A DNA stretch of 64,000 nt. It comes from Erythrobacter sp. (GTDB lineage Bacteria; Pseudomonadota; Alphaproteobacteria; Sphingomonadales; Sphingomonadaceae). The notes below the pieces were generated by a model. That model searched no databases. It was not told the origin of the DNA and saw only the letters and a program-made list of their open reading frames with translations. The stretch covers positions 144,385-208,384 of the forward strand of contig JAILWQ010000002.1 of NCBI GenBank assembly GCA_025698865.1, written 5' to 3'. This document shows positions 1-64,000 of this stretch, one piece after another; position 1 is the first letter of the stretch, and the number at the start of each line of letters is the position of its first letter. The translations under genes and the position numbers were made by a program.

Positions 1-1293
1 GGCCTGCCGACGCTCGGCTTCCTGCCCGCGCTGCTCGCCCTCTCGCTCTATGCCCTGCTGCCGATCCTGCGCAATGCGGTGACCGCGCAGGCCAATCTCG
101 ACCCTAGCGTGATCGAGGCGGCGGACGGCGTCGGCATGACCGGATGGCAGAAGCTCCGGCTGGTCGAGGCGCCGCTCGCCGCGCCCTTCGTGATGGCCGG
201 GATCCGCACCGCGGCGGTGTGGACGATCGGCGCCGCGACGCTCGCCACCACGATCGGCCAGACGAGCCTCGGCGATCCGATCTTCGCCGGATTGCAGACG
301 CAGAACTGGGAGCTGGTGCTGGCCGGCTGCATCGCCAGCGCCGGGCTCGCGCTGATCGCCGACGGGCTTCTCGGCATGGTCGAGCGCGGTTTTCGCACAC
401 GGCGCCGGGTCCTCTGGCTGAGCGGCGTCGTGGCCGTGCTGCTGGGCGTAGGGGCCGCGCTGATCTCCACCTTCGCGGGCGCATCGGACGAGGACCGGGT
501 AGTGATCGGCGCCAAGACCTTTTCCGAGCAATACGTCCTTGCCCGCCTGATCGGCCAGCAGCTCGAGGCGGCAGGCTATGCCGTCGAATATCGCGACGGT
601 CTGGGATCGGCGGTGGCGCACAACGCCGTGACGAGCGGGGCGATCGACATCCTCGTCGATTACACCGGCACGGTCTGGGCCAACCAGATGAAGCGCAGCG
701 ACAATCCCGACCGCGACGCGATGCTGGCCGAGATATCCGCCTGGGAAGAGCGCACCAGCGGCGCCCGCGTGCTCGGCCGGCTCGGCTTCGAGAACGCCTA
801 CGGCCTCGCCGTCACGACCGAGCGCGCGCTCCGGGACGGTCTGACCACGATCGGCGATCTCGCGCGGCGCGCACCCGGTTTCACCATTGGTGGCGATCCG
901 GAGTTCTTCCAGCGGCCCGAATGGATCGCGGTGCGTGACGCCTATGGCCTGCGCTTCGGCGAGCTGCGCAATTTCTCGCCCACCTTCATGTACAACGCGC
1001 TGCGATCGGGCGAGGCGCAGGTGATCGGCGCCTACACCTCGGACGGGCGGATCGCGGCGGACAACCTCACGATCCTCGAGGACCCGGCAGGCGCCTTCCC
1101 CAATTACGACGCCATCCTGATCCTCTCGCCCGAGACCGGGCGCAATGCGGGGATCGCCGCCGCGCTCGAACCGCTGATCGACGCGATCGATGTCGAGGCA
1201 ATGCGCGAGGCCAATCTCGCCGTCGACCGCGAGACGGACAAGCGCACCCCGGCCCAGGCCGCGCGGGAGCTGGCCGCGCGGATCGGGCTCTAG
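1..1293 (+). CDS. Osmoprotectant (glycine betaine/choline) ABC transporter, fused permease + substrate-binding protein; 5' truncated by window edge
   Basis: Frame 1 is open from base 1 (GLPTLGFLPALLALSLYALLPILRNA...). EAA loop 'VIEAADGVGMTGWQKLRLVEAPLA' is followed by OpuAC/OsmF-type SBP motifs 'IGAKTFSEQYVL', 'DYTGT', 'FENAYGLAV'. Confidence 0.9.
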   Translation, partial: GLPTLGFLPALLALSLYALLPILRNAVTAQANLDPSVIEAADGVGMTGWQKLRLVEAPLAAPFVMAGIRTAAVWTIGAATLATTIGQTSLGDPIFAGLQTQNWELVLAGCIASAGLALIADGLLGMVERGFRTRRRVLWLSGVVAVLLGVGAALISTFAGASDEDRVVIGAKTFSEQYVLARLIGQQLEAAGYAVEYRDGLGSAVAHNAVTSGAIDILVDYTGTVWANQMKRSDNPDRDAMLAEISAWEERTSGARVLGRLGFENAYGLAVTTERALRDGLTTIGDLARRAPGFTIGGDPEFFQRPEWIAVRDAYGLRFGELRNFSPTFMYNALRSGEAQVIGAYTSDGRIAADNLTILEDPAGAFPNYDAILILSPETGRNAGIAAALEPLIDAIDVEAMREANLAVDRETDKRTPAQAARELAARIGL

Positions 1294-1299
1294 CTCGCC

Positions 1300-1719
1300 T
1301 TAATTCGCGCGGGTCCAGTTCTGCGTGCGGCAGATCGGGCCGAGGCAGCCCTTCACCTCGAGCCGCGAAGCGCTCTGGCGCCGCACGACCGAGCGGTAGT
1401 CCTTGCCGCTCTTGGGATCGTAGATCCGCCCGCGCCACAGATCGCCGTCCTCGGCGAAGGAAAACAGCACGGGCAGCCCCATCAGCTTGCGCGAGCGCTT
1501 GGCCGGATCGGGATTTCGCGTGTCGCGCTGATCCACGCCCTGCGGCGGGGGAACACGGAATTTCGAGATTCGCCCGCAATAGGACGATCCGCATTTGGCG
1601 ATGGTGACGACCGCATCCTTGTCCTCGGTCATCCAGCGGCCGGTGATCGGCTCGGCGGCAAAGGCCGGACTGCTCGTGGCGAATGCCAGCATGGTGGCCA
1701 AAATTGCTGATGTCTTCAT
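1300..1719 (-). CDS. DUF2147-family secreted protein
   Basis: ATG at 1719 with GGGGAG SD; signal peptide MKTSAILATMLAFATSSPAFAA; family motifs 'GRWMTED', 'D..NPDP..R.R.L.G', 'W.GRIYDPKSGK.Y', 'LEVKGCLG'. Confidence 0.85.
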   Translation of the reverse strand: MKTSAILATMLAFATSSPAFAAEPITGRWMTEDKDAVVTIAKCGSSYCGRISKFRVPPPQGVDQRDTRNPDPAKRSRKLMGLPVLFSFAEDGDLWRGRIYDPKSGKDYRSVVRRQSASRLEVKGCLGPICRTQNWTRAN

Positions 1720-1745
1720 TTCGTCTCCCCTGATGTGATCCGGTT

Positions 1746-2825
1746 CTAGTCCGGCTTTTCTGAACCCTGCGCGACGGCCCCGTGCGCGGGCAGGCCCGCC
1801 CCATGGGGCCAGCCTCCTCCGGTCAGCGCCAGCACCTTGAACAGCTCGCCCATCGCGCCAGGCGCGGTGAGGCGGCGGAGTGCGGCGTCGGTCTCCTTCG
1901 CGCGGGCCGGCGCTGCGGCGGCGAGAGCGCGGGCGCGAGTCTCGATGCCGAGCGCGGCGAGAAACTGCCCCTGCGTCCCCGACTGCGCCGCCACGCCGTG
2001 CGTGTGGGCAATGGTGGCGAGCGTCGCGAAATCGACATGGGCGGTAAGGTCGGCCTCGCCCGGATGGTCGAGCGCATCGACCTTCGCGTGGCCCTTCACC
2101 GCCTGCAGGGTCGAGCCCGTGCGGCCCGCGAGATGCCCGTAATCGATGAACAGCGCCGCGCCGCCCTGCGCGGCGAGGCGCGCGGCGACCTCGCCCATGA
2201 CGGTCGCTGCCGCGGGCGAGGTCTCGATCACCGTGCCGGGCGGCTGATCCGCGAGATCGGCGGGCACGGCTTCCTCCATCGGCTGATCGCCCGCGACGAA
2301 GGCCAGCCGGTCGTCGACCAGCCCGACCATCCGCTCGCGCCAGCCTTTTTCTACGCGCACGAGCTGGCGGACCGGCAGGGCGTCGAGAAACTCGTTCGCC
2401 ACCAGCAGCATCGGCACGTCGCCCGGCAGGTCCGCCAGATCGTCGTGAAAGGTAGCGCCCGGCACACGGCTGCGCTGGATTTCGCGCAGCGCGGGCGAGC
2501 CTTCGACGAAATGCACCTGCGGCGAGAGCCCCTGGCGGTTCATCGCGCGCAGGGCGTCGATCGCCAAAGTTCCGCGTCCCGGCCCCAGCTCGACATAGGC
2601 GACGTTCTGCGGATGGCCCGCGCGGTGCCACAGATCCGCACACCACAGCCCGATCATCTCGCCGAACATCTGGCTGATGTCCGGCGCGGTCACGAAATCG
2701 CCCGTCGCGCCGAGCGGATCGCGGGCGGAGTAATAGAGCGCGTTGCTCTCCCCCATGAAGCGCGCGACCGGCATGGGCCCGTGCGCTTCGATCAGGCGGC
2801 GGAACCGTCGCGCAAGATCGGTCAT
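1746..2825 (-). CDS. SAM-dependent methyltransferase, MidA/NDUFAF7 family
   Basis: Motifs 'YY...PLGATGDFVTAPDISQMFGE', 'VELGPGRGTL', 'ANEFLDALP', 'DYG', 'DLTAHVDF'; lies downstream of lgt as is usual in alphaproteobacteria. Confidence 0.9.
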   Translation of the reverse strand: MTDLARRFRRLIEAHGPMPVARFMGESNALYYSARDPLGATGDFVTAPDISQMFGEMIGLWCADLWHRAGHPQNVAYVELGPGRGTLAIDALRAMNRQGLSPQVHFVEGSPALREIQRSRVPGATFHDDLADLPGDVPMLLVANEFLDALPVRQLVRVEKGWRERMVGLVDDRLAFVAGDQPMEEAVPADLADQPPGTVIETSPAAATVMGEVAARLAAQGGAALFIDYGHLAGRTGSTLQAVKGHAKVDALDHPGEADLTAHVDFATLATIAHTHGVAAQSGTQGQFLAALGIETRARALAAAAPARAKETDAALRRLTAPGAMGELFKVLALTGGGWPHGAGLPAHGAVAQGSEKPD

Positions 2826-2835
2826 CGCGGCGCGG

Positions 2836-3744
2836 TCATGCGGTAAGGGATGCCTTGCCCCCGGTCGCCGGACGGCGTGTGAGACTGTAGGCGATCACCG
2901 CGAGGCCGAGCGCGATCATCGGGATGGTCAGCCACTGCCCGCGCGACAGGCCCGTCTCGGTCACGACATAGGCGAGATGGGCGTCAGGCTCGCGGAAGAA
3001 CTCGTTGACAAAGCGCGCCGCCGCGATGCCGGTGGTGAACACGCCAACCAGCAGACCCGGGCGGTAGCGCGCGCGGGTGTACCAGAACAGCGGCAGAAGG
3101 ATCGCGATCATCAGCCCGCCTTCGAGCGCGGCCTGGTAAAGCTGGCTCGGATGGCGGGCGAGCTGGAGCGGATCGGAGGGAAAGACCATCGCCCAGACGA
3201 CATCGGTCGGCCGCCCGTAAAGCTCGCCATTGACGAAGTTCGCCAGCCGCCCGAACAGCATTCCGAACGGCACGTTGACCGCGATGTAGTCGCACACGCG
3301 CAGCCAGTTGAGCCCGCCCTGCCGGCTGACCCAGGCGATCGCGGCGAGGACGCCGAGCACGCCGCCGTGAAAGCTCATGCCTCCGTCCCACAGGCGCAGC
3401 AGGGCCCAGGGCATCGGGCCGCCATGGCTGAAATCGGTGAACAGTTCGGGCCGGTAGAACAGCGCGTAGCCCAGCCGCCCGCCCAGAATGATGCCGAGCG
3501 TGCAGTAGAAGAACAGGTCGTCCGCATGGCGCTGCGCCATCGGGCTGCCGGGTGCCTTCACCATCTTCGACAGGTGCCAGTATCCCAGCAGGATCCCCGC
3601 GAGATAGGCCAGCGAGTACCAGCGCAGGGTGAAGAAGCCGAGATCGATGCCCGGCGTCAGGCCCAGCTGCGCCCACTGGATCGGTGCGTCCTGAACCGAT
3701 GCGGGTGCCGCGGCTGCGAGCGTGGCGGCGAGTAGTGACAGCAC
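2836..3744 (-). CDS. lgt: Prolipoprotein diacylglyceryl transferase
   Basis: Motifs 'LRWYSLAY', 'ILGGRLGY', 'LWDGGMSFHGG', 'GRLANFVNGELYGR', 'RHPSQLY'. Confidence 0.97.
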   Translation of the reverse strand: MLSLLAATLAAAAPASVQDAPIQWAQLGLTPGIDLGFFTLRWYSLAYLAGILLGYWHLSKMVKAPGSPMAQRHADDLFFYCTLGIILGGRLGYALFYRPELFTDFSHGGPMPWALLRLWDGGMSFHGGVLGVLAAIAWVSRQGGLNWLRVCDYIAVNVPFGMLFGRLANFVNGELYGRPTDVVWAMVFPSDPLQLARHPSQLYQAALEGGLMIAILLPLFWYTRARYRPGLLVGVFTTGIAAARFVNEFFREPDAHLAYVVTETGLSRGQWLTIPMIALGLAVIAYSLTRRPATGGKASLTA

Positions 3745-3916
3745 GGGGTTATCCTTTTAGAGACAGGTGGCGGTCCGCAACCGAGTTGGCGACGACACCA
3801 CGCGGGCCGCTTTTGGCATAGCAGGCGTTTTGGGGAAACCCTGCGATCACATGCCGGCCGCGAGGCGCGAGAATGCGCGCCCGCGGGTAACGTTAGAGAG
3901 AGGATGACAGACCCGT

Positions 3917-5608
3917 ATGCCGACTGAGCTCGACAAGACACTCGACGCGATCATGGACCAGCTGACCGCGCCCGGTGCCCCCGCCGAAACGGTTCCCTTC
4001 ACCCGCAACGGCGTCGAAATGCCGGTGCTCAAGAACGCACCGCCCAGCATGGCGCATTATTTCGCGCATTACTGCAACGAGCACAGGGAGGCCGAATTCC
4101 TGGTCGATCCGGCGCAGCGCCTGACCTTCGGCGAGACCTATGCCGCGGCGCGGCACGTCGCGGCCGGGCTGATCGCGAAGCACGGCATGAAGCGCGGCGA
4201 CCGGGTAGCGATCGGCGCGCGCAATTCGGCCAACTGGATCGTCGCCTATATGGGCATCCTGATGGGCGGCGGCTGCGCGACCCTGCTCAACGGGTTTTCC
4301 GCCGGAGACGAGCTGGCCGAACAGATCGACATGGTCGAATGCCGGCTGGTGCTGGCCGACCGCCAGCGGGCCGACCGGATCGAAGGCCATTCCCACGGCG
4401 CGAAGGTGGTCCTGATCGATCACGATGCGCCGCCTGCCCAGGGTCTCGCCGAAATCTGGGGCGATCCCGCGTCCGTCGAACTGCCCGAACTCGGGCCGGA
4501 CGATCATGCCACGCTGCTCTACACCTCGGGCTCCACCGGCCGGTCCAAGGGCGCCTATTCGGACCATCGCGGCGTCGTCCACGGCTCGATGAGCTACGCG
4601 CTGCAATCGCTGATGGCCTTCACCTATCTCGGCTCCACCGGCGATGCGCCGACCAGCCAGGCCTGCGCGCTTCTGGCGGTGCCGCTGTTCCACGTCACCG
4701 GCGAAGTGCCACTGTTCCTCCAGAGCTTCGCGCTCGGCCGCAAGATCGTGCTGATGGCCAAGTGGGATGCGGGCGAGGCGCTGCGCCTGATCCAGGACGA
4801 GAAGGTCAGCTATTTCGCCGGGGTCCCGCTGATGACCTACGAGATGGCGACCCATCCCGAGCGCGACCGCTACGACGTCTCGACCTGCTCCGGCTTCGCC
4901 GCCGGCGGCGCGCCGCGCCCGGTCGAGCACGTGACCAAGATCAAGGAAGCCTTCCCCGCCGGCAACCCGCTGCTCGGCTATGGCCTGACCGAGACGAACG
5001 GCGTCGGCTGCGGCAACTTCAACGAGAATTACCTCGCCAAGCCCGCCAGCACCGGCAAGCCGAGCCGCCCGCTGGTCGATCTTGCCATCCTCGACGATGA
5101 CGGCAACCGGCTGGCCCAGGGCGAGGTCGGCGAGGTCTGCCTGCGCTCGGTCTGCAATTTCGTCGGCTACTGGAACAACGAGGAAGCGACGAAGGCCGCC
5201 TTCACCGACGACATGTATTTCCGCACCGGCGATCTCGGCCGGCTCGACGAGGACGGCTATCTCTTCATCGTCGACCGTAAGAAGGACATCATCATTCGCG
5301 GCGGCGAGAACATCGCCTGCATCGAGGTGGAGGATGCGATCTACGCCCATCCCGATGTCGCCGAATGCTCGGTCTTCGGGCTGCCGGACAAGCGCTATGG
5401 CGAGATCCCCGCCGCGGTGTTCCTGACGCACGAAGGCAAATCGCTGAGCGCCGACGAACTGCGCGATTTCCTCGAGGGGCGGATCGCCTCCTTCAAGGTG
5501 CCGGCCGTCTTCTGGCAGGCGACCGAACAGCTCCCGCGCCTGGGCACGCAGAAGGTCGACAAGCGCGCCGTTCGCGACAGCTACGCCCGGGAATACGCTG
5601 CGGCATGA
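3917..5608 (+). CDS. Class I adenylate-forming enzyme (long-chain acyl-CoA ligase-like)
   Basis: AMP-binding motif 'LLYTSGSTGRSKG', plus 'GYGLTE', 'FRTGDLG', 'DRKKDIIIRGGENI'. Confidence 0.92.
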   Translation: MPTELDKTLDAIMDQLTAPGAPAETVPFTRNGVEMPVLKNAPPSMAHYFAHYCNEHREAEFLVDPAQRLTFGETYAAARHVAAGLIAKHGMKRGDRVAIGARNSANWIVAYMGILMGGGCATLLNGFSAGDELAEQIDMVECRLVLADRQRADRIEGHSHGAKVVLIDHDAPPAQGLAEIWGDPASVELPELGPDDHATLLYTSGSTGRSKGAYSDHRGVVHGSMSYALQSLMAFTYLGSTGDAPTSQACALLAVPLFHVTGEVPLFLQSFALGRKIVLMAKWDAGEALRLIQDEKVSYFAGVPLMTYEMATHPERDRYDVSTCSGFAAGGAPRPVEHVTKIKEAFPAGNPLLGYGLTETNGVGCGNFNENYLAKPASTGKPSRPLVDLAILDDDGNRLAQGEVGEVCLRSVCNFVGYWNNEEATKAAFTDDMYFRTGDLGRLDEDGYLFIVDRKKDIIIRGGENIACIEVEDAIYAHPDVAECSVFGLPDKRYGEIPAAVFLTHEGKSLSADELRDFLEGRIASFKVPAVFWQATEQLPRLGTQKVDKRAVRDSYAREYAAA

Positions 5609-5630
5609 TCGCATTTCGGGCGCCCGCTTC

Positions 5631-8390
5631 GTGAGACTTCAGGCGCTTTCCGACCGGCGCGCGATCATCGAACGCCGGATCCTCGCCGCGCGGATCGGCG
5701 AACTGGCGAAGGGCGACGGTCCGGACGCTCGCCCCGCCATCGTCGCGGCGCTCAGGGACGCGCTCGAGAAGGGGCGCGTCGAGCTCGCCCGGCGGCTCGA
5801 GGAACAGCCGAGCGCCGGGCATTCGATCGCGGCGGGCCACGCCTACCTGATCGACCAGCTGGTGCGGGTGATCTACGATCACGCCACGCTGCACCTCTAC
5901 CCCGCCCCCAACCGCTCCAGTGCCGAGCGGATCGCGATCATGGCGGTGGGCGGATACGGAAGGGCCGAGATGGCGCCCTTCTCGGATGTCGACATCGCCT
6001 TCCTCACGCCCCAGCGCCACGCGCCCTGGTGCGAGCAGGTGATCGAGGCGATGCTCTATCTCCTGTGGGATCTCGGCCTCAAGGTCGGCCATTCCAGCCG
6101 CACGCTCGACGATGCCATCCGCATGGCGAAGGAAGACCTGACCGTGCGCACCGCGCTGCTCGAAGGGCGCTATGTCTGGGGCGATCAGGCGCTCTATGAC
6201 GAAGGCGCGCGCCGCTATCGCGCCGAAGTCGTGATGGGGACCGAGCGGCAGTTCCTCCGCGAGAAGCTGGAGGAGCGCAACGCCCGCCACAAGCGCATGG
6301 GGGACAGCCGCTATGTCGTCGAACCCAACATCAAGGACGGCAAGGGCGGCCTGCGCGATCTCCAGACGCTCTATTGGATCGGCAAGTATATCCACCGGGT
6401 CGATGCCGCCGCCGAGCTGGTGACCGTGGGGCTGTTCACCGAATCCGAATATCGCCGGTTCCGCAATGCGGAGCGCTTCCTCCTCGCCGTGCGCGCCCAT
6501 CTCCACACCATCACCGGGCGGGCCGAGGACCGGCTGACCTTCGACTATCAGCGCCAGATCGCCGAACGGATGCGCTTCGCCGACCGCCCGGGCAAGAGCG
6601 CGGTCGAACGCTTCATGCAGTTCTATTTCCTCCAGGCGAAGCATGTCGGCAGCCTGACCGGCATCTTCCTGTCGCATATCGACGAGGAATTCGCGCAGAA
6701 GAGCCAGCGGGGCGGCTTCTTCGCTGGCTTCCGCGCCCGTCCGCGCAGCGTCGCCGGCTTCACCGTCCATGGCGGGAGGATCGCGGCCCCATCGGATGAC
6801 TGGTTCCGCAAGGACCCGGTGCGGCTGATCGAGCTGTTCCGCCTGGCCGAGGCCGAGGAGCTGGAAATCCATCCCCGAACCATGCGCCAGGCGCAGCGCG
6901 ACAGCGGGTTGATCGATCACGCCCTGCGCGAGGATGCGCGCGCCAATGCCCTGTTCCTCGACCTGCTGACCGGCCGCAACAATCCCGAAACCGTGCTGCG
7001 CTGGATGAACGAGGCCGGCGTGTTCGGCCGCTTCGTGCCCGATTTCGGCCGCGTCAACGCGCAGATGCAGTTCGACATGTACCATCACTACACGGTCGAC
7101 GAGCATACCATCCGGGCGATCGGCCTGCTCGCCCGGATCGAGAAGGGCGAGCTTGCTTCCGACCATCCCCGCGCGACCAGGCTGATCGGCGGACTGGCGA
7201 GCCGCCGCGCGCTCTATGTCGCCGTCCTGCTGCACGACATCGCCAAGGGGCGCGGCGGCGACCATTCCGAGCTGGGGGCGGAGGTCGCGCGCGAATTGTG
7301 TCCGCGCTTCGGCCTGACCGAGGCCGAGACCGAGCTGGTCGCCTGGCTGGTGCTCCACCATCTGCTGATGAGCTCGACCGCGCAGAAACGCGACCTTGCC
7401 GATCCCAAGACGATCGAGGATTTCGTCGCCGCGGTGCAGAGCATGGAGCGGCTGAAGAACCTCGCCATCCTGACCGCCGTCGACATCCGCGCCGTGGGGC
7501 CGGGCACATGGAACAGCTGGAAGGGCCAGCTGATCGGCAGCCTCTACGACCAGGCGCAGGAACGGCTCCGCCTCGGCCATATCCGGCATGGCCGCAAGGA
7601 ACGGGTCGCGGCGAAACAGGCCGAGGTGAAGGAGCGGATCGGCGAGCGGGCCGACCTCGTCGATCGCTATGCCCGCAGCATGGGCGACCCCTACTGGATC
7701 GCCGAGCCTGCCGACATCGCGGCGCGCAACATCGTCCATTACGCCGCCGCGCGCGAGGCGGGCGACAAGCTGTCGATCTTCGACCAGTATTACGAGGCGC
7801 GCGGGGCGACGCTGGTGACAGTGATCGCGAGCGATCATCCCGGCCTGTTCTACCGTATCGCCGGCGGCATTCATCTGGCCGGCGGCAACATCATCGACGC
7901 GCGCATCCACACCACGCGCGAGGGCTGGGCGATCGACAATTTCCTGGTGCAGGACCCGCAGGGCCGGCCGTTCCGCGAGCCGCAGCAGATCGAGCGGCTC
8001 GAACGTTCCATCGCCGACGCGCTCGCCAACCGGATCGACCTCGCCCCGCGCCTCGCCCAGCGGCCGCTGCCGCACGGGCGGTCCAAGGCGTTCGACGTGG
8101 ACCCGCGCGTCGTGTTCGACAATTCCGCCTCGAACCGCTTCACCGTGATCGAGGTCAACGCGCGCGACCGTTCGGCCCTGCTCAACCGTCTGGCGCGCGC
8201 CTTGTTCGAGGAGGGACTGGTGGTCAATTCGGCCCATGTCACCGCGTATGGCGAGCGCGCGGCGGACACTTTCTACGTCACCGACGTGACCGGCGCGAAG
8301 CTGACCGGGGAAGCACGCATGAAACGGCTCGAGGCGGCGCTGCTCGAGGCGGCAAGTGATGCATTGCAGGCACGTTTGGAAGACGCCTAA
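5631..8390 (+). CDS. glnD: [Protein-PII] uridylyltransferase / uridylyl-removing enzyme
   Basis: NTase motif 'AVGGYGRAEMAPFSDVD', 'EPNIKDGKGGLRDL', HD domain 'YHHYTVDEH...LLHDIAKG', two C-terminal ACT domains. Confidence 0.97.
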   Translation: MRLQALSDRRAIIERRILAARIGELAKGDGPDARPAIVAALRDALEKGRVELARRLEEQPSAGHSIAAGHAYLIDQLVRVIYDHATLHLYPAPNRSSAERIAIMAVGGYGRAEMAPFSDVDIAFLTPQRHAPWCEQVIEAMLYLLWDLGLKVGHSSRTLDDAIRMAKEDLTVRTALLEGRYVWGDQALYDEGARRYRAEVVMGTERQFLREKLEERNARHKRMGDSRYVVEPNIKDGKGGLRDLQTLYWIGKYIHRVDAAAELVTVGLFTESEYRRFRNAERFLLAVRAHLHTITGRAEDRLTFDYQRQIAERMRFADRPGKSAVERFMQFYFLQAKHVGSLTGIFLSHIDEEFAQKSQRGGFFAGFRARPRSVAGFTVHGGRIAAPSDDWFRKDPVRLIELFRLAEAEELEIHPRTMRQAQRDSGLIDHALREDARANALFLDLLTGRNNPETVLRWMNEAGVFGRFVPDFGRVNAQMQFDMYHHYTVDEHTIRAIGLLARIEKGELASDHPRATRLIGGLASRRALYVAVLLHDIAKGRGGDHSELGAEVARELCPRFGLTEAETELVAWLVLHHLLMSSTAQKRDLADPKTIEDFVAAVQSMERLKNLAILTAVDIRAVGPGTWNSWKGQLIGSLYDQAQERLRLGHIRHGRKERVAAKQAEVKERIGERADLVDRYARSMGDPYWIAEPADIAARNIVHYAAAREAGDKLSIFDQYYEARGATLVTVIASDHPGLFYRIAGGIHLAGGNIIDARIHTTREGWAIDNFLVQDPQGRPFREPQQIERLERSIADALANRIDLAPRLAQRPLPHGRSKAFDVDPRVVFDNSASNRFTVIEVNARDRSALLNRLARALFEEGLVVNSAHVTAYGERAADTFYVTDVTGAKLTGEARMKRLEAALLEAASDALQARLEDA

Positions 8391-8409
8391 CGGCTGTTCG
8401 ACGGTTCTG

Positions 8410-8426
8410 TGTTGCAACTTTGTTGC
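8410..8426 (+). promoter_or_regulatory. Tandem TGTTGC direct repeat (11-bp period) upstream of the TonB-dependent receptor
   Basis: TGTTGC at 8410-8415 and 8421-8426; overlaps the palindrome GTTGCAAC. Confidence 0.35.
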
Positions 8427-8469
8427 GTCCAGCTATGCGTTTGCCTGAGAGTTTGAGAGGAGAAAAATA

Positions 8470-11241
8470 ATGACAACAGGATTCACGTCGCTGCGCGTGC
8501 TGGCGATGCTTGGCGCAGGCATCGCACTCACGCCGCAGGTCGCACTGGCACAGGATACCGCGCCGCAAGACGCAGCGGAACAGGACGATCTGCTCGATAA
8601 CGCCGATGTGGACGATCAGCAGGTCATCGTCGTCACCGCCCAGGGACGCGCTCAGGTTCTGGCCGATGTTCCGGTCGCGGTTTCTGCAGTCTCTGGCGAA
8701 ACGCTCCGCAATTCGGGCACGAACGACATCCGCGAGCTCAATCAGGTCGCGCCGTCGCTGCTCGTCTCATCGACTGGCAACGAGGCGAACGGATCGGCGC
8801 GCATCCGCGGCATCGGCACCGTTGGCGACAATCCGGGGCTCGAAAGCTCGGTCGCGGTGTTCGTGGATGGCGTCTATCGCTCGCGCTCGGGCAACGCACT
8901 GAGCGAGCTCGGACCCATCGACCGGGTCGAAATTCTGCGCGGCCCGCAGGGTACGCTGGGCGGTCGCAACGCGTCGGCCGGCCTTATCAGCGTCTACACC
9001 GCTCCGCCGGAATTCGATTTCGAGGCCTACGGCGCCTTCACTTACGGCAATTACGACGCGATCCGCGTGGAAGGCGGCATCAACGCGCCGGTTAGCGACA
9101 CGATCGCGGCCCGCGTCGACGGTGTCTATTTCAAGCGTGACGGTTTCTACAATGATGTTGTCAACAATACGGACATCAACAATCGCGACCGCTATCTCGT
9201 CCGCGGACAGGTCCTGTTCGAACCCAACGAAGACATCACGTTCCGTCTTGTCGGCGACTATTCCAAGAAGGACGAGGCGTGCTGCGCGGCGACCTTCGTG
9301 CAGACCGATTCGGCCCCGCTCGCGCGCCTGAGCGACGACATCTCGCCCGTTTCGGACCAAGCCAAGTTCGATTATCCCGGCACGCTCACGCCCGCGCTGA
9401 CGAGCACCGCCAACCCGATCATTCCGATCCTGCTCGGCCTTGGCCAGAACCCGGCGGCGCTCAACCAGGGCACGTTCAACCGCGACATCTATGTCACCCC
9501 CGGCCGTTCCTACGACGGCGAGACGGAGGACTGGGGCATCTCGGGCGAGCTCAACTGGGATTTCGGCGCGGTCGGCCTGACCTCGATCACGGGCTACCGC
9601 CGCTACGAGAACTTCCAGGGTTCGGACACCGACTATACCCAGGTCGACATTATCTACCGCGCTCCGGGCGAGTTCGCGGGCGCGCGCGAGTTCAAGACGT
9701 TCACTCAGGAGCTTCGTCTCAACGGGACGCTGTTCAACGATCGGCTCGACTGGCTTGTCGGCGGGTACTACGCCAACGAGAAGCTGCAGGTTCGCGACAA
9801 TCTGCGGTTCGGCAACCAGTACGGCGCCTTCGCGCCCTGTCGTATCGTGAACGCGATCAATCCGGCTCTCGCGGCTCCTGGCGCGAGCGGGTGTCTTACC
9901 GCCGGTGGCCGCGCGGTGCTGGGCGCCGCGAATGGCGGCGCGGGCGCCTTCGGGCCGGCCACGCCGCTGATCTTTGCCGGTCTCGACAACCTTGCCCTCA
10001 TCAACGATCGCGGATCGACGGGTGACATCTACAACCAGGAGAGCGAGAATTTTGCGTTCTTCACACATAATATTTTCCACGTCACCGACACCGTCGATCT
10101 GACGCTGGGCCTGCGTTACACCAACGAAACGAAGGATTTCGACGCCACTTTCGGCAACGACAACACGATCTGTCCGCAGAACCGTGCCCTGCTCGCGCCG
10201 CTGCTGGGCAACGCGGCACTGGCCGGCCTTGCCGGCGGCATCATCTCGCTGTCCTGCCAGGGCAATTCGACCTCCGAGCTGAACGGCCTTTCGCTCGCCG
10301 ATACGCGTGACGAGGACGAATTCACCGGCACCGCGATCCTCAGCTGGAAGGCGACGCCCGACCTGCTGTTCTACGGGTCCTACTCGCGCGGCTACAAGGC
10401 GGGTGGCTTCAATCTCGACCGTTCGGCCCTGCAGGCGAACCCGGTGGTCGGCAATCCGGCCCTCACCGGCGCGGCAGCCAACCTCCAGTTCGATCAGGAG
10501 ACGGTTGACGCCTTCGAGCTCGGCGCGAAATATTCGACCCGCGAATTCGGCCTCAGCCTCGCAGCGTTCCGACAGGAATTCAGCAATTTCCAGCTGAACA
10601 CCTTCAACGGTTCGGTCTTCCTGGTGCAGAACATCAATGGCTGCGACACCGATCTGGGCGGTGCGGATCGGGATCCCAGCGGGGCCACCGGCTTCTGCGA
10701 TATCGATGCAGTGGCGCCCGGCGTGATCGCGCAGGGTGTGGAAGTGGAAGCGACCGTCAATCCGGTCCGCGACCTCGGCTTCACTTTCGGCTTCACCTAT
10801 GCCGACACCAAGTTCGAGGACAATCTGATCGGCAACGAGAACGGCACGCCGCTCGATCCGGCGCTGCGGCTTCTGCCGGGCGACAACATGTCGAACGCTC
10901 CGGAAATCGTCGCCACGTCGTCGGTTTCCTGGACCCCGCCGATCGGGAGCAGCGGCCTGCGCGGGCTGGTGTTCTTCAACGCCCGCATGACGAGCGACTA
11001 CAACACCGGCTCCGACCTTCTCTACGGCAAGGAGCAGGATGGCTTCGCCGTCGTCAACGGCCGTGTCGGGGTGACCAACATCGCCGGTCGCTTCGCCATC
11101 GAGGGCTGGGTGCAGAACCTGTTCGACAAGGACTACACCCAGGTCGCCTTCAACACGCCGTTCGTCGCCGAACAGCAGACCTACTCGGCCTACCTCGCCG
11201 AACCGCGGACCTACGGCATCACGGTGCGCGGCGCGTTCTGA
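8470..11241 (+). CDS. TonB-dependent outer-membrane receptor
   Basis: Signal peptide; TonB-box-like 'VIVVTAQ'; plug motifs 'RIRGIG', 'VDGVY', 'RVEILRGPQGTL'; C-terminal 'EPRTYGITVRGAF' ending in Phe; strong GAGAGGAG SD. Confidence 0.96.
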   Translation: MTTGFTSLRVLAMLGAGIALTPQVALAQDTAPQDAAEQDDLLDNADVDDQQVIVVTAQGRAQVLADVPVAVSAVSGETLRNSGTNDIRELNQVAPSLLVSSTGNEANGSARIRGIGTVGDNPGLESSVAVFVDGVYRSRSGNALSELGPIDRVEILRGPQGTLGGRNASAGLISVYTAPPEFDFEAYGAFTYGNYDAIRVEGGINAPVSDTIAARVDGVYFKRDGFYNDVVNNTDINNRDRYLVRGQVLFEPNEDITFRLVGDYSKKDEACCAATFVQTDSAPLARLSDDISPVSDQAKFDYPGTLTPALTSTANPIIPILLGLGQNPAALNQGTFNRDIYVTPGRSYDGETEDWGISGELNWDFGAVGLTSITGYRRYENFQGSDTDYTQVDIIYRAPGEFAGAREFKTFTQELRLNGTLFNDRLDWLVGGYYANEKLQVRDNLRFGNQYGAFAPCRIVNAINPALAAPGASGCLTAGGRAVLGAANGGAGAFGPATPLIFAGLDNLALINDRGSTGDIYNQESENFAFFTHNIFHVTDTVDLTLGLRYTNETKDFDATFGNDNTICPQNRALLAPLLGNAALAGLAGGIISLSCQGNSTSELNGLSLADTRDEDEFTGTAILSWKATPDLLFYGSYSRGYKAGGFNLDRSALQANPVVGNPALTGAAANLQFDQETVDAFELGAKYSTREFGLSLAAFRQEFSNFQLNTFNGSVFLVQNINGCDTDLGGADRDPSGATGFCDIDAVAPGVIAQGVEVEATVNPVRDLGFTFGFTYADTKFEDNLIGNENGTPLDPALRLLPGDNMSNAPEIVATSSVSWTPPIGSSGLRGLVFFNARMTSDYNTGSDLLYGKEQDGFAVVNGRVGVTNIAGRFAIEGWVQNLFDKDYTQVAFNTPFVAEQQTYSAYLAEPRTYGITVRGAF

Positions 11242-11263
11242 GGCCCGCCTTTCCGGAACAACG

Positions 11264-11294
11264 AAAGGGCGTCGCGCGAGCGGCGCCCTTTTTT
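11264..11294. terminator. Bidirectional intrinsic terminator between the TBDR and yggS
   Basis: AAAGGGCGTCGC-GCGA-GCGGCGCCCTTTTTT: GNRA loop with an A-tract before and a T-tract after. Confidence 0.85.
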
Positions 11295-11302
11295 CTCGCA
11301 GC

Positions 11303-11977
11303 CTAGCCCCGCTCGCCGAACAGCGCGGTGCCGACGCGGACATGGGTCGCGCCGAGCATGATCGCGCTCGGATAGTCGGCGCTCATGCCCATCGAGCGGC
11401 CCCAGCTGCCATCCGCAGGGCCGTGATCGCGGGCCAGCTTGTCGAGCAGCGCGAAGAACGGCGCGGGCTCGATGTCGAAGGGCGGAATGCACATCAGGCC
11501 GGCGACCGGAATATCCGCCTCGCGCGCGAGATCGAGCAAGGCGGGCAGATCGGCTATCGCGCAGCCGCCCTTCTGGTCCTCCTCGCCCACATCGACCTGC
11601 ACGAAGCACGGCACCCGCCGCCCGGTCTTGTCGAACGCCTTGCCGAGCGCCTTCGCGAGGCTCGGCCGGTCGAGCGAATGGATGCAGTCGAACAGCGCGG
11701 CCGCATCTTCCGCCTTGTTCGACTGAAGCTGGCCGATCAGGTGCAGCCGCGTCTCGGGATAGGCTTCGCGCAAGGCGGGCCACTTGTCCTGTGCCTCCTG
11801 CACGCGGTTCTCCCCGAAATCGCGGTGGCCGTGCTTCAGCAGCGGAGCGATCGCTTCGGCGGGGCGCGTCTTGCTCACCGCGATCAGCGTCACCTCCTCG
11901 GGCTCGCGCCGCGCGATGCGGCAGGCCCGGTCGATCTCGTCGCGCACCTGGGCAAGCGGAGTCTGTGCCATTTCCAT
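11303..11977 (-). CDS. yggS: YggS/PLPBP pyridoxal-phosphate homeostasis protein
   Basis: 'LIAVSKT', 'FGENRVQE', 'HLIGQLQSNK', 'GLMCIPP', 'SMGMSADY', 'VRVGTALFG'. This is the C-terminal part of track ORF 11303..15019. Confidence 0.96.
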   Translation of the reverse strand: MEMAQTPLAQVRDEIDRACRIARREPEEVTLIAVSKTRPAEAIAPLLKHGHRDFGENRVQEAQDKWPALREAYPETRLHLIGQLQSNKAEDAAALFDCIHSLDRPSLAKALGKAFDKTGRRVPCFVQVDVGEEDQKGGCAIADLPALLDLAREADIPVAGLMCIPPFDIEPAPFFALLDKLARDHGPADGSWGRSMGMSADYPSAIMLGATHVRVGTALFGERG

Positions 11978-11982
11978 GCGCG

Positions 11983-11994
11983 GCGCTATAGCGC
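11983..11994. promoter_or_regulatory. Palindromic -10 element (GCGCTATAGCGC) shared by two divergent, probably leaderless genes
   Basis: Only 21 bp separate the two ATGs. TATAGC reads on both strands, 6 and 7 nt before each ATG; there is no room for an SD. Confidence 0.6.
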
Positions 11995-11998
11995 GCGG

Positions 11999-12535
11999 AT
12001 GCGCGGCGTGAACCCTCTGCCACTTCGCTGGCTGCTGTCCGATGCGCGCAACGATGCGGGGCTGGAAGCATCCATCGCGGCCCTGCCGGCCGGTTCGGGC
12101 TTCGTCTTCCGCCATTACCACCTGACCGAAAGCGATCGGCGCGCCCGCTTCGCGACGCTGGCCGCCCTGGCGCGCGACCACGGGCATCTGGTGGCGATCG
12201 CGCGCCCTTCCGGCGACTTGGGTTCGTGGAAAGCCGACGGAACCTATGGGGCGGCACCGCGGGGCCACGGCCTCCACCTCGCCGCCGCGCATGACGCGGA
12301 CGAGATACAGGCCGCCATCGCCGCCGGAGCGGACGGCATCTTCCTCTCGCCCGTCTTTCCCACCGCCTCGCACCCCGGCGCGCGCACTCTGGGGGTCCGG
12401 CGCTTCCGCGCTCTGGCGATGCAGTCCCCCATTCCGGTCATCGCGCTGGGCGGCATGACCCCGGCGCGCGCGCGCGAACTCGACTGGCCGCGCTGGGGCG
12501 CGATCGATGGCCTTGCCGCGCCGAGGCGCATCTGA
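11999..12535 (+). CDS. Thiamine-phosphate synthase (ThiE/TenI)-like TIM-barrel protein, degenerate
   Basis: C-terminal motifs 'AHDADEI..A...GADGIFLSPVFPTASHPG', 'PVIALGGM'; N-terminal ThiE motifs not recognisable. Confidence 0.8.
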   Translation: MRGVNPLPLRWLLSDARNDAGLEASIAALPAGSGFVFRHYHLTESDRRARFATLAALARDHGHLVAIARPSGDLGSWKADGTYGAAPRGHGLHLAAAHDADEIQAAIAAGADGIFLSPVFPTASHPGARTLGVRRFRALAMQSPIPVIALGGMTPARARELDWPRWGAIDGLAAPRRI

Positions 12536-12541
12536 AATCGT

Positions 12542-12571
12542 TTGACGCAGGACTCCGCCCGGACTCATACT
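12542..12571 (+). promoter_or_regulatory. Sigma70 promoter of ftsK (TTGACG-N18-CATACT) containing two GANTC sites
   Basis: -35 at 12542-12547, -10 at 12566-12571, ATG 6 nt later; GACTC at 12551 and 12562. Confidence 0.6.
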
Positions 12572-12577
12572 GTCGCC

Positions 12578-14923
12578 ATGGCCACCCGTGCTCTTACCGC
12601 CAGCGACTGGAAAGCCGCTTTCCGCCGCTCGATGCGCCGCGCCACCCAGATCGCCGGCGCGGCCCTGCTCGCGCTCGGCACGCTGATCCTCACCCTTTCG
12701 CTGGCCAGTTACACGCAGACCGATCCGAGCATGTCGACCGCCGCCTCCGGCCAGCAGATCGACAACTGGATGGGCGCGACCGGCGCGTGGCTGGCCGATG
12801 CGACGCTGATGCTGTTCGGCCTGACCGCGGTGCTGCTGCTGCCGCTGCTCTATATCGGCGCGCGCAAGCTGTGGCGCGAGATAGAGACCGACAACGAGGC
12901 CGACGATGCGCGCTGGTGGCGCCCGCTTTCGCTGCTGGTGCTGGCCATGGTGCTGCTGGCGACGGTGCTGGCATTGCTGTTCACGCCCGGCAGCGGCAGC
13001 CTGCCCGCAGGCTATGGCGGCCTCGCCGGCTTGCTGGGCGAAGCGATGATCGGCGGGCTTGCGGGCCGTTTCCCCGAGGCGACGCAAGGCTGGATCACCG
13101 GCGCGGTCGGCCTTGCCGCGCTGGTGGGAGGACTGGTCCTGCTCGGCCGCGTCTTCGCGATCGACTGGCGGCGTTTCCTCACCCTGCCCGACTTCCTGAA
13201 ACGCGCCCCGGCCGCGCTTCCCGCCACGCTCCAGGATGCCGCCGCCCTGCCCGTTCCGCGCCGCCGCAAGCGCGCCGAAACCGATGAGGACGAGCCCGAG
13301 CCGGTCGCGATCGAGCCTGCCCCGCGCCGCGCGCCTGTCATTCCCGATCCGGCCACGGCCCCGCGTCCGGCGGTGCAGGCCCAGCCCCGGCAGCGCGACA
13401 TGTTCGCGCATTACGAACTGCCCAGTCTCGACCTGCTGACCGAAAAAGGGCCGGACAAGGCGGTCAAGCTCGACAAGCTGGCGCTGGAGCGCAACGCCCG
13501 CCTGCTCGAGAACGTGCTCGACGATTTCAACGTCAAGGGCGAGATCACCGCCGTGCGCGCCGGGCCGGTGGTCACGATGTACGAGCTGGAGCCCGCGCCG
13601 GGCATCAAAGCCAGCCGCGTGATCGGCCTTGCCGAGGATATCGCCCGCAACATGAGCGCGATCAGCGCGCGCGTCTCCCCCATACCGGGCAAGACCGTGA
13701 TGGGCATCGAACTGCCCAATGCCGACCGTCAGATGGTCAGCTATCGCGAGCTGGCCCAGAGCGCCGATTTCGCCGACCATGGCGGCGCGCTGCCGATGAT
13801 CCTGGGCAAGGACATCGCCGGCGAGCCGGTGATCGCGGACCTTGCCGCCATGCCCCACCTGCTGGTGGCGGGCACCACCGGATCGGGCAAGTCGGTGGGT
13901 CTGAACGCGATCCTGCTCTCGCTCCTCTATCGCTTCACGCCCGACGAGTGCCGCCTGATCCTGATCGATCCCAAGGTGCTCGAGCTCAAGACCTACGACG
14001 ATATTCCCCACCTCCTCTCGCCGGTCGTCACCGAACCGCACAAGAGCGTGCGCGCGCTCAAATGGGCGGTCGAGGAGATGGAGCGCCGCTATCGCATGAT
14101 GAGCAGCGTCAATTCGCGCAACATCGCCGGCTTCAATGAAAAGGTGAAGACCGCCGCCGCCAAGGGCAAGCCGCTCGGCCGCAGGGTTCAGACCGGCTTC
14201 GACCCCGAGACCGGCGAGGAAATCTTCGAGGAGGAGCAGCTCGATTACCAGCCGCTGCCGCTGATCGTACTGATCGTCGACGAGCTGGCCGACCTCATGG
14301 TTACGGTCGGCAAGGAGATCGAGGTGCTGATCCAGCGCCTCAGCCAGAAGAGCCGCGCGGCGGGCATCCATCTGATCATGGCGACGCAGCGTCCCTCGGT
14401 CGACGTCATCACCGGCGTCATCAAGGCGAACCTGCCGACCCGCATCAGCTTCAAGGTGACGAGCCGCATCGACAGCCGCACTATCCTGGGCGAACAAGGC
14501 GCCGAGCAGCTGCTGGGCAAGGGCGACATGCTCTACAAACCCAACACCGGCGCGCTGGTCCGCGTGCACGGCCCCTTCGTGTCCGACGAGGAGGTCGAGC
14601 GGGTGGCCGACCACTGGCGCGCGCAGGGCAAACCCGACTACGTCGACGCCGTGACCGAGGAGCCCGAGGAAGGCGGCGGCTTCGATTTCGAGGACGAGTT
14701 CACCGCGTCGGACAATCCCGAGGAGCGCAAGTACCGCCAGGCCTGCCAGATCGTGATCGAGAACCAGAAGGCGAGCGGATCGTGGCTCCAGCGTCAGATG
14801 GGCGTGGGCTACAACACCGCCGCCAAATGGATCGAGCGGATGGAAGGCGAAGGGCTGGTCGGCCCGGCCAACCATGTCGGCCGGCGCGAGATCTTCCGCG
14901 ATCAGGACGGCAATCCGCTCTAG
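12578..14923 (+). CDS. ftsK: DNA translocase FtsK
   Basis: 4TM N-terminus; 'PHLLVAGTTGSGKS' Walker A; 'IVDELADLM' Walker B; 'RAAGIHLIMATQRPSVDV'; gamma domain 'SWLQRQMGVGYNTAA'. Confidence 0.97.
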   Translation: MATRALTASDWKAAFRRSMRRATQIAGAALLALGTLILTLSLASYTQTDPSMSTAASGQQIDNWMGATGAWLADATLMLFGLTAVLLLPLLYIGARKLWREIETDNEADDARWWRPLSLLVLAMVLLATVLALLFTPGSGSLPAGYGGLAGLLGEAMIGGLAGRFPEATQGWITGAVGLAALVGGLVLLGRVFAIDWRRFLTLPDFLKRAPAALPATLQDAAALPVPRRRKRAETDEDEPEPVAIEPAPRRAPVIPDPATAPRPAVQAQPRQRDMFAHYELPSLDLLTEKGPDKAVKLDKLALERNARLLENVLDDFNVKGEITAVRAGPVVTMYELEPAPGIKASRVIGLAEDIARNMSAISARVSPIPGKTVMGIELPNADRQMVSYRELAQSADFADHGGALPMILGKDIAGEPVIADLAAMPHLLVAGTTGSGKSVGLNAILLSLLYRFTPDECRLILIDPKVLELKTYDDIPHLLSPVVTEPHKSVRALKWAVEEMERRYRMMSSVNSRNIAGFNEKVKTAAAKGKPLGRRVQTGFDPETGEEIFEEEQLDYQPLPLIVLIVDELADLMVTVGKEIEVLIQRLSQKSRAAGIHLIMATQRPSVDVITGVIKANLPTRISFKVTSRIDSRTILGEQGAEQLLGKGDMLYKPNTGALVRVHGPFVSDEEVERVADHWRAQGKPDYVDAVTEEPEEGGGFDFEDEFTASDNPEERKYRQACQIVIENQKASGSWLQRQMGVGYNTAAKWIERMEGEGLVGPANHVGRREIFRDQDGNPL

Positions 14924-14936
14924 GCGAGGCGCCGCG

Positions 14937-17459
14937 TCAGAGGTCGGGCAGGCGCTGCTCGGCGAAACCCCAGCCGTGGAGCGATTTCGACGCTGCCCGG
15001 TCGAGCAGTGTCTTCGCATCGTCCATCGAAAAGGGATGGGCGTTCTCCATGCCCTTCAGCTCGTTCCACGCGATCGGCACCGCGACAGGGGCGCCGCTGC
15101 GCGCCCGCGCCGAATAGGGAAGGACGGCGGTGCTGCCCCGCTGGTTGCGCAGCCAGTCGATGAAGATCTTTCCCTTGCGCTTGGCCTTGCTCATCGTCGC
15201 GGTGAAGCGGTCGGGTTCGGCCATGCTCAGCGCCTCGGCGAAACGCCTGGCGAAGTCCTTGTGCGTTTCCCACGAATGGCCGGTGGTCAGGGGCACCACG
15301 ACATGGACGCCCTTGCCGCCCGAAAGCATGGCGAAGCTCGTCAGCCCCAGATCCGCCAGCCGGTCGCGAATGTCGCGCGCGGCGCTCTTCACGTCGCCGA
15401 AATCGAGACCCTCGTCGGGATCTAGGTCGAAGATCATCCGGTCGGGCGCCTCGACATCGGAGGAGCGCGCAGCCCAGCCGTGGAACTCGATCGTGCCCAT
15501 TTGGACGCATTGCATGATGCCGCGCGCATCCTCGACGAAGATGTAGTCCTCCGTCCCGCCATCCTTCTCGGCGATGGGGACGTGGTGGACCGCGTCGCCG
15601 AAGCTGCCGCTGTCGTGCTTCTGGAAGAAGCACTTGCGCGCCCGCCCCTGCGGACAGCGGACGAGGCTGACCGGGCGGCGCGCGGCGAAGGGCAGCATCA
15701 GCGGGGCGATGGCGGCGTAGTAATCGGCCAGTTCTCCCTTGGTCTGGCCGCTGTCGGGAAAGACCACCCGGTCGCGGCTCGAAATCTCGACCGCTTCGTC
15801 CGCCACGGGCGCGTCGGCAGGTGTTTCGGGCGTGACCTCGGCCGCGTTCTTGTCGCCGCGCAGGCCGAGGAAGCTGCCATGGCGGACATTTCCGTCGGCG
15901 GTGAATTCGGCAAAGGCGATCTCCGCAACAAGGCTGGGTGTCAGCCAGGTAACGCCACGCGATGACGCCCTGTCGACCTCGGCGGGCGGCGTCTTGCGCT
16001 CCAGCCGCCGCATCTTCGTGGCAAGATCGTCGAGATCGTCGGTGGTGAATCCGGTCCCGACATTGCCCTTGTAGACCAACTCGTCTCCTTCGTGCTGGGC
16101 CAGCAGGAGCGAGGCGAAGGGGCGCCCCTTGGCGGAGGATGTCTTCCAGCCGATCACCACGAATTCCTGCCGCCGGGTGCATTTCACCTTCACCCAGGCC
16201 TTGCTGCGGCGTCCCGAATATGCGCCGTCCACGGTCTTGGAGATGATCCCCTCCTGCCCGGCATCGCACATGGTGCGAAACAGCTTCTCGCCCGCGCCGA
16301 TCACGTGATCCGCCAGAAAGACCGGGTCCTCCGCCGTGGCGAGCAGCGACTCCAGCCGTTCCTTGCGCTCGATATTGGGCAGATCGGTCAGGTCCTCTCC
16401 GCCGAGTTCGAGACAGTCGAAGGCGTGGAGCTGCAAACGGTCGCCCTTCCCTTGCGCGCCATGCCCGCGCTTCAACACCTGTTGCAGGGTCGAGAAATCG
16501 GGATTGCCCTTCGCATCGACCGCGACGATCTCGCCGTCGATCAGGCAACTGGGCAGGTCGAGCGCGGCCACCGCCTCGACCAGCGGCGCGAACTTGTCGG
16601 TCCAGTCCTTCCCGCTGCGGGTGTAGACGCGCACATCCGCGCCCTTGGCCGCGATCAGCGCGCGATAGCCGTCGAACTTGATCTCGTGCATCCAGCGATT
16701 GCCGGCGGGCACGCTGTCGACCAGCGTGGCGAGCTGCGGTTTGCGGAAACCGGGGATCGCGGCGTCGCGCGATGCGGACCGCGCTTTCTTGGCATTGCGC
16801 GAGGACGCCTTGGCCATCTGCTCGGCAAAGGCATCGTCCTTCTTGCCCGCGAGCGGATATTCGCCTTTCTTGCCGGCGGCGATCTCCGCCATGGCTCGGC
16901 CGGTGAGAACGCTGGTCAGTTCCTTCTCGACCAGCATGTCGCCCTCCTGCGCGTGGTCGTCCTGCAATTTGCGCAGCAGCCAGTTTTCGCGCTTCTCTCC
17001 CGGCTTTTTCTTCAGCCTTATCAACAGCCACTCGCCGCGCATCCGCTCGCCCTCGAGGCAAAAGTGCAGATGGCCCTTCTCGATGTCCTTTGCGCTCTTG
17101 CCCTTTATCGGCGACCAGGTGCCCCGGTCCCACAGCATCACCGTGCCGCCGCCATATTCGCCCTTGGGAATGGTGCCCTCGAATTCGGCATAGGACATTG
17201 GGTGATCCTCGGTCCGCACGGCAAGCCGCTTCACGTCCGGGTCGGGCGAGGGCCCCTTGGTGACCGCCCAGCTCTTGAGCACGCCGTCGGCCTCCAGCCG
17301 CAAATCCCAGTGCAGCCGCGTGGCGTCGTGCTTCTGGACGATGAAGAGATTGCCGCCCTCGCTCGCCTGCGCCTTGCCGGAAGGCTCGGGCGTCTTCCCG
17401 AAGTCGCGCTTGGCATTGTAAGTGGCGAGCGGGTCGGCCGTTTTTCTCGCGCCCGCCAT
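14937..17459 (-). CDS. ligD: NHEJ DNA ligase D (phosphoesterase-ligase-polymerase)
   Basis: PE domain 'FIVQKHDATRLHWDLRLE'; ligase 'EIKFDGYR'; polymerase 'VRCPQG..CFFQKH', 'DRMIFDLDP', 'SGGKGVHV', 'IFIDWLRN'. Confidence 0.96.
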   Translation of the reverse strand: MAGARKTADPLATYNAKRDFGKTPEPSGKAQASEGGNLFIVQKHDATRLHWDLRLEADGVLKSWAVTKGPSPDPDVKRLAVRTEDHPMSYAEFEGTIPKGEYGGGTVMLWDRGTWSPIKGKSAKDIEKGHLHFCLEGERMRGEWLLIRLKKKPGEKRENWLLRKLQDDHAQEGDMLVEKELTSVLTGRAMAEIAAGKKGEYPLAGKKDDAFAEQMAKASSRNAKKARSASRDAAIPGFRKPQLATLVDSVPAGNRWMHEIKFDGYRALIAAKGADVRVYTRSGKDWTDKFAPLVEAVAALDLPSCLIDGEIVAVDAKGNPDFSTLQQVLKRGHGAQGKGDRLQLHAFDCLELGGEDLTDLPNIERKERLESLLATAEDPVFLADHVIGAGEKLFRTMCDAGQEGIISKTVDGAYSGRRSKAWVKVKCTRRQEFVVIGWKTSSAKGRPFASLLLAQHEGDELVYKGNVGTGFTTDDLDDLATKMRRLERKTPPAEVDRASSRGVTWLTPSLVAEIAFAEFTADGNVRHGSFLGLRGDKNAAEVTPETPADAPVADEAVEISSRDRVVFPDSGQTKGELADYYAAIAPLMLPFAARRPVSLVRCPQGRARKCFFQKHDSGSFGDAVHHVPIAEKDGGTEDYIFVEDARGIMQCVQMGTIEFHGWAARSSDVEAPDRMIFDLDPDEGLDFGDVKSAARDIRDRLADLGLTSFAMLSGGKGVHVVVPLTTGHSWETHKDFARRFAEALSMAEPDRFTATMSKAKRKGKIFIDWLRNQRGSTAVLPYSARARSGAPVAVPIAWNELKGMENAHPFSMDDAKTLLDRAASKSLHGWGFAEQRLPDL

Positions 17460-17460
17460 T

Positions 17461-18306
17461 TCAGGCGCTCTTGCTCTTCTTGGCGGAGGTCTTCTTCGGT
17501 GGAGCCGCCTTCTTGTCCCCATCAACCGATTTCTTGAGCGCGGCCATCAGGTCGATGACATTGGAGCCGGACGCGCCTTCGCTGTCGCCGCTGTCCTCAA
17601 TGATCGCCTTGTTCGATTTCGACTTGGCCTTCTTGTCGATCAGCTTGCGCAGCGCCTCGACATAGCGGTCCTCGAACTCGCCCGCATCGAAGGGCGCGCT
17701 TTTCTGGTCGATCAGCGCCGTAGCGAGATCGAGCAGTTCCTTCTTGGGCTTGGCATCATCGATCTCCGTGAAGAACGACTGGCCCTTGCGCACCTCGTCG
17801 GCATAACGCAGCGTTTCCAGCAGCAGCCCCTTGCCGCAGGGCTTGATGGCGACGAGCTTCTCGCTGCCCCGCACCGAAAGCTGGCCCAGCGCGACCTTCT
17901 TCGCCTTGCGCAGCGCCTCGCGCAGCACGATGAACGCCTCCTCGGCCAGCTCGTCCTGCGGCGCGACGTAATAGGGCTTTTCGAAATAGAGCGGGTCGAT
18001 CTCGCAGGCATCGACGAACTGGACCAGCTCCAGCGTGCGCTTGCTCTCGATCTTGACCGCCTCGATCTCCTCCTCCTCCAGCAGGACGTATTCGCCCTTG
18101 GAGACCTCGTAGCCCTTGATGATCTCGTCGCGATCGACCGGGCCGATGCCGGGCACGACCTTTTCGTAGGAGATACGTTTGCCGCTCGGCTCGTGGATCT
18201 GGTTGAAGCGGATCTTCGCGCCGGATTTGGTGGCGGTGTAGATTTCGACCGGAATGCTGACCAGCGCCAGCCTGATCTGTCCTTGCCAATAGGCGCGCGC
18301 GGCCAT
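17461..18306 (-). CDS. ku: NHEJ Ku protein
   Basis: 'AYWQGQIRLALVSIPV', 'IIKGYE', 'LVQFV...IDPLYFEKPYY', basic C-terminal tail; directly upstream of ligD. Confidence 0.96.
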   Translation of the reverse strand: MAARAYWQGQIRLALVSIPVEIYTATKSGAKIRFNQIHEPSGKRISYEKVVPGIGPVDRDEIIKGYEVSKGEYVLLEEEEIEAVKIESKRTLELVQFVDACEIDPLYFEKPYYVAPQDELAEEAFIVLREALRKAKKVALGQLSVRGSEKLVAIKPCGKGLLLETLRYADEVRKGQSFFTEIDDAKPKKELLDLATALIDQKSAPFDAGEFEDRYVEALRKLIDKKAKSKSNKAIIEDSGDSEGASGSNVIDLMAALKKSVDGDKKAAPPKKTSAKKSKSA

Positions 18307-18449
18307 TGTCCTGTCTCCCTTGTGCGCCCAACCAGCGCGCCGAGTCAGCGCGCCAGACGCGGAATCGTTTCCGAGGCTGCGACGCCGCTTGGCTTGCTGC
18401 GATCCGGTTACGCCTGTAACGGGTCGCGCAAGACAAGGAGTCCTCCCCC

Positions 18450-19565
18450 ATGCGTGTCGGTTGCCCCAAGGAAATCAAGAACCACGAATATCGCGTCGGC
18501 CTGACGCCCGAAAGCGCGCGCGAGCTGACGCATCAGGGCAGCGAGGTCTGGATCGAGACCGGCGCGGGCATGGGCATCGGCGCGACCGACGCCGAATACG
18601 AGGCCGCCGGTGCGCGCATCGTGGACGGGCCGGATCCGATCTTCGCCGAGTGCGAAATGGTCGTGAAGGTCAAGGAACCGCAGGCCGAGGAACGTGCCAA
18701 GCTGCGCCCCGACCAAGTGCTCTACACCTATCTCCACCTTGCGCCCGATCCCGAGCAGACCGCCGATCTGGTGAAGTCCGGTGTTACCGCGATCGCTTAC
18801 GAGACGGTGACCGGTCCGGGTGGCCAGCTCCCGCTGCTCAAGCCGATGAGCCAGGTCGCCGGGCGCATGAGCATCCAGGCCGGTGCCAGCGCGCTTGAAA
18901 AGGCCCATGGCGGACGCGGCGTGCTGATCGGCGGCGTTCCCGGCGTGCTGCCGGGCAAGGTCGTGGTGATCGGCGGCGGCGTGGTCGGGTTCAACGCGGC
19001 GCAGATGGCAGTCGGCCTCGGCGGCGACGTCGAGATTCTCGATCGCGATCCCGACGTGCTCGAGCGGGTCGGCACCTTCTTCGAGGCGCGCGCCTCCACC
19101 CGCTTCTCCAACAAGACCAATCTGGAAGAGGCGGTCTGCGCGGCGGATCTCGTGATCGGGGCCGTGCTGATCCCGGGCGCGGCGGCGCCCAAGCTGGTGA
19201 CGCGCGATCTGCTCAAGCAGATGAAGCCCGGCGCGGTGCTCGTCGATGTGGCCATCGACCAGGGCGGCTGCTTCGAGACCAGCCGCGCGACCACCCATGC
19301 CGAGCCGACCTATGTCGTCGACGATATCGTGCATTACTGCGTCGCCAACATGCCCGGCGCCGTGGCGCGCACCAGCACCTATGCGCTCAACAACGTGACC
19401 CTGCCCCATGCCCTGCGCATTGCGAAGATGGGGTGGAAGGAAGCGCTGCGCGCCAATCCGCATCTTGCCGAAGGGCTCAACGTCCACGCCGGCAAGGTCA
19501 CATACCGCGCGGTGGCGGAAGAGCTGGGCTACGACTATCTGCCGGTTGCCGAAGCGCTAGGTTGA
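18450..19565 (+). CDS. ald: Alanine dehydrogenase
   Basis: '[17 protein letters not shown]', 'YLHLA', 'IAYETV', 'VIGGGVVG', '[13 protein letters not shown]', '[11 protein letters not shown]'. Confidence 0.97.
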
Positions 19566-19618
19566 ACTGACGCGGCCGGGTTAACCGCCCGGAAACCGGT
19601 TTGGGATAGCTCTGCTGC

Positions 19619-21370
19619 GTGACCAGCAGGCTGCCGCACATTGTCGCGATGATCGTGCTGCATCTTGCGGCCGTTCTGGCGTGTCTTCACGCCCCCGCAT
19701 CCGCGCACGATCCGGACGAAGGATCGCTCACCCGCCCCGCCTGCTTCGCCTCCAGCACCGACGATCGCACACTGGCACAGATGGCCGGCGCTTCCGCCCT
19801 GTGGAATTGCCGCGGCGGCGGGTGGGACGCGTCCGCGCCGGTCTCGTGGATCCGCTTCGGGATATCGGGCCGGTCGGACGAGGCCCCGCCCTCGCTCTTC
19901 TTCACCCGGATTTCCCGCTTCGCCTCAATTTCGCTCACCGCCATCGATGCCGACGGAGCCAAGCGGACCGCGACTTTCGGCGAGGAGGACGGGACCCCGG
20001 TGGCGGCCGGCCCCATCTTCACCCTTCCCCTGCCTGAAATCACCGCCAAAACGCGTGCGCTGGTGGTCCGCATCGTCGGGCCGCACAGCGCACCGATGAT
20101 GACCGAGGCGCGGCTGACGGGTTCGACCACGCGGACCGACTGGAGCGTCATCCAGCTGCTCTTCCTGGCGATGATCCTCGGCATGCTGGTCATGCCGTTG
20201 ATGTTCGACGTGAGTTTCTACATCGTCCTGCGCGAGAGGTTCGTCCTTCTCCATGCCTTCATGGCGTTCTCGATGATCCTCTACGTGCTGTTCGCCGGGG
20301 GGCTTCTGCCGGTCTTCGCGAATGTATCGGTGCCGGCAATGGCCGTCGGGGGATCGCTCAGCTGGGCGGCAGGGTCGGCCGCCGCGGCTTTCTTCCTAAC
20401 CGAATTCGTCGAGCCGGGCCGCTTGCCGGCGCGCATGGACCGCGCACTGCGGCTTGCCGGCTGGTGGACATTGCTGGTCATCGGCTTCGCCTCCCTGCAG
20501 CTGTCCTGGACGCAGAGCTTCGACAATGCGCTCTATTTCTACGGCTTCGTTCCGGTGATCGCGATCTACCTCGCCGCGATCGTGGTCGCGCTGATGCGGG
20601 GAAGCGTGGCTGCGCGCTATGTCGCGGCGGCGTGGATACCGCTGTTCCTCGCGGCGAGCGAAAGGCTGCTCCGCGGTCTCGGCGTCTACGCCGCGCCGTC
20701 CTGGTTCGACCAGTTCCTCTACACCGCGCTGGCGTTGGAAGTGATGATCGTCGCTCTCGGCGTAGCCAGCCGATATGCCGCGATCCGGCTCGAGCGCGAC
20801 AATGCCCGGGCCGAGGCGAAGATGCTGGAGAACCTCTCGGAACGCGACCCGCTGACCGGCCTTCTCAACCGCCGCGCCCTCGACGATCGCTTCCCCGATC
20901 TCCATGCCGCCGGCTACGAGACGGTCGCGCTGTTCGATCTCGACCATTTCAAGACAGTCAACGACACGCACGGGCACGAGGTCGGCGATCAGGTTCTCCG
21001 GGTCGTGGGCGACGTGTTGCGGACCGATCCGGAGGCGGTGGCGGTGCGGATGGGCGGCGAGGAGTTCCTGGTCCTGTTCGCCGGCGACGATGTCGAGATC
21101 CGGGCCGAGCGGATGCGCCAGACCATCGCGGTGCGGGTCGCGCGCGAGGTGGAGGCGCTTAAGTCGATCCTGACCGCGAGCGTGGGGCTGGTCCAGGGGC
21201 CGCGGTCGAAGGACGGCGCGACCGACTTCGCGCAGCTCTATCGCCGCGCCGATGCGCTGCTCTACGAAGCGAAGGCGGGTGGTCGCAACCTGCTGGCAAG
21301 CGAGACGCTGCGCCATGTCCGCCCGCCTCCGCCGCCGGTCATGCCGCTCCGCAAATCCAGCGCGGCCTGA
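19619..21370 (+). CDS. 7TM-DISM sensor diguanylate cyclase (GGEEF)
   Basis: Signal peptide, periplasmic beta-rich domain, about 7 TM helices, 'DPLTGLLNRR', 'FDLDHFKTVND.HGHEVGD', 'RMGGEEF'. Confidence 0.88.
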   Translation: MTSRLPHIVAMIVLHLAAVLACLHAPASAHDPDEGSLTRPACFASSTDDRTLAQMAGASALWNCRGGGWDASAPVSWIRFGISGRSDEAPPSLFFTRISRFASISLTAIDADGAKRTATFGEEDGTPVAAGPIFTLPLPEITAKTRALVVRIVGPHSAPMMTEARLTGSTTRTDWSVIQLLFLAMILGMLVMPLMFDVSFYIVLRERFVLLHAFMAFSMILYVLFAGGLLPVFANVSVPAMAVGGSLSWAAGSAAAAFFLTEFVEPGRLPARMDRALRLAGWWTLLVIGFASLQLSWTQSFDNALYFYGFVPVIAIYLAAIVVALMRGSVAARYVAAAWIPLFLAASERLLRGLGVYAAPSWFDQFLYTALALEVMIVALGVASRYAAIRLERDNARAEAKMLENLSERDPLTGLLNRRALDDRFPDLHAAGYETVALFDLDHFKTVNDTHGHEVGDQVLRVVGDVLRTDPEAVAVRMGGEEFLVLFAGDDVEIRAERMRQTIAVRVAREVEALKSILTASVGLVQGPRSKDGATDFAQLYRRADALLYEAKAGGRNLLASETLRHVRPPPPPVMPLRKSSAA

Positions 21371-21391
21371 GGCGCCTTCCGGGCCGGATCG

Positions 21392-21787
21392 TCAGGCCAG
21401 GAACGGCGCCGCGATCTCGGCGCGGATGCGCTGGGGGCGGCCGGTGGCGCGGTCGATCATCGCCCAGGTCGATCGGACCGCGACCAGCAGCCGCCCCGAC
21501 GCATCGTGGAAATCGACGCAGCGATCGAAGCGCGCGCCCTTGGGCGTGCCGGGTATCCAGGTGGTCGCGACCACATCCTCGCCCGGGCCGACATTGCCGC
21601 GATAATCGATCTCGTGCCGGGTCACCATCCAGACATAGTTCTCGATCGCCTCCCGATCCGCGACGTTCTGCCAGTGTTCGGTGGCGATGTCCTGCACCCA
21701 CCGCACCCAGACCGCGTTGTTGACATGGCCGAGCTTGTCGATCGTGTCGGGTCCGGCGAGGAATGTCTTGGTGTGGCTGTTGCTCAT
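21392..21787 (-). CDS. Acyl-CoA thioesterase (4HBT/YbgC hot-dog family)
   Basis: 'IDKLGHVNNAVW', 'RHEIDY', 'STWAMID...GRP.RI'; ATG overlaps the ptrB stop (ATGA). Confidence 0.9.
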   Translation of the reverse strand: MSNSHTKTFLAGPDTIDKLGHVNNAVWVRWVQDIATEHWQNVADREAIENYVWMVTRHEIDYRGNVGPGEDVVATTWIPGTPKGARFDRCVDFHDASGRLLVAVRSTWAMIDRATGRPQRIRAEIAAPFLA

Positions 21788-23940
21788 CCGCCCTCTTGCG
21801 CGCCGTCCTCGCCCATCTGGGTGAGGATGAAGGCGACCTCTTCGGCCGTCTCGTAGATCGACTGGAACCGGCCCGACTTGCCGCCGTGGCCCGCGCCCAT
21901 ATTCGTCTTGAGCAGCAGAGTGTTGTCGTCGGTCTTCATTTCGCGCAGCTTCGCGACCCATTTGGCGGGTTCCCAATAGGTCACGCGCGGATCGTTGAGG
22001 CCGGCGGTCACCAGCAGCGGCGGATAGTCCTGCGCGATCACCTGATCGTAGGGGCTGTAGCTGAGGATATAGGCGAAGGCCTGCTTGGACCGGATCGGGT
22101 CACCCCATTCGGGCCATTCGCCGGGCGTCAGCGGCAGGTCCTCGTCCAGCATGGTGTTGAGCACGTCGACGAAGGGCACATGCGCCACCACCGCGCCCCA
22201 CAGGTCGGGATCGGTGTTGACGACGACACCCATCAGCTCGCCGCCCGCGGAGCCGCCGGAAATGCTGATCCGGCCCTTCTCGGTATAGCCTTTGTCCGCC
22301 AGACCCTTCGCCACGTCGACGAAATCGTTGAAGGTGTTGACCCGCTCGTTGAGCTTGCCTTGCAGATACCAGTTGCGCCCGAGATCGTCGCCGCCCCGGA
22401 TATGGGCGATGGCATAGGCATAGCCGCGATCGACCAGGCTCAGCCGCGTGGTCGAGAAGCCCGGCGGCACGGCATAGCCGTAGGCCCCGTAGGCATAGAG
22501 ATGAAGCGGCCCGGTCCTGGGCCGATCCTTGCGCATCACCAGGCTGACCGGCACCATCGTCCCGTCGCGGGCGCGGATCTCGACCCGTTCGGTGACGTAG
22601 AGCGAGGGATCGTAGCCGCTGGGAATCTCCTGCTGCTTGAGCTGCTCGAGCTCGCCGGTGGCGACGTGATAGTCGTAGACCGTGTCGGGCGTGACCATGC
22701 TCTGGTAGGACAGTCGCAGCTTGTCCTGGTCGTATTCGGGATTGTTGGTCAGCCCGGTGGTAAAGCTGGGCTCGGCAAAGGCGATCGGCTTGACCAGCGC
22801 AGGCTCGGCGTAGGAGCGGAGCTGGATCTGGTCGAGTCCGGCGAGCCGGCCTTCGGTGACATAGAAATCCTTGAACAGCGAGAAGCCGTCGAGATAGAAT
22901 TCGTCCGACCCGGCGATCAGCGTCTGCCATTCGCCCGGGTTGTCGAGCGGCGCGGTGGCGACGCGGAAATTGACATGGTCGTCATTGGTGTGGACCCACA
23001 CCGTGCCGTCGCGCAGGTCGACATCGTATTCGACGCCCTTCTTGCGCTCCTTGACCAGGATCGGTTCGGCGGTGGGATTGTCGGCGGGAACGAGGCGAAC
23101 CTCGCTCGTCTCGTTGTCGCCGGTCGAGATCACCAGCCAGTCTTCCTGCGAAGTCAGACCAGTGCCGACGCCGAAGCCCTCGTCGCGCGTCTCGCGGTAG
23201 AGCTCGACATCCTCGCTCACCGGCGTGCCGATCACATGAAGCGTCGCCTCTTTGGTGCGCCAGTTGTCGTCGGCCATGCCATACACCAAGGCGCGGTCGC
23301 CCATCACCCAGGTGAGGCCGGTGCGGGTCCCAGAGATGGTGTCGTCCAGCAGCTCGCCGGTCTCCAGATCCTTGATCCGCGCGGTGTAGCGCTCCGATCC
23401 GTTGTTGTCCGCCGAATAGGCGAGATAGCGCCCGTTCCGCGACACCGAGAAGGCGCCGAGGCGGAAATATTCCTTGCCCTCGGCCAGTTCGTTCTCGTCG
23501 AGGATCAGCACCGCATCGCCCCCGGCCACGGGCTTGCGGTAATACTTGCGGTACTCCGCCCCTTCCTCGAATTCCGACCAGTAGAGCCAGTCGCCATCCT
23601 TTTGCGGCACGGTGGAATCGTCTTCCTTGATCCGCGCCTTCATCTCCTCGAACAGCGTGTCGACGAGCCCCTGATGCGGCTTCATCTGCGCTTCGAACCA
23701 AGCGTTCTCGGCCTTGAGGTGATCGAGCACATCCGCGTCGTCGACCGTCGGATAGCTCTTGTCGTGCAGCCAGTTGTAGGGATCGGCAATCGTGATCCCG
23801 TGATGGCTGTAGGAATGGTCGCGTTTTACGGCGACGGGCGGCGCGGTCGGTTCGGTCAAGTCGGTGTCCTGTGCGTAGGCTGGTGCGGCGGTGAGGGCGA
23901 TGGCGCCCGCGGCCAGATAGGCGGTGAAATGGCGCGGCAT
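21784..23940 (-). CDS. ptrB: Oligopeptidase B (S9A), secreted
   Basis: Signal peptide; 'DPYNWL', 'YAYGAYG', 'AHIRGG', catalytic 'GGSAGG', 'DPRVTYWEPAKW', 'GAGHGG'. Confidence 0.93.
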   Translation of the reverse strand: MPRHFTAYLAAGAIALTAAPAYAQDTDLTEPTAPPVAVKRDHSYSHHGITIADPYNWLHDKSYPTVDDADVLDHLKAENAWFEAQMKPHQGLVDTLFEEMKARIKEDDSTVPQKDGDWLYWSEFEEGAEYRKYYRKPVAGGDAVLILDENELAEGKEYFRLGAFSVSRNGRYLAYSADNNGSERYTARIKDLETGELLDDTISGTRTGLTWVMGDRALVYGMADDNWRTKEATLHVIGTPVSEDVELYRETRDEGFGVGTGLTSQEDWLVISTGDNETSEVRLVPADNPTAEPILVKERKKGVEYDVDLRDGTVWVHTNDDHVNFRVATAPLDNPGEWQTLIAGSDEFYLDGFSLFKDFYVTEGRLAGLDQIQLRSYAEPALVKPIAFAEPSFTTGLTNNPEYDQDKLRLSYQSMVTPDTVYDYHVATGELEQLKQQEIPSGYDPSLYVTERVEIRARDGTMVPVSLVMRKDRPRTGPLHLYAYGAYGYAVPPGFSTTRLSLVDRGYAYAIAHIRGGDDLGRNWYLQGKLNERVNTFNDFVDVAKGLADKGYTEKGRISISGGSAGGELMGVVVNTDPDLWGAVVAHVPFVDVLNTMLDEDLPLTPGEWPEWGDPIRSKQAFAYILSYSPYDQVIAQDYPPLLVTAGLNDPRVTYWEPAKWVAKLREMKTDDNTLLLKTNMGAGHGGKSGRFQSIYETAEEVAFILTQMGEDGAQEGG

Positions 23941-24124
23941 GGCGGTTCGGTCCTCCCGGCGGACGAGGCGCGCAACCACGGGTGGAAACCCCGCGCCCGC
24001 CCCTGTATGGTGCATCCATGACTATGCGGGCGCGCAGCCCGCCGCAAGCGCCGTTTCGCGAGGCTCGCGCCCGCACTTACCCGAAACGGCCGGATGACAG
24101 ACGAGCCCAAAGGATGACACGCCC

Positions 24125-25942
24125 ATGCTGATGCAGACACACGAAGCCCGCCTCGACGCTCTCCGCCAGGAATTGAAGCGCCGCGATCTCGACGGGTTCG
24201 TGATCCCGATCTCCGACGAGCACATGAGCGAATATGTCGGCGACTATGCCCAGCGCCTGCAATGGCTGACCGGGTTCAAGGGCAGCGCGGGCAGCGCCGC
24301 CGTGATGCGCGATCGGGCCGCGATCTTCACCGACGGCCGCTACACCGTGCAGGTGCGCGAACAGGTCGACGGCAAGCTGTTCGATTACGAGGACGTGCCC
24401 GCCACCAGTCCGGCGAAATGGCTGGCGAAGCACGCGCGCGAGGGGATGCGGATCGGCTACGACGCCTGGCTCCACGGCGTCGAATGGGCCGAGGATGCGG
24501 CAAAGCTCCTCGCCAAGAAGGGCGCGGAACTCGTCCCGGTCGAAGGCAATCCGATCGACGCCGTCTGGGCCGACCGCCCCGCCCCCTCCGCCGCGCCGGC
24601 CGTCCCTTATTCGGACGAGCACGCCGGCCGTTCCAGCGCCGAGAAGCGCGCCGAGATCGCCGACTGGCTACAGGAGGAAGGCTACGACGCGACCATCGTC
24701 GCCGCGCTCGATTCGGTCGCCTGGCTGCTCAACATGCGCGGGGCCGACGTCGCCAATACGCCGGTCGCACTGTCCTATGTCACGGTCCATTCCGACGGGA
24801 CGGCCGAGCTGTTCATCGCGCCCGAAAAGGTCTCGCCCGAGCTTGCCCAGCATCTCGGCAATGCGGTGAAAGTCCGCGACCGCGGCGAATTCGAAAGCGC
24901 TCTCGGGTCGTTGAAGGGCAAGACGGTGGCGGTCGACACCAACCATGCGGTCGCCGGCATTTTCCAGGCGCTGGAGGATGGCGGGGCCAGGGTGGTACGG
25001 ACCGACGATCCGACCGTGCTCGCCAAGGCGATCAAGAACGCAGCGGAACAGCGCGGTCACCGCGAAGCGCAGGCGCGCGACGGGGCGGCGGTGTCGCGCT
25101 TCCTGCGCTGGCTGAGCGCGGAGGCACCCAAGGGCGGCGTGGACGAGCTGACCGCTGCCGCCAAGCTGCGCGAATTCCGCGGATTGGACCCCGAAATGCG
25201 CGATTCGAGCTTCGACACGATCAGCGCCGCCGGGCCACACTCCGCCCTGCCGCACTACAAGGTGGACGAGGACAGCAACATCCCGATCCCGCCGGGCAGC
25301 ATCTACCTGGTCGATTCGGGCGGCCAGTATCTCGGCGGCACGACCGACATCACCCGCACGGTCTGGGTCGCAACGCCGGACGGATCGGCCCAGCCGAGCG
25401 CGGAAATGATCGACCGCAACACCCGCGTGCTGAAGGGCCATATCCAGCTCGCGCTCGCGACCTTCCCGCAAGGCACCAATGGCGGCCAGCTCGACACTCT
25501 GGCGCGGATGCATCTGTGGCAGGCAGGCGTCGATTTCGGCCACGGCACCGGCCACGGCGTCGGCAGCTATCTCGCGGTGCACGAGGGGCCGCAGCGCATT
25601 TCCAAGCCGGGCGGCGCCTTCGCCGGAACCGGCACACCGCTCCATGCGGGCATGATCCTGTCGAACGAGCCGGGCTATTACAAGGCGGGCGCCTACGGCA
25701 TCCGGATCGAGAACCTGATTCTGACCGTCCCTGCCGACATTCAGGGCGCGGAGGGCGAGTGGCTCGGCTTCGAGACGCTGACCTTCGTCCCGCTCGACCG
25801 GAGGCTGGTCGACAAGGCGCTGCTGACCGATGCCGAGATCGACTGGTGGAATGCTTACCACGCCGAGGTTCGCGACGTGCTGTCGCCGCGCCTCGAGGGC
25901 GAGGATCTGGCCTGGCTCGAAGCGGAGTGCGCGCCGCTCTGA
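24125..25942 (+). CDS. Xaa-Pro aminopeptidase (aminopeptidase P, M24B)
   Basis: 'DEHMSEY', 'TGFKGSAG', 'DGRY', 'DSGGQY..GTTDITRT', 'HGTGHGVG...VHEGP', 'SNEPGYY', 'GIRIEN'. Confidence 0.94.
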   Translation: MLMQTHEARLDALRQELKRRDLDGFVIPISDEHMSEYVGDYAQRLQWLTGFKGSAGSAAVMRDRAAIFTDGRYTVQVREQVDGKLFDYEDVPATSPAKWLAKHAREGMRIGYDAWLHGVEWAEDAAKLLAKKGAELVPVEGNPIDAVWADRPAPSAAPAVPYSDEHAGRSSAEKRAEIADWLQEEGYDATIVAALDSVAWLLNMRGADVANTPVALSYVTVHSDGTAELFIAPEKVSPELAQHLGNAVKVRDRGEFESALGSLKGKTVAVDTNHAVAGIFQALEDGGARVVRTDDPTVLAKAIKNAAEQRGHREAQARDGAAVSRFLRWLSAEAPKGGVDELTAAAKLREFRGLDPEMRDSSFDTISAAGPHSALPHYKVDEDSNIPIPPGSIYLVDSGGQYLGGTTDITRTVWVATPDGSAQPSAEMIDRNTRVLKGHIQLALATFPQGTNGGQLDTLARMHLWQAGVDFGHGTGHGVGSYLAVHEGPQRISKPGGAFAGTGTPLHAGMILSNEPGYYKAGAYGIRIENLILTVPADIQGAEGEWLGFETLTFVPLDRRLVDKALLTDAEIDWWNAYHAEVRDVLSPRLEGEDLAWLEAECAPL

Positions 25943-26001
25943 CGTGGTCAGGGCCCCGTTCGCTGGCGCTTCGATGAACGGGGGCGGGGCCGCGATACAC
26001 T

Positions 26002-26043
26002 CTGCGACAATTCGGCCCGATCCCGGCAAAGTGCTGCGACAAT
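26002..26043 (+). promoter_or_regulatory. Perfect 10-bp direct repeat CTGCGACAAT x2 upstream of the EF-hand gene
   Basis: Copies at 26002-26011 and 26034-26043, 32 bp apart (about 3 helical turns). Confidence 0.5.
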
Positions 26044-26069
26044 GAAGCCCTAGAAGGGTCACATGAGTT

Positions 26070-26118
26070 GCGGCGGGCCGGGATACCTCCCCCCCCCCTT
26101 TCCGTTCCGGTCCGTCGC
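26070..26118 (+). ncRNA. Structured leader or sRNA hairpin with a CCUCC/poly-C loop
   Basis: 14-bp stem (26070-26083 with 26105-26118) with 3 G-U pairs that form only on the + strand; the loop carries CCUCC and a C10 run. Confidence 0.5.
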
Positions 26119-26150
26119 GGCTCCCCCTTTCCTTGTCCCGGAGCAGCGAC

Positions 26151-26873
26151 ATGAAGACCTTTTTCCTCACCCTTTCCGCCGGCACTCTCGCGCTGACGGG
26201 CGCCACCGCCGTCTTCGCGCAGGACCGCACGCCCATGGTCAAACGCGACGGCAATGGCGACGGCACGATCACCCGCGCCGAGATGCAGGCCCACGGCGCG
26301 GCGATGTTCGCGCGGATGGACGCCAATGGCGACGGGCGGATCGATACCGCCGACCGCGCGGCGCGCAAGGCCGAGCGCTTTGCCCGCATGGACCGCGACG
26401 GCAATGGCGAGATCAGCCAGGCCGAGATGGACGCCAACCGGGCCGAACGCCGCGAGCGGATGGAGCAGCACCGCGCCGAACGCGCGGAGAAGGCCGGCGA
26501 CCGGCGCGAGCAGATGTTCGCCCGCCTCGACACCGATCGCAGCGGCGGCATCTCGCAAGCCGAGATGGATGCCGCCCGTTCGCAGCGCGGCGAAGGCGGC
26601 GAAGCGCGTGCTGACGGCCGCAAGGGCAAGCGCGGCCACCGCATGGGTCGCCGCGGTATGCACCGGGGCGGCATGATGATGGGTATGATGCGTCAGGCCG
26701 ACACCAACAATGATCAGGCCCTCACTCGCGCGGAATTCGACGCCGCGCTGACGCAGCACTTCAGCCGGCTCGACACCGACGGCAACGGATCGATCACGCA
26801 GGCCGAGCGCCAGGCAGCGCGCGAGGCGATGCGCGCCCGCATGACCGAGCGTCGCGGCCAGCGCGGCCAATGA
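26151..26873 (+). CDS. Secreted EF-hand protein (6 EF-hand loops)
   Basis: Signal peptide; loops DGNGDGTITRAE, DANGDGRIDTAD, DRDGNGEISQAE, DTDRSGGISQAE, DTNNDQALTRAE, DTDGNGSITQAE. Confidence 0.92.
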   Translation: MKTFFLTLSAGTLALTGATAVFAQDRTPMVKRDGNGDGTITRAEMQAHGAAMFARMDANGDGRIDTADRAARKAERFARMDRDGNGEISQAEMDANRAERRERMEQHRAERAEKAGDRREQMFARLDTDRSGGISQAEMDAARSQRGEGGEARADGRKGKRGHRMGRRGMHRGGMMMGMMRQADTNNDQALTRAEFDAALTQHFSRLDTDGNGSITQAERQAAREAMRARMTERRGQRGQ

Positions 26874-26903
26874 TCTCTGGGTGATCTTCCGGTGATCTTG
26901 CCG
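26871..26903 (+). repeat. Triple 11-bp tandem repeat (TGATCT core), candidate OmpR/PhoB-family operator
   Basis: TGATCTCTGGG / TGATCTTCCGG / TGATCTTGCCG at 26871, 26882 and 26893. Confidence 0.6.
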
Positions 26904-26937
26904 CCCGCCCGGCGGTTGGGGTAGCGCGGGTTCCGCC

Positions 26938-27684
26938 ATGACGAGCGATCCCGCGCCCACCTCCCTCCTCCTCGTCGACGACGAAAGGACCCTGCGCGAG
27001 CCCTTGGCCGAGTATCTCACCGGCCAGGGTTTCGCCGTGCGGGAGGCCGAGAGTGCCGCCGCCGCGCGCTCGACCTTGCGCGACCACACGCCCGACATCG
27101 TCCTGCTCGACATCATGATGCCGGGCGAGGACGGCCTGTCGCTCACCCGCCATCTGGTCGAGACGCAGGGCCTGCCGGTAATTCTGCTCACGGCTAAGGG
27201 CGAGGCGATGGACCGGATCGTCGGGCTGGAGATCGGCGCGGACGACTATGTCACCAAGCCGTTCGAGCCGCGCGAACTTGTCGCCCGCATCCGCACCGTG
27301 CTGCGCCGGGTGGACAAGGGCGCCGACGGCGGGCCCGTTCCGGCTGACGATTTCGTCTATGCCTTCGAAGGCTGGACGCTCGACCCGCTCAAGCGCCGGC
27401 TGACAGATCCCGAGGATGCGGTGGTCTCGATCTCCACCGCCGAATTCCGCCTGCTGCGCGCCCTTTGCGACCACCCGCGCCAGGTGCTCGACCGCGACCG
27501 CCTGCTCGACATGGTGCAGGGGCGCGAGGCGCATCTGTTCGACCGCGCGGTCGACAATCAGGTCAGCCGCCTGCGCCGTAAGATCGAGGCCGACAGCCGC
27601 AACCCGATGTTGATCCAGACCGTGCGCGGCGGCGGCTACCGGCTTGCGGCGGATGTCGCCCGCATCCGTCGCCCGGCGGACTGA
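26938..27684 (+). CDS. OmpR-family response regulator
   Basis: Receiver 'LLVDDE...LLDIMMPGEDG...LLTAK...GADDYVTKPF'; wHTH 'DRAVDNQVSRLRRKIE', 'TVRGGGY'. Confidence 0.95.
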   Translation: MTSDPAPTSLLLVDDERTLREPLAEYLTGQGFAVREAESAAAARSTLRDHTPDIVLLDIMMPGEDGLSLTRHLVETQGLPVILLTAKGEAMDRIVGLEIGADDYVTKPFEPRELVARIRTVLRRVDKGADGGPVPADDFVYAFEGWTLDPLKRRLTDPEDAVVSISTAEFRLLRALCDHPRQVLDRDRLLDMVQGREAHLFDRAVDNQVSRLRRKIEADSRNPMLIQTVRGGGYRLAADVARIRRPAD

Positions 27685-27692
27685 CGCGCGCC

Positions 27693-29156
27693 GTGCGCTC
27701 CTCCCTGCAGATCTGGCCCCGGAGCCTGCTCGGCCAGACCCTGCTGGCGACCGCGCTGGCGCTTCTGGCCGCGCAGGCGATCTCGACGTTCCTGCTATTC
27801 CGCGCCGCCGAGGAGCGGCACGAGACCGCGCTGGTCAACGCCGCCGCCTTTCGCCTGATCGGCGGTGCGCGACCGGATCGCAACGGTCGCGCCATCGCGC
27901 GCGAGCGGCGTGGCGAACGAGCAGACGGCCGGCGGATCGAGCGGCGGGAATGGCCCGGCGGCGGCATGGGGGGAAGCCATTTCCCGCGCCGCTTCGCCTA
28001 CCAGCTGTCTCCCGCCTCGCCCGTACTCGCAGAAGAAACCCGCGACCAAGCGCGCGAGGCCGCGCTGCGCGACCTGCTCGACCGGCAGGGCATCGCCGTC
28101 GCCGACCTGACCGTGACCGAGCGGCCGCTGATGTCCGACCCTCTGTTGCAGAAAGCGAGCGCGCGCCGGCCCCGCCTGCGCACCCGGCTCGCTGCGGAGA
28201 GCGGGCAGGCGCTGCTCGTCGCCGGGCTGCGCCGCGACGGTGCCGCGCAATGGGAGGTGGTCCGCGTGCCCATTCGCGAGCGGGAGAACCGGGCAATCCG
28301 GGCGATCCTTCTCCAGACCCTCGTCCTGTTCGTGGTGCTGATGGGCCTGCTGTGGCTGGTCCTGCGGCGGATCACCCGGCCGCTTGCCGATCTGCGCGCC
28401 CGCACCGCGCGTTTCAGCGCCAGCGGCACGCCGTCCGAGCCGCTGGCGGTGCGCGGGCCTTCCGACATCTCCTCCCTCATCGCCGCGCACAATGCGATGG
28501 AGGCGCGCATCGGCGCCATGCTGAACGAGAAGGACGTGATGCTCGGCGCGATCGGCCACGATCTCAAGACCCCGCTCGCCGCGCTGCGCGTGCGGATCGA
28601 GGCGGTCGAAGACGAAGCCCAGCGCGAGCGCATGGCGGCGACGATCGAGGAACTGGTCCGCACGCTCGACGAGATTCTCGAGCTTGCCCGCGTCGGCCGG
28701 GCGGACGCACCGCCCGAGCGCGCCGAACTCTCGACCCTCGCCGCCTCGGTGGTCGAGGAATTCGAGGATATGGGCCAGCCCGTCGCCATGGCCGAAGGGC
28801 CCCGCATCAGTGCGCCGGTCCACATCACCTGGCTGAAGCGGGGCTTGCGCAATCTGATCGCCAACGCCGTGCGCTATGGCGGCGAGGCCGAAGTTTCGGT
28901 GCAGCGCGAGGGCGATGAAATCGTGCTGAGAGTCGAAGATCGGGGGCCGGGCATCCCCGGGGACCGGATCGCCGCCATGCTCGAACCCTTCGTGCGCGGC
29001 GAGGCGAGCCGCAATCGCGAGACCGGCGGGGCGGGCCTCGGCCTGACGCTCGCCCGCGCGGTTGCCGAGCAGCATGGCGGCGCGCTGGTGCTGACGAACC
29101 GTGCGGGCATTGGAGGTGGGGGCGGGCTGCGCGCCGAGCTGCGCCTGCCCGCCTAG
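27693..29156 (+). CDS. HAMP sensor histidine kinase
   Basis: Two TM segments flanking a periplasmic domain, HAMP, H-box 'GHDLKTPL', N-box '[10 protein letters not shown]', G boxes 'DRGPGI', 'GAGLGL'. Confidence 0.95.
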
Positions 29157-30679
29157 CGCATCAACCCGCCGAGAATGTTGCGCACGAAGGCAGTCGCCCC
29201 GGTCCGCAGCGGATCGGCGCTCGATTTCCTACCCAGCACCGCGGCGACCGCGACCGAGGCAACCGATCCCGCCGCCGCCCGCGCCGCGCTCTTGCCCGCA
29301 TTGCCCCAGAGCGAGGTCGACTTGCGCTCGCGCTTCGCCACGTCCTCGCGCCCCTTGGCCGCCACTTCCTGCGCCGTCGCGGCCGCATCGGCAGCCTTGG
29401 CGGCGAGCACTTCGGCGGCGCTCTCGCGATCGACCCGCTCCTCGTACTTGCCCTCGTGCGGACTCACCGAATTGACGATGGCACGCTCCTTCGCCGTCAG
29501 CGGGCCGAGGCGGCTCGCGGGCGGGCGGACCAGCGTGCGCTGCACGATCGAGGGGGCACCGTCGAGTTGCAGCGTGGAGACCAATGCCTCGCCCACTTTC
29601 AGCTCGGTGATCGCCTGCGCTACGTCGAGCTCGGGATTGATGCGAAAGGTTTCGGCCGCGGCGCGGATCGCCCGCTGGTCGCGCGGCGTGAAGGCGCGCA
29701 GGGCGTGCTGGACCCGGTTGCCGAGCTGGCCCGCGATCCGTTCGGGAATGTCGATCGGGTTCTGCGTCACGAAATAGACCCCGACGCCCTTCGAACGGAT
29801 CAGGCGGACCACCCGCTCGATTGTGTCTTCCAGCGCGTCCGGCGCCTCGTCGAAAAGCAGATGCGCCTCGTCGAAGAAGAAGACCAGCTTCGGCTTTTCG
29901 GGATCGCCGACCTCCGGCAGCGTCTCGAAGAGTTCGGCGAGCAGCCACAACAGGAAGGTCGCGTAGAGCTTGGGACTGCGCATCAGCCGGTCGGCCGCGA
30001 GCACGTTGACGATCCCGCGTCCATGATCGTCGGTGGCGATGAAATCCGCGATCTCCAGCGCCGGCTCGCCGAAGAAGCGCGCGCCTCCCTGGCTGTCGAG
30101 CGCGAGGAGCTGGCGCTGGATCGCGCCGACGCTGGCCTTGGAGACGTTGCCGTATTTCGCCGTCAGCGTCTTGGCGTGCTCGGCGGTGTAGGCGAGCATC
30201 GCCTGCAGATCCTCGAGATCGAGGAGCAGCATTCCCTCCTCGTCGGCGAAGCGGAAGACGATGTTGAGCACGCCCTCCTGCGTCTCGTTGAGATCGAGCA
30301 GGCGGGCGAGCAGCAGCGGGCCCATCTCGCTCACCGTGGTGCGGATCGGGTGGCCCTGTTCGCCATAGAGGTCCCAGAACACCACCGGATTGTCGCGATA
30401 GGCGTAATCCGCGATGCCGAGCTCGCGGGCGCGGGCTTCCAGCTTGTCGGCGTTCTTGAACGTGGGCGAGCCGGGCATGGCGAGACCGGACAGGTCGCCC
30501 TTCACATCGGCCACGAAGACCGGGACACCGGCGGCCGAGAAGCTCTCCGCAAGCCCTTGCAGGGTCACGGTCTTTCCGGTGCCGGTGGCACCCGCGATCA
30601 GGCCGTGGCGGTTGGCCTGGGCAAGGGTCAAATACTGTTTTTCGCCATTGGCGGCGAGGCCGAGATAGATGTCGTCCAA
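29153..30679 (-). CDS. DUF853/YjgR HerA-like ATPase
   Basis: '[16 protein letters not shown]', 'ADVKGDLSG', '[10 protein letters not shown]', '[16 protein letters not shown]', '[14 protein letters not shown]'. Start uncertain (TTG 30679 or 30745). Confidence 0.92.
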
Positions 30680-30785
30680 GATCGGGCTCCGGCTGTGCGA
30701 AAGGTCGCGTGACGCGATGTGGCCCGAGGGCGGCCACCGGGTCAACGCTCGACATGGGCTTCGCGGGCGCTAAAGACTGCCGGCG

Positions 30786-32627
30786 ATGGAAACGCGTGCC
30801 CCTCTGGTCCTGCTCGACGATGCTCGGGAAGACGGTGCGCTGGACAACGGGGCGCCTGAAAAGAAAGCGGCCGACGCGCTCCTCTACGAGAACCCGCGCG
30901 AGATCTTCGTGGCGCGGCGCCCAGACGAGGTCGCCGGAGTGCTGGAAGCCGCCGATGCGGCGCGGCGCGCGAGCGGCGGGACACTGGCGGGCTACATCGC
31001 CTACGAGGCGGGGCTAGCGCTCGAGCCGCGGCTGGCGCCGCTTGCCGATGCGCGCACCGGCGCGGCGGGGCCGCTGGTCTGGATCGGCCTGTTCGACGAG
31101 GCGGCACGTATCGCCGCTGCCGACATGCCCGACTGGCTCGCCGCGCGGCAGCGCGGCACGGCATCGCTCGGCCCGCTCGATCCGCAGGTCTCGCCCGGTG
31201 CCTATGTCGCGATGTTCGACGAATTGCAGGAGGCGATCCGGGCGGGCGACATCTACCAGGCCAATCTGACCTTTCCGCTCGCGGGTGGCTTCACCGGTGA
31301 TCCCGTGGCACTCTACGCCGCGCTGCGCCCGGCGGCGAGAGCGGGCTATGGCGGGCTGGTGTTCGACGGGTCGCACTGGCTGCTCAGCCTCTCGCCCGAG
31401 CTGTTCGTCTCGTTGAAGGGCCGCGCGGCCAAGACCAAGCCGATGAAGGGCACCCGGCCGCGCAGCATGGATGCGGCCACCGATGCGGCTCTGAAGGACG
31501 ATCTCGCCCATTCCGCCAAGGACAAGGCGGAGAACCTGATGATCGTCGACCTGTTGCGCAACGATCTCGCCCGCGTCGCCGAGCCAGGCAGCGTGCGGGT
31601 GGACGCGCCTTTCGCGGTCGAGAGCTATCCCACGGTGCACCAGATGGTCAGCACCGTGCGGGCTGATCTTGCCGAAGGGCGCGGCGCGATCGACTTGGTG
31701 CGCGCGCTGTTCCCCTGCGGATCGGTCACCGGCGCGCCCAAGATCCGCGCGATGGAGCTGATCGACAGGGTCGAACGCGATGCGCGCGGCCCCTATTGCG
31801 GCGCGATCGGGCGGATCGGCGCGGATGGAGAAGCCGCCTTCAACGTCGCGATCCGCACCCTGCGTCTGACCGAGATCGAGAACGGGCGGGGCAAGGCAGT
31901 GCTGGGCGTGGGCGGCGCTATCGTCGCCGACAGCGATGCACAAAGCGAATGGCGCGAGGCGTTGCTGAAGGGCGGCTTCGCCCGCGCGGCGCCCGGTTTC
32001 GCGGCGAGCGGCTGCGACCTCATCGAGACCATGCGCTTCGATCCGGATGGCGGAATCGCCCGGCTGGAATTGCATCTGGCGCGCATCCGGGACAGCGCCA
32101 CCGCGCTCGGCTTCGCTCTCGACCGGCACGAGGCGCGCAACTGCCTCCACGCGCTGTGCTTCGATCTCGAACAGCCGATGGTGGTGCGCCTCCTTGCCTC
32201 GCGCGGCGGAGCGATCGCCGTGGAGGCGAAAAGCCTGCCCGATGCCTGGCCCGACCCGGCCGGAGCGATCGCGCTGCCGCTGCCCGTCGATCCGGGCGAT
32301 GGGCGCCTGCGCCACAAGACCACCGACCGCGGTTTCTACGAGGATGCGCGCGACGTCGCGACCCTCGAAGGCGCCGAGGAGGCGATCCTCGTGCGCCACG
32401 ACGGTCTGGTGACCGAGGGCGCAATTTCCAACATCTTCCTGCGCGATGCGGACGGCGTGCTGCTGACCCCGCCCGCCGCGCTCGGCCTGTTGCCCGGAGT
32501 CCTGCGGCAGTCCCTCCTCGAAAGCGGCGAAGCGCGCGAGGCGGAGCTGGTGCTGGACGATCTGGCGGACGGCTTCCTGCTCGGCAATTCGGTGCGCGGG
32601 CTGCATCCGGCAAGGCTTCTACGATGA
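30786..32627 (+). CDS. pabB: Aminodeoxychorismate synthase component I fused to a class IV aminotransferase-like (ADC lyase) domain
   Basis: 'GDIYQANL', 'LSPELF', 'KPMKGT', 'AENLMIVDLLRND', 'FPCGSVTGAPK', 'FNVAIRT'; C-terminal 'LELHLARI', 'HKTT', 'EGAISNIF', 'LLPGVLR'. Confidence 0.9.
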   Translation: METRAPLVLLDDAREDGALDNGAPEKKAADALLYENPREIFVARRPDEVAGVLEAADAARRASGGTLAGYIAYEAGLALEPRLAPLADARTGAAGPLVWIGLFDEAARIAAADMPDWLAARQRGTASLGPLDPQVSPGAYVAMFDELQEAIRAGDIYQANLTFPLAGGFTGDPVALYAALRPAARAGYGGLVFDGSHWLLSLSPELFVSLKGRAAKTKPMKGTRPRSMDAATDAALKDDLAHSAKDKAENLMIVDLLRNDLARVAEPGSVRVDAPFAVESYPTVHQMVSTVRADLAEGRGAIDLVRALFPCGSVTGAPKIRAMELIDRVERDARGPYCGAIGRIGADGEAAFNVAIRTLRLTEIENGRGKAVLGVGGAIVADSDAQSEWREALLKGGFARAAPGFAASGCDLIETMRFDPDGGIARLELHLARIRDSATALGFALDRHEARNCLHALCFDLEQPMVVRLLASRGGAIAVEAKSLPDAWPDPAGAIALPLPVDPGDGRLRHKTTDRGFYEDARDVATLEGAEEAILVRHDGLVTEGAISNIFLRDADGVLLTPPAALGLLPGVLRQSLLESGEAREAELVLDDLADGFLLGNSVRGLHPARLLR

Positions 32628-33298
32628 CGACACCCGCAATCCTGTTCGAAGACGGCGAGACGCTGGTGATCGACAAGCCCGCCGGCCTGCCGATCGAGCG
32701 CCCGCGCAAGGGCGGACGGAGTCTCGAGGATCATCTCGAGGCGCTCAAGCTCGGCTTCCAGCGGCCGCCCGTGCCGGTCCACCGGCTCGACACCGACACC
32801 AGCGGCTGCCTGCTGCTGGCCCGCAATCCCAAGGCGCTGAAGCGCTTCAACCGCGCCTTCGAGGATCGGCTGGTGGGCAAGACCTATCTCGGCGTTCTCG
32901 ATGGTCTACCGCAGGGCGAGGAGGGAACGATCGAGCTCTCCCTCGCCAAGATCAGCAGCGCGGAAAAGGGCTGGCGAATGATCGCCGCGAAGAAGGGCAA
33001 GCCCGCGATCACCCACTGGCGCCTGCTGGCGACGCAGGATGGCAAGGCGCTGATCGAGTTCCGCCCCGAGACCGGCCGGACCCACCAGATCCGTATCCAT
33101 GCGCTCGCGGGGCTCGGCGCGCCCTTGCTCGGCGATCCGGTCTACGGGCCGGTCCACGGCAAGGGCCGGGGCGCGGCGCGCACCATGCTGCACGCCGCCG
33201 CGCTGTCCATCCCGCGCGAGGGCAAGCCGCCGGTCGAGGCCACCGCCCCCTTCCCCGCCGACTACGCCGCGCTCGGCTTTGCCGATCCCGCCGGCTGA
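32624..33298 (+). CDS. RluA-family RNA pseudouridine synthase
   Basis: 'IDKPAGL', catalytic 'HRLDTDTSG', 'TGRTHQIR', 'LLGDPVYG', 'MLHA'. Confidence 0.93.
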   Translation: MTTPAILFEDGETLVIDKPAGLPIERPRKGGRSLEDHLEALKLGFQRPPVPVHRLDTDTSGCLLLARNPKALKRFNRAFEDRLVGKTYLGVLDGLPQGEEGTIELSLAKISSAEKGWRMIAAKKGKPAITHWRLLATQDGKALIEFRPETGRTHQIRIHALAGLGAPLLGDPVYGPVHGKGRGAARTMLHAAALSIPREGKPPVEATAPFPADYAALGFADPAG

Positions 33299-33702
33299 TG
33301 GGCAGGATCGCCGAGCGCGCGCTGGCGATCGCCGAGGAGAAGTTCGTCGCCGGCTCTGGGCCGGGCGGACAGAACGTCAACAAGGTGGCGACGACGGTGC
33401 AATTGCGCGTCGACGTGTTCCAGATCGGGCTCGATCCCGACAGCTACACCCGGTTGAAGGAGATCGCCGGCAGCAAGCTGACCAAGGGCGGCGAATTACT
33501 GATTGCGGCCAACGAGTACCGTACCCAGGAACAGAACCGCGAGGCGGCGCGCGCCCGGCTGCTGTCGATCCTAGAGGAGGCGCTGACCCCGCCGCGCAAA
33601 CGTCGCAAGAGCCGTCTCAACCGGGTGGGCAAGGTCAAGCGGCTGAAGGCCAAGAAGGTGCGGGGCACGGTCAAGGCCAATCGCGGCCCGGTGAAACTGT
33701 GA
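33298..33702 (+). CDS. arfB: Alternative ribosome rescue factor ArfB
   Basis: 'SGPGGQNVNKVAT' GGQ motif, 'RTQEQNR', basic tail 'PRKRRKSR...KRLKAKKVRG'. Confidence 0.94.
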   Translation: MGRIAERALAIAEEKFVAGSGPGGQNVNKVATTVQLRVDVFQIGLDPDSYTRLKEIAGSKLTKGGELLIAANEYRTQEQNREAARARLLSILEEALTPPRKRRKSRLNRVGKVKRLKAKKVRGTVKANRGPVKL

Positions 33703-33733
33703 AGACCGGGGCAAAGCCGCCTCGCTTGAAATA

Positions 33734-33762
33734 TTGACTTGTCCACCGGAATCGCCCATTGG
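33734..33762 (+). promoter_or_regulatory. Sigma70 promoter upstream of rpmG
   Basis: TTGACT at 33734-33739, 17-nt spacer, CATTGG. Confidence 0.5.
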
Positions 33763-33774
33763 GCGCGCCGGACC

Positions 33775-33804
33775 GGCGGTGCAGACGCACCGCCCTTATT
33801 TTTT
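33775..33804 (+). terminator. Terminator-like hairpin just upstream of rpmG
   Basis: GGCGGTGC-AGAC-GCACCGCC followed by CTTATTTTTT. Confidence 0.6.
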
Positions 33805-33821
33805 ATATCCAGGAAACCGTC

Positions 33822-33989
33822 ATGGCGAAGCCCGCAACCGTCAAGATCAAGCTCGTCTCGACCGCAGACACGGGCTTCTATTACGTGACCAAGAAGAACC
33901 CGCGCAACATCACCGAGAAGATGACCTTCCGGAAATACGATCCGGTTGCGCGCAAGCATGTCGAATTCAAGGAAGCCAAGATCAAGTAA
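33822..33989 (+). CDS. rpmG: 50S ribosomal protein L33 (Zn-free form)
   Basis: [28 protein letters not shown]...[18 protein letters not shown]; AGGA SD. Confidence 0.98.
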
Positions 33990-34042
33990 GCCGTTTTCCG
34001 GCTTCCTTCGACGCGGCTTTCCCGGCGCATTGCTGAACGGCG

Positions 34043-34068
34043 GGAACCACGCGAATTCAGCGATGGTT
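34043..34068 (+). promoter_or_regulatory. ECF (EcfG/sigmaT-type) promoter candidate for lolA
   Basis: GGAAC-N17-GGTT, against the consensus GGAAC-N16/17-CGTT. Confidence 0.5.
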
Positions 34069-34095
34069 CAATGCTCCGATCCCACTATCCGGAGC

Positions 34096-34758
34096 ATGAG
34101 AACATTGCGCATACCTCACGGTAAATCGATCGCTTCGGCCATGGCGCTTGCCGTGGCCGCGGCCGTTCCCGCAACCTATTTCGCCGCGCCCGCCCCGGCC
34201 TTCGCTGCCGAGGGCGATCTCGACCGCGCCGTCGCCGCCCTGCGCGGCATTTCGACGATGAAGGCGGCGTTCACCCAGACCGATCGCCAGGGCCGCACCA
34301 TCGGCGGCGAACTGACGCTGAAGCGTCCGGGCAAGATCCGCTTCGAATACGACAAGAGCGCCAACATGCTCGTCGTCTCGAACGGCAAGTCGCTCTATCT
34401 CGTCGACTACGAGGTCGATCAGGTCCAGCGCTGGCCGATCAGCAATTCGCCGCTCGGCGCGCTGCTCGATCCCAATCGCGACGTGAAGCAGTACGGCAAG
34501 CTCGTCCCCACCGGGAATGCGGGCGTCGTCAGTGTCGAGGTGCGCGATCCCAAGCGTCCCGAATTCGGCATGATCACCCTGATCTTCACGCGCAACGCGT
34601 CCGCACCCGGCGGATTGCAGCTGACCAACTGGGTCGCGCTCGATTCGCAGAACAACCGCACCACCGTGCGGCTGTCGAACCAGCGCTACGGCGTGTCGGT
34701 GGCGGACAGCGCATTCACCTTCCGCGACCCTCGTCGCTCGTCCCGCCGACCGGGCTGA
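34096..34758 (+). CDS. lolA: Outer-membrane lipoprotein carrier protein LolA family
   Basis: Signal peptide; 'AFTQTD', 'LKRPGKIRFEY', 'LVVSNGK', 'SPLGALL'. Confidence 0.9.
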   Translation: MRTLRIPHGKSIASAMALAVAAAVPATYFAAPAPAFAAEGDLDRAVAALRGISTMKAAFTQTDRQGRTIGGELTLKRPGKIRFEYDKSANMLVVSNGKSLYLVDYEVDQVQRWPISNSPLGALLDPNRDVKQYGKLVPTGNAGVVSVEVRDPKRPEFGMITLIFTRNASAPGGLQLTNWVALDSQNNRTTVRLSNQRYGVSVADSAFTFRDPRRSSRRPG

Positions 34759-34847
34759 ACGGAGCGCGGTCGAAATGAGACGAACCTGCGGTCAACCGCA
34801 GGGTTGCGTTCATAAAGGATCAATGCGGACCGGCCTAGAAATCAAAT

Positions 34848-34967
34848 CACAGGACGGATGAAGACGGGTTCCCCCCTGTTGCCTGTCATTCGCTAACCGC
34901 CCTGTACCAAGCGTGACGAACGCACAAAGGAACCCTCGTGCCAATGCCCCCGGCACGAGGGTTTTTT
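34848..34967 (+). ncRNA. Candidate trans-acting sRNA (~120 nt, three hairpins ending in an intrinsic terminator)
   Basis: Long imperfect stem 34849-34905 with apical loop UUCCCCCCUGUUG; small stem 34911-34923; perfect 12-bp terminator stem 34931-34963 plus U-tract. Confidence 0.6.
34931..34967 (+). terminator. Intrinsic terminator
   Basis: AACCCTCGTGCC-AATGCCCCC-GGCACGAGGGTT-TTTT. Confidence 0.9.
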
Positions 34968-35143
34968 GTTATCCGGCGTTCGGGTGTCGAACCGGTTTTC
35001 GCTTTATCTGTCCTCGGCGCTGTTTCGACGCTGGCGCGTCGAGCACCTGCGGGCGGGCGGTCGCCCTTGCCGGGCCTCCCCCGGCCCGGAGGTTCTCCAC
35101 CCGCTGCTCCAATTCTCCCGACGTCTCGGCCAGGTTGGAACTG

Positions 35144-36568
35144 CTACTCCCAGCCGAAGGCGCGACGGATGATGTGATAGATCAGGTTCTGCTCGATCAC
35201 GCCCTTGACCCCGTCGCTGCCCGGACCCTCGGCGAACAGCGCCACGTCCTCGCCTCCATGGGTCTCGGCACCAAGCGGAATCAGTGCCTGCTGGCGCGCG
35301 GCGATCCCGGTTTCGGGCATCGGGCGCTCCCCCGTGAACGCGCCCGGACCGGTCGCGTAGCTGAGCGTGGTGAAAGGCTTGCCGTCCGCGGCCAGCACCG
35401 GACCCTCGCCGCCCGGCCCATCCTCGCCGCCGCCCTCGGGCGCCTCGACCAGGCCGAGGATCGGATTGCCGCGCTTGGGATAGCCCGACATTGTGAAGAC
35501 ATGGCTGTGATCGGCGGTGACCATGATCAGCGTCTCGGCCGGGTCGGTGTGGTCGATCGCGTACTGGACCGCATTGGCCAGCTCGTCCGCTTCCTCCAGC
35601 GCATAGCCCGCCCGGCCCGCGTGATGGCCGTGATCGATCCGGCCGCCCTCGACCATCAGGTAATAGCCCTGCGGATCGTCATCGAGGCGGCGAATCGCCG
35701 CCGCGGTCATCTGGGTCAGCGTGGGCTCGCTGCTGTCGTCAGCACGTTCGGCCATGTAGGTCATATGGCTGGGCGCGAACAGGCCGAGGACCGGCTGGTC
35801 TTCCGGCGCGGCCGCGAGCTCGGCAGCGGTCGAGACCACGCTGCCGCCGGTGCGCCCGGCCCATTCGGCGGGCAGGTCGTCGTTCTCGGCCGTCCGGTCA
35901 CCCTGGCCCGCCTTGCCGAAGAACGTCGCGCGCCCGCCGCCTAGCGCCACGTCGAAATCGGTCTCGACCAGCTGGCGGGCGATGTCGCGACACCCAAAAT
36001 TGGCCTGTTCGGAGGAGATCACGCCATCGCTCTCCCAGTTGCGGTCGACGCTGCGGGCATAGACCGAAGCGGGCGTCGCATGGGTCAGCCGCGCCGTGCT
36101 GACGATGCCGAGCGCGAGCCCGCGGCGCTTCACCTCCTCGCCGAGCAGGGGCAGATGATGCTGCTCGCCCACCAGGCAATCGCCGCGCGGTGCGTCCGGC
36201 CCGATGCCGAGCATCCCCAGCCGCGTCTTGACGCCGGTGTGGATCGCGCTCGCCGTGCCGGCGCTGTCGGGCACCTGTGCGTCGGTGTTGTAGGTCTTGA
36301 CCAGCGCCACGTGATCGAACGTCTCGAACGGCAGGACATATTCCTCGCCGCTCTGCCCGCGCTTCTGCCCGGCATAGATCCGCGCCGCGGTGATGGTGGA
36401 GATGCCCATGCCGTCGCCGATGAAAAGTATGACGTTCTTCGCCCGCGGTGCATCCGGGGCCGGGGCGGAGGCCACGCGCTCCGTGCCGGTCGCGCCCGCC
36501 GTGCAGCCGCCGAGGAGGGGCGAAAGGGCGGCGGCGGCCATGCCGAGAGCGAGGGGGGTACGGATCAT
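35144..36568 (-). CDS. phoA: Alkaline phosphatase (PhoA family), lipoprotein
   Basis: Lipobox LGGC; 'NVILFIGDGMG', catalytic 'PDSAGTAS', 'THATPA', 'EGGRIDHGHH', 'VTADHSH', 'ETHGGEDV'. Confidence 0.93.
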   Translation of the reverse strand: MIRTPLALGMAAAALSPLLGGCTAGATGTERVASAPAPDAPRAKNVILFIGDGMGISTITAARIYAGQKRGQSGEEYVLPFETFDHVALVKTYNTDAQVPDSAGTASAIHTGVKTRLGMLGIGPDAPRGDCLVGEQHHLPLLGEEVKRRGLALGIVSTARLTHATPASVYARSVDRNWESDGVISSEQANFGCRDIARQLVETDFDVALGGGRATFFGKAGQGDRTAENDDLPAEWAGRTGGSVVSTAAELAAAPEDQPVLGLFAPSHMTYMAERADDSSEPTLTQMTAAAIRRLDDDPQGYYLMVEGGRIDHGHHAGRAGYALEEADELANAVQYAIDHTDPAETLIMVTADHSHVFTMSGYPKRGNPILGLVEAPEGGGEDGPGGEGPVLAADGKPFTTLSYATGPGAFTGERPMPETGIAARQQALIPLGAETHGGEDVALFAEGPGSDGVKGVIEQNLIYHIIRRAFGWE

Positions 36569-36628
36569 GGCGACGGGGTCTCCTGAGAAAATGTCTGCGC
36601 GCGTGCGGCGCTTACATGCATCCGCTTG

Positions 36629-36646
36629 ATGACAAAACCGTGAGCC
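36629..36646 (-). promoter_or_regulatory. Pho-box candidate upstream of the alkaline phosphatase
   Basis: Minus strand GGCTCAC-GGTT-TTGTCAT, against CTGTCAT-N4-CTGTCAY (4/7 and 6/7 matches). Confidence 0.45.
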
Positions 36647-36681
36647 TTGCCGCATCCCGGCCCGGACACTAGGTGACGCCC

Positions 36682-37479
36682 ATGCTTTCTGTCGCCAGCT
36701 GGAATATCAATTCGGTGCGCCTGCGCATGCCGATCGTGGAGCGTTTCCTGAAGGAACAGGCGCCCGACATCCTCTGCCTGCAGGAGATCAAGTGCCAGGA
36801 GCACCAGTTCCCCTACGAGGCCTTCCGGGAACTCGGCTACGGGCATTTCGCGGTCCACGGCCAGAAAGGCTATCACGGCGTCGCGACTGTCGGCAAAGTG
36901 CCGTTCCGCGATTTCTCGAAGCATGACTGGCAGGACAATGGCGAGGCGCGCCATGTCGGCGTCGAGCTGACCGATCCCGCGCATCAGGGTGCGATCGTCG
37001 AGAACGTCTATGTTCCGGCGGGGGGCGACATCCCCGATCGCGAGCTCAATCTCAAATTCGGCCAGAAGCTCGATTTCCTCGAGCGGATGACCCGCTGGGC
37101 CGACGCGGTCGACCGGCCGACGCTGATCGTGGGCGATTTCAACATTGCCCCGCTGGAAAGCGACGTGTGGAGCCACAAGCAGCTGCTCAAGGTCGTCAGC
37201 CATACGCCCGTCGAGGTCGAAAGCCTCCAGCGTTTCATGGACGCGCATGGCTGGGCCGATATCGGGCGCCAGCACATCGCCGCGCCGAACCGCTATTATA
37301 GCTGGTGGAGCTATCGTTCGAAGGACTGGCAGGCGAACGATCGCGGGCGCCGGCTCGACCATATGTGGGCCAGCCCCGAGCTCGCCGCGCAGGCGACCGG
37401 CCACCGCGTTCACGAAGATGCGCGCGGGTGGGAGAAGCCTTCCGACCATGTCCCGCTCGTGACCGAGTTCGACCTCTGA
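36682..37479 (+). CDS. xth: Exodeoxyribonuclease III
   Basis: 'ASWNINS', 'CLQEIK', 'GQKGYHGVA', 'VYVPAG', 'GDFNIAP', 'YSWWSYR', 'RRLDH', 'SDHVP'. Confidence 0.96.
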   Translation: MLSVASWNINSVRLRMPIVERFLKEQAPDILCLQEIKCQEHQFPYEAFRELGYGHFAVHGQKGYHGVATVGKVPFRDFSKHDWQDNGEARHVGVELTDPAHQGAIVENVYVPAGGDIPDRELNLKFGQKLDFLERMTRWADAVDRPTLIVGDFNIAPLESDVWSHKQLLKVVSHTPVEVESLQRFMDAHGWADIGRQHIAAPNRYYSWWSYRSKDWQANDRGRRLDHMWASPELAAQATGHRVHEDARGWEKPSDHVPLVTEFDL

Positions 37480-38546
37480 CAAGCGAACCGGGATCGGCAC
37501 GGGCCGCGGCGCAGGCAGTCGACGCCCTGCGACACGGATGGCCGATCGCGATCGACGGCGCGCCGGTGCTACAACCGGTCGAGACGGCCTATGGACCGGA
37601 CCTGCGCGCCGAGACCATGCTCATCTCGGCCAGCCGCGCCGCGACTCTGAAGCTCGCCAACCAGCGCGAGGCGGCGGTTCCGGGCGAGCCCGTGCTCCTG
37701 CGCGGGGCGGAACCTTTCGACCGGGACATGGCGCTCGCCGTGGCGGACCCCGCGCTGGATCTCGCCCGGCCGATGAAGGGTCCGTTCAAGGCGGTCGGCT
37801 GCGCGTGGGACGAGGCAGCGCGCACCGCGCTTGAACTCGCACGGGTCGCAGGGATCCTGCCCGCTTTCATGGTCGCGCCGGACAAGGCCGAAGAGCCCGT
37901 GCACCTGGCTTCAGCCGACTTCGCCGCCTTCGCCGATCCCGCCCGGCTCCTGATCGCCAGCCGCGCGCGCCTGCCCGTCAGCGTGGCGGAAAACACCGAG
38001 ATCGTCGCCTTCCGCAGTCCGGCCGATACGCGCGAACATGTGGCGCTGGTCATCGGCAATCGCACGGGGGAGACGATACCGCTGGTCCGCCTTCATTCCG
38101 AATGCCTCACCGGCGATGTCTTTGGCAGCCTCAAATGCGATTGCGGCCCGCAGCTCGACGGCGCGCTGGCGGCGATGGCGCGCGAGGCGCGGGAGAGCGA
38201 TGGCTGGGGCGTGGTGCTCTACATGCGGCAGGAGGGGCGCGGCATCGGCCTCGTCAACAAGCTGCGCGCCTACCGCTTGCAGGATCAGGGCTTCGACACG
38301 GTGGACGCCAATACCAGGCTGGGCCTGCCCGACGAGGCGCGCGACTTTCCCACCGCCGCGCGGATGCTCGACCTGCTGGGGATCGGTGCGATCCGCCTCC
38401 TGACCAACAATCCGGCCAAGGTCGCGACGCTCGCCGCCCACGGAGTCGAGGTGGTCGAACGGGTGCCGCACGCCCTACCCGACAACCCGCACAACGCGCA
38501 TTATCTCGCCACCAAGCGCGACCGCGCGGGGCATCTCCTGCCCTGA
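37476..38546 (+). CDS. ribA: GTP cyclohydrolase II with a degenerate RibB-like N-terminal domain
   Basis: 'VRLHSECLTGDVFGSLKCDCG', 'QEGRGIGLVNKL.AY', 'LLTNNP.K'. Start uncertain; probably CTG overlapping the xth stop. Confidence 0.9.
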   Translation: MTSEPGSARAAAQAVDALRHGWPIAIDGAPVLQPVETAYGPDLRAETMLISASRAATLKLANQREAAVPGEPVLLRGAEPFDRDMALAVADPALDLARPMKGPFKAVGCAWDEAARTALELARVAGILPAFMVAPDKAEEPVHLASADFAAFADPARLLIASRARLPVSVAENTEIVAFRSPADTREHVALVIGNRTGETIPLVRLHSECLTGDVFGSLKCDCGPQLDGALAAMAREARESDGWGVVLYMRQEGRGIGLVNKLRAYRLQDQGFDTVDANTRLGLPDEARDFPTAARMLDLLGIGAIRLLTNNPAKVATLAAHGVEVVERVPHALPDNPHNAHYLATKRDRAGHLLP

Positions 38547-38650
38547 ACTGACCGCCTGCCCTGCCCGAGAAACGGGGACCCTCTCGCCGATGTCGTGCGT
38601 TGAGACCCGTAACCCGCCGGAAACGGTGCCGTTTTCTCTCAGAGGTCATC

Positions 38651-39370
38651 ATGCGTTCGTTCCTCACCCGCCCCCTGCTCGGTATCGCCGCTGCCGTGGC
38701 ACTGATCGGCAACACGCCGGCCGAGGTCGACGATCTGATGGCGTCGGGCAGCGAGGCGCAGGCTTTCGCTGCGGCCGAGGCCGGCGCGGATGCGGGCGAT
38801 GCCGAACTGACCGGCTATCTCGGCTGGTTCTACGACAATGGCCGGTTCGTGCCGCGCGACGCCGCGCGTGCTGCCGAACTTTACCGCGCCGGGGCCGATA
38901 AAGGCGACGCTTTCTCGCAGTGGCGCCTCGCGGTGATGATCGACGAGGGCACCGTGGCCGGATCGCTCGAGGAAGCGGTCGCCCTGTTCCGCAGTGCCGC
39001 CGCCCAGCGCAATTCTGATGGCATGGTCGGGCTTGCCGTCATGCACGCCACCGGTCGGGGCGCACAGCGCGATTTCGAAGCGACCATGCGCTATTACCAG
39101 GCCGCAGCGCGGCTGGGCAATCCGCACGGTCTGCAGGGCATCGGCGTGCTCTACGCCAATGGCGAGGGCGTGACCCGCGACATGGAGGAGGCCGTCGCCT
39201 ACTGGATCGTCGCCAGCGCCGCGGGCGATACGAAATCGGACGAACTGCTGGCGAAATTCATGCCGCAGGGCGACGCGCAGATTGCCGACAGCGTGGTGGA
39301 GCGCGCCGACCGCATCGCGCGCAGCTACAATCTCGCGCGCTTCGACACGACCGCCGACAGGGGCCGTTAA
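38651..39370 (+). CDS. Secreted Sel1-repeat protein
   Basis: Signal peptide; four Sel1-like units (LG..Y..G..V.RD...A...Y..AA..G). Confidence 0.88.
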   Translation: MRSFLTRPLLGIAAAVALIGNTPAEVDDLMASGSEAQAFAAAEAGADAGDAELTGYLGWFYDNGRFVPRDAARAAELYRAGADKGDAFSQWRLAVMIDEGTVAGSLEEAVALFRSAAAQRNSDGMVGLAVMHATGRGAQRDFEATMRYYQAAARLGNPHGLQGIGVLYANGEGVTRDMEEAVAYWIVASAAGDTKSDELLAKFMPQGDAQIADSVVERADRIARSYNLARFDTTADRGR

Positions 39371-40326
39371 CGCCGCTCCAGCCGTGTGAGGCCGGTGCCG
39401 AGCGTGTTGCCTTCGATCACCAGCCTGTCTCCGGTCCAGTCGGCCACGAAGGCGCTCGATCGCCGCACGCCGGGTGCGAAGCGTGCGTCGTTGCCGGTGA
39501 TCCGCAGACCGTCCGAGCTGAAGCTCGCCCCTTCCGCTCCGACCGCGATGAAGGCGGAGTAGTTCTCCTTGTCGCGCCCCTGGACGAAGCGATTGCCCTC
39601 GATCGCGCCGGTCCCGCCATTGGGCAGATCGATCATGTAATTGGTGCCCTGCCCGACGGCATCGTCGAAGCTGCTGTCGCGCGCATCGGTGCGGGCGGCG
39701 CGGGATTTGAGGTAATGGCCGCCCCGCCCCCGCTCGAACCGGGTGCGGGTGACGACCACCTCGCCCAGTTCGCCGGCATAGATCGAATGCGCGCATCCGC
39801 CCGCGCCCTCGCAGGTGCCGAGGCCGCTGAAAGTGGACTTGTCGACCGTGAGACGGCCCGCCGGGTCGGCATGGGTCAGGATGCCCTGCTGGCTGTCGCG
39901 GAACCAGCTCTGCGACACGGTAACCTCGCCGCCTTCCATGCGGATGCCCGCGCCGTTGCCGTCCTCGACCGCCAGATTGGCGAAGACGATCCCTTCGACG
40001 AAGGTGCTGTCGCCGCGCAGGACGAAGGCAGCCTTGCCCTCGCACGCGACCCCGTCGAAAATCGCCTTGCCCGGCTCGACCGCGCGGATCGCCACGCGTC
40101 CGGCATTCTGCACGGCGCATTCGCGATAGGTGCCGGGCGCGACCATCACGGTGGCACTGCCCGAACCGATCGCGTCGAGCGCCTGCTGCAACGATCCGTA
40201 TCCCTGCCCCGTCTCGGCGACGGTGAACGGCGCCCCGCCCGGCTGGGCGAGCGGCGCGGCGGCGGGGATGGCGGCGAGCGCGAGGCCGGCGGCCAGCAGC
40301 GCGGGAATCGAGATCGTGTTCATCAT
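39367..40326 (-). CDS. Secreted right-handed parallel beta-helix protein
   Basis: Signal peptide; repeated beta-helix rungs ('VEGIVF', 'GNGAGIRMEGG', 'VSQSWF', 'VDKSTF', 'IEGNRF', 'ITGN', 'IEGN'). Confidence 0.8.
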   Translation of the reverse strand: MMNTISIPALLAAGLALAAIPAAAPLAQPGGAPFTVAETGQGYGSLQQALDAIGSGSATVMVAPGTYRECAVQNAGRVAIRAVEPGKAIFDGVACEGKAAFVLRGDSTFVEGIVFANLAVEDGNGAGIRMEGGEVTVSQSWFRDSQQGILTHADPAGRLTVDKSTFSGLGTCEGAGGCAHSIYAGELGEVVVTRTRFERGRGGHYLKSRAARTDARDSSFDDAVGQGTNYMIDLPNGGTGAIEGNRFVQGRDKENYSAFIAVGAEGASFSSDGLRITGNDARFAPGVRRSSAFVADWTGDRLVIEGNTLGTGLTRLERR

Positions 40327-40391
40327 CGCGGTCTATCGCGGAACGCCATCCGCTCCGATCGAAATCGGGCGGCCGTGGCATAGTGGCACGG

Positions 40392-42200
40392 TCAGTTGTC
40401 GGCGATCGCCTTCAGGAACCGCGCGCCATAGGCCTCGAGCTTCTTGGCCCCGACTCCGCCGATCGCGCCCAGCGCGGCGAGCGTGGCGGGCCGCTCCTGC
40501 GCCATTTCGCGCAGGGTCGAATCATGGAACACCACATAGGGCGGCACGCCTGCCTCCTGTGCCAGTTCGCGCCGCACCTCGCGCAGGGCCTCGAACAGCG
40601 GATCGCCTACCGGGTTGGGCGCAGAATTGCGCGCCGAACCACGCGAACGCCGACCGCCGCGCTCGCGCGCGGGCGGAACGACAATCTCGACTGGCTTCTC
40701 GCCCGTGATGATCTCCCGCGCATCCCCGCCGAGCGCCAGCCCGCCATGCTCGGTCGCGACCAGCGCGCCGCGGGCCTGCAATGCGCGCGAAAGCGGGCGC
40801 AGCAAGCCCGCCTCCTCACCCTCGACGATGCCGAAAACCGACAGGCGATCGTGCCCGCGCTGTTCCACCCGCTCGTCCCGCGCGCCGGTCAGCACCTTCT
40901 GGACATGCCCGAAGCCGAAGCTCTGCCCGGTGCGATAGACCGCCGAGAGGAGCTTGCGCGCGAGCTGGGTCACGTCGGTCACGCCGGGCCGTTCCAAACA
41001 ATTGTCGCAATTGCCGCATGTCTCCGGCGGATCCTCCCCGAAATGGCGCAGCAGCACCGCGCGGCGGCACTCGGCGGTCTCCACCAGACCGGCCAGCGCA
41101 TCCAGCCGGGCGCGCTCGCTCGCCTGCCTGTCCGTAGGCAGTTCGCCGAGCCGCTGGCGCGCAGTGGCGAAATCGGCCGCACCCCAGAACATCGTCGCCA
41201 GCGCCGGGTCCCCGTCGCGGCCCGCGCGGCCGGTCTCTTGGTAATAGGCCTCGATCGATTTCGGAATGCCGGCATGGGCGACGAAGCGCACGTCCGGCTT
41301 GTCGATCCCCATCCCGAAAGCGATGGTGGCAACGACCACCATGTCCTCGCTCGCGACGAACGCTTCCTGATTCGCCGCGCGCACCGCCGAGTCGAGACCG
41401 GCATGGTAGGCGCGCACCTCGCGCCCGGTTGCGGCGGCGAGCTTTTCGGCCAAGTCCTCCACCTTGCGTCGGGTCGGGGCGTAGACGATGCCGGGGCCGG
41501 GCTGCTCGGTCATCAGCGCGGCGATCTGGCGCACCGGATTGTCGCGGTGGCGCATGGCGTAACGGATGTTGGGCCGGTCGAAGCCGGCGAGCACCAGCCC
41601 GTCCTCCGGAATGCCGAGCTGGGCCATCACATCGGCGCGCGTCTGCGCGTCGGCAGTGGCGGTCAGCGCGAGGCGGGGCACGTCCGGAAAGGCGTCCATC
41701 AGCGGGCGCAACTGGCGGTAGTCGGGGCGGAAATCGTGGCCCCATTCCGATACGCAATGCGCCTCGTCCACCGCGAACAGCGCCAGCGGCGCGCTGGAGA
41801 GCAGGTCGCGGAAACCCGGCTGGCTGGCGCGTTCGGGGGCAACGTAGAGCAGGTCGAGCTCGCCCGCGCGGAAGGCGGCGATGGTCTCGCGCCAGTCCTC
41901 GTCGACGCTGGTGAGAGTGGCGGCGCGGATGCCGTTCGCCCGCGCGGCGCGCAGCTGGTCGTGCATCAGCGCGATCAGCGGACTGACGACGACGCAGCAC
42001 CCTTCCAGCATCACGGCGGGCAGCTGGTAGGTGAGCGACTTGCCCGCGCCGGTGGGCATCACCGCCAGCGTGGACCGCCCGGCGAGCGTGCGGGAAACGA
42101 CGTCGCCCTGCCGCCCCCGAAACCCGTCGAAACCGAACACGCGGCGCAGCGTTTCGCGCGCCGGGGCGAGTTCGTCCTCGATGGCGGTCGTGTCGGTCAT
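40392..42200 (-). CDS. recQ: ATP-dependent DNA helicase RecQ
   Basis: 'MPTGAGKSLTYQLPA', 'VDEAHCVSEWGHDFRP', 'AYYQETGRAGRDG', Zn site 'CRR...CGNCDNC', RQC and HRDC domains. Confidence 0.97.
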   Translation of the reverse strand: MTDTTAIEDELAPARETLRRVFGFDGFRGRQGDVVSRTLAGRSTLAVMPTGAGKSLTYQLPAVMLEGCCVVVSPLIALMHDQLRAARANGIRAATLTSVDEDWRETIAAFRAGELDLLYVAPERASQPGFRDLLSSAPLALFAVDEAHCVSEWGHDFRPDYRQLRPLMDAFPDVPRLALTATADAQTRADVMAQLGIPEDGLVLAGFDRPNIRYAMRHRDNPVRQIAALMTEQPGPGIVYAPTRRKVEDLAEKLAAATGREVRAYHAGLDSAVRAANQEAFVASEDMVVVATIAFGMGIDKPDVRFVAHAGIPKSIEAYYQETGRAGRDGDPALATMFWGAADFATARQRLGELPTDRQASERARLDALAGLVETAECRRAVLLRHFGEDPPETCGNCDNCLERPGVTDVTQLARKLLSAVYRTGQSFGFGHVQKVLTGARDERVEQRGHDRLSVFGIVEGEEAGLLRPLSRALQARGALVATEHGGLALGGDAREIITGEKPVEIVVPPARERGGRRSRGSARNSAPNPVGDPLFEALREVRRELAQEAGVPPYVVFHDSTLREMAQERPATLAALGAIGGVGAKKLEAYGARFLKAIADN

Positions 42201-42335
42201 CGCATCGCGCATGACAGATCGGCACGGCGAAATGAACGGGCCAGCTTTCGTTTTTCCCCTTGGCCGCGGCTCGCCCACGGTATTAGAACCCCGGCCGATG
42301 CAATTATTCCAACGCCTTTTATCGGAGATCCGAAA

Positions 42336-42641
42336 ATGAAGTTCCGTATCGCGCTTGCCGCTCCCGCCCTCCTCGCGCTCGGCCTTGCGGCCTGCGGCAG
42401 CTCCGACGACGCTTCGACCGAAGCCGAGGTCGACACGGTCGAAATCCCCGCCAACGACGCGCTCGAAGGTGTGAACGAGGCCCCGGTGGTCGATCCCGAC
42501 GCGACCGTCACGACCGAGCCTTCCGATGTCCAGACCACCGACGAGGCCGCCGCCAACGAGGCGCAGGGGATCGAGGACGCCGGCAACAACGCTGCCGACA
42601 CCGCCGCCGCCGCGATGGACGAGATGGACCTCAACGAGTGA
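42336..42641 (+). CDS. Small acidic lipoprotein, unknown function
   Basis: GGAG SD; MKFRIALAAPALLALGLAAC lipobox; D/E/A/T-rich low-complexity body. Confidence 0.8.
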   Translation: MKFRIALAAPALLALGLAACGSSDDASTEAEVDTVEIPANDALEGVNEAPVVDPDATVTTEPSDVQTTDEAAANEAQGIEDAGNNAADTAAAAMDEMDLNE

Positions 42642-42859
42642 TCTTCCGGCGCGCGCTCGCGATTGTGACGCTGTCCATGGCAGGGCTCGCCTCGTGTGGC
42701 CCTGCGGACACCGACCCGGGACCGGGCGGCGTCACCGTGGGGGAAGCGCGCGCGCTGGACGAAGCGGCGGCAATGATCGAAGAACGCCGCACCCCGGCCG
42801 AAGCGCTGGCCGGTGAACAGACAACGCAGGACGAGAATGGAGACGATGCCGGTGAATGA
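42638..42859 (+). CDS. Small lipoprotein, unknown function
   Basis: GTG overlaps the upstream TGA; lipobox LASC; 'GPGGVTVGEARALDEAAAMIE' core. Confidence 0.7.
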   Translation: MIFRRALAIVTLSMAGLASCGPADTDPGPGGVTVGEARALDEAAAMIEERRTPAEALAGEQTTQDENGDDAGE

Positions 42860-42863
42860 GGGA

Positions 42864-44024
42864 ATGGACAGCGAGACTTTCGACCAGTTCCTCGACCAGC
42901 TGCATCGCTACGTCCGCGAACGCCTGATCCCGGCGGAAGCCGAGGTCATCGCCGAGGACAGGATTCCCGACGACATCCTTGCCGAGATGAAGGAAATGGG
43001 CCTGTTCGGCCTGACCGTGCCCGAGGAGTTCGGCGGCGCGGGGCTCAGCATCACGCAATATGCCAAGGTCGTGCATGCGATGGCCTATGCCGCGCCGGCC
43101 TTCCGCTCGATCTTCTCGATCAATGTCGGCATGTTCAATTCCGCGATCAAGAATGGTGGGACCGAGGCACAGAAGGCCGAATGGTGGCCCAGGATCGCCG
43201 AGGGTTCGATCGCTTGCTTCGGCCTGACCGAACCGGGCTCGGGCAGCGACAGCGCCGCCATGCAGACCTCCGCGCGTCCCGATCCTACGGGTAATGGCTG
43301 GATCCTCAACGGCACGAAGCGGTACATCACCAACGCACCCCACGCCGATGTCGCGCTGATCATGGCGCGGACCGAAAAGGAGGCGCAGCCCAAGAACGCC
43401 CATGTCAGCGCTTTCATCGTTCCGATGGACACGCCCGGCGTCTCTGTCGGCAGTCCGGACAAGAAGATGGGTCAGGCGGGCAGCCATATCGCCGACGTGA
43501 TGCTCGACGATGTCCATGTGCCGGGCGATGCGCTGCTCGGCGGCGAAACGGGACAGGGCTTCCGTTTCGCCATGATGAGCCTCGACAATGGCCGCATATC
43601 GGTCGGCGCGGCGAGCGCGGGCTATGCGCGCCGGGCGCTCGACAGCGCGACGAAATATGCCAGCGAACGCCAGGCCTTTGGCGAACCGATCGCCAATTTC
43701 CAGCTGATCCAGCAGATGCTGGCGGAAAGCTGGACCGAAATCTACGCCGCCGAGGCTATGATGGCCGACGTGACCGCGCGGGTCGACCGGGGCGAGAACA
43801 CGGTCAAGCACGCCGCCGCCTTCAAGGTGTTTGCCTCCGAGATGTGCGGGCGCGTGGTCGACCGGGTGGTGCAGATCTATGGCGGAGCCGGCTATCTCGC
43901 CGAATACGACGCGGAACGCTTCTTCCGCGATGCACGCATCTACCGCATCTACGAAGGGACCACGCAGATCCTCCAGTTGCAGATCGCCAAACACATGCTG
44001 CGCGATTTCGCCGCCGGGCTCTGA
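42864..44024 (+). CDS. Acyl-CoA dehydrogenase
   Basis: 'GLFGLTVPEEFGG', 'FGLTEPGSGSD', 'LNGTKRYITN', 'ERQAFG', 'QIYGGAGY', 'RIYEGTTQI'. Confidence 0.95.
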   Translation: MDSETFDQFLDQLHRYVRERLIPAEAEVIAEDRIPDDILAEMKEMGLFGLTVPEEFGGAGLSITQYAKVVHAMAYAAPAFRSIFSINVGMFNSAIKNGGTEAQKAEWWPRIAEGSIACFGLTEPGSGSDSAAMQTSARPDPTGNGWILNGTKRYITNAPHADVALIMARTEKEAQPKNAHVSAFIVPMDTPGVSVGSPDKKMGQAGSHIADVMLDDVHVPGDALLGGETGQGFRFAMMSLDNGRISVGAASAGYARRALDSATKYASERQAFGEPIANFQLIQQMLAESWTEIYAAEAMMADVTARVDRGENTVKHAAAFKVFASEMCGRVVDRVVQIYGGAGYLAEYDAERFFRDARIYRIYEGTTQILQLQIAKHMLRDFAAGL

Positions 44025-44029
44025 ACGGT

Positions 44030-45289
44030 TTGCACAATTTCCTGAAAGGGCTGTCGTTGCTGGAAGTCTCCAGCTTCGTCGCCTCGCCCACGGTCGGCCT
44101 CTATTGCGGCCAGTTCGGGGCGGAGGTGATCCGGGTGGATCATCTCGAGGGCGGACTCGATTACGACCGCTACATGCTGGCCGACAATGGCCGCTCGCTG
44201 GCCTGGGAAAATCTCAACCGGGCGAAGAAATCCGTCGCGCTCGACCTGCGGAGCGGGGAAGGGCGCGAATTGTGCGTCGAGCTGGCGCGCGCGACCGGCC
44301 AGTGTGTCACCAACCTGCCGGAGAAGAGCTTCCTCTCCCATCCCGCCATGGCCGATGGGCGCGAGGACATGATCAGTGTCCGCATCATGGGCTGGCATGA
44401 CGGGCGGCAGGCGATGGACTTCACGGTCAACGCGGCGAGCGGCTATCCGTTGATGACCGGGCCGGCCGAATGGGATTCGGAAGCAGCGCCGCCGGTCAAC
44501 CAGCTGATGCCGGCCTGGGATTTCCTCACCGGGGCCTATTGCGCCTTCACCCTGCTCGCCGCGCTCCGCCATCGCGACGCGACCGGCGAGGGGGCGGAGA
44601 TCCGCGTGCCGCTGGGCGATGTCGCCATCGGCACGCTCGCCAATTCCGGCACGATGGCGGAAATGCTGTATCGCGGGGGCGACCGCGAGCGGCTGGGCAA
44701 CGCCATATGGGGTGCGTTCGGGCGCGACTTCCTCAGCCGCGACGGGGTGCGCTTCATGGTCGCCGCGCTAACTGCCAAGCAGTGGTCGGGCATCGTCGAG
44801 GCCTTCGGTCTGGCGGACGCCATCGGCGCGCTCGAAAACGAACTTGGCGTCCGCTTCGCCGATGGTGATGCTCCTCGCTTCGAGCACCGCGAGCGCCTGT
44901 TCGCGCTGTTTCAGGAGGTCGCGGGGCAGCACGATTATGCCGCTCTAGAGAAGCGCATGGCCGCCGCAGGCACGACCTACGAGCGCTATCGCACGCCTTA
45001 CGAGGCGGCACGCGATCCGGCGCTGGTGGGTGACAATCCGCTGTTCGCCATGACCGAGGACAATCCGAGCGGCGAGGCCTATCCCGCCGCGCGCAGCTTC
45101 GCCAACACGCCCGGCGCGGACCGCCCGGCCCCGTCACGCGCGCCCTATCTCGGCGAACATACCGAGGAGGTCCTGGCCGAAAGGCTCGGCCTGTCCGGCG
45201 CCGCGATCGGCAGTCTGATCGACCGGGGCATCGCCGCGCCGAGCGATGCGGGGCGCGACTATTCCCATCGCCGGCTCTCGCCTGCCTGA
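44030..45289 (+). CDS. Family III CoA transferase, most similar to mesaconyl-CoA C1-C4 transferase (2-methylfumaryl-CoA isomerase)
   Basis: 'SFVASP', 'GAEVIRVD..GGLDY', 'LNRAKKSVALDL', catalytic 'PVNQLMPAWD', 'LGDVA', 'GNAIWGAFGRDF'; TTG start. Confidence 0.75.
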   Translation: MHNFLKGLSLLEVSSFVASPTVGLYCGQFGAEVIRVDHLEGGLDYDRYMLADNGRSLAWENLNRAKKSVALDLRSGEGRELCVELARATGQCVTNLPEKSFLSHPAMADGREDMISVRIMGWHDGRQAMDFTVNAASGYPLMTGPAEWDSEAAPPVNQLMPAWDFLTGAYCAFTLLAALRHRDATGEGAEIRVPLGDVAIGTLANSGTMAEMLYRGGDRERLGNAIWGAFGRDFLSRDGVRFMVAALTAKQWSGIVEAFGLADAIGALENELGVRFADGDAPRFEHRERLFALFQEVAGQHDYAALEKRMAAAGTTYERYRTPYEAARDPALVGDNPLFAMTEDNPSGEAYPAARSFANTPGADRPAPSRAPYLGEHTEEVLAERLGLSGAAIGSLIDRGIAAPSDAGRDYSHRRLSPA

Positions 45290-45355
45290 GGGCCGGCCAG
45301 CGAACCGCAAGCAGCGCCGTTTGTAACTGGCGGCGGAAGGGACTAGATTGCTCCC

Positions 45356-46297
45356 ATGGCCACACTCGCTGAACCCGAACAGGATTTCACCCGCCTTCCG
45401 GACATGCCGGAGAACGTCTTCACCGCGCCGCTCAAGCGCCCCGAACATGTCGGCGAGGACTGGCTGGAGCCGAAGCAGACCGAATATGACAGCGAGGACG
45501 ATACGATCTGGAACGATCTCTTCGCCCGCCAGATGGAGGTCCTGCCCGGCCGCGCCGCGACCGCCTTCATGGAAGGCACGGAGAAGCTCGACCTGGGTCG
45601 CGGCGGCGTGCCGGATTTCGGCCAGCTTTCGGAAGAACTGGGCAAGCTGACCGGCTGGAGCGTCGTGCCGGTGCCGATGCTGATCCCCGACCACGTCTTC
45701 TTCTGGCACCTCGCCAACCGCCGCTTCCCCGCGGGCAATTTCATTCGCACCCGCGAGACCTTCGACTACATCCAGGAACCCGACGTCTTCCACGACGTGT
45801 TCGGGCACGTGCCGATGCTGACCGATCCCGTCTACGCCGACTACATGCAGGAATACGGCAAGGCAGGATGGAAGGCGATGCGCCATAACCGGCTGAAAGC
45901 TTTGGGCGCGCTCTACTGGTACACGGTCGAATTCGGCCTGATCGAGGAGAAGCCGGGCGACATCCGGGCCTATGGCGCGGGCATCCTCTCCGGCCCGACC
46001 GAGGTGGTCTATGCAGTCGAGGCCGCCAGCCCCAACCGGATCATGCTCAATGTCGACCGGGTGATGCGGACCGATTACGTCATCAGCGACCTGCAACCGA
46101 CCTATTTCGTGATCGACAGTTTCAAGGACCTCTACCACCAGACGGTGGAGCGGGATTTCGACAAGCTCTACCGCAATCTCGGCGCGGGCTTCACCTATGC
46201 CAACACGGCGGTGATCGACGTTGACCACGTGCTCAATCGCGGCACGCTGGAATACACCTTGCGCGGCGGCCGGGGGAGCGGCGCCAGCCCGGTTTGA
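45356..46297 (+). CDS. phhA: Phenylalanine 4-monooxygenase
   Basis: 'YIQEPDVFHDVFGHVPML' Fe ligands, 'LYWYTVEFGL', 'AYGAGILS'. Confidence 0.96.
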   Translation: MATLAEPEQDFTRLPDMPENVFTAPLKRPEHVGEDWLEPKQTEYDSEDDTIWNDLFARQMEVLPGRAATAFMEGTEKLDLGRGGVPDFGQLSEELGKLTGWSVVPVPMLIPDHVFFWHLANRRFPAGNFIRTRETFDYIQEPDVFHDVFGHVPMLTDPVYADYMQEYGKAGWKAMRHNRLKALGALYWYTVEFGLIEEKPGDIRAYGAGILSGPTEVVYAVEAASPNRIMLNVDRVMRTDYVISDLQPTYFVIDSFKDLYHQTVERDFDKLYRNLGAGFTYANTAVIDVDHVLNRGTLEYTLRGGRGSGASPV

Positions 46298-46367
46298 CCG
46301 GAAGCGCGTTCAGGCTGGCTCCCGTTCGGGCTGAATGCGACAGCACAACCAATTCACACCGCATACG

Positions 46368-46395
46368 AAAACGGCCCCGGATCGCTCCGGGGCCG
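46368..46395 (-). terminator. Intrinsic terminator of the minus-strand lipoprotein gene (may also stop phhA)
   Basis: AAAA-CGGCCCCGGA-TCGC-TCCGGGGCCG; perfect 10-bp stem. Confidence 0.8.
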
Positions 46396-46422
46396 ATCGT
46401 GTTCACTTGAAGCTGCGAAGGC

Positions 46423-46683
46423 TTACATGCCCTGCGCTTCGTCCATGGCTTCGCCCTGCTCTTCCATGGCGTCGGCACGGTCTTCGGCCTGGTCGACCAT
46501 GGCGTCTTCCTGCTGGTCGGAGATCATGCCCTGGTCTTCCATGGCGTCAGCCTGATCGTCGACGACTTCGGCGTTTTGCTCACCGGCGTCTTCCATGGCG
46601 TTCTCGTTCGGGCCGTCGCAAGCGGCGAGGCCGAGGCTGAGAGCGGCGGCGGAAGCGACGATTGCGGTTTTGGTGAACTTCAT
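46423..46683 (-). CDS. Small acidic LEA-like lipoprotein
   Basis: GGGAAGGA SD; lipobox LAAC; five A-M-[EVD] repeats. Confidence 0.85.
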   Translation of the reverse strand: MKFTKTAIVASAAALSLGLAACDGPNENAMEDAGEQNAEVVDDQADAMEDQGMISDQQEDAMVDQAEDRADAMEEQGEAMDEAQGM

Positions 46684-46750
46684 GAGTATTTCCTTCCCTC
46701 GAAAAAATAGCAGCCGACCCGAAGAATTCGCGGTCTGCGATCATGGCCAA

Positions 46751-46775
46751 AATGTGTCAGGACCAAAGAGGTTCC
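46751..46775 (-). promoter_or_regulatory. EcfG/sigmaT-type promoter candidate
   Basis: Minus strand GGAAC-N16-CATT. Confidence 0.55.
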
Positions 46776-46901
46776 CGCTGTGACGAATAATAGCTTCCCC
46801 GGCCGCAGGACCGGGCTCTTTCCCGGACCGGCCAAGCTGATAACAGCGCCCCGACGGTAATGTAAGTCAAAATTATGGCGAGCGTGTCGGCGACGTGGCG
46901 G

Positions 46902-47171
46902 TCAGTCGAGCAGATCCTCACTCACCGCCCGAACCACGGCCTGCGACAAGGCGAACGCCACACCGGCGCCGATGACCGCCCACAGGAGCTGCGCGGGACT
47001 AATGGCCCACAGCAGCGAAGCCGACGAGCCCGACAGCGCCCCGCCCAGTAGCGCACCGACCGCGCCCGTGCAAATGCAGATCAGCACACATAGGCGGTGT
47101 TCGCGCTCCAGTACGATTGCCCCGGCCCAGCCGAGAGCAGCGCCCGCAAGAAGTAGGATTGCCAGTCCCAT
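46902..47171 (-). CDS. Small membrane protein, GlsB/YeaQ/YmgE (transglycosylase-associated)-like
   Basis: Three Gly-rich hydrophobic segments ('GAALGWAGAIV', 'GAVGALLGG', 'AVIGAGVAF'); start at 47171 or 47180. Confidence 0.65.
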   Translation of the reverse strand: MGLAILLLAGAALGWAGAIVLEREHRLCVLICICTGAVGALLGGALSGSSASLLWAISPAQLLWAVIGAGVAFALSQAVVRAVSEDLLD

Positions 47172-47204
47172 CGAAGACAATTTCCATTACGTTTCGTGCC
47201 GATC

Positions 47205-47230
47205 AACCGGTCATACGCTGGAAACGTTCC
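47205..47230 (-). promoter_or_regulatory. EcfG/sigmaT-type promoter candidate
   Basis: Minus strand GGAAC-N17-GGTT. Confidence 0.55.
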
Positions 47231-47339
47231 GCCTTTCGTTCCGATCGGTGTCGGCCACGGTGAGATCGTGTCTCGATGGCAACAGTATGGCTTCCAAAGC
47301 ACCTGGTGTCCTCCGGCGTTGCCGAAAGGGTGCGGTGCA

Positions 47340-48152
47340 TCACCGTGTCGCCAGCCAGACGATCGCCGCCGTACCGATTACGACACGATACCATCCGAAC
47401 GGTGTGAAGCCGTGCTTGCCGACGTAAGCGACGAAGGCGCGGATTATCAGCATCGCGACCACGAAACTGGCGAAGAAACCGATCGCGATCTCGTCCCAAC
47501 CGACCAAGCTGTTGCCGGACAACAGCTGTTCGGGCTCGCTCACGATCTTGACCGTTGCCGCTCCCAGCATGGTCGGCACCGCCAGAAAGAATGAGAACTC
47601 GGCGGCGGTCTTGCGTCCGACGCCCATGGCAAGCGCCCCCAGGATCGTCGCGCCCGAGCGGCTGGTGCCCGGAATCATCGCCAGGCATTGCACGAAGCCG
47701 ATACCGATCGCGGTGCGCCAGGAAAGGTTGGCGACTCCCTGATCGGCCTGGGGAACGATGGTTCGTTCCAGGACAAGGATCGCGATCCCGCCGATCACGA
47801 GTGCGATCGCGACCACCAGCGGGGTTTCAAGCATCACGTCGATGGCGTCCTTGACCATCAACCCGATCACCGCAGCAGGCAAAAAGGCGAGCAGGATATT
47901 GCGGGCGAACATGATGCTCTCGCGTTCGCCCTTCAGCAGGCCGGTGCCCATGTTCCAGAACAGTTGGCGATAGGTGACCACGACGGCCAGGATCGCGCCG
48001 AGCTGGATGACGATGTTGAACTGCGCCCATTGCGCCGCGTCGTATCCAAAGATCTCGCTCGCCAGGATGAGGTGGCCGGTCGAGGAGACGGGAAGGAACT
48101 CGGTCAGCCCTTCGAGGATGCCGAGAAGTATCGCTACCAGAATGAGATTCAT
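47340..48152 (-). CDS. uppP: Undecaprenyl-diphosphate phosphatase (BacA/UppP)
   Basis: 'GILEGLTEFLPVSSTGHL', 'IQLGAILAV', 'AMIPGTSRSGATI', 'AAEFSFFLAVPTM'. Confidence 0.97.
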   Translation of the reverse strand: MNLILVAILLGILEGLTEFLPVSSTGHLILASEIFGYDAAQWAQFNIVIQLGAILAVVVTYRQLFWNMGTGLLKGERESIMFARNILLAFLPAAVIGLMVKDAIDVMLETPLVVAIALVIGGIAILVLERTIVPQADQGVANLSWRTAIGIGFVQCLAMIPGTSRSGATILGALAMGVGRKTAAEFSFFLAVPTMLGAATVKIVSEPEQLLSGNSLVGWDEIAIGFFASFVVAMLIIRAFVAYVGKHGFTPFGWYRVVIGTAAIVWLATR

Positions 48153-48171
48153 GCGGGGGCACATGAACGAA

Positions 48172-48203
48172 GGGGGCGGCAAGTCAAGCGACTCGCCGCC
48201 CCC
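48172..48203 (-). terminator. Hairpin after the M13 peptidase; also contains the uppP -35
   Basis: Minus strand GGGGGCGGCGAGTC-GCTT-GACTTGCCGCCCCC followed by TTCGTT. Confidence 0.6.
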
Positions 48204-48226
48204 GAACCTTGCACTATGGCCGATCC

Positions 48227-50425
48227 CTACCAGATGACCACGCGGTCTTCCGGCGGCAAATAGAGCGCATCGTCGGGCGTCACGTTGAACGCCTTGTACC
48301 ATGCATCCATCTGGCGGACCGCGCCATTGGTCCGGAATTCCTCCGGGCTGTGCGGATCGGTCAGGAGACGCTGGCGACCGGCATTCTCGCGCTGGGCCGA
48401 ACGCCATACCTGCGCCCAGGCGAGGAAGAAGCGCTGGTCGCCGGTCAGACCGTCGATCACCGGCGCTTCCTTGCCATCCAGCGAGAGGCGATAGGCGCGG
48501 TAGGCCATGGAGAGCCCGCCGACATCGCCGATATTCTCGCCGAGCGTCAGGCGACCGTTCACGCAGGTCTCGCCATCGTCATAGGGACAGAAGGCGTTGT
48601 ACTGCGCGACCAGCGCGTCGGTCCGGGCATCGAATGCCTCGCGGTCGGCGTCGGTCCACCAGTTGCGCAGCATCCCGGTGCCGTCGGACTTGGAGCCCTG
48701 ATCGTCGAAGCCGTGGCCCATTTCGTGGCCGATCACCGCCCCGATGCCGCCGTAGTTGACCGCCGGATCGGCGCTGATGCCGAAGAAGGGCTGTTGCAGG
48801 ATGCCGGCCGGAAACACGATCTCGTTCTTGGTCGAGTTGTAATAGGCGTTCACCGTTTGCGGCAGCATGCCCCATTCGGTCCGGTCGATCGGCCCGCCGA
48901 GCTTCGCAAGGTTGTCCTTCGTGTTCCACGCGGCCGCCGCCATGCGGTTGGCGATCGGGTTGCCCGGAGTGACGGTCAGCCCCTCATAGGTTTCCAGATT
49001 GTCGCGATAGCCGATCTTCGGATCGAAGGCGTCGAGCTTGGCCTGCGCTTCCTTCTTGGTGTCCTCGCTCATCCACTCGTTCTCACGGAGGCTGATCGCC
49101 ATGGACTTGCGCAGATTGACGATCAGATCGTCCATCGCCGCCTTGTTCTCGGGCGGGAAATACCGATCGACATAGGAAGCGCCGACCAGTTCGCCGAGCA
49201 GCCCCTCGGTCTCGCCGATGGCCCGCTTCCAGCGCGGACGCTGGACCGGCACGCCGTTGAGCGTGGTCTGGTAGAAATCGAAATCGGCCTGGTCGATATC
49301 GCTCGGCAGAACGCCCGCGTTGTTCTCCAGGAACTCCTTGGTGGTCCACGCCTGCAGCACCTCGATCGGGGTATCGGCCATGAGCTGCATCATCGCCGGG
49401 GTGCCGCCGCCGATCTTGGCAAGCGTCGCCTCGTCGAGGCCGAGCTCACCGGCCTCCTCGCTCGAAGGCGGCAGGTCGCCGACCACGAAGCGATCGGTGT
49501 CGCCGAAGCCCGAGGTTTCGAGGAAGGTCGCGAGCGGGAAGCCGTTTGCGTATTCCTCGAGTTGCGCGGGGGTTAGCGCATTATAGGTGAGGTCGCGGTT
49601 GCGGCGAACCGCCCGGTCCCAGCTGACCTCGCGCGCGATGGTGTCTTCCAGATTGTACACCGCCTGCGCGGTCGCGGCCGGATCCTCGTAGCCCGCCTTG
49701 CCGAACAGGAAGGCGAGATAGTCGCGATACTTCGCCTGGATCTCGCGGCCCTTCGCGCTCTCGTCGAGATAGTACTGGCGGTCCGGCAGGCCGAGCCCGC
49801 CCGCGCCGACATAGACCGAGTAACGGCTCGGCTCCTTAGCATCGACGGTGACATACCCGCCCATCGGCGAAGGATAGCCCGGCGTCGCCCACAAGGTGGC
49901 GAGCTCCGCCAGCGTGCCGGCATTCGCGATGCGGTCGAGATAGGGCTGCGCCGGAGCGAGACCGGCGGCATCGATCGCGGCGGTGTCGAGATAGGAATTG
50001 TAAGCATCGACGATGCGCTTCTCGTCCGCGGTCAGCTGCGAGGCAGGCTTTGCGACCAGATCGTCGACAAGGGCCTTCACGTCGCTGGTCGACTTCTCGC
50101 GCAGCAGGTTGAAGGCGCCGAAGCGGCTGAATTCGTCGGGAAGCGGGTTGGCGGCAAGCCACTTGCTGTTGGCATAGGCGAAAAAGTCGTCGCCGGGATC
50201 GATGCTCGGATCGATCGCGTCGGGATCGAAGCCCCACTCGCCGAAGCTCATCGTCGGCGTCGGCACGGCCGCACCCGATACCGAGCCGTCCTGGACCTGA
50301 TCGAGCAGGTAATCGAACTCGCCCTCATTTTCGTGGTGCGCGCCATGTGCGAGCGCGGGGGTGGAAACGGCGAGCGAGAGCGCGAGCACGCTGGCTCCCG
50401 CTGTGAGAATGGAACGGATCATCAA
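48227..50425 (-). CDS. M13-family (neprilysin/PepO) zinc metallopeptidase, secreted
   Basis: Signal peptide; 'PGDDFFAYAN', 'VNAYY', 'VIGHEMGHGFD', 'GENIGD', 'DPHSP..FR.NG'. Confidence 0.96.
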   Translation of the reverse strand: MMIRSILTAGASVLALSLAVSTPALAHGAHHENEGEFDYLLDQVQDGSVSGAAVPTPTMSFGEWGFDPDAIDPSIDPGDDFFAYANSKWLAANPLPDEFSRFGAFNLLREKSTSDVKALVDDLVAKPASQLTADEKRIVDAYNSYLDTAAIDAAGLAPAQPYLDRIANAGTLAELATLWATPGYPSPMGGYVTVDAKEPSRYSVYVGAGGLGLPDRQYYLDESAKGREIQAKYRDYLAFLFGKAGYEDPAATAQAVYNLEDTIAREVSWDRAVRRNRDLTYNALTPAQLEEYANGFPLATFLETSGFGDTDRFVVGDLPPSSEEAGELGLDEATLAKIGGGTPAMMQLMADTPIEVLQAWTTKEFLENNAGVLPSDIDQADFDFYQTTLNGVPVQRPRWKRAIGETEGLLGELVGASYVDRYFPPENKAAMDDLIVNLRKSMAISLRENEWMSEDTKKEAQAKLDAFDPKIGYRDNLETYEGLTVTPGNPIANRMAAAAWNTKDNLAKLGGPIDRTEWGMLPQTVNAYYNSTKNEIVFPAGILQQPFFGISADPAVNYGGIGAVIGHEMGHGFDDQGSKSDGTGMLRNWWTDADREAFDARTDALVAQYNAFCPYDDGETCVNGRLTLGENIGDVGGLSMAYRAYRLSLDGKEAPVIDGLTGDQRFFLAWAQVWRSAQRENAGRQRLLTDPHSPEEFRTNGAVRQMDAWYKAFNVTPDDALYLPPEDRVVIW

Positions 50426-50571
50426 GTCAGTCTCCCGGAAATTGCGTCTGCGCCCGCCGAACGGGGGCGCAAGGCTGCCCGCCTGTCATAGCGGGGCAGC
50501 GCGTCAGGCGAAGTCATTCGTCGAACGGATACACCGCTTTGTAGCACAATCGACTGAACGCACGCTGAAAC

Positions 50572-52380
50572 TCAGCCCGGCTCGCGCCCGAACTGGAGGT
50601 CGGCGAGTCGCGCGTATAGGCCGCTGCCCGCCGAAAGCTGCGCGTGGGTACCCTGTTCCACGATCCTGCCGTCCTGCATCACGATGATCCGGTCGGCCTT
50701 GCGCACGGTGGCGAGGCGGTGGGCAATGACGAGCGTGGTGCGATGCTCCATCAACCGGTCGAGCGCGTCCTGCACCAGCTGCTCGCTCTCCGCATCGAGC
50801 GCGCTGGTCGCCTCGTCGAGCAGCAAGATCGGCGCGTCGCGCAGCAGGGCGCGGGCAATGGCGAGCCGTTGCTGCTGCCCGCCGGACAGGCGCGTCCCGT
50901 CCTCGCCGAGATGGGTGTCGAGCCCCTGCGGCATGGCGGCGAGGAAATCGGCGGCGTTGGCGGCGCGCACGGCGCTCTCGATCTCGTCCTCGCTCGCGTC
51001 CCAGTTGCCGTAGCGCAGATTGTCGCGCGCCGTGGCGCTGAACAGCACGCCGTCCTGCGGGACATAGGCGATCCGCTCGCGGATGTCGGCGGGATCGGCC
51101 GAGGTCAGCGGAACGCCGTCGAGCCGGATGGTGCCTGCCTGCGGATCGTAGAACCGCTCCACGAGCTGGAAGATGGTCGACTTGCCCGCGCCCGAGGGAC
51201 CGACGATGGCGACCGTCTCGCCCGGTTCGACCTCGAGGCTGAAATCAACCAGCGCGGCGGTGTCGGGCCGGGTGGGGTAGCGGAACGTGACGTTGCGGAA
51301 GGACAGCCCGCCCCGCGGCGGCATCGGCAGCGCTTCGGGCCGGGCAGGCGCGGCGATGCCGGGGCGTTCCTCCATCAACTCGCCCAGCCGGCTCGCCGCG
51401 CCCGCGCCGCGCAGCAGATCGCCGAAAACTTCGGTCAGCGCGCCCAGCGCGCCTGCCGCGATCACGCCCGCGAAGACGAAGGCGCCGATCGTGCCCCCGG
51501 TGATCTCGCCCCGCTCGACCAGCACGGCGCCGCGCCACAGGAGCACCGTGATCGCTCCGAAAATGAGCGTGATCAGCAGCGCCGTCATCACAGCGCGAAT
51601 GAGAATGCGAGTCTTCGCGACATCGAAGGTGCGCTCCACCGCTGCGCCGAAACGGCCGCTCTCGCGTTCCTGCTGGTTGAAGGCCTGGACGATCTTCATG
51701 GCCGCCAGCACCTCGGTCACCATGGCGCCGACATCGGCGACGCGGTCCTGGCTGGTGCGGCTGATCGTCCTCAGCCGCGATCCGAACACGGCGATGGGGA
51801 TGATGATCACCGGGATGCCGATCAGGAGGTTCACCGCCAGCTGCGGGGCGAGCCAGAAAAGGTAGCCGATGGAAAAGACCGCCATCACGACATTGCGCAG
51901 GGCGACCGACAGCGTGGTGCCGACCACCTGCTCGATGATCGCGGTATCGGCGGTCATCCGGCTGGAGATTTCCTTGGGGCTGTTCTCCTCGAAGAAGGAG
52001 GGCGCGAGCCGCAGGAGGTTGCGATAGACTTGGCGGCGAATGTCGGCGACCACCCGTTCGCCCAGCCAGCTGACGAAGTAGAAGCGCACCGCGGTGAACA
52101 CGCCGAGCACGCCGACCAGCAGCAGCAGATAACGGAACCAGCGGCCGATATCGGCGCCCGCCATCCCGCCAGCGCCGAAGCCGCGATCGATGATCAGGCG
52201 GAGCGCGCTCGGCAGGGCAAGCGACATCACCGTGGCGGTGATCAGCAGGGCGATCCCGGCATAGACGAGCTGCGCCGGATAGGCGCGCGCCGCCCGGAAG
52301 ATCATCGCCAGCGGGCGCAGCGAACGGACCTTGCGCGGAGCCCCGCCGGCCTCCTCGATAGTGTTGTCGGGCGTCGCCAT
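50572..52380 (-). CDS. ABCB-type exporter (MsbA-like), permease + ATPase
   Basis: 6-TM domain; 'VGPSGAGKST', 'LSGGQQQR', 'LLLDEATSALD', 'IAHRL'. Confidence 0.93.
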   Translation of the reverse strand: MATPDNTIEEAGGAPRKVRSLRPLAMIFRAARAYPAQLVYAGIALLITATVMSLALPSALRLIIDRGFGAGGMAGADIGRWFRYLLLLVGVLGVFTAVRFYFVSWLGERVVADIRRQVYRNLLRLAPSFFEENSPKEISSRMTADTAIIEQVVGTTLSVALRNVVMAVFSIGYLFWLAPQLAVNLLIGIPVIIIPIAVFGSRLRTISRTSQDRVADVGAMVTEVLAAMKIVQAFNQQERESGRFGAAVERTFDVAKTRILIRAVMTALLITLIFGAITVLLWRGAVLVERGEITGGTIGAFVFAGVIAAGALGALTEVFGDLLRGAGAASRLGELMEERPGIAAPARPEALPMPPRGGLSFRNVTFRYPTRPDTAALVDFSLEVEPGETVAIVGPSGAGKSTIFQLVERFYDPQAGTIRLDGVPLTSADPADIRERIAYVPQDGVLFSATARDNLRYGNWDASEDEIESAVRAANAADFLAAMPQGLDTHLGEDGTRLSGGQQQRLAIARALLRDAPILLLDEATSALDAESEQLVQDALDRLMEHRTTLVIAHRLATVRKADRIIVMQDGRIVEQGTHAQLSAGSGLYARLADLQFGREPG

Positions 52381-52438
52381 CGCGCCCGGTTAGCCCCCGC
52401 CGCCGGCAAAATCCACTGGCTCGGAGACCCGCAAAAAA

Positions 52439-52453
52439 TTGTGCGTTGCACAA
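52439..52453 (+). promoter_or_regulatory. PhaR operator candidate upstream of phaZ
   Basis: TTGTGC-GTT-GCACAA palindrome; TGCGTTGCACAA fits the reported rhizobial PhaR consensus TGCRNYGCASMA. Confidence 0.65.
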
Positions 52454-52532
52454 GAGCGGGTTGATCGCCACCTTGGAGCAGATAGGACAGACATCCGGCC
52501 GCGCGAGAATGCGGCATCGCAGGGGAAACGCA

Positions 52533-53780
52533 TTGCTTTACCACGCCTACGAACTGCAGCGCAGCTGGCTCAATTCCGCCAGCGCCTGGGCCTCGATCGG
52601 GGCGGAAATGCTATCCAACCCGGCGCTGCCGATGAATTATATGGGCGGCTACATGGGGCTCGGACCCGTGGCGGCGAGCGCGCTGGAAGTGTTCGCCCAC
52701 GCCACCATCACCCGTGGCAAGCCCGCCTGGGACATCAAATTCGTCGAGATCGCGGGCGAGCCCGATCCGGTCGAGGAAGCGACCGTGGTCAACAAGCCCT
52801 TCGGCGATCTGAAGCGCTTCCGCCGCGCCGGGCTTCCGGATGACGCACCCCGCCTGCTGATCGTCGCGCCGATGAGCGGGCACTACGCCACGCTGCTGCG
52901 CGGCACGGTCGAGCGGATGATCGAGAGCTGCGAGGTCTACGTCACCGACTGGGTCGACGCGCGCACCGTGCCGCTGAGCGAGGGCGAGTTCGACCTCGAC
53001 GACTATATCGACTATCTCGTCGAGTTCCTGCGCTTCATCGCTGAAGAGGGCGAAGGCGGCGCGGCGCACATGATGGCGGTGTGTCAGCCCTCCGTCCCAG
53101 CCTTTGCCGCCACCGCGCTGATGAACGGGCAGGACGATCCCGCCGCGCCGAAAACGCTGACCATGATGGGCGGCCCGATCGACACCCGCGAATCGCCAAC
53201 CGGCGTCAACGATCTCGCCATGGACCGCCCGATCGAGTGGTTCCGCCAGAGCGTGATCGCCACCGTGCCGATGCAGTATCGCGGCGGCGGGCGGCGGGTC
53301 TATCCCGGCTTCCTCCAGCTCGCCGGCTTCATGAGCATGAATCTCGGCAACCACCTGATGAGCCATTACGAGATGTTCAAGCATCTCACCGAAGGCGACG
53401 AGGAAAGCGCGCAGGCGACAAAGGATTTCTACCGCGAATATCTCTCGGTCTGCGACATGACCGCCGAGTTCTACCTCCAGACCGTGGAGGAGGTGTTCCA
53501 GAAGCACTCGATCCCCAACGGCACATTCGCGCACAGGGGCGAAACGGTCGATCTCGGCGCGATCGACACCACCGCGCTGCTGGCGATCGAGGGCGAGCGC
53601 GACGACATCTCCGGCATCGGCCAGACCAGGGCCGCGCTCAAGCTCACCCCCGGCCTGCCAGAGGCGAAGAAGCGCTACTACCTGGCCGAAGGCGCCGGGC
53701 ATTACGGCATTTTCAACGGCAGCAAATGGCGCGAGAAGATCGCCCCGGTGGTCGAAGAATTCATGGCCGCCCACGGGTGA
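52533..53780 (+). CDS. phaZ: Intracellular polyhydroxyalkanoate depolymerase
   Basis: 'LIVAPMSGHYATLLR', 'VTDW', 'FDLDDYIDY', 'AVCQP', 'MMGGPIDTR', 'EGERDDI', 'GHYGIF'; TTG start. Confidence 0.94.
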   Translation: MLYHAYELQRSWLNSASAWASIGAEMLSNPALPMNYMGGYMGLGPVAASALEVFAHATITRGKPAWDIKFVEIAGEPDPVEEATVVNKPFGDLKRFRRAGLPDDAPRLLIVAPMSGHYATLLRGTVERMIESCEVYVTDWVDARTVPLSEGEFDLDDYIDYLVEFLRFIAEEGEGGAAHMMAVCQPSVPAFAATALMNGQDDPAAPKTLTMMGGPIDTRESPTGVNDLAMDRPIEWFRQSVIATVPMQYRGGGRRVYPGFLQLAGFMSMNLGNHLMSHYEMFKHLTEGDEESAQATKDFYREYLSVCDMTAEFYLQTVEEVFQKHSIPNGTFAHRGETVDLGAIDTTALLAIEGERDDISGIGQTRAALKLTPGLPEAKKRYYLAEGAGHYGIFNGSKWREKIAPVVEEFMAAHG

Positions 53781-53843
53781 CGACCCGGCGGACGGCAGAT
53801 CGCGCATTTCCGCTGTCCTTCCGATAGGCTGCGAAGCGGACGC

Positions 53844-54167
53844 ATGATCGCCCTCGTCTATATCGGAGCAGCGCTGGCCGAGATTGCGGGCTGCTTCGCG
53901 TTCTGGGCATGGCTGCGCCTCGACAAGCCGATCTGGTGGCTCGTCCCGGGGATGGTTGCCCTGGCCCTCTTCGCGTTCCTGCTGACACTCGTCGATGCGG
54001 AACACGCCGGTCGCACCTATGCGGCTTATGGGGGTGTCTACATCGTCTCCGCGATAGCGTGGCTGTGGCTGGTCGAAGGTGCGAGGCCCGATCGGTGGGA
54101 CCTGATCGGCGCGGTTGTCTGTCTGGGCGGCGCGGCCATTATCCTGTTCGGACCGCGACCCGGGTAA
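53844..54167 (+). CDS. YnfA (UPF0060) small membrane protein
   Basis: '[13 protein letters not shown]', '[12 protein letters not shown]', 'PDRWD..G'. Confidence 0.92.
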
Positions 54168-54213
54168 GGCCTCGGGGAGTGCTCTCCTGCGACGACGACC
54201 GTATTACCATATG

Positions 54214-54244
54214 AAAAAGGCGGCCGGATCGTCTCCGGCCGCCT
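54214..54244 (-). terminator. Intrinsic terminator of the thiolase operon
   Basis: AAAAAGGCGGCCGGA-TCGTC-TCCGGCCGCCT. Confidence 0.85.
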
Positions 54245-54268
54245 CTTCGCGTCACGCTGAGCGTTCGA

Positions 54269-55447
54269 TCAGAAAATCTCGAACAGGCCCGCCGCGCCCA
54301 TGCCGCCGCCCACGCACATGGTGACGACTCCGTATTTGGCGCCCCGGCGCTTGCCTTCGAGCAGGACGTGGCCGGTGCAGCGCGCGCCGGTCATGCCGTA
54401 GGGGTGGCCGATCGAGATGGAGCCGCCCGAAACGTTCAGCTTGTCATTGTCGATGCCGAGCTTGTCGCGGCAGTAGAGCACCTGCACCGCGAAGGCTTCG
54501 TTCAGCTCCCAGATGCCGATATCGTCGACCTTGAGATCGAACCGCTCGAGCAGCTTGGGGATAGCGAAGATCGGGCCGATGCCCATCTCGTCGGGCTCGG
54601 TGCCGGCGACCGCCATGCCGACATAGCGACCGAGCGGGGTCAGGCCCTTCTGCTCGGCGATTTTGGCTTCCATCAGCACGCTGGCGCTGGAGCCGTCGGA
54701 CAGCTGGCTGGCATTGCCCGCGGTGATCGTGGTGCCTTCGCCCATCACCGGCTTGAGGCTGTTGAGCCCTTCCAGCGTGGTCTCGGGGCGATTGCCCTCG
54801 TCCTTGGCGATCGTCACCTCGACGTCGGAGATTTCGCCGGTTTCCTTGTCCTGCACCTTGTGGGTGGTGGACACGGAGACGATCTCGTCGTCGAAGCGGC
54901 CCTCTTCCTGCGCCTTGGCGGTGCGCTGCTGCGACTGGAGGGCATATTCGTCCTGCTGTTCGCGCGAGATGCCGTAGCGCTGGGCGACCGTTTCGGCGGT
55001 CTGAAGCATCGGCATGTAGATCGCGCCGTGCATCTGCATCAGCTCGGGATCGGGCATCACGCGCATTTCCTTGGTCTGCACGAGGCTGATCGATTCCTGA
55101 CCGCCGGCCGCGACCACGTCCATCCGGTCGGTGATGATCTGCTTGGCGGCGGTGGCGATGCTCATCAGGCCGCTCGAACACTGGCGGTCGATGGTCATGC
55201 CGCTGGTGCCGATCGGGCAGCCGGCGCGCAGCGCGACCTGACGGGCGAGGTTGCCGGCCTGGGTGCCCTGCTGGAGCGCGCTGCCCCACAGCACGTCGTC
55301 GACCTCGCCCGGCTCGATGCCGGCACGCTCGATCGCGGGCTTGAGCGAATAGGCGCCGAGAGTCGGCCCCTTGGTGTCGTTGAACCCGCCCTTGTAGGCG
55401 CGGCCGATGGCGGTGCGGGCGGTGGAAACGATGACTGCGTCACGCAT
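54269..55447 (-). CDS. Acetyl-CoA C-acyltransferase (thiolase)
   Basis: '[11 protein letters not shown]', 'IDRQCSSG', '[11 protein letters not shown]', 'ELNEAFA', 'GHPYGMTG', 'TMCVGGGMG'. Confidence 0.96.
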
Positions 55448-55473
55448 GGAAGAACTCCTTGGAATAGTGAGGC

Positions 55474-55495
55474 CCCTCCCCGCTCGCGGGGAGGG
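55474..55495. repeat. Intercistronic GC hairpin (REP-like)
   Basis: CCCTCCCCG-CTCG-CGGGGAGGG between maoC and the thiolase. Confidence 0.45.
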
Positions 55496-55503
55496 AAAAC
55501 GGT

Positions 55504-55953
55504 TCAGACGAAGACCTGCATGATCCATTCGGTGATCAGGGCGGGCTTGTCCTCGCCCTCGATCTCGATGGTGATCTCGCTGGTCTGCTGCCACTGGCCG
55601 GGGCGCTTCTCGATCATCTCGACCAGCTTCCAGTGACCGCGAATGCGCTTGCCGCTGCGGACCGGGTTGATGAAGCGGGTTTTGTTGCCGCCGTAATTGA
55701 CGCCCATCTTCGCGTTGTCGACCTTGGGCAGGTCGGAATTGGCGGAGAGATAAGGGATCATCGAGAGCGTGAGGAAGCCGTGGGCGATCGTGCCGCCGAA
55801 GGGCGTCATCTTGGCCGCTTCCTCGTTCACGTGGATGAACTGGTGATCGCCCGTCGCCTCGGCGAACTGGTTGATCCGTTCCTGGCTCATCTCGACCCAT
55901 TCGCTGGTGCCGATGGTCTCGCCGGTCTTTTCTGCCACTTCCTGCGGGGTCAT
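55504..55953 (-). CDS. MaoC/NodN-family dehydratase
   Basis: '[19 protein letters not shown]', '[12 protein letters not shown]', '[11 protein letters not shown]'. Confidence 0.93.
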
Positions 55954-56067
55954 CTCGCTCTCCTTGTTCGCCGTGTTCCCGGGTTCGCACGCGACTCTTC
56001 GAAGCCGCGCAAATCGGCGCTTTCATGGCCGACGAAACGGGGGCGCGCAACCGGCTCTGCCGTGCCG

Positions 56068-57474
56068 CTACGGCATGGCGGGATCGGAAGTGGGATCGCC
56101 GCGACGCGATGCGGCGTGAGCCGTTTTCGCTGCGGGGCGCGCGGGTTTTTCCTGCCGCCGGCACCAGTTCCACAGCGCCACCTGAAGCCCCAAAAACAGG
56201 AACACCACCGGCTGGTAGCCGATCCCCTGGAACGCAGCGCCGACGAGATAGACGACCAGCCCGGTCTGGAGCGCGGTCGCCAGCTGCGCAATGCCGGCAT
56301 CGCCGCCCACGGCATCTGCCCCGCCCGCGGACAAGGCACGCTCGCGGTAGCGCCGCCGGAGCCGCTCCATCTGCAACAGTCCCGACAGCATCAGCGCCAG
56401 CCAGATCGCGAAGCCGACATAGCCCTGTTCGCCCAGCAGCTCGAAATAGGCCGAGTGGAAAGCACGCGCCTTGTCGGTCACCTCGACATATTCGACCGCC
56501 GTCGTGTTCCCCGTGCCCGTCCGCACCGGCATTTCGTAGGTGAAGGAATTGGCGCGGTAGCTGTCGAAGCCGCCGCCCAGCGGATTGGCCTTCACGTAGT
56601 CGAGCGTCCATTCCCACACCGCCACGCGGGTCGAGGCGCTGGCATCGGCCTGCGAGGAGCCGATCGTCGCCATCCGCTCGTAATAGCTCTGCGGCAGGAA
56701 GGGCAGCGCCGCCAGCGCCAGCAGCCCGGCCGCGCAGACATAGGCGATGCGGTTCTTCACGCTCCGCAGCGAAAGCACCGCCAGCACCGCGATGCAGAGC
56801 AGGCCCGTGCGCGCCTCGGTCCCGATCGGGATCAGCAGGCAGGCGAAGATCAGCGCGACGCCGAACAGCTTCACCCGCCAGTCGGGCGGGAAGACCGTGC
56901 CGTGTTTCATCAGCCAGACGATCAGCGGGATGGAGCCGATCGCGACCGTCGCCAGCGTGGAGCTTTCGTAGACGCCCGAATTGTCGTTCACGAAGAAATA
57001 GAGGCTTTCGTAGCCGCCCCCGCCGCCGACCGTCTTCAGCCCCGCACTGATCACGATTGCGCCCACGGTCAGAACGATGGTCAGCACCAGCGCTTCCATC
57101 CGCAATCGGGTGGTCAGCGTGAAGGGCAGGAAGATGGCGAAGACCAGCGCCTTCCACACCCAGCTCCACTTGTGCGCGGCTTCCTCGGGGAAGGCCGACA
57201 GCCCTGTCGTGTACCAGCACCACAGCAGCAACAGCACCATCAGCCCCTGCCGGTAATGCACGCGCATGTCGCGCTTCTCGTCGACGAACAGCCAGCCGGC
57301 AAAGGCGGCGACGAAGGCGATCAGCGAGATCGGCAGAAGCGGCGTCAGCGTCCAGCCGATCTTCTGCGGCGCGAGGATGTCGATATAGACATAGGCGAGC
57401 ACCCACAGGAACGGGCGCGCAACCCCGATGGCGAAAAAGAACAGGACGAAAGCGAAGAGCGCGAGGTCAAGCAC
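56068..57474 (-). CDS. Putative O-glycosylation ligase, exosortase A system-associated (Wzy_C/O-antigen ligase-like)
   Basis: Multi-TM; '[19 protein letters not shown]', 'DNSGVYE', '[10 protein letters not shown]', 'NPLGGGF', '[14 protein letters not shown]'; GTG start. Confidence 0.8.
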
Positions 57475-57652
57475 GGCGGCGACGCCTCGCTCGTGCCTCG
57501 CGCCGGGTTTCCGGGCGGGTTTCGGGCGCGCCCGCCCCTTCGCTCGCCGCCGGCGTCTCGCTGTCCGCATCGAGATCGCCGCGCCGCACCAGCCCCAGCA
57601 GCGCAATCGCCAGCAGGCCATGCGTCAGAGCGAGGGCGAAATAGTCGATCAC
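57467..57652 (-). CDS. Small single-TM protein, unknown function
   Basis: MIDYFALALTHGLLAIALLGLVRRGDLD... with an Arg-rich tail; stop overlaps the ligase start. Confidence 0.7.
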   Translation of the reverse strand: MIDYFALALTHGLLAIALLGLVRRGDLDADSETPAASEGAGAPETRPETRREARARRRRRA

Positions 57653-57716
57653 GCGCGAAATTCCGAAATCTTGCGGACTTTGTGAATGGGCGCCGGGCGG
57701 GGTAGCAGCTGCGTAG

Positions 57717-57731
57717 TTGACGCGCCGTTAA
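57717..57731. promoter_or_regulatory. CtrA-box-like site / sigma70 -35 in the divergent XrtA-module intergenic region
   Basis: TTGA-CGCGCCG-TTAA, one mismatch to TTAA-N7-TTAA. Confidence 0.4.
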
Positions 57732-57756
57732 GTCTCTGGTGCCATTCCCTACGCCG

Positions 57757-59043
57757 ATGACCGCCGCGACGCCAAAGATACTCCACGTCCTCGACCATTC
57801 GCTGCCGCTGCACAGCGGCTACACCTTCCGCACGCGCGCCATAATGAGGGCACAGGCGGCGAGCGGGCTGGACGTGCGCGGCATCACCGGGCCGCTCTAC
57901 CACGAAGGCGAGCGCGGGGCGGCGACGCATGACGGGCTGGTCTTTTACCGCACGCCCGATGCGGTGTCCGGCCCGCCCGGCCTTCGCGAATGGCGCGCCA
58001 TCGCCGCCTTCCGCCGCGCGATCGAGCGCGTGATCGCCGAATGGCGGCCCGACATTCTCCACGCCCATTCGCCCGCGATCTGCGGGCTGGCGGCGCTCGG
58101 CGCGGCGCGGCGGGCGGGCCTGCCGGTGGTCTACGAAATCCGCGCCTTCTGGGAGGATGCGGCGGTCGGCAACGGCGCCGGGCGCGAGGGATCGGTCAAA
58201 TACCGCATGACCCGGATGCTGGAGAATCGCGCGGTGGCGGGCGCCGACACGGTCTTCACCATCGCGAAGGGTCTGCGCGAGGATCTGGTCGCGCGCGGCC
58301 ACGATCCGGCGAAGATCGCCCTGTCGCCCAACGGCGTCGACCTCTCGCTGTTCGGCGATCCCCCGCCACGCGACACGGCGCTCGCCGCCGAGCTCGGCAT
58401 CGGTGAAGGACCGGTGATCGGCTTCATCGGCAGTTTCTACGATTACGAGGGGCTGGACGATCTGGTCGCCGCCATGCCGCGCCTGCGCCGCCGCCATCCG
58501 CAGGCCAGGCTGCTGCTGACCGGCGGCGGCCCGGTCGAGGATGCCCTGCGTGCCCAGGCCGCCGCCTCGCCCGCCAGCGAGGCGATCGTCTTCACCGGCC
58601 GCGTGCCGCATGACGAGGTCGAGCGCTACTACTCGCTGATCGACGTACTTGCCTATCCGCGCAAGAAATCGCGGCTGACTGATCTCGTCACGCCGCTGAA
58701 ACCGCTCGAGGCGATGGCGCAGCGCCGGCTGGTCGCCGCCTCCGATGTCGGCGGGCATCGCGAGCTGATCGAGGACGGGCGCACCGGAATGCTCTTCCCG
58801 CCGGACGATCCGGACGCGATCGCCGACGCGCTGGCGGACTTTCTCGATGCGCAAGAGAGCTGGCCGGCGATCCGCGAGGCCGCGCGCATCCATGTCGGCT
58901 CGGCGCATGACTGGGCGCGCAACGTTGAACGTTATCGCGCCGTTTACGACCGTCTGCTAGGCCGCGCGGCGGAATCGGGCGTCGATACGGGCGCCGCAGC
59001 GGGACAATCAGGGCAGGGATCGGTTCGTCATGTCGCAGAATAA
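57757..59043 (+). CDS. GT4 glycosyltransferase, PEP-CTERM/exosortase A system-associated type
   Basis: 'ILHVLDHSLPLHSGYTFRT', 'LHAHSP', 'YEIRAFWEDA', 'FIGSFYDYEGL', 'VTPLKPLEAMA', 'SDVGGH'. Confidence 0.88.
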   Translation: MTAATPKILHVLDHSLPLHSGYTFRTRAIMRAQAASGLDVRGITGPLYHEGERGAATHDGLVFYRTPDAVSGPPGLREWRAIAAFRRAIERVIAEWRPDILHAHSPAICGLAALGAARRAGLPVVYEIRAFWEDAAVGNGAGREGSVKYRMTRMLENRAVAGADTVFTIAKGLREDLVARGHDPAKIALSPNGVDLSLFGDPPPRDTALAAELGIGEGPVIGFIGSFYDYEGLDDLVAAMPRLRRRHPQARLLLTGGGPVEDALRAQAAASPASEAIVFTGRVPHDEVERYYSLIDVLAYPRKKSRLTDLVTPLKPLEAMAQRRLVAASDVGGHRELIEDGRTGMLFPPDDPDAIADALADFLDAQESWPAIREAARIHVGSAHDWARNVERYRAVYDRLLGRAAESGVDTGAAAGQSGQGSVRHVAE

Positions 59044-59911
59044 CAGACCGCTCGCGAGCCATCCGGCGTTTCGCTACATGGTCGCGCTATGGTTCGCCGC
59101 GCTGCTAGGCTTCGGCACTTATGTCGTGCCCGCCGGCGTGTTCGAGCGCGCGGTCGAGGCGACCGGCCTCGCCAGCATCCTGCCCGCCGCCGCTCCGCCG
59201 CTGGGCGAAACCGCGCGGCTGCTGATCAGCGCGGTCGCCGCCGTTCTGGGCGCGCTGCTCGGCCTGTTCGTCGCCAGCCGCGCCGGCTCCGGCGAACATA
59301 TCGAGGCCGACGGCGAGGCCGAGGAGATCGTCCTGCCCGACCCCGAACCCGCACCAGCGCGTGTCGAGGGACGCCGCCGCCCGCTGCTGGTGCGCGAGGC
59401 GCTGGCAGAGGACTTCGCGGACGCCCCCGAACCGGTCGAGGAGCACGCGATGAGGAGCGATCCGCACTCCGTGCCCGACGAGACGGTGAGCCTCCATGAA
59501 GAGGCCGAGCCGGAGGAGATCGATGAGCCTCTCGGGGAGGACTTTCTCGAGACCGAACCCGAACCCGATTTCACGGCCCACGAAACCTTCGTCGAGGAAC
59601 CCGACACGGACTATCCTTCCATCCTCCATATCGGATCCGTGCCGGAAGAGCCCCTGCGAGACGAAAGCGAACCCGCTGCTCCCGCACAGGAGGAGCTCGG
59701 CGAGCTCGCCGCGCGTCTCGAGGATGCGTTGTTCGCTTACCGCGAGAGGATGGCGAGCCATGATGAGGAGGGCGATGTGGTCGCGTTCCTGCGTCGTACC
59801 GCGGAGAACGGCGGAACGGCAGGCTATTCCCAACCGTCGCGGCCGGTCGATCCGCGCGAGGAATTGCGCGGCGCACTGGCCAAGCTCTCGCGGTTCAGCC
59901 GCGACGGCTAA
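59030..59911 (+). CDS. Hypothetical membrane protein with an acidic, Pro/Glu-rich cytoplasmic region
   Basis: Two N-terminal TM segments ('VALWFAALLGFG', 'AVAAVLGALLGL'); overlaps the GT stop by 14 nt. Confidence 0.75.
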   Translation: MSQNNRPLASHPAFRYMVALWFAALLGFGTYVVPAGVFERAVEATGLASILPAAAPPLGETARLLISAVAAVLGALLGLFVASRAGSGEHIEADGEAEEIVLPDPEPAPARVEGRRRPLLVREALAEDFADAPEPVEEHAMRSDPHSVPDETVSLHEEAEPEEIDEPLGEDFLETEPEPDFTAHETFVEEPDTDYPSILHIGSVPEEPLRDESEPAAPAQEELGELAARLEDALFAYRERMASHDEEGDVVAFLRRTAENGGTAGYSQPSRPVDPREELRGALAKLSRFSRDG

Positions 59912-60135
59912 CCTCTGGACAGACCCGGCTTCGAACCAGGTCGCGCAACGGAATGTCGTGTTTCGCGCAATATAGCGCATCATTATTACGTCGTTCGCAG
60001 TTGCAATAGTGCCTCGCGATCGTCATGAAGGCCTCTCACGCAATCCGCGCGGCGCTCCGACGGGCACCGCCACAAGGTCATGTCCAGCGGGCTTTCCCGA
60101 ACAGCCCGCCGGACCAAGCCGCACGAGGGAGCCAG

Positions 60136-64000
<3,865 letters not shown>

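What the first reader, a model, noticed from the sequence alone, without database searches (positions are those of the whole stretch)
26070..26118. G-U-supported hairpin with an anti-SD (CCUCC) plus C10 loop in the EF-hand leader
Seen: 26070-26083 pairs with 26105-26118 over 14 bp, including 3 G-U pairs that would be A-C mismatches on the minus strand, so the structure is strand-specific. The 21-nt loop exposes CCUCC followed by a C-run (C10 at 26089-26098). Known: several alphaproteobacterial sRNA families present CCUCC(UCCC) loops that pair with SD sequences. Inference: a 5'UTR-derived sRNA, or a cis element, acting as the non-coding arm of this two-component system. The C-run could also vary in length by slippage.
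Basis: partly seen in the sequence, partly recalled or inferred. Interest (0 to 1): 0.6.

Follow-up and report, generated by a model that had tools for sequence, protein, structure and literature searches.

The report
Conserved C-rich hairpin in operon leader
A long RNA hairpin with a cytosine-rich loop sits in front of the gene for a secreted calcium-binding protein and its two regulator genes, is kept in many sphingomonad bacteria, and most likely tunes that operon's own expression.

Summary
The hairpin is real and longer than reported. Positions 26065-26084 pair with 26104-26123 (20 bp, 6 wobble pairs), closing a 19-nt loop, ACCUCCCCCCCCCCUUUCC. It folds well only on the + strand.

It is a conserved leader element of an EF-hand / OmpR-like regulator / EnvZ-like kinase operon. 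A covariance model finds it in 82 of 85 Qipengyuania genomes, and upstream of the same gene in other Erythrobacteraceae and in Novosphingobium. There the stem sequence differs completely but the pairing is kept: 11 of 12 basal pairs carry compensatory changes. The loop keeps a CCUCC/CCCUCCC motif: CCUCC occurs in 76 of 98 loops against 39 expected from composition.

The hairpin starts 9-10 nt after a conserved -10-like CTAGAA box, which follows phased GNGACAAT repeats. It is therefore probably at the very 5' end of the mRNA.

No Rfam family matches, no terminator follows, and no free-standing copy exists. A leader peptide, and SD masking by the flanking linker, were tested and not supported.

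C10 is the longest run in the family; a ~96% identical relative has C7.

Best reading: a cis-acting 5' leader element. A trans-acting sRNA is not excluded. No transcript data were available.

The parts
25975..25980 (+). Conserved TGAACG box at the 5' edge of the conserved promoter block
   Evidence: Conserved in the alignment of 18 orthologous upstream regions. Upstream of this box synteny and sequence differ between species.
25993..26011 (+). Distal pair of direct repeats (CGATACAC, then GCGACAAT 10 nt later). Inferred binding site of the OmpR-type response regulator.
   Evidence: Repeats conserved across genera. The 10-nt phase is read. Binding itself is inferred, not tested.
26025..26043 (+). 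Proximal pair of direct repeats (GGCAAAGT, then GCGACAAT 11 nt later) overlapping the -35 position
   Evidence: The spacer from GNGACA to the -10-like hexamer is 8 nt in 93 of 95 leaders.
26050..26055 (+). -10-like hexamer CTAGAA
   Evidence: CTAGAA or a close variant (CTAGAC, GTAGAA, CTATAA, CTATAT and others) was found in 96 of 101 leaders. It resembles the Caulobacter RpoD -10 consensus GCtANAWC quoted in PMC8144410 (passages read).
26061..26063 (+). Predicted transcription start region (inferred only)
   Evidence: These positions are 6-8 nt after the hexamer. The hairpin begins 9-10 nt after the hexamer in 88 of 96 leaders. No 5'-end data were available.
26065..26084 (+). P1 5' arm
   Evidence: Covariation.
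26085..26103 (+). P1 loop ACCUCCCCCCCCCCUUUCC, with CCUCC at 26086-26090 and C10 at 26089-26098
   Evidence: Across 98 leaders the loops are 63% C, 24% U, 9% A and 4% G. The motif is enriched over composition.
26104..26123 (+). P1 3' arm
26124..26139 (+). C/U-rich linker CCCCUUUCCUUGUCCC
   Evidence: The proposed pairing of this linker with the SD is not supported.
26140..26143 (+). Shine-Dalgarno GGAG, 7 nt before the ATG
   Evidence: GGAG is invariant or nearly so in alignment A1.
26151..26873 (+). Gene for a secreted EF-hand protein (240 aa)
26938..27684 (+). OmpR-family response regulator
   Evidence: Pfam Response_reg plus Trans_reg_C. The best NCBIfam model is OmpR at 231.7 bits, below its cut-off of 331.
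27693..29156 (+). EnvZ-like histidine kinase
   Evidence: Pfam HAMP, HisKA and HATPase_c. The best NCBIfam model is EnvZ at 170.1 bits, below its cut-off of 415.

Best explanation
P1 is a cis-acting leader element of the EF-hand / response-regulator / kinase operon.

The operon is read from a promoter with no good -35 element. That promoter carries two phased pairs of GNGACAAT-type direct repeats and a -10-like CTAGAA box. The repeats are presumably bound by the operon's own OmpR-like regulator. Transcription should start 1-4 nt before the hairpin, so the mRNA would begin with a 12-20 bp stem-loop.

The stem, kept by compensatory change, would protect the 5' end from 5'-end-dependent decay and so set the level of the autoregulated message. 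The large single-stranded loop presents a conserved CCUCC/CCCUCCC tract that can pair with a GGAG-type purine tract. The nearest such tract is the operon's own Shine-Dalgarno sequence about 50 nt downstream, so the loop would damp or modulate translation.

Shown: the structure, its strand, its conservation and covariation, the loop motif, its fixed distance from the promoter boxes, and its linkage to the operon.

Inferred: the transcription start, regulator binding, any effect on stability or translation, and the loop's pairing partner.
For: Structure and strand:
- The hairpin folds at -25.8 kcal/mol, z = -3.45, on the + strand only.

Distribution:
- CM R1 finds it once in the window's own genome. 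It matches in 82 of 85 genus genomes at E <= 0.01, and 75 of those are at E <= 1e-5.
- Every match examined lies directly upstream of the EF-hand gene.
- Outside the genus, 30 of 67 loci searched have a sense match at E <= 0.01 in the same place.

Covariation:
- Stem sequences in other genera are quite different (GAAGCCGCCGG.., GAAAGUCGCGGGG.., GGACAGCGGG..) yet remain paired.
- On 41 leaders, P1 is 98.3% paired and 11 of 12 pairs have changes on both sides. The covariation score is 0.421, against 0.164 +/- 0.012 for shuffles (0 of 500 reach it) and 0.05-0.11 for slid partners.
- RNAalifold on an alignment not fitted to the structure predicts the same helix.
- About 11% of stem cells are G-U, which would be A-C on the other strand.

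Loop motif:
- CCUCC occurs in 76 of 98 loops, against 39.2 +/- 4.6 after shuffling each loop. CCCUCCC occurs in 50, against 13.5 +/- 3.2.

Promoter geometry:
- The hairpin starts 9-10 nt after the -10-like hexamer in 88 of 96 leaders. GNGACA ends 8 nt before the hexamer in 93 of 95.
- The promoter block is unique in the genome (nhmmer: one hit at 6e-17, next best E > 1).

Against a released sRNA:
- No terminator follows the hairpin.
- No free-standing copies exist.

Stem without loop:
- The stem persists where the loop is lost. One Qipengyuania leader has a 10-bp stem with a 3-5-nt loop (L013). Sphingopyxis leaders have short pyrimidine loops.
- This fits a structural role for the stem separate from the loop.
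Against: - No transcript data were available, so the start site, the existence of the 5' leader and any processing are all unverified.
- A second promoter-like pair (TGAACG, 12-13 nt, GATACAAT) could place the start about 55 nt upstream of the hairpin (read by eye).
- Masking of the SD by ordinary nested pairing is not supported. The energy to open the SD is 3.88 kcal/mol, against 3.80 with a shuffled linker; the real value is higher in only 24 of 57 leaders (Wilcoxon p ~ 1).
- In the window itself the SD is more open (1.9 kcal/mol) than in all 30 shuffles.
- The CUCC/GGAG helix shows no covariation, and RNAalifold does not predict it.
- Loop-to-SD pairing would be a pseudoknot and was not modelled.
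- The loop does not co-vary with the bases flanking GGAG in species whose SD reads GGAGU or GGAGC (read).
- CCCUCCC fits GGGAGGG better than it fits the operon's own GGAGA/GGAGC.
- Loss of the loop in L013 without any visible compensating change suggests the loop is dispensable.
- The sequences are related, so the shuffle statistics overstate independence.
Confidence: 0.5

Rival explanations
1. The hairpin is released from the leader, by cleavage in the C/U-rich linker or by premature 3'-end formation. It then acts in trans as a small RNA whose CCUCC/CCCUCCC loop pairs with G-rich ribosome-binding sites. That would make it the non-coding output of the two-component system.
For: - The exposed C-rich loop sits on a stable hairpin predicted to be 5'-terminal.
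- The motif is conserved beyond what composition explains, and it fits GGGAGGG better than the operon's own SD.
- Caulobacter GsrN uses a 5' C-rich loop to pair with a G-tract in the katG leader. That paper states that Erythrobacter litoralis has no apparent gsrN-like gene (PMC5869019, passages read).
- Cuckoo sRNAs carry CCUCCUCCC loops (PMC4615179, passages read).
- A crude ORF scan finds genes in this genome with GGGGAGGGG-type sites 5-6 nt before the start codon. This is exploratory only and was not tested for conservation.
Against: - No terminator-like site follows the hairpin, and the 3' flank has no U-tract.
- The element is always 27-60 nt from the EF-hand start and never free-standing.
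- No Rfam sRNA family matches.
- The loop has been lost in one species and in Sphingopyxis.
- No target was tested.
Confidence: 0.17
2. The loop is a docking site for a trans-acting factor: a G-rich small RNA or an RNA-binding protein that prefers C/U-rich single strands. That factor controls this mRNA and a few others that carry similar hairpins.
For: Similar hairpins with long stems and CCCUCCC-type loops occur at other loci:
- Between ahpC and ahpF in the window's own genome (17-bp stem, loop ACCCCCCUCCCCC), and at the same place in three relatives.
- Upstream of a small secreted protein, a DUF692-like gene and a small helical protein in relatives.

In the own genome the EF-hand hairpin and the ahpC-ahpF hairpin are the two clear outliers by stem length.
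Against: - No candidate G-rich-loop small RNA was found in the genome.
- With loose criteria, C-rich-loop hairpins (139) are no more frequent than G-rich-loop hairpins (146).
- No factor is known. The other loci were found only as weak model hits of 22-30 bits.
Confidence: 0.18
3. The inverted repeat works at the DNA level: as an operator for a dimeric regulator, as a cruciform, or as a G-quadruplex / i-motif in the C-rich tract just after the start site.
For: It lies immediately downstream of the promoter boxes. The template strand of the loop is G-rich.
Against: - The distance between the two arms varies from 3 to more than 50 nt, which a fixed dimer site would not tolerate.
- Arm sequences change freely with compensation, and about 11% of stem cells are G-U.
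- The opposite strand scores far lower with the model (16-29 bits against 50-81).
- Only 13 of 98 interiors have four C3+ tracts.
Confidence: 0.04
4. The C-rich tract encodes a proline-rich leader peptide whose translation controls the operon.
For: In the window, a frame starting at TTG 26068 reads 28 codons, including PPPP. Its TGA stop overlaps the EF-hand ATG as ATGA.
Against: Across 72 leaders:
- The codon at that place is CTG in 54, TTG in 17 and ATG in 1.
- The frame relative to the main ORF is 0 in 34 and otherwise in 38.
- 15 leaders have in-frame stops.
- The peptides are not alike beyond LRR.

The putative start also lies inside the stem and has no SD.
Confidence: 0.02

Closest known systems
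Cuckoo / RSs0680 (CcsR) small RNAs of Rhizobiales and Rhodobacterales (PMC4615179, passages read)
   Same: Hairpins with variable stems whose loops carry a conserved anti-SD-like C/U motif. They are co-transcribed with a protein gene.
   Different: - Cuckoo RNAs have 2-4 adjacent hairpins, each with CCUCCUCCC, lying downstream of their gene and ending in a terminator.
- This element is a single hairpin upstream of its gene, with a CCCUCCC-type loop. The exact CCUCCUCCC occurs in only 1 of 58 leaders.
- It is 59 nt long, it occurs in Sphingomonadales, and no Rfam model matches.
GsrN of Caulobacter (PMC5869019, passages read)
   Same: A 5' hairpin that exposes a C-rich loop, which in GsrN pairs with a G-tract in a target leader. 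The 5' hairpin of GsrN is the conserved and functional part.
   Different: GsrN is a free-standing sRNA driven by an EcfG-type promoter near the general stress locus. Here no GGAAC-N15-18-CGTT motif lies upstream (0 of 58), the hairpin is part of an mRNA leader, and the promoter looks regulator-dependent. Sequence likeness to GsrN could not be tested.
5'-terminal stabilising stem-loops of bacterial mRNAs, such as the ompA leader (recalled from memory; no paper read here)
   Same: A stable hairpin predicted within a few nucleotides of the 5' end, whose pairing rather than sequence is conserved.
   Different: The start site here is only predicted. Such stabilisers need no large loop with a conserved motif.
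Activator-dependent promoters of the OmpR/PhoB family with phased direct repeats in place of a -35 box (recalled from memory; Caulobacter RpoD consensus from PMC8144410)
   Same: Two pairs of direct repeats with 10-11-nt phase. The proximal pair ends 8 nt before a -10-like box. The adjacent regulator is OmpR-like.
   Different: No binding data exist. The repeat consensus GNGACAAT is not one I can assign to a known regulator.

Membership tests
Cuckoo / RSs0680 RNA family | 2 to 4 adjacent hairpins, each carrying the motif | tested here: not met
   Only one hairpin is predicted by RNAfold and by RNAalifold.
Cuckoo / RSs0680 RNA family | Loop motif CCUCCUCCC | tested here: not met
   The window's loop is ACCUCCCCCCCCCCUUUCC. 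The exact motif occurs in 1 of 58 leaders. The CCUCC core occurs in 76 of 98 loops.
Cuckoo / RSs0680 RNA family | Hairpin of 24-50 nt with a loop of 9-27 nt (limits quoted in PMC4615179) | tested here: not met
   The hairpin is 59 nt (26065-26123), which is outside the limits. The 19-nt loop is within them.
Any Rfam 15 family | Match at the family's gathering score | tested here: not met
   There were 0 matches in the whole window. In 25940-26200 only generic miRNA-precursor models matched, at E 0.44-6.9 and 13.6-19.3 bits against cut-offs of 96-168. No match fell on the leader in 14 related loci.
GsrN | EcfG-type promoter GGAAC-N16/17-CGTT | tested here: not met
   The regex GGAAC.{15,18}CGTT matched the 200 nt upstream of 0 of 58 leaders.
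GsrN | Free-standing sRNA gene | tested here: not met
   The hairpin ends 27 nt before the EF-hand ATG. No terminator is present. All copies are upstream of the gene.
GsrN | Exposed C-rich loop in the 5' hairpin | tested here: met
GsrN | Sequence homology to Caulobacter GsrN | not testable with these tools
Intrinsic terminator / attenuator | G+C-rich hairpin followed directly by a U-tract | tested here: not met
   There were 0 terminator-like sites in 25500-27000. The 3' flank is CCCCUUUCCUUG.
5'-terminal stabilising stem-loop | Hairpin within a few nt of the transcript's 5' end | tested here: inconclusive
   Supported only by geometry: the hairpin starts 9-10 nt after the -10-like hexamer in 88 of 96 leaders. 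No 5'-end data were available.
5'-terminal stabilising stem-loop | Pairing conserved irrespective of sequence | tested here: met
   11 of 12 basal pairs have changes on both sides, and 98.3% of cells are paired.
Cis anti-SD (SD-masking) leader | An anti-SD sequence in the leader | tested here: met
   CCUCC lies in the loop (26086-26090). CUCC-type tracts lie in the linker in most orthologues.
Cis anti-SD (SD-masking) leader | SD occluded more than expected, or anti-SD:SD pairs that co-vary | tested here: not met
   The SD opening energy is 3.88 kcal/mol, against 3.80 with a shuffled linker. The CUCC/GGAG pairs show no covariation. Loop-to-SD pseudoknot pairing was not modelled.
OmpR/PhoB-type activated promoter | Phased direct repeats next to a -10 box, with a poor -35 | tested here: met
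   Repeat phases of 10 and 11 nt are read. The repeats are conserved. The 8-nt spacer holds in 93 of 95 leaders. The sigma-70 consensus scan finds no canonical promoter.
OmpR/PhoB-type activated promoter | Binding and activation by the cognate regulator | not testable with these tools
   This needs EMSA or footprinting, plus a regulator mutant.

The most novel reading that the evidence does not exclude
The EF-hand mRNA is a dual-function transcript. Its 5' hairpin would be cut off and persist as a C-rich-loop small RNA made on command of the two-component system. It would then pair with GGGAGGG-type ribosome-binding sites of other genes. This would be a functional counterpart, in Erythrobacteraceae and Novosphingobium, of the C-rich-loop sRNAs of other alphaproteobacteria. 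The C-run length (C10 against C5-C7) would tune its reach.
Probability: 0.12. Interest if true: 0.7.

Novelty: new member of a known kind. Interest (0 to 1): 0.42.

Why it matters
This is a well-supported structured RNA motif that is not in Rfam. About a hundred distinct examples were collected from Erythrobacteraceae and Novosphingobium, all tied to one operon: a secreted EF-hand protein with an OmpR/EnvZ-like pair. The motif comes with a clean promoter architecture and natural variants, including loss of the loop, a C7 against C10 run, and a triplicated loop. These variants make its function directly testable. It offers a simple entry point into how sphingomonads control a probable calcium-sensing envelope system. 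It also bears on what conserved C-rich loops do when they sit in an mRNA leader rather than in a small RNA.

Tried and rejected
- **Rfam.** The gathering-score scan of the window gave 0 matches. The E-value scan of 25940-26200 gave only generic long-hairpin matches to miRNA precursor models. A scan of 14 related loci gave only a terC RNA elsewhere in L190.
- **Terminator and sigma-70 consensus scans.** Both gave 0 sites.
- **Repeat in the own genome.** BLAST and the covariance model find one copy only.
- **Leader peptide.** Rejected, because start codon, frame and peptide are not conserved.
- **SD masking by the linker ("P2").** I proposed this. It is not supported by covariation, by RNAalifold or by opening energies against shuffled linkers.
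- **G-quadruplex / i-motif.** Only 13 of 98 interiors have four C3+ tracts.
- **EcfG-type promoter.** 0 of 58 leaders.
- **Other copies of the promoter block in the genome.** None.
- **Conserved G-rich partner upstream of the regulator gene.** None seen in 21 loci.
- **G-rich-loop small RNA in the genome.** No candidate.
- **Genome-wide excess of C-rich-loop hairpins.** None with loose criteria (139 against 146).
- **RNA-seq.** No RNA holder was listed for the stretch, so expression, the start site and short products could not be examined. The four runs that were laid are contigs only.
- **Earlier notes of this scan.** Nothing was found by place, by sequence or by words.
- **ChvR.** I recalled that Caulobacter ChvR uses a C-rich loop. 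The paper in the listing holds no occurrence of "C-rich", so I make no such claim.
- **Candidate G-rich ribosome-binding sites.** These were listed from a crude ORF scan but not tested for conservation.

Full report
**Observation.** It extends to a 20-bp helix, 26065-26084 with 26104-26123, with six wobble pairs. The loop is 19 nt, ACCUCCCCCCCCCCUUUCC, with CCUCC at 26086-26090 and C10 at 26089-26098.

The 49-nt core folds at -25.8 kcal/mol (z = -3.45; 1 of 200 shuffles as good). The reverse complement folds differently, at -18.4 kcal/mol (z = +0.41). Only four C or G runs of nine or more occur in the 3.16-Mb genome.

**Gene context.** The hairpin ends 27 nt before the ATG (26151) of a 240-aa protein with a signal-peptide-like N-terminus and several EF-hands. 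This gene is followed on the same strand by an OmpR-family response regulator and an EnvZ-like kinase. Upstream lies an M24 peptidase gene that ends at 25942.

**Conservation within the genus.** The EF-hand gene has orthologues in 19 of the first 24 same-genus genomes searched. About 200 nt upstream of it is conserved, although the gene further upstream differs between species.

A covariance model built on 18 leaders (A1, R1) matched once in the window's own genome. It matched in 82 of 85 genomes of the genus at E <= 0.01, with 75 of those at E <= 1e-5. Some of the weakest matches are other hairpins. Record titles show that the genus is Qipengyuania, family Erythrobacteraceae.

**Conservation beyond the genus.** I searched 67 of the 80 related loci. 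The 13 left out bore Qipengyuania titles or repeated genomes already held. Of the 67, 30 have a sense match at E <= 0.01 just upstream of the gene. These include Allopontixanthobacter, Pontixanthobacter, Parerythrobacter, Croceibacterium, Porphyrobacter and about ten Novosphingobium. In those the stem sequence is quite different but the hairpin and a C-rich loop are kept.

Sphingopyxis orthologues keep the promoter boxes and a shorter hairpin with a small pyrimidine loop. The regulator gene follows the EF-hand gene in 63 of the 80 loci. The 17 without it are non-sphingomonad, truncated, or a paralogue that also lacks the leader.

**Covariation.** On the MAFFT alignment of 18 leaders, the 12 basal pairs are 99.5% paired and three pairs have changes on both sides. 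RNAalifold predicts the same helix and nothing else.

On 41 leaders from several genera (A4), P1 is 98.3% paired, and 11 of 12 pairs have changes on both sides. To exclude minus-strand matches I set an E cut-off of 3e-4, which also dropped five weak sense matches. The covariation score is 0.421, against 0.164 +/- 0.012 for shuffles (0 of 500 reach it) and 0.048-0.113 for slid partners.

A4 was fitted to the model and the sequences are related, so these figures lean towards the structure. Even so, entirely different arm sequences pairing in other genera is visible by eye. About 11% of stem cells are G-U. The opposite strand scores 16-29 bits against 50-81 for the sense strand. This is a sense-strand RNA structure.

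**The loop.** I collected 101 leaders, of which 98 are distinct; two minus-strand rows of A2 were removed. The largest unpaired run is 63% C, 24% U, 9% A and 4% G, with a median length of 16 nt and a range of 3-32.

- CCUCC is present in 76 of 98 loops, against 39.2 +/- 4.6 when each loop is shuffled.
- CCCUCCC is present in 50, against 13.5 +/- 3.2. Relatedness inflates this contrast.
- The longest C-run per loop is 5 or 6 in 68 of 98, never above 7 except in the window's C10.
- Contigs from four metagenome runs carry a ~96% identical relative. It has three fewer Cs (C7), C26086>T, C26127>T and two changes at 26060-26061, with no change in either arm.
- One Qipengyuania leader (L013) has only a 3-5-nt loop on a 10-bp stem.
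- One Pontixanthobacter leader has a triplicated loop unit.

Loop length is therefore free, the C-run expands and contracts between lineages, and the motif is usually kept but can be lost.

**Promoter geometry.** The conserved block reads as follows:

TGAACG - N13 - (C)GATACAA - 2 nt - GCGACAAT - about 12 nt - CGGCATAAAG - CTGCGACAAT - N - CTAGAA - N9-10 - hairpin

- In the window the repeats begin at 25993, 26004, 26025 and 26036. The phases are 10, 21 and 11 nt, so all lie on one face of the helix.
- GNGACA ends 8 nt before the hexamer in 93 of 95 leaders.
- The hairpin begins 9-10 nt after the hexamer in 88 of 96 leaders. In 5 of 101 my pattern found no hexamer.
- CTAGAA, which is CTATAT in two leaders, resembles the -10 part of the Caulobacter RpoD consensus GCtANAWC (PMC8144410, passages read).
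- There is no good -35, and the simple sigma-70 scan finds nothing.

I read this as an activator-dependent promoter with regulator boxes. The adjacent regulator is OmpR-like, and the block occurs once in the genome. Transcription would start about 26061-26063. All of this is inference.

A second promoter-like pair (TGAACG with GATACAAT) could instead start transcription near 26008. In either case the hairpin is transcribed as part of the leader.

**What it does.**
- *Leader peptide: rejected.* The window has a 28-codon TTG frame with PPPP that ends in ATGA at the EF-hand start. In 72 leaders the codon at that place is CTG in 54, the frame relative to the main ORF is scattered (34 in frame, 38 not), and the peptides are unlike.
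- *SD masking by the linker: not supported.* There is no covariation and RNAalifold does not predict the helix. The SD opening energy is 3.88 kcal/mol against 3.80 for shuffled linkers. This covers 57 leaders; only 58 distinct leaders had 30 nt of downstream sequence, and one of those lacked a recognisable SD. In the window the SD is more open than in all 30 shuffles.
- *DNA-level readings: disfavoured.* Arm spacing varies, G-U pairs are frequent, and only 13 of 98 interiors have four C3+ tracts.
- *Terminator: absent*.

What remains is a stem selected for pairing at a fixed place right after the promoter, and a loop selected to display CCUCC/CCCUCCC.

The most economical reading is a cis element. 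The stem would act as a 5'-terminal hairpin that sets mRNA stability. The loop would be an anti-SD-like tract that pairs with a purine tract, its own SD being the nearest. I put this at 0.5.

A released sRNA (0.17) and a docking site for a shared trans factor (0.18) stay open. The shared-factor reading draws on similar long hairpins with CCCUCCC loops at other places. One lies between ahpC and ahpF in this genome and in three relatives. Others lie upstream of three other small genes in relatives. I found no G-rich partner RNA.

**Comparison with known systems.** No Rfam family matches.
- Cuckoo/RSs0680 RNAs share the anti-SD-like loop. They differ in hairpin number, exact motif, size, position relative to the gene, and taxon (PMC4615179).
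- GsrN shares the 5' C-rich loop but is a free-standing EcfG-dependent sRNA (PMC5869019).

The element works like these in displaying a C-rich loop, but it is not a member of either family. It is best filed as a new, well-supported leader motif of a known general kind.

**Limits.** No transcript data were available; no RNA holder was listed. Supplementary data of the papers were not consulted. The pseudoknot between loop and SD was not modelled. All statistics are across related genomes.

Noticed in passing
Own genome outside the window, G000:C34:105575-105621 (- strand). Also L199:401-481, L202:401-480 and L203:301-381.: Between ahpC and ahpF lies a 15-17-bp hairpin with a loop ACCCCCCUCCCCC, followed by UUUUGG/UUUUCC. 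In relatives the loop is AUUUGCCUCCCCCCCCC, with a C9 run. It looks like a terminator or attenuator carrying the same kind of C-rich loop as the EF-hand leader.
   Followed up: partly
Own genome outside the window, G000:C29:193808-194018 (+ strand): A 26-codon hydrophobic ORF (MRFAVNILAFLAASAVSTLMLVPHIA) is flanked by two hairpins with CCCUCCC-type loops: CACUCCCUCCCAUUUC before its SD, and UUCCUCUCCCCCAGAACCCC after its stop.
   Followed up: no
L189, L192, L193, L195, L196 (hits at about 301-378). Also L190/L191 and L197/L198.: Weak matches of the leader model (22-30 bits) are hairpins with C-rich loops upstream of three other genes in relatives: a small secreted protein (..YRDLDL..), a small helical protein (MTARMFRLTQIHQRIDERL..) and a DUF692-like gene. 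The first group has a stem, UGCGGCGGGCC/GGUCCGCCGCA, much like the EF-hand P1.
   Followed up: partly
L190:503-563 (- strand): A terC RNA (Rfam RF03067) matches at 60.9 bits, above its gathering score of 39.9. It lies next to one of those loci.
   Followed up: no
window 26068-26154 (+): A TTG-initiated 28-codon frame runs through the hairpin, encodes PPPP from the C-run, and ends in a TGA that overlaps the EF-hand ATG (ATGA). It is not conserved in orthologues.
   Followed up: yes
window 26897-26926 (+): Between the EF-hand and regulator genes, a CTTGCC ... (G)TAGCG/CTAGGCGCG pair spaced about 18 nt is shared by many orthologous loci. It may be an internal promoter giving basal expression of the regulator and kinase.
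   Followed up: no
window 25943-25994 (+): A G+C-rich hairpin lies directly after the stop of the M24 peptidase gene. It has no U-tract, and its fold is no better than shuffles (z = -0.27 for 25943-26040). The conserved TGAACG box lies in its 3' arm.
   Followed up: partly
L126:1348-1476 (+): In a Pontixanthobacter MAG, the loop of the leader hairpin holds three tandem copies of a ~14-nt unit (GGGCCCUCUCCCCU). The loop therefore also grows by tandem duplication.
   Followed up: no
L135, L136, L138-L142, L151, L156 (about 60-10 nt before the gene): Sphingopyxis orthologues keep the promoter boxes. Their hairpin is shorter, has a small pyrimidine loop (CCUUUG, CCUCCUGU, CUCUC) and abuts the SD. 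The gene starts with GTG.
   Followed up: partly

Follow-up and report, generated by a model that had tools for sequence, protein, structure and literature searches.

The 64,000-nucleotide stretch of Erythrobacter sp. DNA that was analyzed here (the window) very probably contains a genuine, conserved structured RNA gene at positions 34849–34967 of the forward strand, in the gap that follows lolA. Taken as a whole, this element is in our judgment probably a trans-acting small RNA (sRNA) of ~119 nt that belongs to a new family and whose C-rich loops would pair with G-rich sites in mRNAs. The initial annotation had proposed an undescribed sRNA at this position, and that proposal has held in kind, as the element is structured and unannotated, has no Rfam match, and combines a conserved loop with covarying stems.

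The gap itself is gene-free over 385 bp (34759–35143), as had been stated initially, and separates the open reading frames (ORFs) of LolA and an alkaline phosphatase. Further out, the neighbors are a gene for ribosomal protein L33 on the upstream side of lolA and, past the phosphatase, an exonuclease III-like gene. The nearest relatives of the LolA protein were those of Qipengyuania and other Erythrobacteraceae (83–85% identity). The RNA element is single-copy within the 64-kb window, based on a search with a covariance model (R1). The features of the locus are as follows:

34093–34758, forward strand: lolA (outer-membrane lipoprotein carrier; Pfam LolA, 9.7e-25), the upstream neighbor, outside the RNA itself
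34808–34813, forward strand: upstream box GTTCAT (consensus RTTCAY), about -40 to -35 from the predicted transcript start
34820–34825, forward strand: second promoter box, TCAATG in the window (consensus G(A/C)(A/C)AG(C/G)), in the spacer just past the -35 position
34836–34841, forward strand: -10-like hexamer TAGAAA, inside CCTAGAAA (34834–34841)
34849–34905, forward strand: stem-loop 1, three stacked helices (minimum free energy (MFE) fold, covariation, and alignment-free z-score)
34869–34881, forward strand: apical loop of stem-loop 1, UUCCCCCCUGUUG, 13 nt (MFE fold)
34911–34923, forward strand: hairpin 2, a 4-bp stem-loop, GCGU-GACGA-ACGC (MFE fold)
34924–34930, forward strand: A-rich single-stranded linker, ACAAAGG, A-rich in most homologues
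34931–34967, forward strand: intrinsic terminator, 12-bp stem of 34931–34942 with 34952–34963 (MFE fold)
35144–36568, reverse strand: alkaline phosphatase ORF, convergent (Pfam, 1.3e-112)

Several other features were noted around the element. Just 3' of the lolA stop codon, and in the window only, there is a hairpin (34785–34802, CCTGCGG-TCAA-CCGCAGG) that could be a weak lolA terminator or a piece of the upstream promoter region. The 208 nt from the sRNA terminator to the 3' end of the phosphatase gene (34970–35177) are an indel among close strains, being missing from two related loci (L002 and L042) and skipped in a contig from a public sequencing run, X2; a GC-rich hairpin, GGGCCTCCCCCGGCCC, lies within this indel at around 35063–35078. 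Upstream of the alkaline-phosphatase gene (36600–36640, reverse strand) we noted TTTTGTCATCAAGCGGATGCAT, with one TGTCAT half-site, and no clear tandem Pho box was found in that region.

Folding of positions 34840–34972 with ViennaRNA produced an MFE structure of -54.2 kcal/mol (z = -5.93), a value that none of 200 dinucleotide shuffles equaled. All of the pairings listed in the initial annotation are present in this structure, base for base. The outer helix of stem-loop 1 pairs 34849–34857 with 34897–34905, with one unpaired base on each side, the middle helix pairs 34859–34862 with 34889–34892, and the inner helix pairs 34863–34868 with 34882–34887, including one G-U pair. The short second stem that had been claimed corresponds to hairpin 2, and the perfect 12-bp terminator with a C-rich loop was likewise recovered (34931–34963), its loop being AAUGCCCCC (34943–34951) and its U-run occupying 34962–34967. 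A simple terminator scan had no match at the element because the terminator loop is 9 nt and the scan takes loops of 3–8 nt. The 3' U-run has six residues in Erythrobacteraceae and is shorter (CCUUUCC) in Sphingomonas. The A-rich linker and the U-tail could be putative contacts for Hfq. One locus, L015, has a second, partial copy of the element at 3921–3961 that consists of the terminator module only (42 bits); it lies past an N run in a metagenome-assembled genome (MAG) scaffold and is probably an assembly artifact.

The element was proposed as belonging to the Sphingomonadales at large, and comparison of lolA loci from this order bears this out. We fetched 80 genome loci via LolA and found the element, linked to lolA, in 79 of them in one copy each, by anchoring on the loop, by nhmmer, and with covariance model R1; in the 80th (L069) the sequence ends short of the element, and one further locus (L055) is cut. 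A nhmmer search with the 136-nt element produced a match downstream of lolA and on the same strand in all 50 of the Erythrobacteraceae loci (E-values of 5e-31 to 2e-5), and matches in Sphingobium and Sphingomonas were in the same place after lolA but weak. The range of the element thus covers Erythrobacteraceae, Sphingomonas, Sphingobium, and many uncultured relatives.

The linkage to lolA was also apparent when loci were found by the RNA alone. Scanning of metagenomes with the pattern TTCCCCCCTGTT-N50-80-TGCCCCCGG identified at least 120 loci, one of which (L112) was a chance match and was left out of the genuine set. Among the matches listed, lolA was directly upstream and on the same strand in 113 of the 114 genuine loci that had upstream sequence, and their LolA proteins had 49–87% identity to that of the window. 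The spacing between the lolA stop codon and the RNA was almost always 80–190 nt. The only genuine copy without LolA, among the matches listed, was in L081 (sRNA at ~9449, in the orientation with the RNA on the forward strand), which has the full promoter block described below, yet has no LolA upstream by tblastn. Fixed linkage of this kind, which is evidence from gene neighborhood, suggests a role for the RNA in envelope or lipoprotein homeostasis. Two other elements were noted in these loci: a multi-copy repeat just 3' of a Sphingomonas copy (L068:3817–3937), at which contig depth reaches 1139 in comparison to ~15 in the flanks, and a terC RNA (RF03067, 53.9 bits; L099:759–833, reverse strand) in a metagenome locus that also bears the sRNA.

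The initial annotation had expected a conserved loop and covarying stems, and both were found across the lolA loci of Sphingomonadales. Stem-loop 1 was missed by RNAalifold on MAFFT alignments, in which its 3' arm is out of register, and hairpin 2 and the terminator were found. For this reason, a covariance model was derived from the window and L002 together with the MFE structure, and 78 homologues were aligned with it. In that alignment, standard pairs made up 95.1% of cells versus 76.1% in shuffles, with none of 500 shuffles reaching the observed value, and when partners were slid by 1–3 columns as a control only 41–59% of cells were paired. Two-sided changes occurred in 27 of 36 pairs (554 cells). 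All 18 pairs of stem-loop 1 were changed on both sides among 77 distinct homologues, some with six pair types, and in the terminator there were compensatory changes in 8 of 14 pairs with the loop core GCCCCCG kept. Since the covariance model fits the alignment to the structure, and so biases these counts towards it, two alignment-free checks were added. Stem-loop 1 folded alone had a median z-score of -2.6 over the 78 homologues, with 71% below -2, and MFE folds of the individual sequences placed the C-tract in an apical loop in nearly all homologues.

While the stems drift, the loops do not. The initial annotation had allowed for the outcome of an unconserved loop; the core of loop 1, CCCCUGUU, instead proved constant, being invariant in 79 sequences. 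AAGCGUGACGAACGC and the core of the terminator loop, GCCCCCG(G), are nearly invariant even as the stem sequences diverge widely, and overall the UUUCCCCCCUGUUG and (A)UGCCCCCGG loops together with hairpin 2 are held nearly constant. Hairpin 2 is invariant in Erythrobacteraceae and Sphingomonas, and Sphingobium has a different hairpin at its position, GCGCUUCAAGGGCGC, in which C-G replaces U-A. The conserved unit of loop 1 is a run of five or six C residues followed by UGUU. The hexamer GUUCCC, which had been put forward as an AbcR-like seed, did not stand up as such, as it is confined to the window and the two nearest relatives (L001 and L002), and loop 1 of the other homologues is GUUUCCCCCC, AUUCCCCCC, or UUUUUCCCCC. 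We propose that the apical loop, with its C-tract and UGUU, is the main seed of the RNA and that the terminator loop is a second C-rich seed. Stems that drift with compensation around exposed loops that stay fixed are the reason for which we read the element as a base-pairing sRNA with loop seeds.

Between the lolA stop codon and the RNA there is a promoter-like block, RTTCAY-N6-GmmAGs-N9-CTAnAW, that was conserved in 170 unique upstream sequences. Its first box was present in 169 of these (TTCAT or TTCAG in 151 and GTTCAC in 18), the remaining one being GTTAAT, and it is at a fixed distance from the TA of the -10. The six variable bases that follow often resemble a -35 hexamer (e.g., TTGGCA, TTTACA). 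In the second box the position frequencies are G 87%, A 98%, and G 81%, and the window and L002 have a divergent version, TCAAT(G). The -10-like element that the initial annotation had pointed to was found within CCTAGAAA, and its T and A, at +27 and +28 from the TTCAT box, are each 96% conserved across the family. The housekeeping -10 of Alphaproteobacteria is CTAnAW, and the window hexamer and the conserved TA fit such a -10. A simple sigma-70 promoter scan found nothing here; its consensus is of the E. coli type and the -35 region of the window is weak. The first helix of the RNA begins ~12 nt after the -10 TA, and the transcript start is therefore predicted to be near 34848 (34847–34849).

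A strict composite version of this motif occurred 69 times in the 1.36 Mb of fetched DNA, each time at this RNA, with no second site elsewhere in that DNA. We read the two boxes on either side of the -35 as the putative operator of some regulator. Candidates for that regulator were considered and did not fit well. The ChvI consensus, TTGC-N3-GCAA, fits poorly and was rejected, and a CenR-type TGA-N8-TGA repeat can be matched to the reverse complement alone, in Sphingobium and approximately also in the window; CenKR has been reported to be absent from Sphingomonadales. In many Erythrobacteraceae (L005–L050, e.g., L010:3575–3600), though not in the window or L002, a conserved imperfect palindrome, GTTGTA-N7-GCGACAA, lies ~25 nt upstream of the GTTCAT box and might serve as another site for a regulator.

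The main alternative is that the element is simply the 3' untranslated end of the lolA mRNA with its terminator, working in cis in termination and protection from 3' exonucleases, with neither a promoter of its own nor a function in trans. This would account for the element being consistently directly 3' of lolA on the same strand, for the lack, in most loci, of an evident terminator separating lolA from the RNA, and for the weak -35 region in the window. Public runs labeled as RNA contain the element at 97–100% identity, although these runs were picked for containing the sequence and their contigs may include DNA. The contigs are of low depth, and they extend past both predicted ends of the RNA, break at strain-variable sites or conserved k-mers, or span the flanking genes. 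One contig from run X2 extends from 34471, inside lolA, to 34966, stopping at the end of the U-run, which is compatible with read-through from lolA that ends at the terminator and speaks for this alternative. We nevertheless consider it unlikely. A stabilizer in cis needs its stems, but here the stems drift while the loops and hairpin 2 are fixed, and the promoter-like block, with its 96% TA at a fixed distance in 170 unique sequences, precedes a first helix that is placed as would be expected of a primary transcript.

Our reading of the element as a base-pairing sRNA raises the matter of its targets. A complement of at least 9 nt to the loop was found within the window only on the RNA's own antisense strand. 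The best RNAduplex energy over 172 putative translation-initiation regions was -25.2, no better than the mean of -27.9 for shuffled loops, and there was no G-tract in the initiation region of lolA. A GGGGGGAA site at 27968 was considered as a target and rejected, as it is not at a gene start. The lack of a convincing target says little because only 64 kb of sequence were covered. The same result can be set to the credit of a different explanation, in which the RNA binds protein as a decoy, sponge, or scaffold and the C-rich loops and hairpin 2 are seen by that protein; moreover, most sRNA seeds are less strictly conserved than these loops and hairpin 2. We regard this as improbable, as there is no candidate protein partner at the locus, the studied C-rich apical loops that we found (GsrN, AbnZ, and 6C) all work by base pairing, and the failure to find a target comes from just those 64 kb.

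Overall, the analysis inclines us, by a modest degree, towards action of the RNA through loop-mediated base pairing in trans. As a sequence of events, the RNA would be transcribed from its own sigma-70-type promoter with a start at ~34848, and a regulator of some kind would act at the two boxes flanking the -35. Read-through from lolA may also end at, and be processed into, the same RNA, and, given the weak -35 region and the empty sigma-70 scan, it might even be the sole source of the RNA. The mature RNA would then act in trans, its exposed C-tracts pairing with G-rich segments that lie at ribosome-binding sites or close to them, and this pairing would alter the translation or stability of the target mRNAs.

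A more specific and speculative scenario, which we think doubtful, is that the RNA serves homeostasis of outer-membrane lipoproteins and the envelope at the post-transcriptional level, that it and lolA have been inherited together ever since the order arose, with a regulator controlling it at the RTTCAY and GmmAGs boxes, and that its two loops grip envelope mRNAs at their G-tracts as a double clamp. If true, it would represent a circuit like those of MicL and AbnZ assembled from unrelated parts. The outer membrane of Sphingomonadales has sphingolipids in place of LPS. Sphingomonadales include pollutant degraders, marine aerobic phototrophs, plant-associated Sphingomonas, and common reagent contaminants, and their RNA regulators are almost unknown, with SuhB of Sphingopyxis the sole characterized sRNA that we found. 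An RNA that has invariant loops, is order-wide, and is locked to an essential envelope gene likely controls something important. The element also offers handles for further work, namely two short seeds, a unique promoter motif, and a covariance model with which hundreds of genomes could be annotated.

Comparison with known RNAs showed no prior description of the element. The initial annotation had asked for it to be checked against Rfam, and searches of Rfam 15 gave no match on it (at the gathering score for the whole window, E ≤ 10 for the gap, and E ≤ 1 for five diverse homologues), and hence it is not an already-known Rfam RNA. The literature on sRNAs of Sphingomonadales, Erythrobacter, Zymomonas, and Sphingopyxis, searched along with the sequence motifs, contained no description of it, and neither the motif nor lolA was found in the supplements of the Zymomonas sRNA papers and the Sphingopyxis SuhB preprint.

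The known sRNA that is closest in form is GsrN of Caulobacter crescentus, a sigma-EcfG-dependent RNA in which six tandem C residues in the 5' loop pair with G-tracts and which activates katG (PMC5869019). GsrN is, similarly, an alphaproteobacterial RNA of ~110 nt with a 5' stem-loop at the transcript start (predicted for the lolA-linked RNA) and an intrinsic terminator, and a GsrN-type C6 loop is present in the 5' stem-loop here, UUCCCCCCUGUUG. That the element is the Sphingomonadales orthologue of GsrN is, in spite of these resemblances, very unlikely. The flanks of the loops differ (ACGCCCCCCGACUU in GsrN versus UUUCCCCCCUGUUG), and the lolA-linked RNA has a second C-rich loop, in its terminator. 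GsrN has an EcfG promoter and a stress-response locus and the lolA-linked RNA has neither: the EcfG motif, GGAAC-N15-18-SGTT, occurred in 1 of 182 upstream regions, and there off promoter distance, and the linkage is to lolA rather than to ecfG-nepR-phyR. A nhmmer profile of 78 family members had no match at E ≤ 100 in the gsrN locus, as taken from the supplement of PMC5869019, whose authors did not see a gene like gsrN in Erythrobacter litoralis. The lolA-linked RNA is a candidate for the gap that they noted, being a C6-loop sRNA in the family of Erythrobacter whose locus and transcriptional control differ from those of gsrN.

The comparison made initially was with the rhizobial AbcR1/2 sRNAs, and this analogy gained no support in our analysis, nor did the Hfq dependence and the transporter mRNA targets suggested along with it. 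The likeness is that of an alphaproteobacterial sRNA with a C-rich, anti-Shine-Dalgarno-like motif, and the window copy does contain GUUCCC, which is the M2 motif of Brucella AbcR. Membership of the AbcR (alpha-r15) family is nonetheless extremely unlikely and was rejected, as the Rfam ar15 model had no match at E ≤ 10, GUUCCC lacks conservation across the family, a CUCCCA motif and a tandem copy are both absent, and the synteny of AbcR1/2 is unlike that of the lolA-linked element. The notion that the locus encodes a micro-protein is scarcely credible, as the 12-codon frame that is open in the window (ATG at 34858 to TAA at 34896, MKTGSPLLPVIR) is not conserved, its stop being lost in L002 and its ATG absent from most homologues, and substitutions keep base pairs rather than codons.

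Two other groups of sRNAs are comparable in how their loops are built. AbnZ of Caulobacter, a repressor of tamAB, is a 3'-derived sRNA whose apical loops are C-rich (PMC11724286). It shares with the lolA-linked RNA a pair of C-run apical loops, which in AbnZ are aimed at G-rich tracts near the start codon, and an envelope-biogenesis context, both RNAs being placed 3'-terminally in a transcription unit related to the envelope. AbnZ differs in having runs of 7 and 16 C residues that vary in length by species and a GC content of ~78%, whereas the loops of the lolA-linked RNA are short (5–6 C) and strictly conserved, and AbnZ is processed from an efflux-pump operon, whereas a promoter-like block precedes the lolA-linked RNA. 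In actinobacteria, the C-rich apical loops of 6C recognize G-tracts at or near ribosome-binding sites. RNAs of the 6C, sX13, and RsaE type, from actinobacteria, Xanthomonas, and Firmicutes, are built of at least two hairpins, the C-rich loops of which pair with ribosome-binding regions that are rich in G. The lolA-linked RNA resembles them in its multi-hairpin, C-loop architecture and high-GC hosts, but the taxa and sequences are unrelated and there was no Rfam match to any of them. It is on the precedent of GsrN, AbnZ, and 6C that we propose pairing of loop 1 (C6-UGUU) and the terminator loop (GC5GG) with G-rich sites.

SuhB/MmgR (alpha-r8, RF00519) is likewise a Sphingomonadales sRNA with a C/U-rich anti-SD motif. 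It was rejected as the identity of the element, as RF00519 had no match on it in the window or in five diverse homologues. SuhB/MmgR RNAs are 61–77 nt in length, that of Sphingopyxis being reported as 61 nt, and have a CCUCUCCU-type motif; in Sphingobium, SuhB and the element lie on opposite sides of lolA. The RF00519 model works on this order, since it found a true suhB copy in Sphingobium just upstream of lolA (L058:2740–2814, 49.9 bits). A suhB upstream of lolA was also observed in L051–L053, L059, L060, L069, L070, L072, L082, L122, L168, and L188. The lolA of Sphingobium is thus flanked by two sRNA genes, and the window has no suhB copy.

A possible parallel that is functional only, in outer-membrane lipoprotein traffic, is provided by MicL, a sigma-E sRNA of E. 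coli by which lpp is repressed and the Lol pathway relieved. MicL is related to the lolA-linked RNA in neither sequence nor structure, and the link to Lol here is one of gene neighborhood. Considering these systems together, the lolA-linked RNA is best filed among the sRNAs with C-rich loops, as a family that is new to Rfam and to the literature that was searched.

Follow-up and report, generated by a model that had tools for sequence, protein, structure and literature searches.

A truncated operon in Erythrobacter that pairs an acyl-CoA dehydrogenase with an Mct-like CoA-transferase, and its possible role in the breakdown of branched dicarboxylic acids

Few CoA-transferases with intramolecular activity appear in the literature that we searched, namely Mct, ThnP and IaaL, the last of which works in both modes. 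To our knowledge, autotrophic CO2 fixation is the only process from which Mct has been described. In Mct, Tyr136 is one of two residues that hold the free carboxylate of mesaconyl-CoA, and Phe101 and Arg104 pack against the adenosine 'cork'. The residues of the 'cork-up' mechanism are Leu43, Arg47, Arg75, Asn100, Asp135 and Asp165; Leu or Ile at position 43 narrows the entrance and Arg47 replaces the glycine loop (PMC9813914).

The Pseudomonas-type itaconate/methylsuccinate cluster encodes Ict, Ich, Ccl and PA0879, a (RS)-methylsuccinyl-C4-CoA dehydrogenase. It contains neither Mct nor a thiolase, its intermolecular transferase Ict makes only C4 esters, and methylsuccinyl-C1-CoA is described as a dead end where the C4-specific dehydrogenase is the only one present (PMC12290011). 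C1-type branched dicarboxylyl-CoAs have likewise been called dead ends in Cupriavidus. Methylsuccinyl-CoA is produced by a thiolase in the mml pathway (PMC6449761). In anaerobic naphthalene degradation, the CoA of an asymmetric dicarboxylate sits on the wrong carboxyl after a thiolase step; ThnP moves it intramolecularly and so feeds ThnO, a dedicated acyl-CoA dehydrogenase (ACAD) (PMC11659651). Other ACADs for dicarboxylyl-CoA are GCDH/GcdH and Mcd (PDB 6es9). In helix E of GCDH, Arg94 together with Ser95 and Ser98 binds the omega-carboxylate. The carboxylate-binding role of the helix-E Arg has been described together with the features of Mcd, which comprise an N-terminal extension of ∼170 residues, a C2-methyl pocket formed by Ala285 and Phe287, and a cluster of three Arg residues (PMC5798300).

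The gene pair and its transferase

The DNA analysed (the window) is a stretch of 64,000 nucleotides from Erythrobacter sp., in which the following features were located.

42864..44024, + strand: ACAD ('w-type'), with Acyl-CoA_dh_N, _M and _1 domains (Pfam), the YEGT Glu and the helix-E motif AFRSIFSIN
44025..44029, + strand: spacer acggt, 5 nt, between the ACAD stop codon and the transferase TTG, read directly from the sequence
44030..45289, + strand: Mct-like family III CoA-transferase with a TTG start, assigned from PF02515, TIGR04253, PDB matches, a residue table and a tree
45290..45355, no strand: 66-nt junction to phhA, a putative deletion scar, from synteny with NAP1 and other genomes
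45356..46297, + strand: phenylalanine-4-hydroxylase-like gene (phhA), from Biopterin_H (Pfam) and synteny

Read directly from the sequence, the ACAD gene runs from an ATG at 42864 to a TGA at 44022–44024 (386 residues) and the CoA-transferase gene from a TTG at 44030 to 45289 (419 residues). A sequence-only reading of this DNA had described both open reading frames and the 5-nt gap as found here, and the motifs that it quoted from the transferase (GGLDY, PVNQLMPAWD and GNAIWGAFGRDF) are all present in the translation. In orthologues, ATG-encoded N-termini of the form MY(D/Q/N)LL line up with the TTG start. Since the spacer that precedes it contains no Shine-Dalgarno sequence, the transferase is likely to be translationally coupled to the ACAD. 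A terminator scan found no terminator-like site in the 66-nt junction, and phhA is possibly co-transcribed with the pair in this strain. A functional link to phhA, through acetoacetate activation for Phe/Tyr catabolism, was considered and rejected. The gene is a conserved downstream synteny anchor that we do not consider part of the proposed pathway; in NAP1 up to six genes lie between it and the pair, and it was not found within ∼3.7 kb downstream in g19.

The transferase has the marks of family III, with a full-length match to PF02515 (CoA_transf_3; 172.5 bits, profile positions 1–366 of 366; Pfam) and the catalytic Asp in a PAWD context. Against TIGR04253 it scores 304.7 bits over profile positions 2–401 of 403, the next family reaching 71.4 bits, and its top PDB matches are both of the solved Mct enzymes, from Chloroflexus and Roseiflexus (8apq, 286 bits; 7xkg, 284 bits), followed by a match at 70 bits. 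Among its characterised relatives Mct therefore scores best by far, and over a full-length alignment. Judged by these profile and structure matches, it is a member of the Mct superfamily and not a generic CaiB/BbsF transferase, and the earlier description of the enzyme as Mct-like stands. As Mct proper it does not: its score lies under the TIGR04253 equivalog cut-off of 725 bits (the NAP1 orthologue, NAP1_14073, scores 296 bits), the tree sets it apart in an alphaproteobacterial clade of its own, whose stem branch is long (0.51), and it carries Phe at the position of Tyr136. On these grounds it does not count as an Mct equivalog. The superfamily is small, with 164 representatives at E≤1e-30 among 1.84 billion proteins, and the nearest full-length representatives (P0125 and P0130) sit on contigs of only ∼3 kb. 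Literature searches for a characterised member of the clade, or for work on the NAP1 gene, returned nothing relevant.

In the alignment with Mct, the catalytic Asp164 of the transferase matches Asp165, and Leu43, Arg47, Arg75, Asn100 and Asp135 (Mct numbering) are kept, Arg47 being invariant across the superfamily; a tetra-glycine loop is not visible in the sequence. Four changes are specific to the clade (Y136F, W48Y, P49M and H159Q); in a 37-row alignment, positions 136, 48 and 49 are otherwise kept by all or nearly all other sequences, whereas H159 is more variable. Residue 136 is Phe in the transferase and its whole orthologue clade, and Tyr in 28 of the 28 other aligned superfamily sequences. 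The adenosine cork positions Ile74, Arg75, Phe101 and Arg104 are occupied by Leu, Arg, Leu and Lys (hence F101L and R104K), so that charge and hydrophobicity are kept and the aromatic stack is lost. Because of the long stem branch and the Y136F, W48Y and P49M substitutions, the substrate may differ from mesaconyl-CoA.

A GCDH-type motif in the dehydrogenase

The ACAD combines the Acyl-CoA_dh_N, _M and _1 domains with a catalytic Glu in the conserved sequence IYRIYEGTTQ, and it reaches no NCBIfam equivalog cut-off. The top PDB matches of the whole protein are SCAD (274 bits) and other general ACADs, VLCAD included, and GCDHs rank only about 50th, although the helix-E motif is common to both. 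When the 81-residue helix-E segment is taken by itself, GCDHs make up nine of the ten top PDB matches, with the Arg and the Ser residues at +1 and +4 aligned, and the FRSxxS of the ACAD corresponds to the (Y/F)RSxxS of GCDH. Every Mct-linked ACAD has this motif, and among the other ACADs of this genome it occurs only in the true, canonical GcdH, which is encoded separately on contig C1. The GCDH-type Arg motif points to a dicarboxylyl-CoA as the substrate of the ACAD.

The ACAD is not Mcd-like. The two Mcd matches score 191 and 160 bits, the N-terminal extension of Mcd is absent from the 386-residue protein, and the canonical Phe (CFGLTEP) is kept where Mcd has Ala285 (our sequence compared with PMC5798300), so that the Ala-x-Phe pocket is lacking; one helix-E Arg is present. 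The enzyme had also been likened to the ACADs that accompany itaconate and methylsuccinate genes. This did not hold up, since it is only 28% identical to the ACAD of the itaconate-type cluster in its own genome (contig C29), which lacks the FRS motif.

The locus in related genomes

At the same syntenic locus, over 20 related genomes besides that of Erythrobacter sp. NAP1 carry a four-gene form, in the order ACAD, Mct-like transferase, thiolase and MaoC (itaconyl-CoA-hydratase-like) hydratase (NAP1, G509, G477, G493, G497, g19 and most genus-mates). Genes in lower-GC relatives were located by tblastn with reference proteins. In all loci fetched, which came from 11 of the 23 genus-mates with the orthologue, the transferase is directly preceded by the ACAD, and the arrangement recurs in each further genus inspected that has this transferase clade; hence the adjacency is not due to chance. 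Besides this strain, only G023, its nearest relative, shows the two-gene form. In relatives, the position of the 66-nt junction is occupied by the thiolase and the Ich-like hydratase, with further genes in NAP1, and we infer that the junction is a deletion scar. By synteny, then, the pair is a truncated four-gene operon from which thiolase and hydratase have been lost, rather than the free-standing module first envisaged, and hydratase and lyase genes lie elsewhere in the genome. The remark that the pair has no neighbouring hydratase or lyase gene holds for the window, but it describes a derived, strain-level state. None of the four-gene operons contains a 3-hydroxyacyl-CoA dehydrogenase or a lyase.

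The only PDB matches of the operon hydratase of relatives are the P. aeruginosa itaconyl-CoA hydratase structures 8khg/8huc (2.4e-49). The suggested role in C5-dicarboxylate metabolism gains support from these orthologous operons, in which an itaconyl-CoA-hydratase-like gene accompanies an ACAD with the GCDH-type Arg motif. In these operons a hydratase of Meh/Ich functional type comes after the Mct-like gene. Linkage to the 3-hydroxypropionate bi-cycle genes mcl, mch and meh is absent; the host is a heterotrophic member of the Erythrobacteraceae, and the neighbours of the transferase are the ACAD and, in the operons of relatives, also the thiolase and the Ich-like hydratase.

Both genes are under strong purifying selection, with dN/dS values against G023 of 0.034 (ACAD) and 0.088 (transferase) at dS ∼0.41. 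The identity of the transferase to its G023 counterpart is 93%, compared with 97% for its neighbours.

A search of the genome for ich- and ccl-type genes, as had been suggested, was successful, although neither is linked to the pair. Contig C29 has a Pseudomonas-type itaconate cluster, not shared with G023, that contains an ACAD–CaiB pair, one Ich-like hydratase scoring 190 bits against 8khg, and a Ccl-like lyase of the CitE type (best matches 9nzb and 8khl). Contig C20 carries one operon-type (NF004853-type) thiolase, 73–80% identical to the operon thiolases, beside a SUGCT-like CoA-transferase. It does not appear to be the operon thiolase translocated: because the identity is flat at 73–80% regardless of relatedness and the Thl–CaiB pair is common only to this strain and G023, a separate or acquired copy is more likely. 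Since nothing in this genome scored above the cut-off for Ccr, the ethylmalonyl-CoA pathway was rejected as source or sink.

A candidate route and its alternatives

The four-gene operon, common in Erythrobacter-type bacteria, probably serves the breakdown of small branched dicarboxylic acids. As to the particular reaction of the pair, we tentatively favour, at a little short of even likelihood, a shunt from methylsuccinyl-/mesaconyl-C1-CoA to the C4 ester. In it the ACAD would dehydrogenate a short dicarboxylyl-CoA with FAD as cofactor, and the Mct-type transferase would shift CoA between the two carboxyls of the same dicarboxylate without release. An NF004853-type thiolase, by analogy with MmlC, would first split acetyl-CoA off a precursor of the 4-methyl-3-oxoadipyl-CoA type and leave a 'C1' ester, for instance 2-methylsuccinyl-C1-CoA. 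The ACAD would then convert this to mesaconyl-C1-CoA, the Mct-like enzyme would convert that to mesaconyl-C4-CoA, an Ich/Meh-like hydratase would yield (S)-citramalyl-CoA, and a Ccl-type lyase would release acetyl-CoA and pyruvate. We infer all five steps, and with them the substrate, the direction and the intramolecular mode. The superfamily placement, the retained cork-up residues, the helix-E Arg motif, the orthologous four-gene loci, the partner genes in the genome, the purifying selection and the published precedents speak for this reading. Against it weigh a transferase score far under the equivalog cut-off, the substituted clade-specific and cork residues, an ACAD that is closer to SCAD than to Mcd and lacks the Mcd extension and pocket, four-gene operons devoid of a 3-hydroxyacyl-CoA dehydrogenase and a lyase, and partner genes that are unlinked, with a C29 cluster that G023 does not share. 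In most Erythrobacteraceae the enzymes of the first four steps are encoded together, as ACAD, Mct-like transferase, thiolase and hydratase, whereas in this strain the retained pair would depend on the unlinked C20 thiolase and the C29 Ich-like hydratase and Ccl-like lyase.

From mesaconyl-C4-CoA onwards, the proposed chemistry is identical to that of the Pseudomonas-type cluster, and the operon hydratase of relatives is likewise Ich-like; the ACAD of the pair and that of the C29 cluster differ in the helix-E Arg motif. With ThnP and ThnO the route would share its logic, although ThnP belongs to family I and not family III, acts on a bulky cyclohexane substrate and comes from an anaerobic sulfate reducer.

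The same logic of a dicarboxylyl-CoA dehydrogenase and an intramolecular CoA-position isomerase could instead apply to another dicarboxylate, such as glutaryl-/glutaconyl-, 2-methylglutaryl-, adipyl- or another asymmetric dicarboxylyl-CoA from the β-oxidation of branched dicarboxylates, with the isomerase bringing CoA to the end where oxidation can go on. The four clade-specific substitutions on a long branch would suit a different substrate, as would a helix E nearer to that of GCDH, with its linear C5 substrate, than to that of Mcd. Paralogous Mct-like genes sit in full β-oxidation clusters (HADH, crotonase, two ACADs, thiolase, acyl-CoA ligases and a TonB receptor), and ThnP/ThnO provides a precedent. 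We nonetheless regard this reading as unlikely, given that the operon hydratase is specifically Ich-like, which fits C5-branched enoyl-CoAs, that a canonical GcdH is already encoded in the genome, and that symmetric dicarboxylates (glutarate, adipate) require no CoA shift.

It seems improbable that the transferase works as a standard intermolecular member of family III (for example succinyl-CoA:dicarboxylate) and activates a free acid for the ACAD, in the manner of gcdH–gcoT or Ict–Mcd. Pairs of ACAD and CaiB are common, the C29 cluster having one of its own, F101L and R104K alter two residues that pack CoA adenosine in Mct, and IaaL is a family III enzyme capable of both modes. The transferase is nested in the Mct superfamily, however, distant from intermolecular families; it keeps Leu43 and the invariant Arg47, the residues that make the entrance of Mct narrower and take up the room of the mobile glycine loop, and shows no tetra-glycine loop; and a separate SUGCT-like intermolecular transferase lies beside the C20 thiolase. 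That the genes are non-functional operon leftovers, or a generic fatty-acid ACAD and a generic CaiB with no common task, is very improbable: thiolase and hydratase have gone from the locus and the transferase has a TTG start without a Shine-Dalgarno sequence and evolves faster than its neighbours, but both reading frames are intact, the dN/dS values since the split from G023 are low, the pairing is conserved in many genera and the transferase is not a generic CaiB.

Returning to the methylsuccinyl-/mesaconyl-C1-CoA shunt, a wider and rather doubtful extension is that the Erythrobacteraceae clade marked by Y136F and W48Y represents a new intramolecular CoA-transferase specificity. Together with the GCDH-motif ACAD, it might form a salvage shunt for 'wrong-end' CoA esters that opens C1-type branched dicarboxylyl-CoAs to the Ich/Ccl module and is workable from unlinked genes after erosion of the operon. 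The erosion is stepwise, from four genes to three to two, while the ACAD–transferase core stayed under selection, which suggests that these two are the indispensable and mutually dependent part. If the shunt is real, it would close a gap pointed out in 2025, namely that no catabolic exit for methylsuccinyl-C1-CoA was known except through the ethylmalonyl-CoA pathway. A conserved operon of this kind in heterotrophs, centred on a relative of Mct, would then show CoA-position isomerisation to be a general catabolic device for asymmetric dicarboxylates.

Gene neighbourhood and operon forms in relatives

The acyl-CoA dehydrogenase (ACAD) and the family III CoA-transferase resembling mesaconyl-CoA C1-C4 transferase (Mct) are encoded in the window (GC content ∼67%, gene list cleaned by a GC3 filter) as the eroded form of a four-gene architecture present in relatives. 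The relevant genes, including those on contigs C20 and C29 of the same genome (G000), are:

42864 (ATG) to 44022-44024 (TGA): ACAD ORF
44030 (TTG) to 45289: transferase ORF, 419 aa, starting five bases past the ACAD stop
C20:364484-365692: operon-type thiolase (NF004853), one in the genome
G000:C29:101369-107317 (6370-12318 of locus L066): aldehyde dehydrogenase, ACAD, CaiB (Ict-like), hydratase resembling itaconyl-CoA hydratase (Ich), and CitE-type lyase resembling citramalyl-CoA lyase (Ccl)

In the alignment, the TTG start of the transferase matches the N-termini of ATG-encoded orthologues (MYDFLKGLS and similar). The pair is surrounded by recQ (divergent), a small lipoprotein-like ORF, uppP and an M13 peptidase gene, with the phenylalanine hydroxylase gene (phhA) 66 nt downstream of the transferase. 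In the small ORF upstream of the ACAD (42526-42816), a lipobox-like LASC sequence is accompanied by an acidic tail, and two small unannotated ORFs occupy the equivalent position in Erythrobacter sp. NAP1. A strong GC-rich palindromic hairpin directly past the phhA stop (46372-46395) is the sole convincing terminator-like site between the ACAD and that point, consistent with a single transcript of ACAD, transferase and phhA. Unrelated to the pair is a putative polyhydroxyalkanoate turnover cluster at 52446-55953, made up of a PHB depolymerase (+), a thiolase (-) and a 149-aa MaoC/PhaJ-like hydratase (-); no other thiolase or MaoC gene lies in the window.

Of 24 genus-mates, 23 have an orthologue of the transferase, and the one without it is a 70%-complete genome. 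Among 40 further genera from this family, orthologues with at least 66% identity occur in 6 and some Mct-like gene in 13; a superfamily member is found in 25 of 401 genomes sampled across the phylum. Homologues bearing names come from Qipengyuania, Erythrobacter and Altererythrobacter. At every clade locus inspected an ACAD with the helix-E arginine motif FRSxxS (FRS motif) lies directly upstream of the transferase, and in almost all a thiolase comes next (NF004853, 661-663 bits, above the family cut-off), usually followed by a ∼280-aa double-hot-dog hydratase whose sole PDB relatives are the P. aeruginosa itaconyl-CoA hydratases 8khg/8huc (E 2.4e-49). The NAP1 locus, which shares synteny with the window over the whole stretch between lolA and the M13 peptidase gene, has the order ACAD, transferase (NAP1_14073), thiolase, hydratase, four more genes and phhA. 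Five relatives (G003, G017, G437, G499 and G487) have a three-gene form that lacks the hydratase, while the two-gene form is limited to the window's genome and its 93%-identical relative G023, and these forms constitute an erosion series. Between the latter two genomes (dS ∼0.41), dN/dS is 0.034 for the ACAD, 0.088 for the transferase and 0.037 for phhA; the pair is maintained and is not decaying.

A conserved ∼12-gene cluster surrounds a paralogous Mct-like gene at two other loci, L024 (G020:C7:14000-33999) and L078 (G497:C8). It comprises a TetR regulator, a PF04240 carotenoid-synthesis-like membrane protein, a 262-aa protein, an FRS-motif ACAD, a cupin-like 190-aa protein, a 3-hydroxyacyl-CoA dehydrogenase, the Mct-like gene, a MaoC hydratase, a second ACAD, a crotonase, a thiolase and a TonB-dependent receptor, with two acyl-CoA ligases and a CaiB gene divergent.

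Placement of the transferase and the dehydrogenase

The CoA_transf_3 domain (Pfam) spans the whole transferase, and the three motifs on which the sequence-only reading based an Mct assignment are all present in the translation. TIGR04253 (2-methylfumaryl-CoA isomerase) matches at 304.7 bits over profile positions 2-401 of 403, below its equivalog cut-off of 725, which was reached by none of 20 full-length representatives tested (305-584 bits); the next NCBIfam family scores 71 bits. The best PDB matches are the Mct enzymes of Chloroflexus (8apq, 286 bits) and Roseiflexus (7xkg, 284 bits), followed by a formyl-CoA transferase at 70 bits. Among 1.84 billion representatives scanned exhaustively with HMMER, just 164 reach E<=1e-30, many of them fragments, which makes the Mct-like superfamily a small one that stands well apart from generic CaiB/BaiF proteins. 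The superfamily forms two groups in a maximum likelihood tree of 37 sequences, in which the window's orthologue group is nested inside an alphaproteobacterial clade (support 100/100) and set off by a stem of 0.51 substitutions per site. The sisters of this orthologue group are G080 (53% identity) and then paralogues at 47-50%. No paper on this transferase clade was found in a literature search.

Mechanistic residues were taken from the cork-up paper (PMC9813914) and read off the alignment. Leu43, Asp44, Arg47 (invariant across the superfamily), Arg75, Asn100, Asp135 and Asp165 are retained, and Ile74, Phe101 and Arg104 are conservatively replaced by Leu, Leu and Lys. In Mct, Tyr136 and Arg47 hold the free carboxylate of mesaconyl-CoA (PMC9813914); at position 136 the window's transferase and all its orthologues have Phe, where the remaining aligned sequences all have Tyr, and further clade-specific changes are RWP to RYM and PVNH to PVNQ. 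Most of what a sealed, intramolecular reaction requires thus appears to be in place, but with a remodelled acid pocket. The Mct assignment holds at the level of the superfamily but not of the equivalog family, since the score is below cut-off and Tyr136 is absent.

The ACAD carries three ACAD domains and the catalytic Glu in YEGT. At full length it is nearer SCAD (274 bits) and VLCAD than methylsuccinyl-CoA dehydrogenase (Mcd; 191 and 160 bits) or glutaryl-CoA dehydrogenase (GCDH; ∼163 bits), and it lacks the Mcd-type N-terminal extension. For an 81-residue helix-E segment, nine of the ten top PDB matches are glutaryl-CoA dehydrogenases, with AFRSIFSIN aligned to GCDH (F/Y)RSxxSVQ, the motif of human GCDH Arg94. 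The FRS motif is kept in all ACADs beside Mct-like genes of the clade and in their ∼50% relatives; among the other ACADs of the genome only the true GcdH has it. A helix-E arginine (Arg87) binds the substrate carboxylate in GDH (PMC5798300), and the motif supports a dicarboxylyl-CoA as the probable ACAD substrate. The proposed kinship with itaconate-cluster ACADs was not borne out, the genome's own cluster ACAD being just 28% identical and devoid of the motif.

Partner genes elsewhere in the genome

The genome has only one Mct-like gene. Directly after the C20 thiolase, which is equidistant from all operon thiolases (73-80%), lies a succinate-glutarate-type (SUGCT-like) CoA-transferase gene (NF052585, 533 bits versus a 750-bit cut-off); this pair (G000:C20:364484-366921; 9485-11940 of locus L065) is beside proB and is common to G023 only (97%), being absent from G012. 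The search for ich and ccl that the sequence-only reading had proposed recovered both an Ich-like hydratase, the only one in the genome (190 bits to 8khg), and a CitE-type lyase, with top PDB matches 9nzb and 8khl ('acyl-CoA lyase beta chain'), on C29. By its genes, this is a predicted Pseudomonas-type itaconate/methylsuccinate cluster of the type described in PMC12290011. It may have been acquired recently, because G023 has no close copy of the hydratase (best match 45% identity). The ethylmalonyl-CoA pathway was rejected as the context since no crotonyl-CoA carboxylase/reductase scored above cut-off in the genome.

Proposed route and alternatives

The enzymes of the four-gene operon can be arranged in a single linear scheme without need for a 3-hydroxyacyl-CoA dehydrogenase. 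The thiolase would split a 4-methyl-3-oxoadipyl-CoA-type compound into acetyl-CoA and methylsuccinyl-C1-CoA, a step with precedent in the mml pathway (PMC6449761). The ACAD would then form mesaconyl-C1-CoA, the Mct-like enzyme would convert this to mesaconyl-C4-CoA, and the Ich-like hydratase would yield (S)-citramalyl-CoA, the route being completed by a Ccl-type lyase encoded elsewhere. We infer the substrate, direction and intramolecular mode. The Y136F/W48Y remodelling of the transferase and an ACAD that is GCDH-like and not Mcd-like leave room for another asymmetric dicarboxylate as the substrate, or for a transferase that works by intermolecular transfer. The methylsuccinyl-CoA route would resemble Mct plus Meh/Ich chemistry, in a catabolic setting, and ThnP/ThnO offers a natural case of an intramolecular CoA shift that supplies a dedicated ACAD. 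Methylsuccinyl-C1-CoA has been called a dead end in bacteria whose sole dehydrogenase of this kind is C4-specific (PMC12290011); if the route is true, the module would do away with that dead end.
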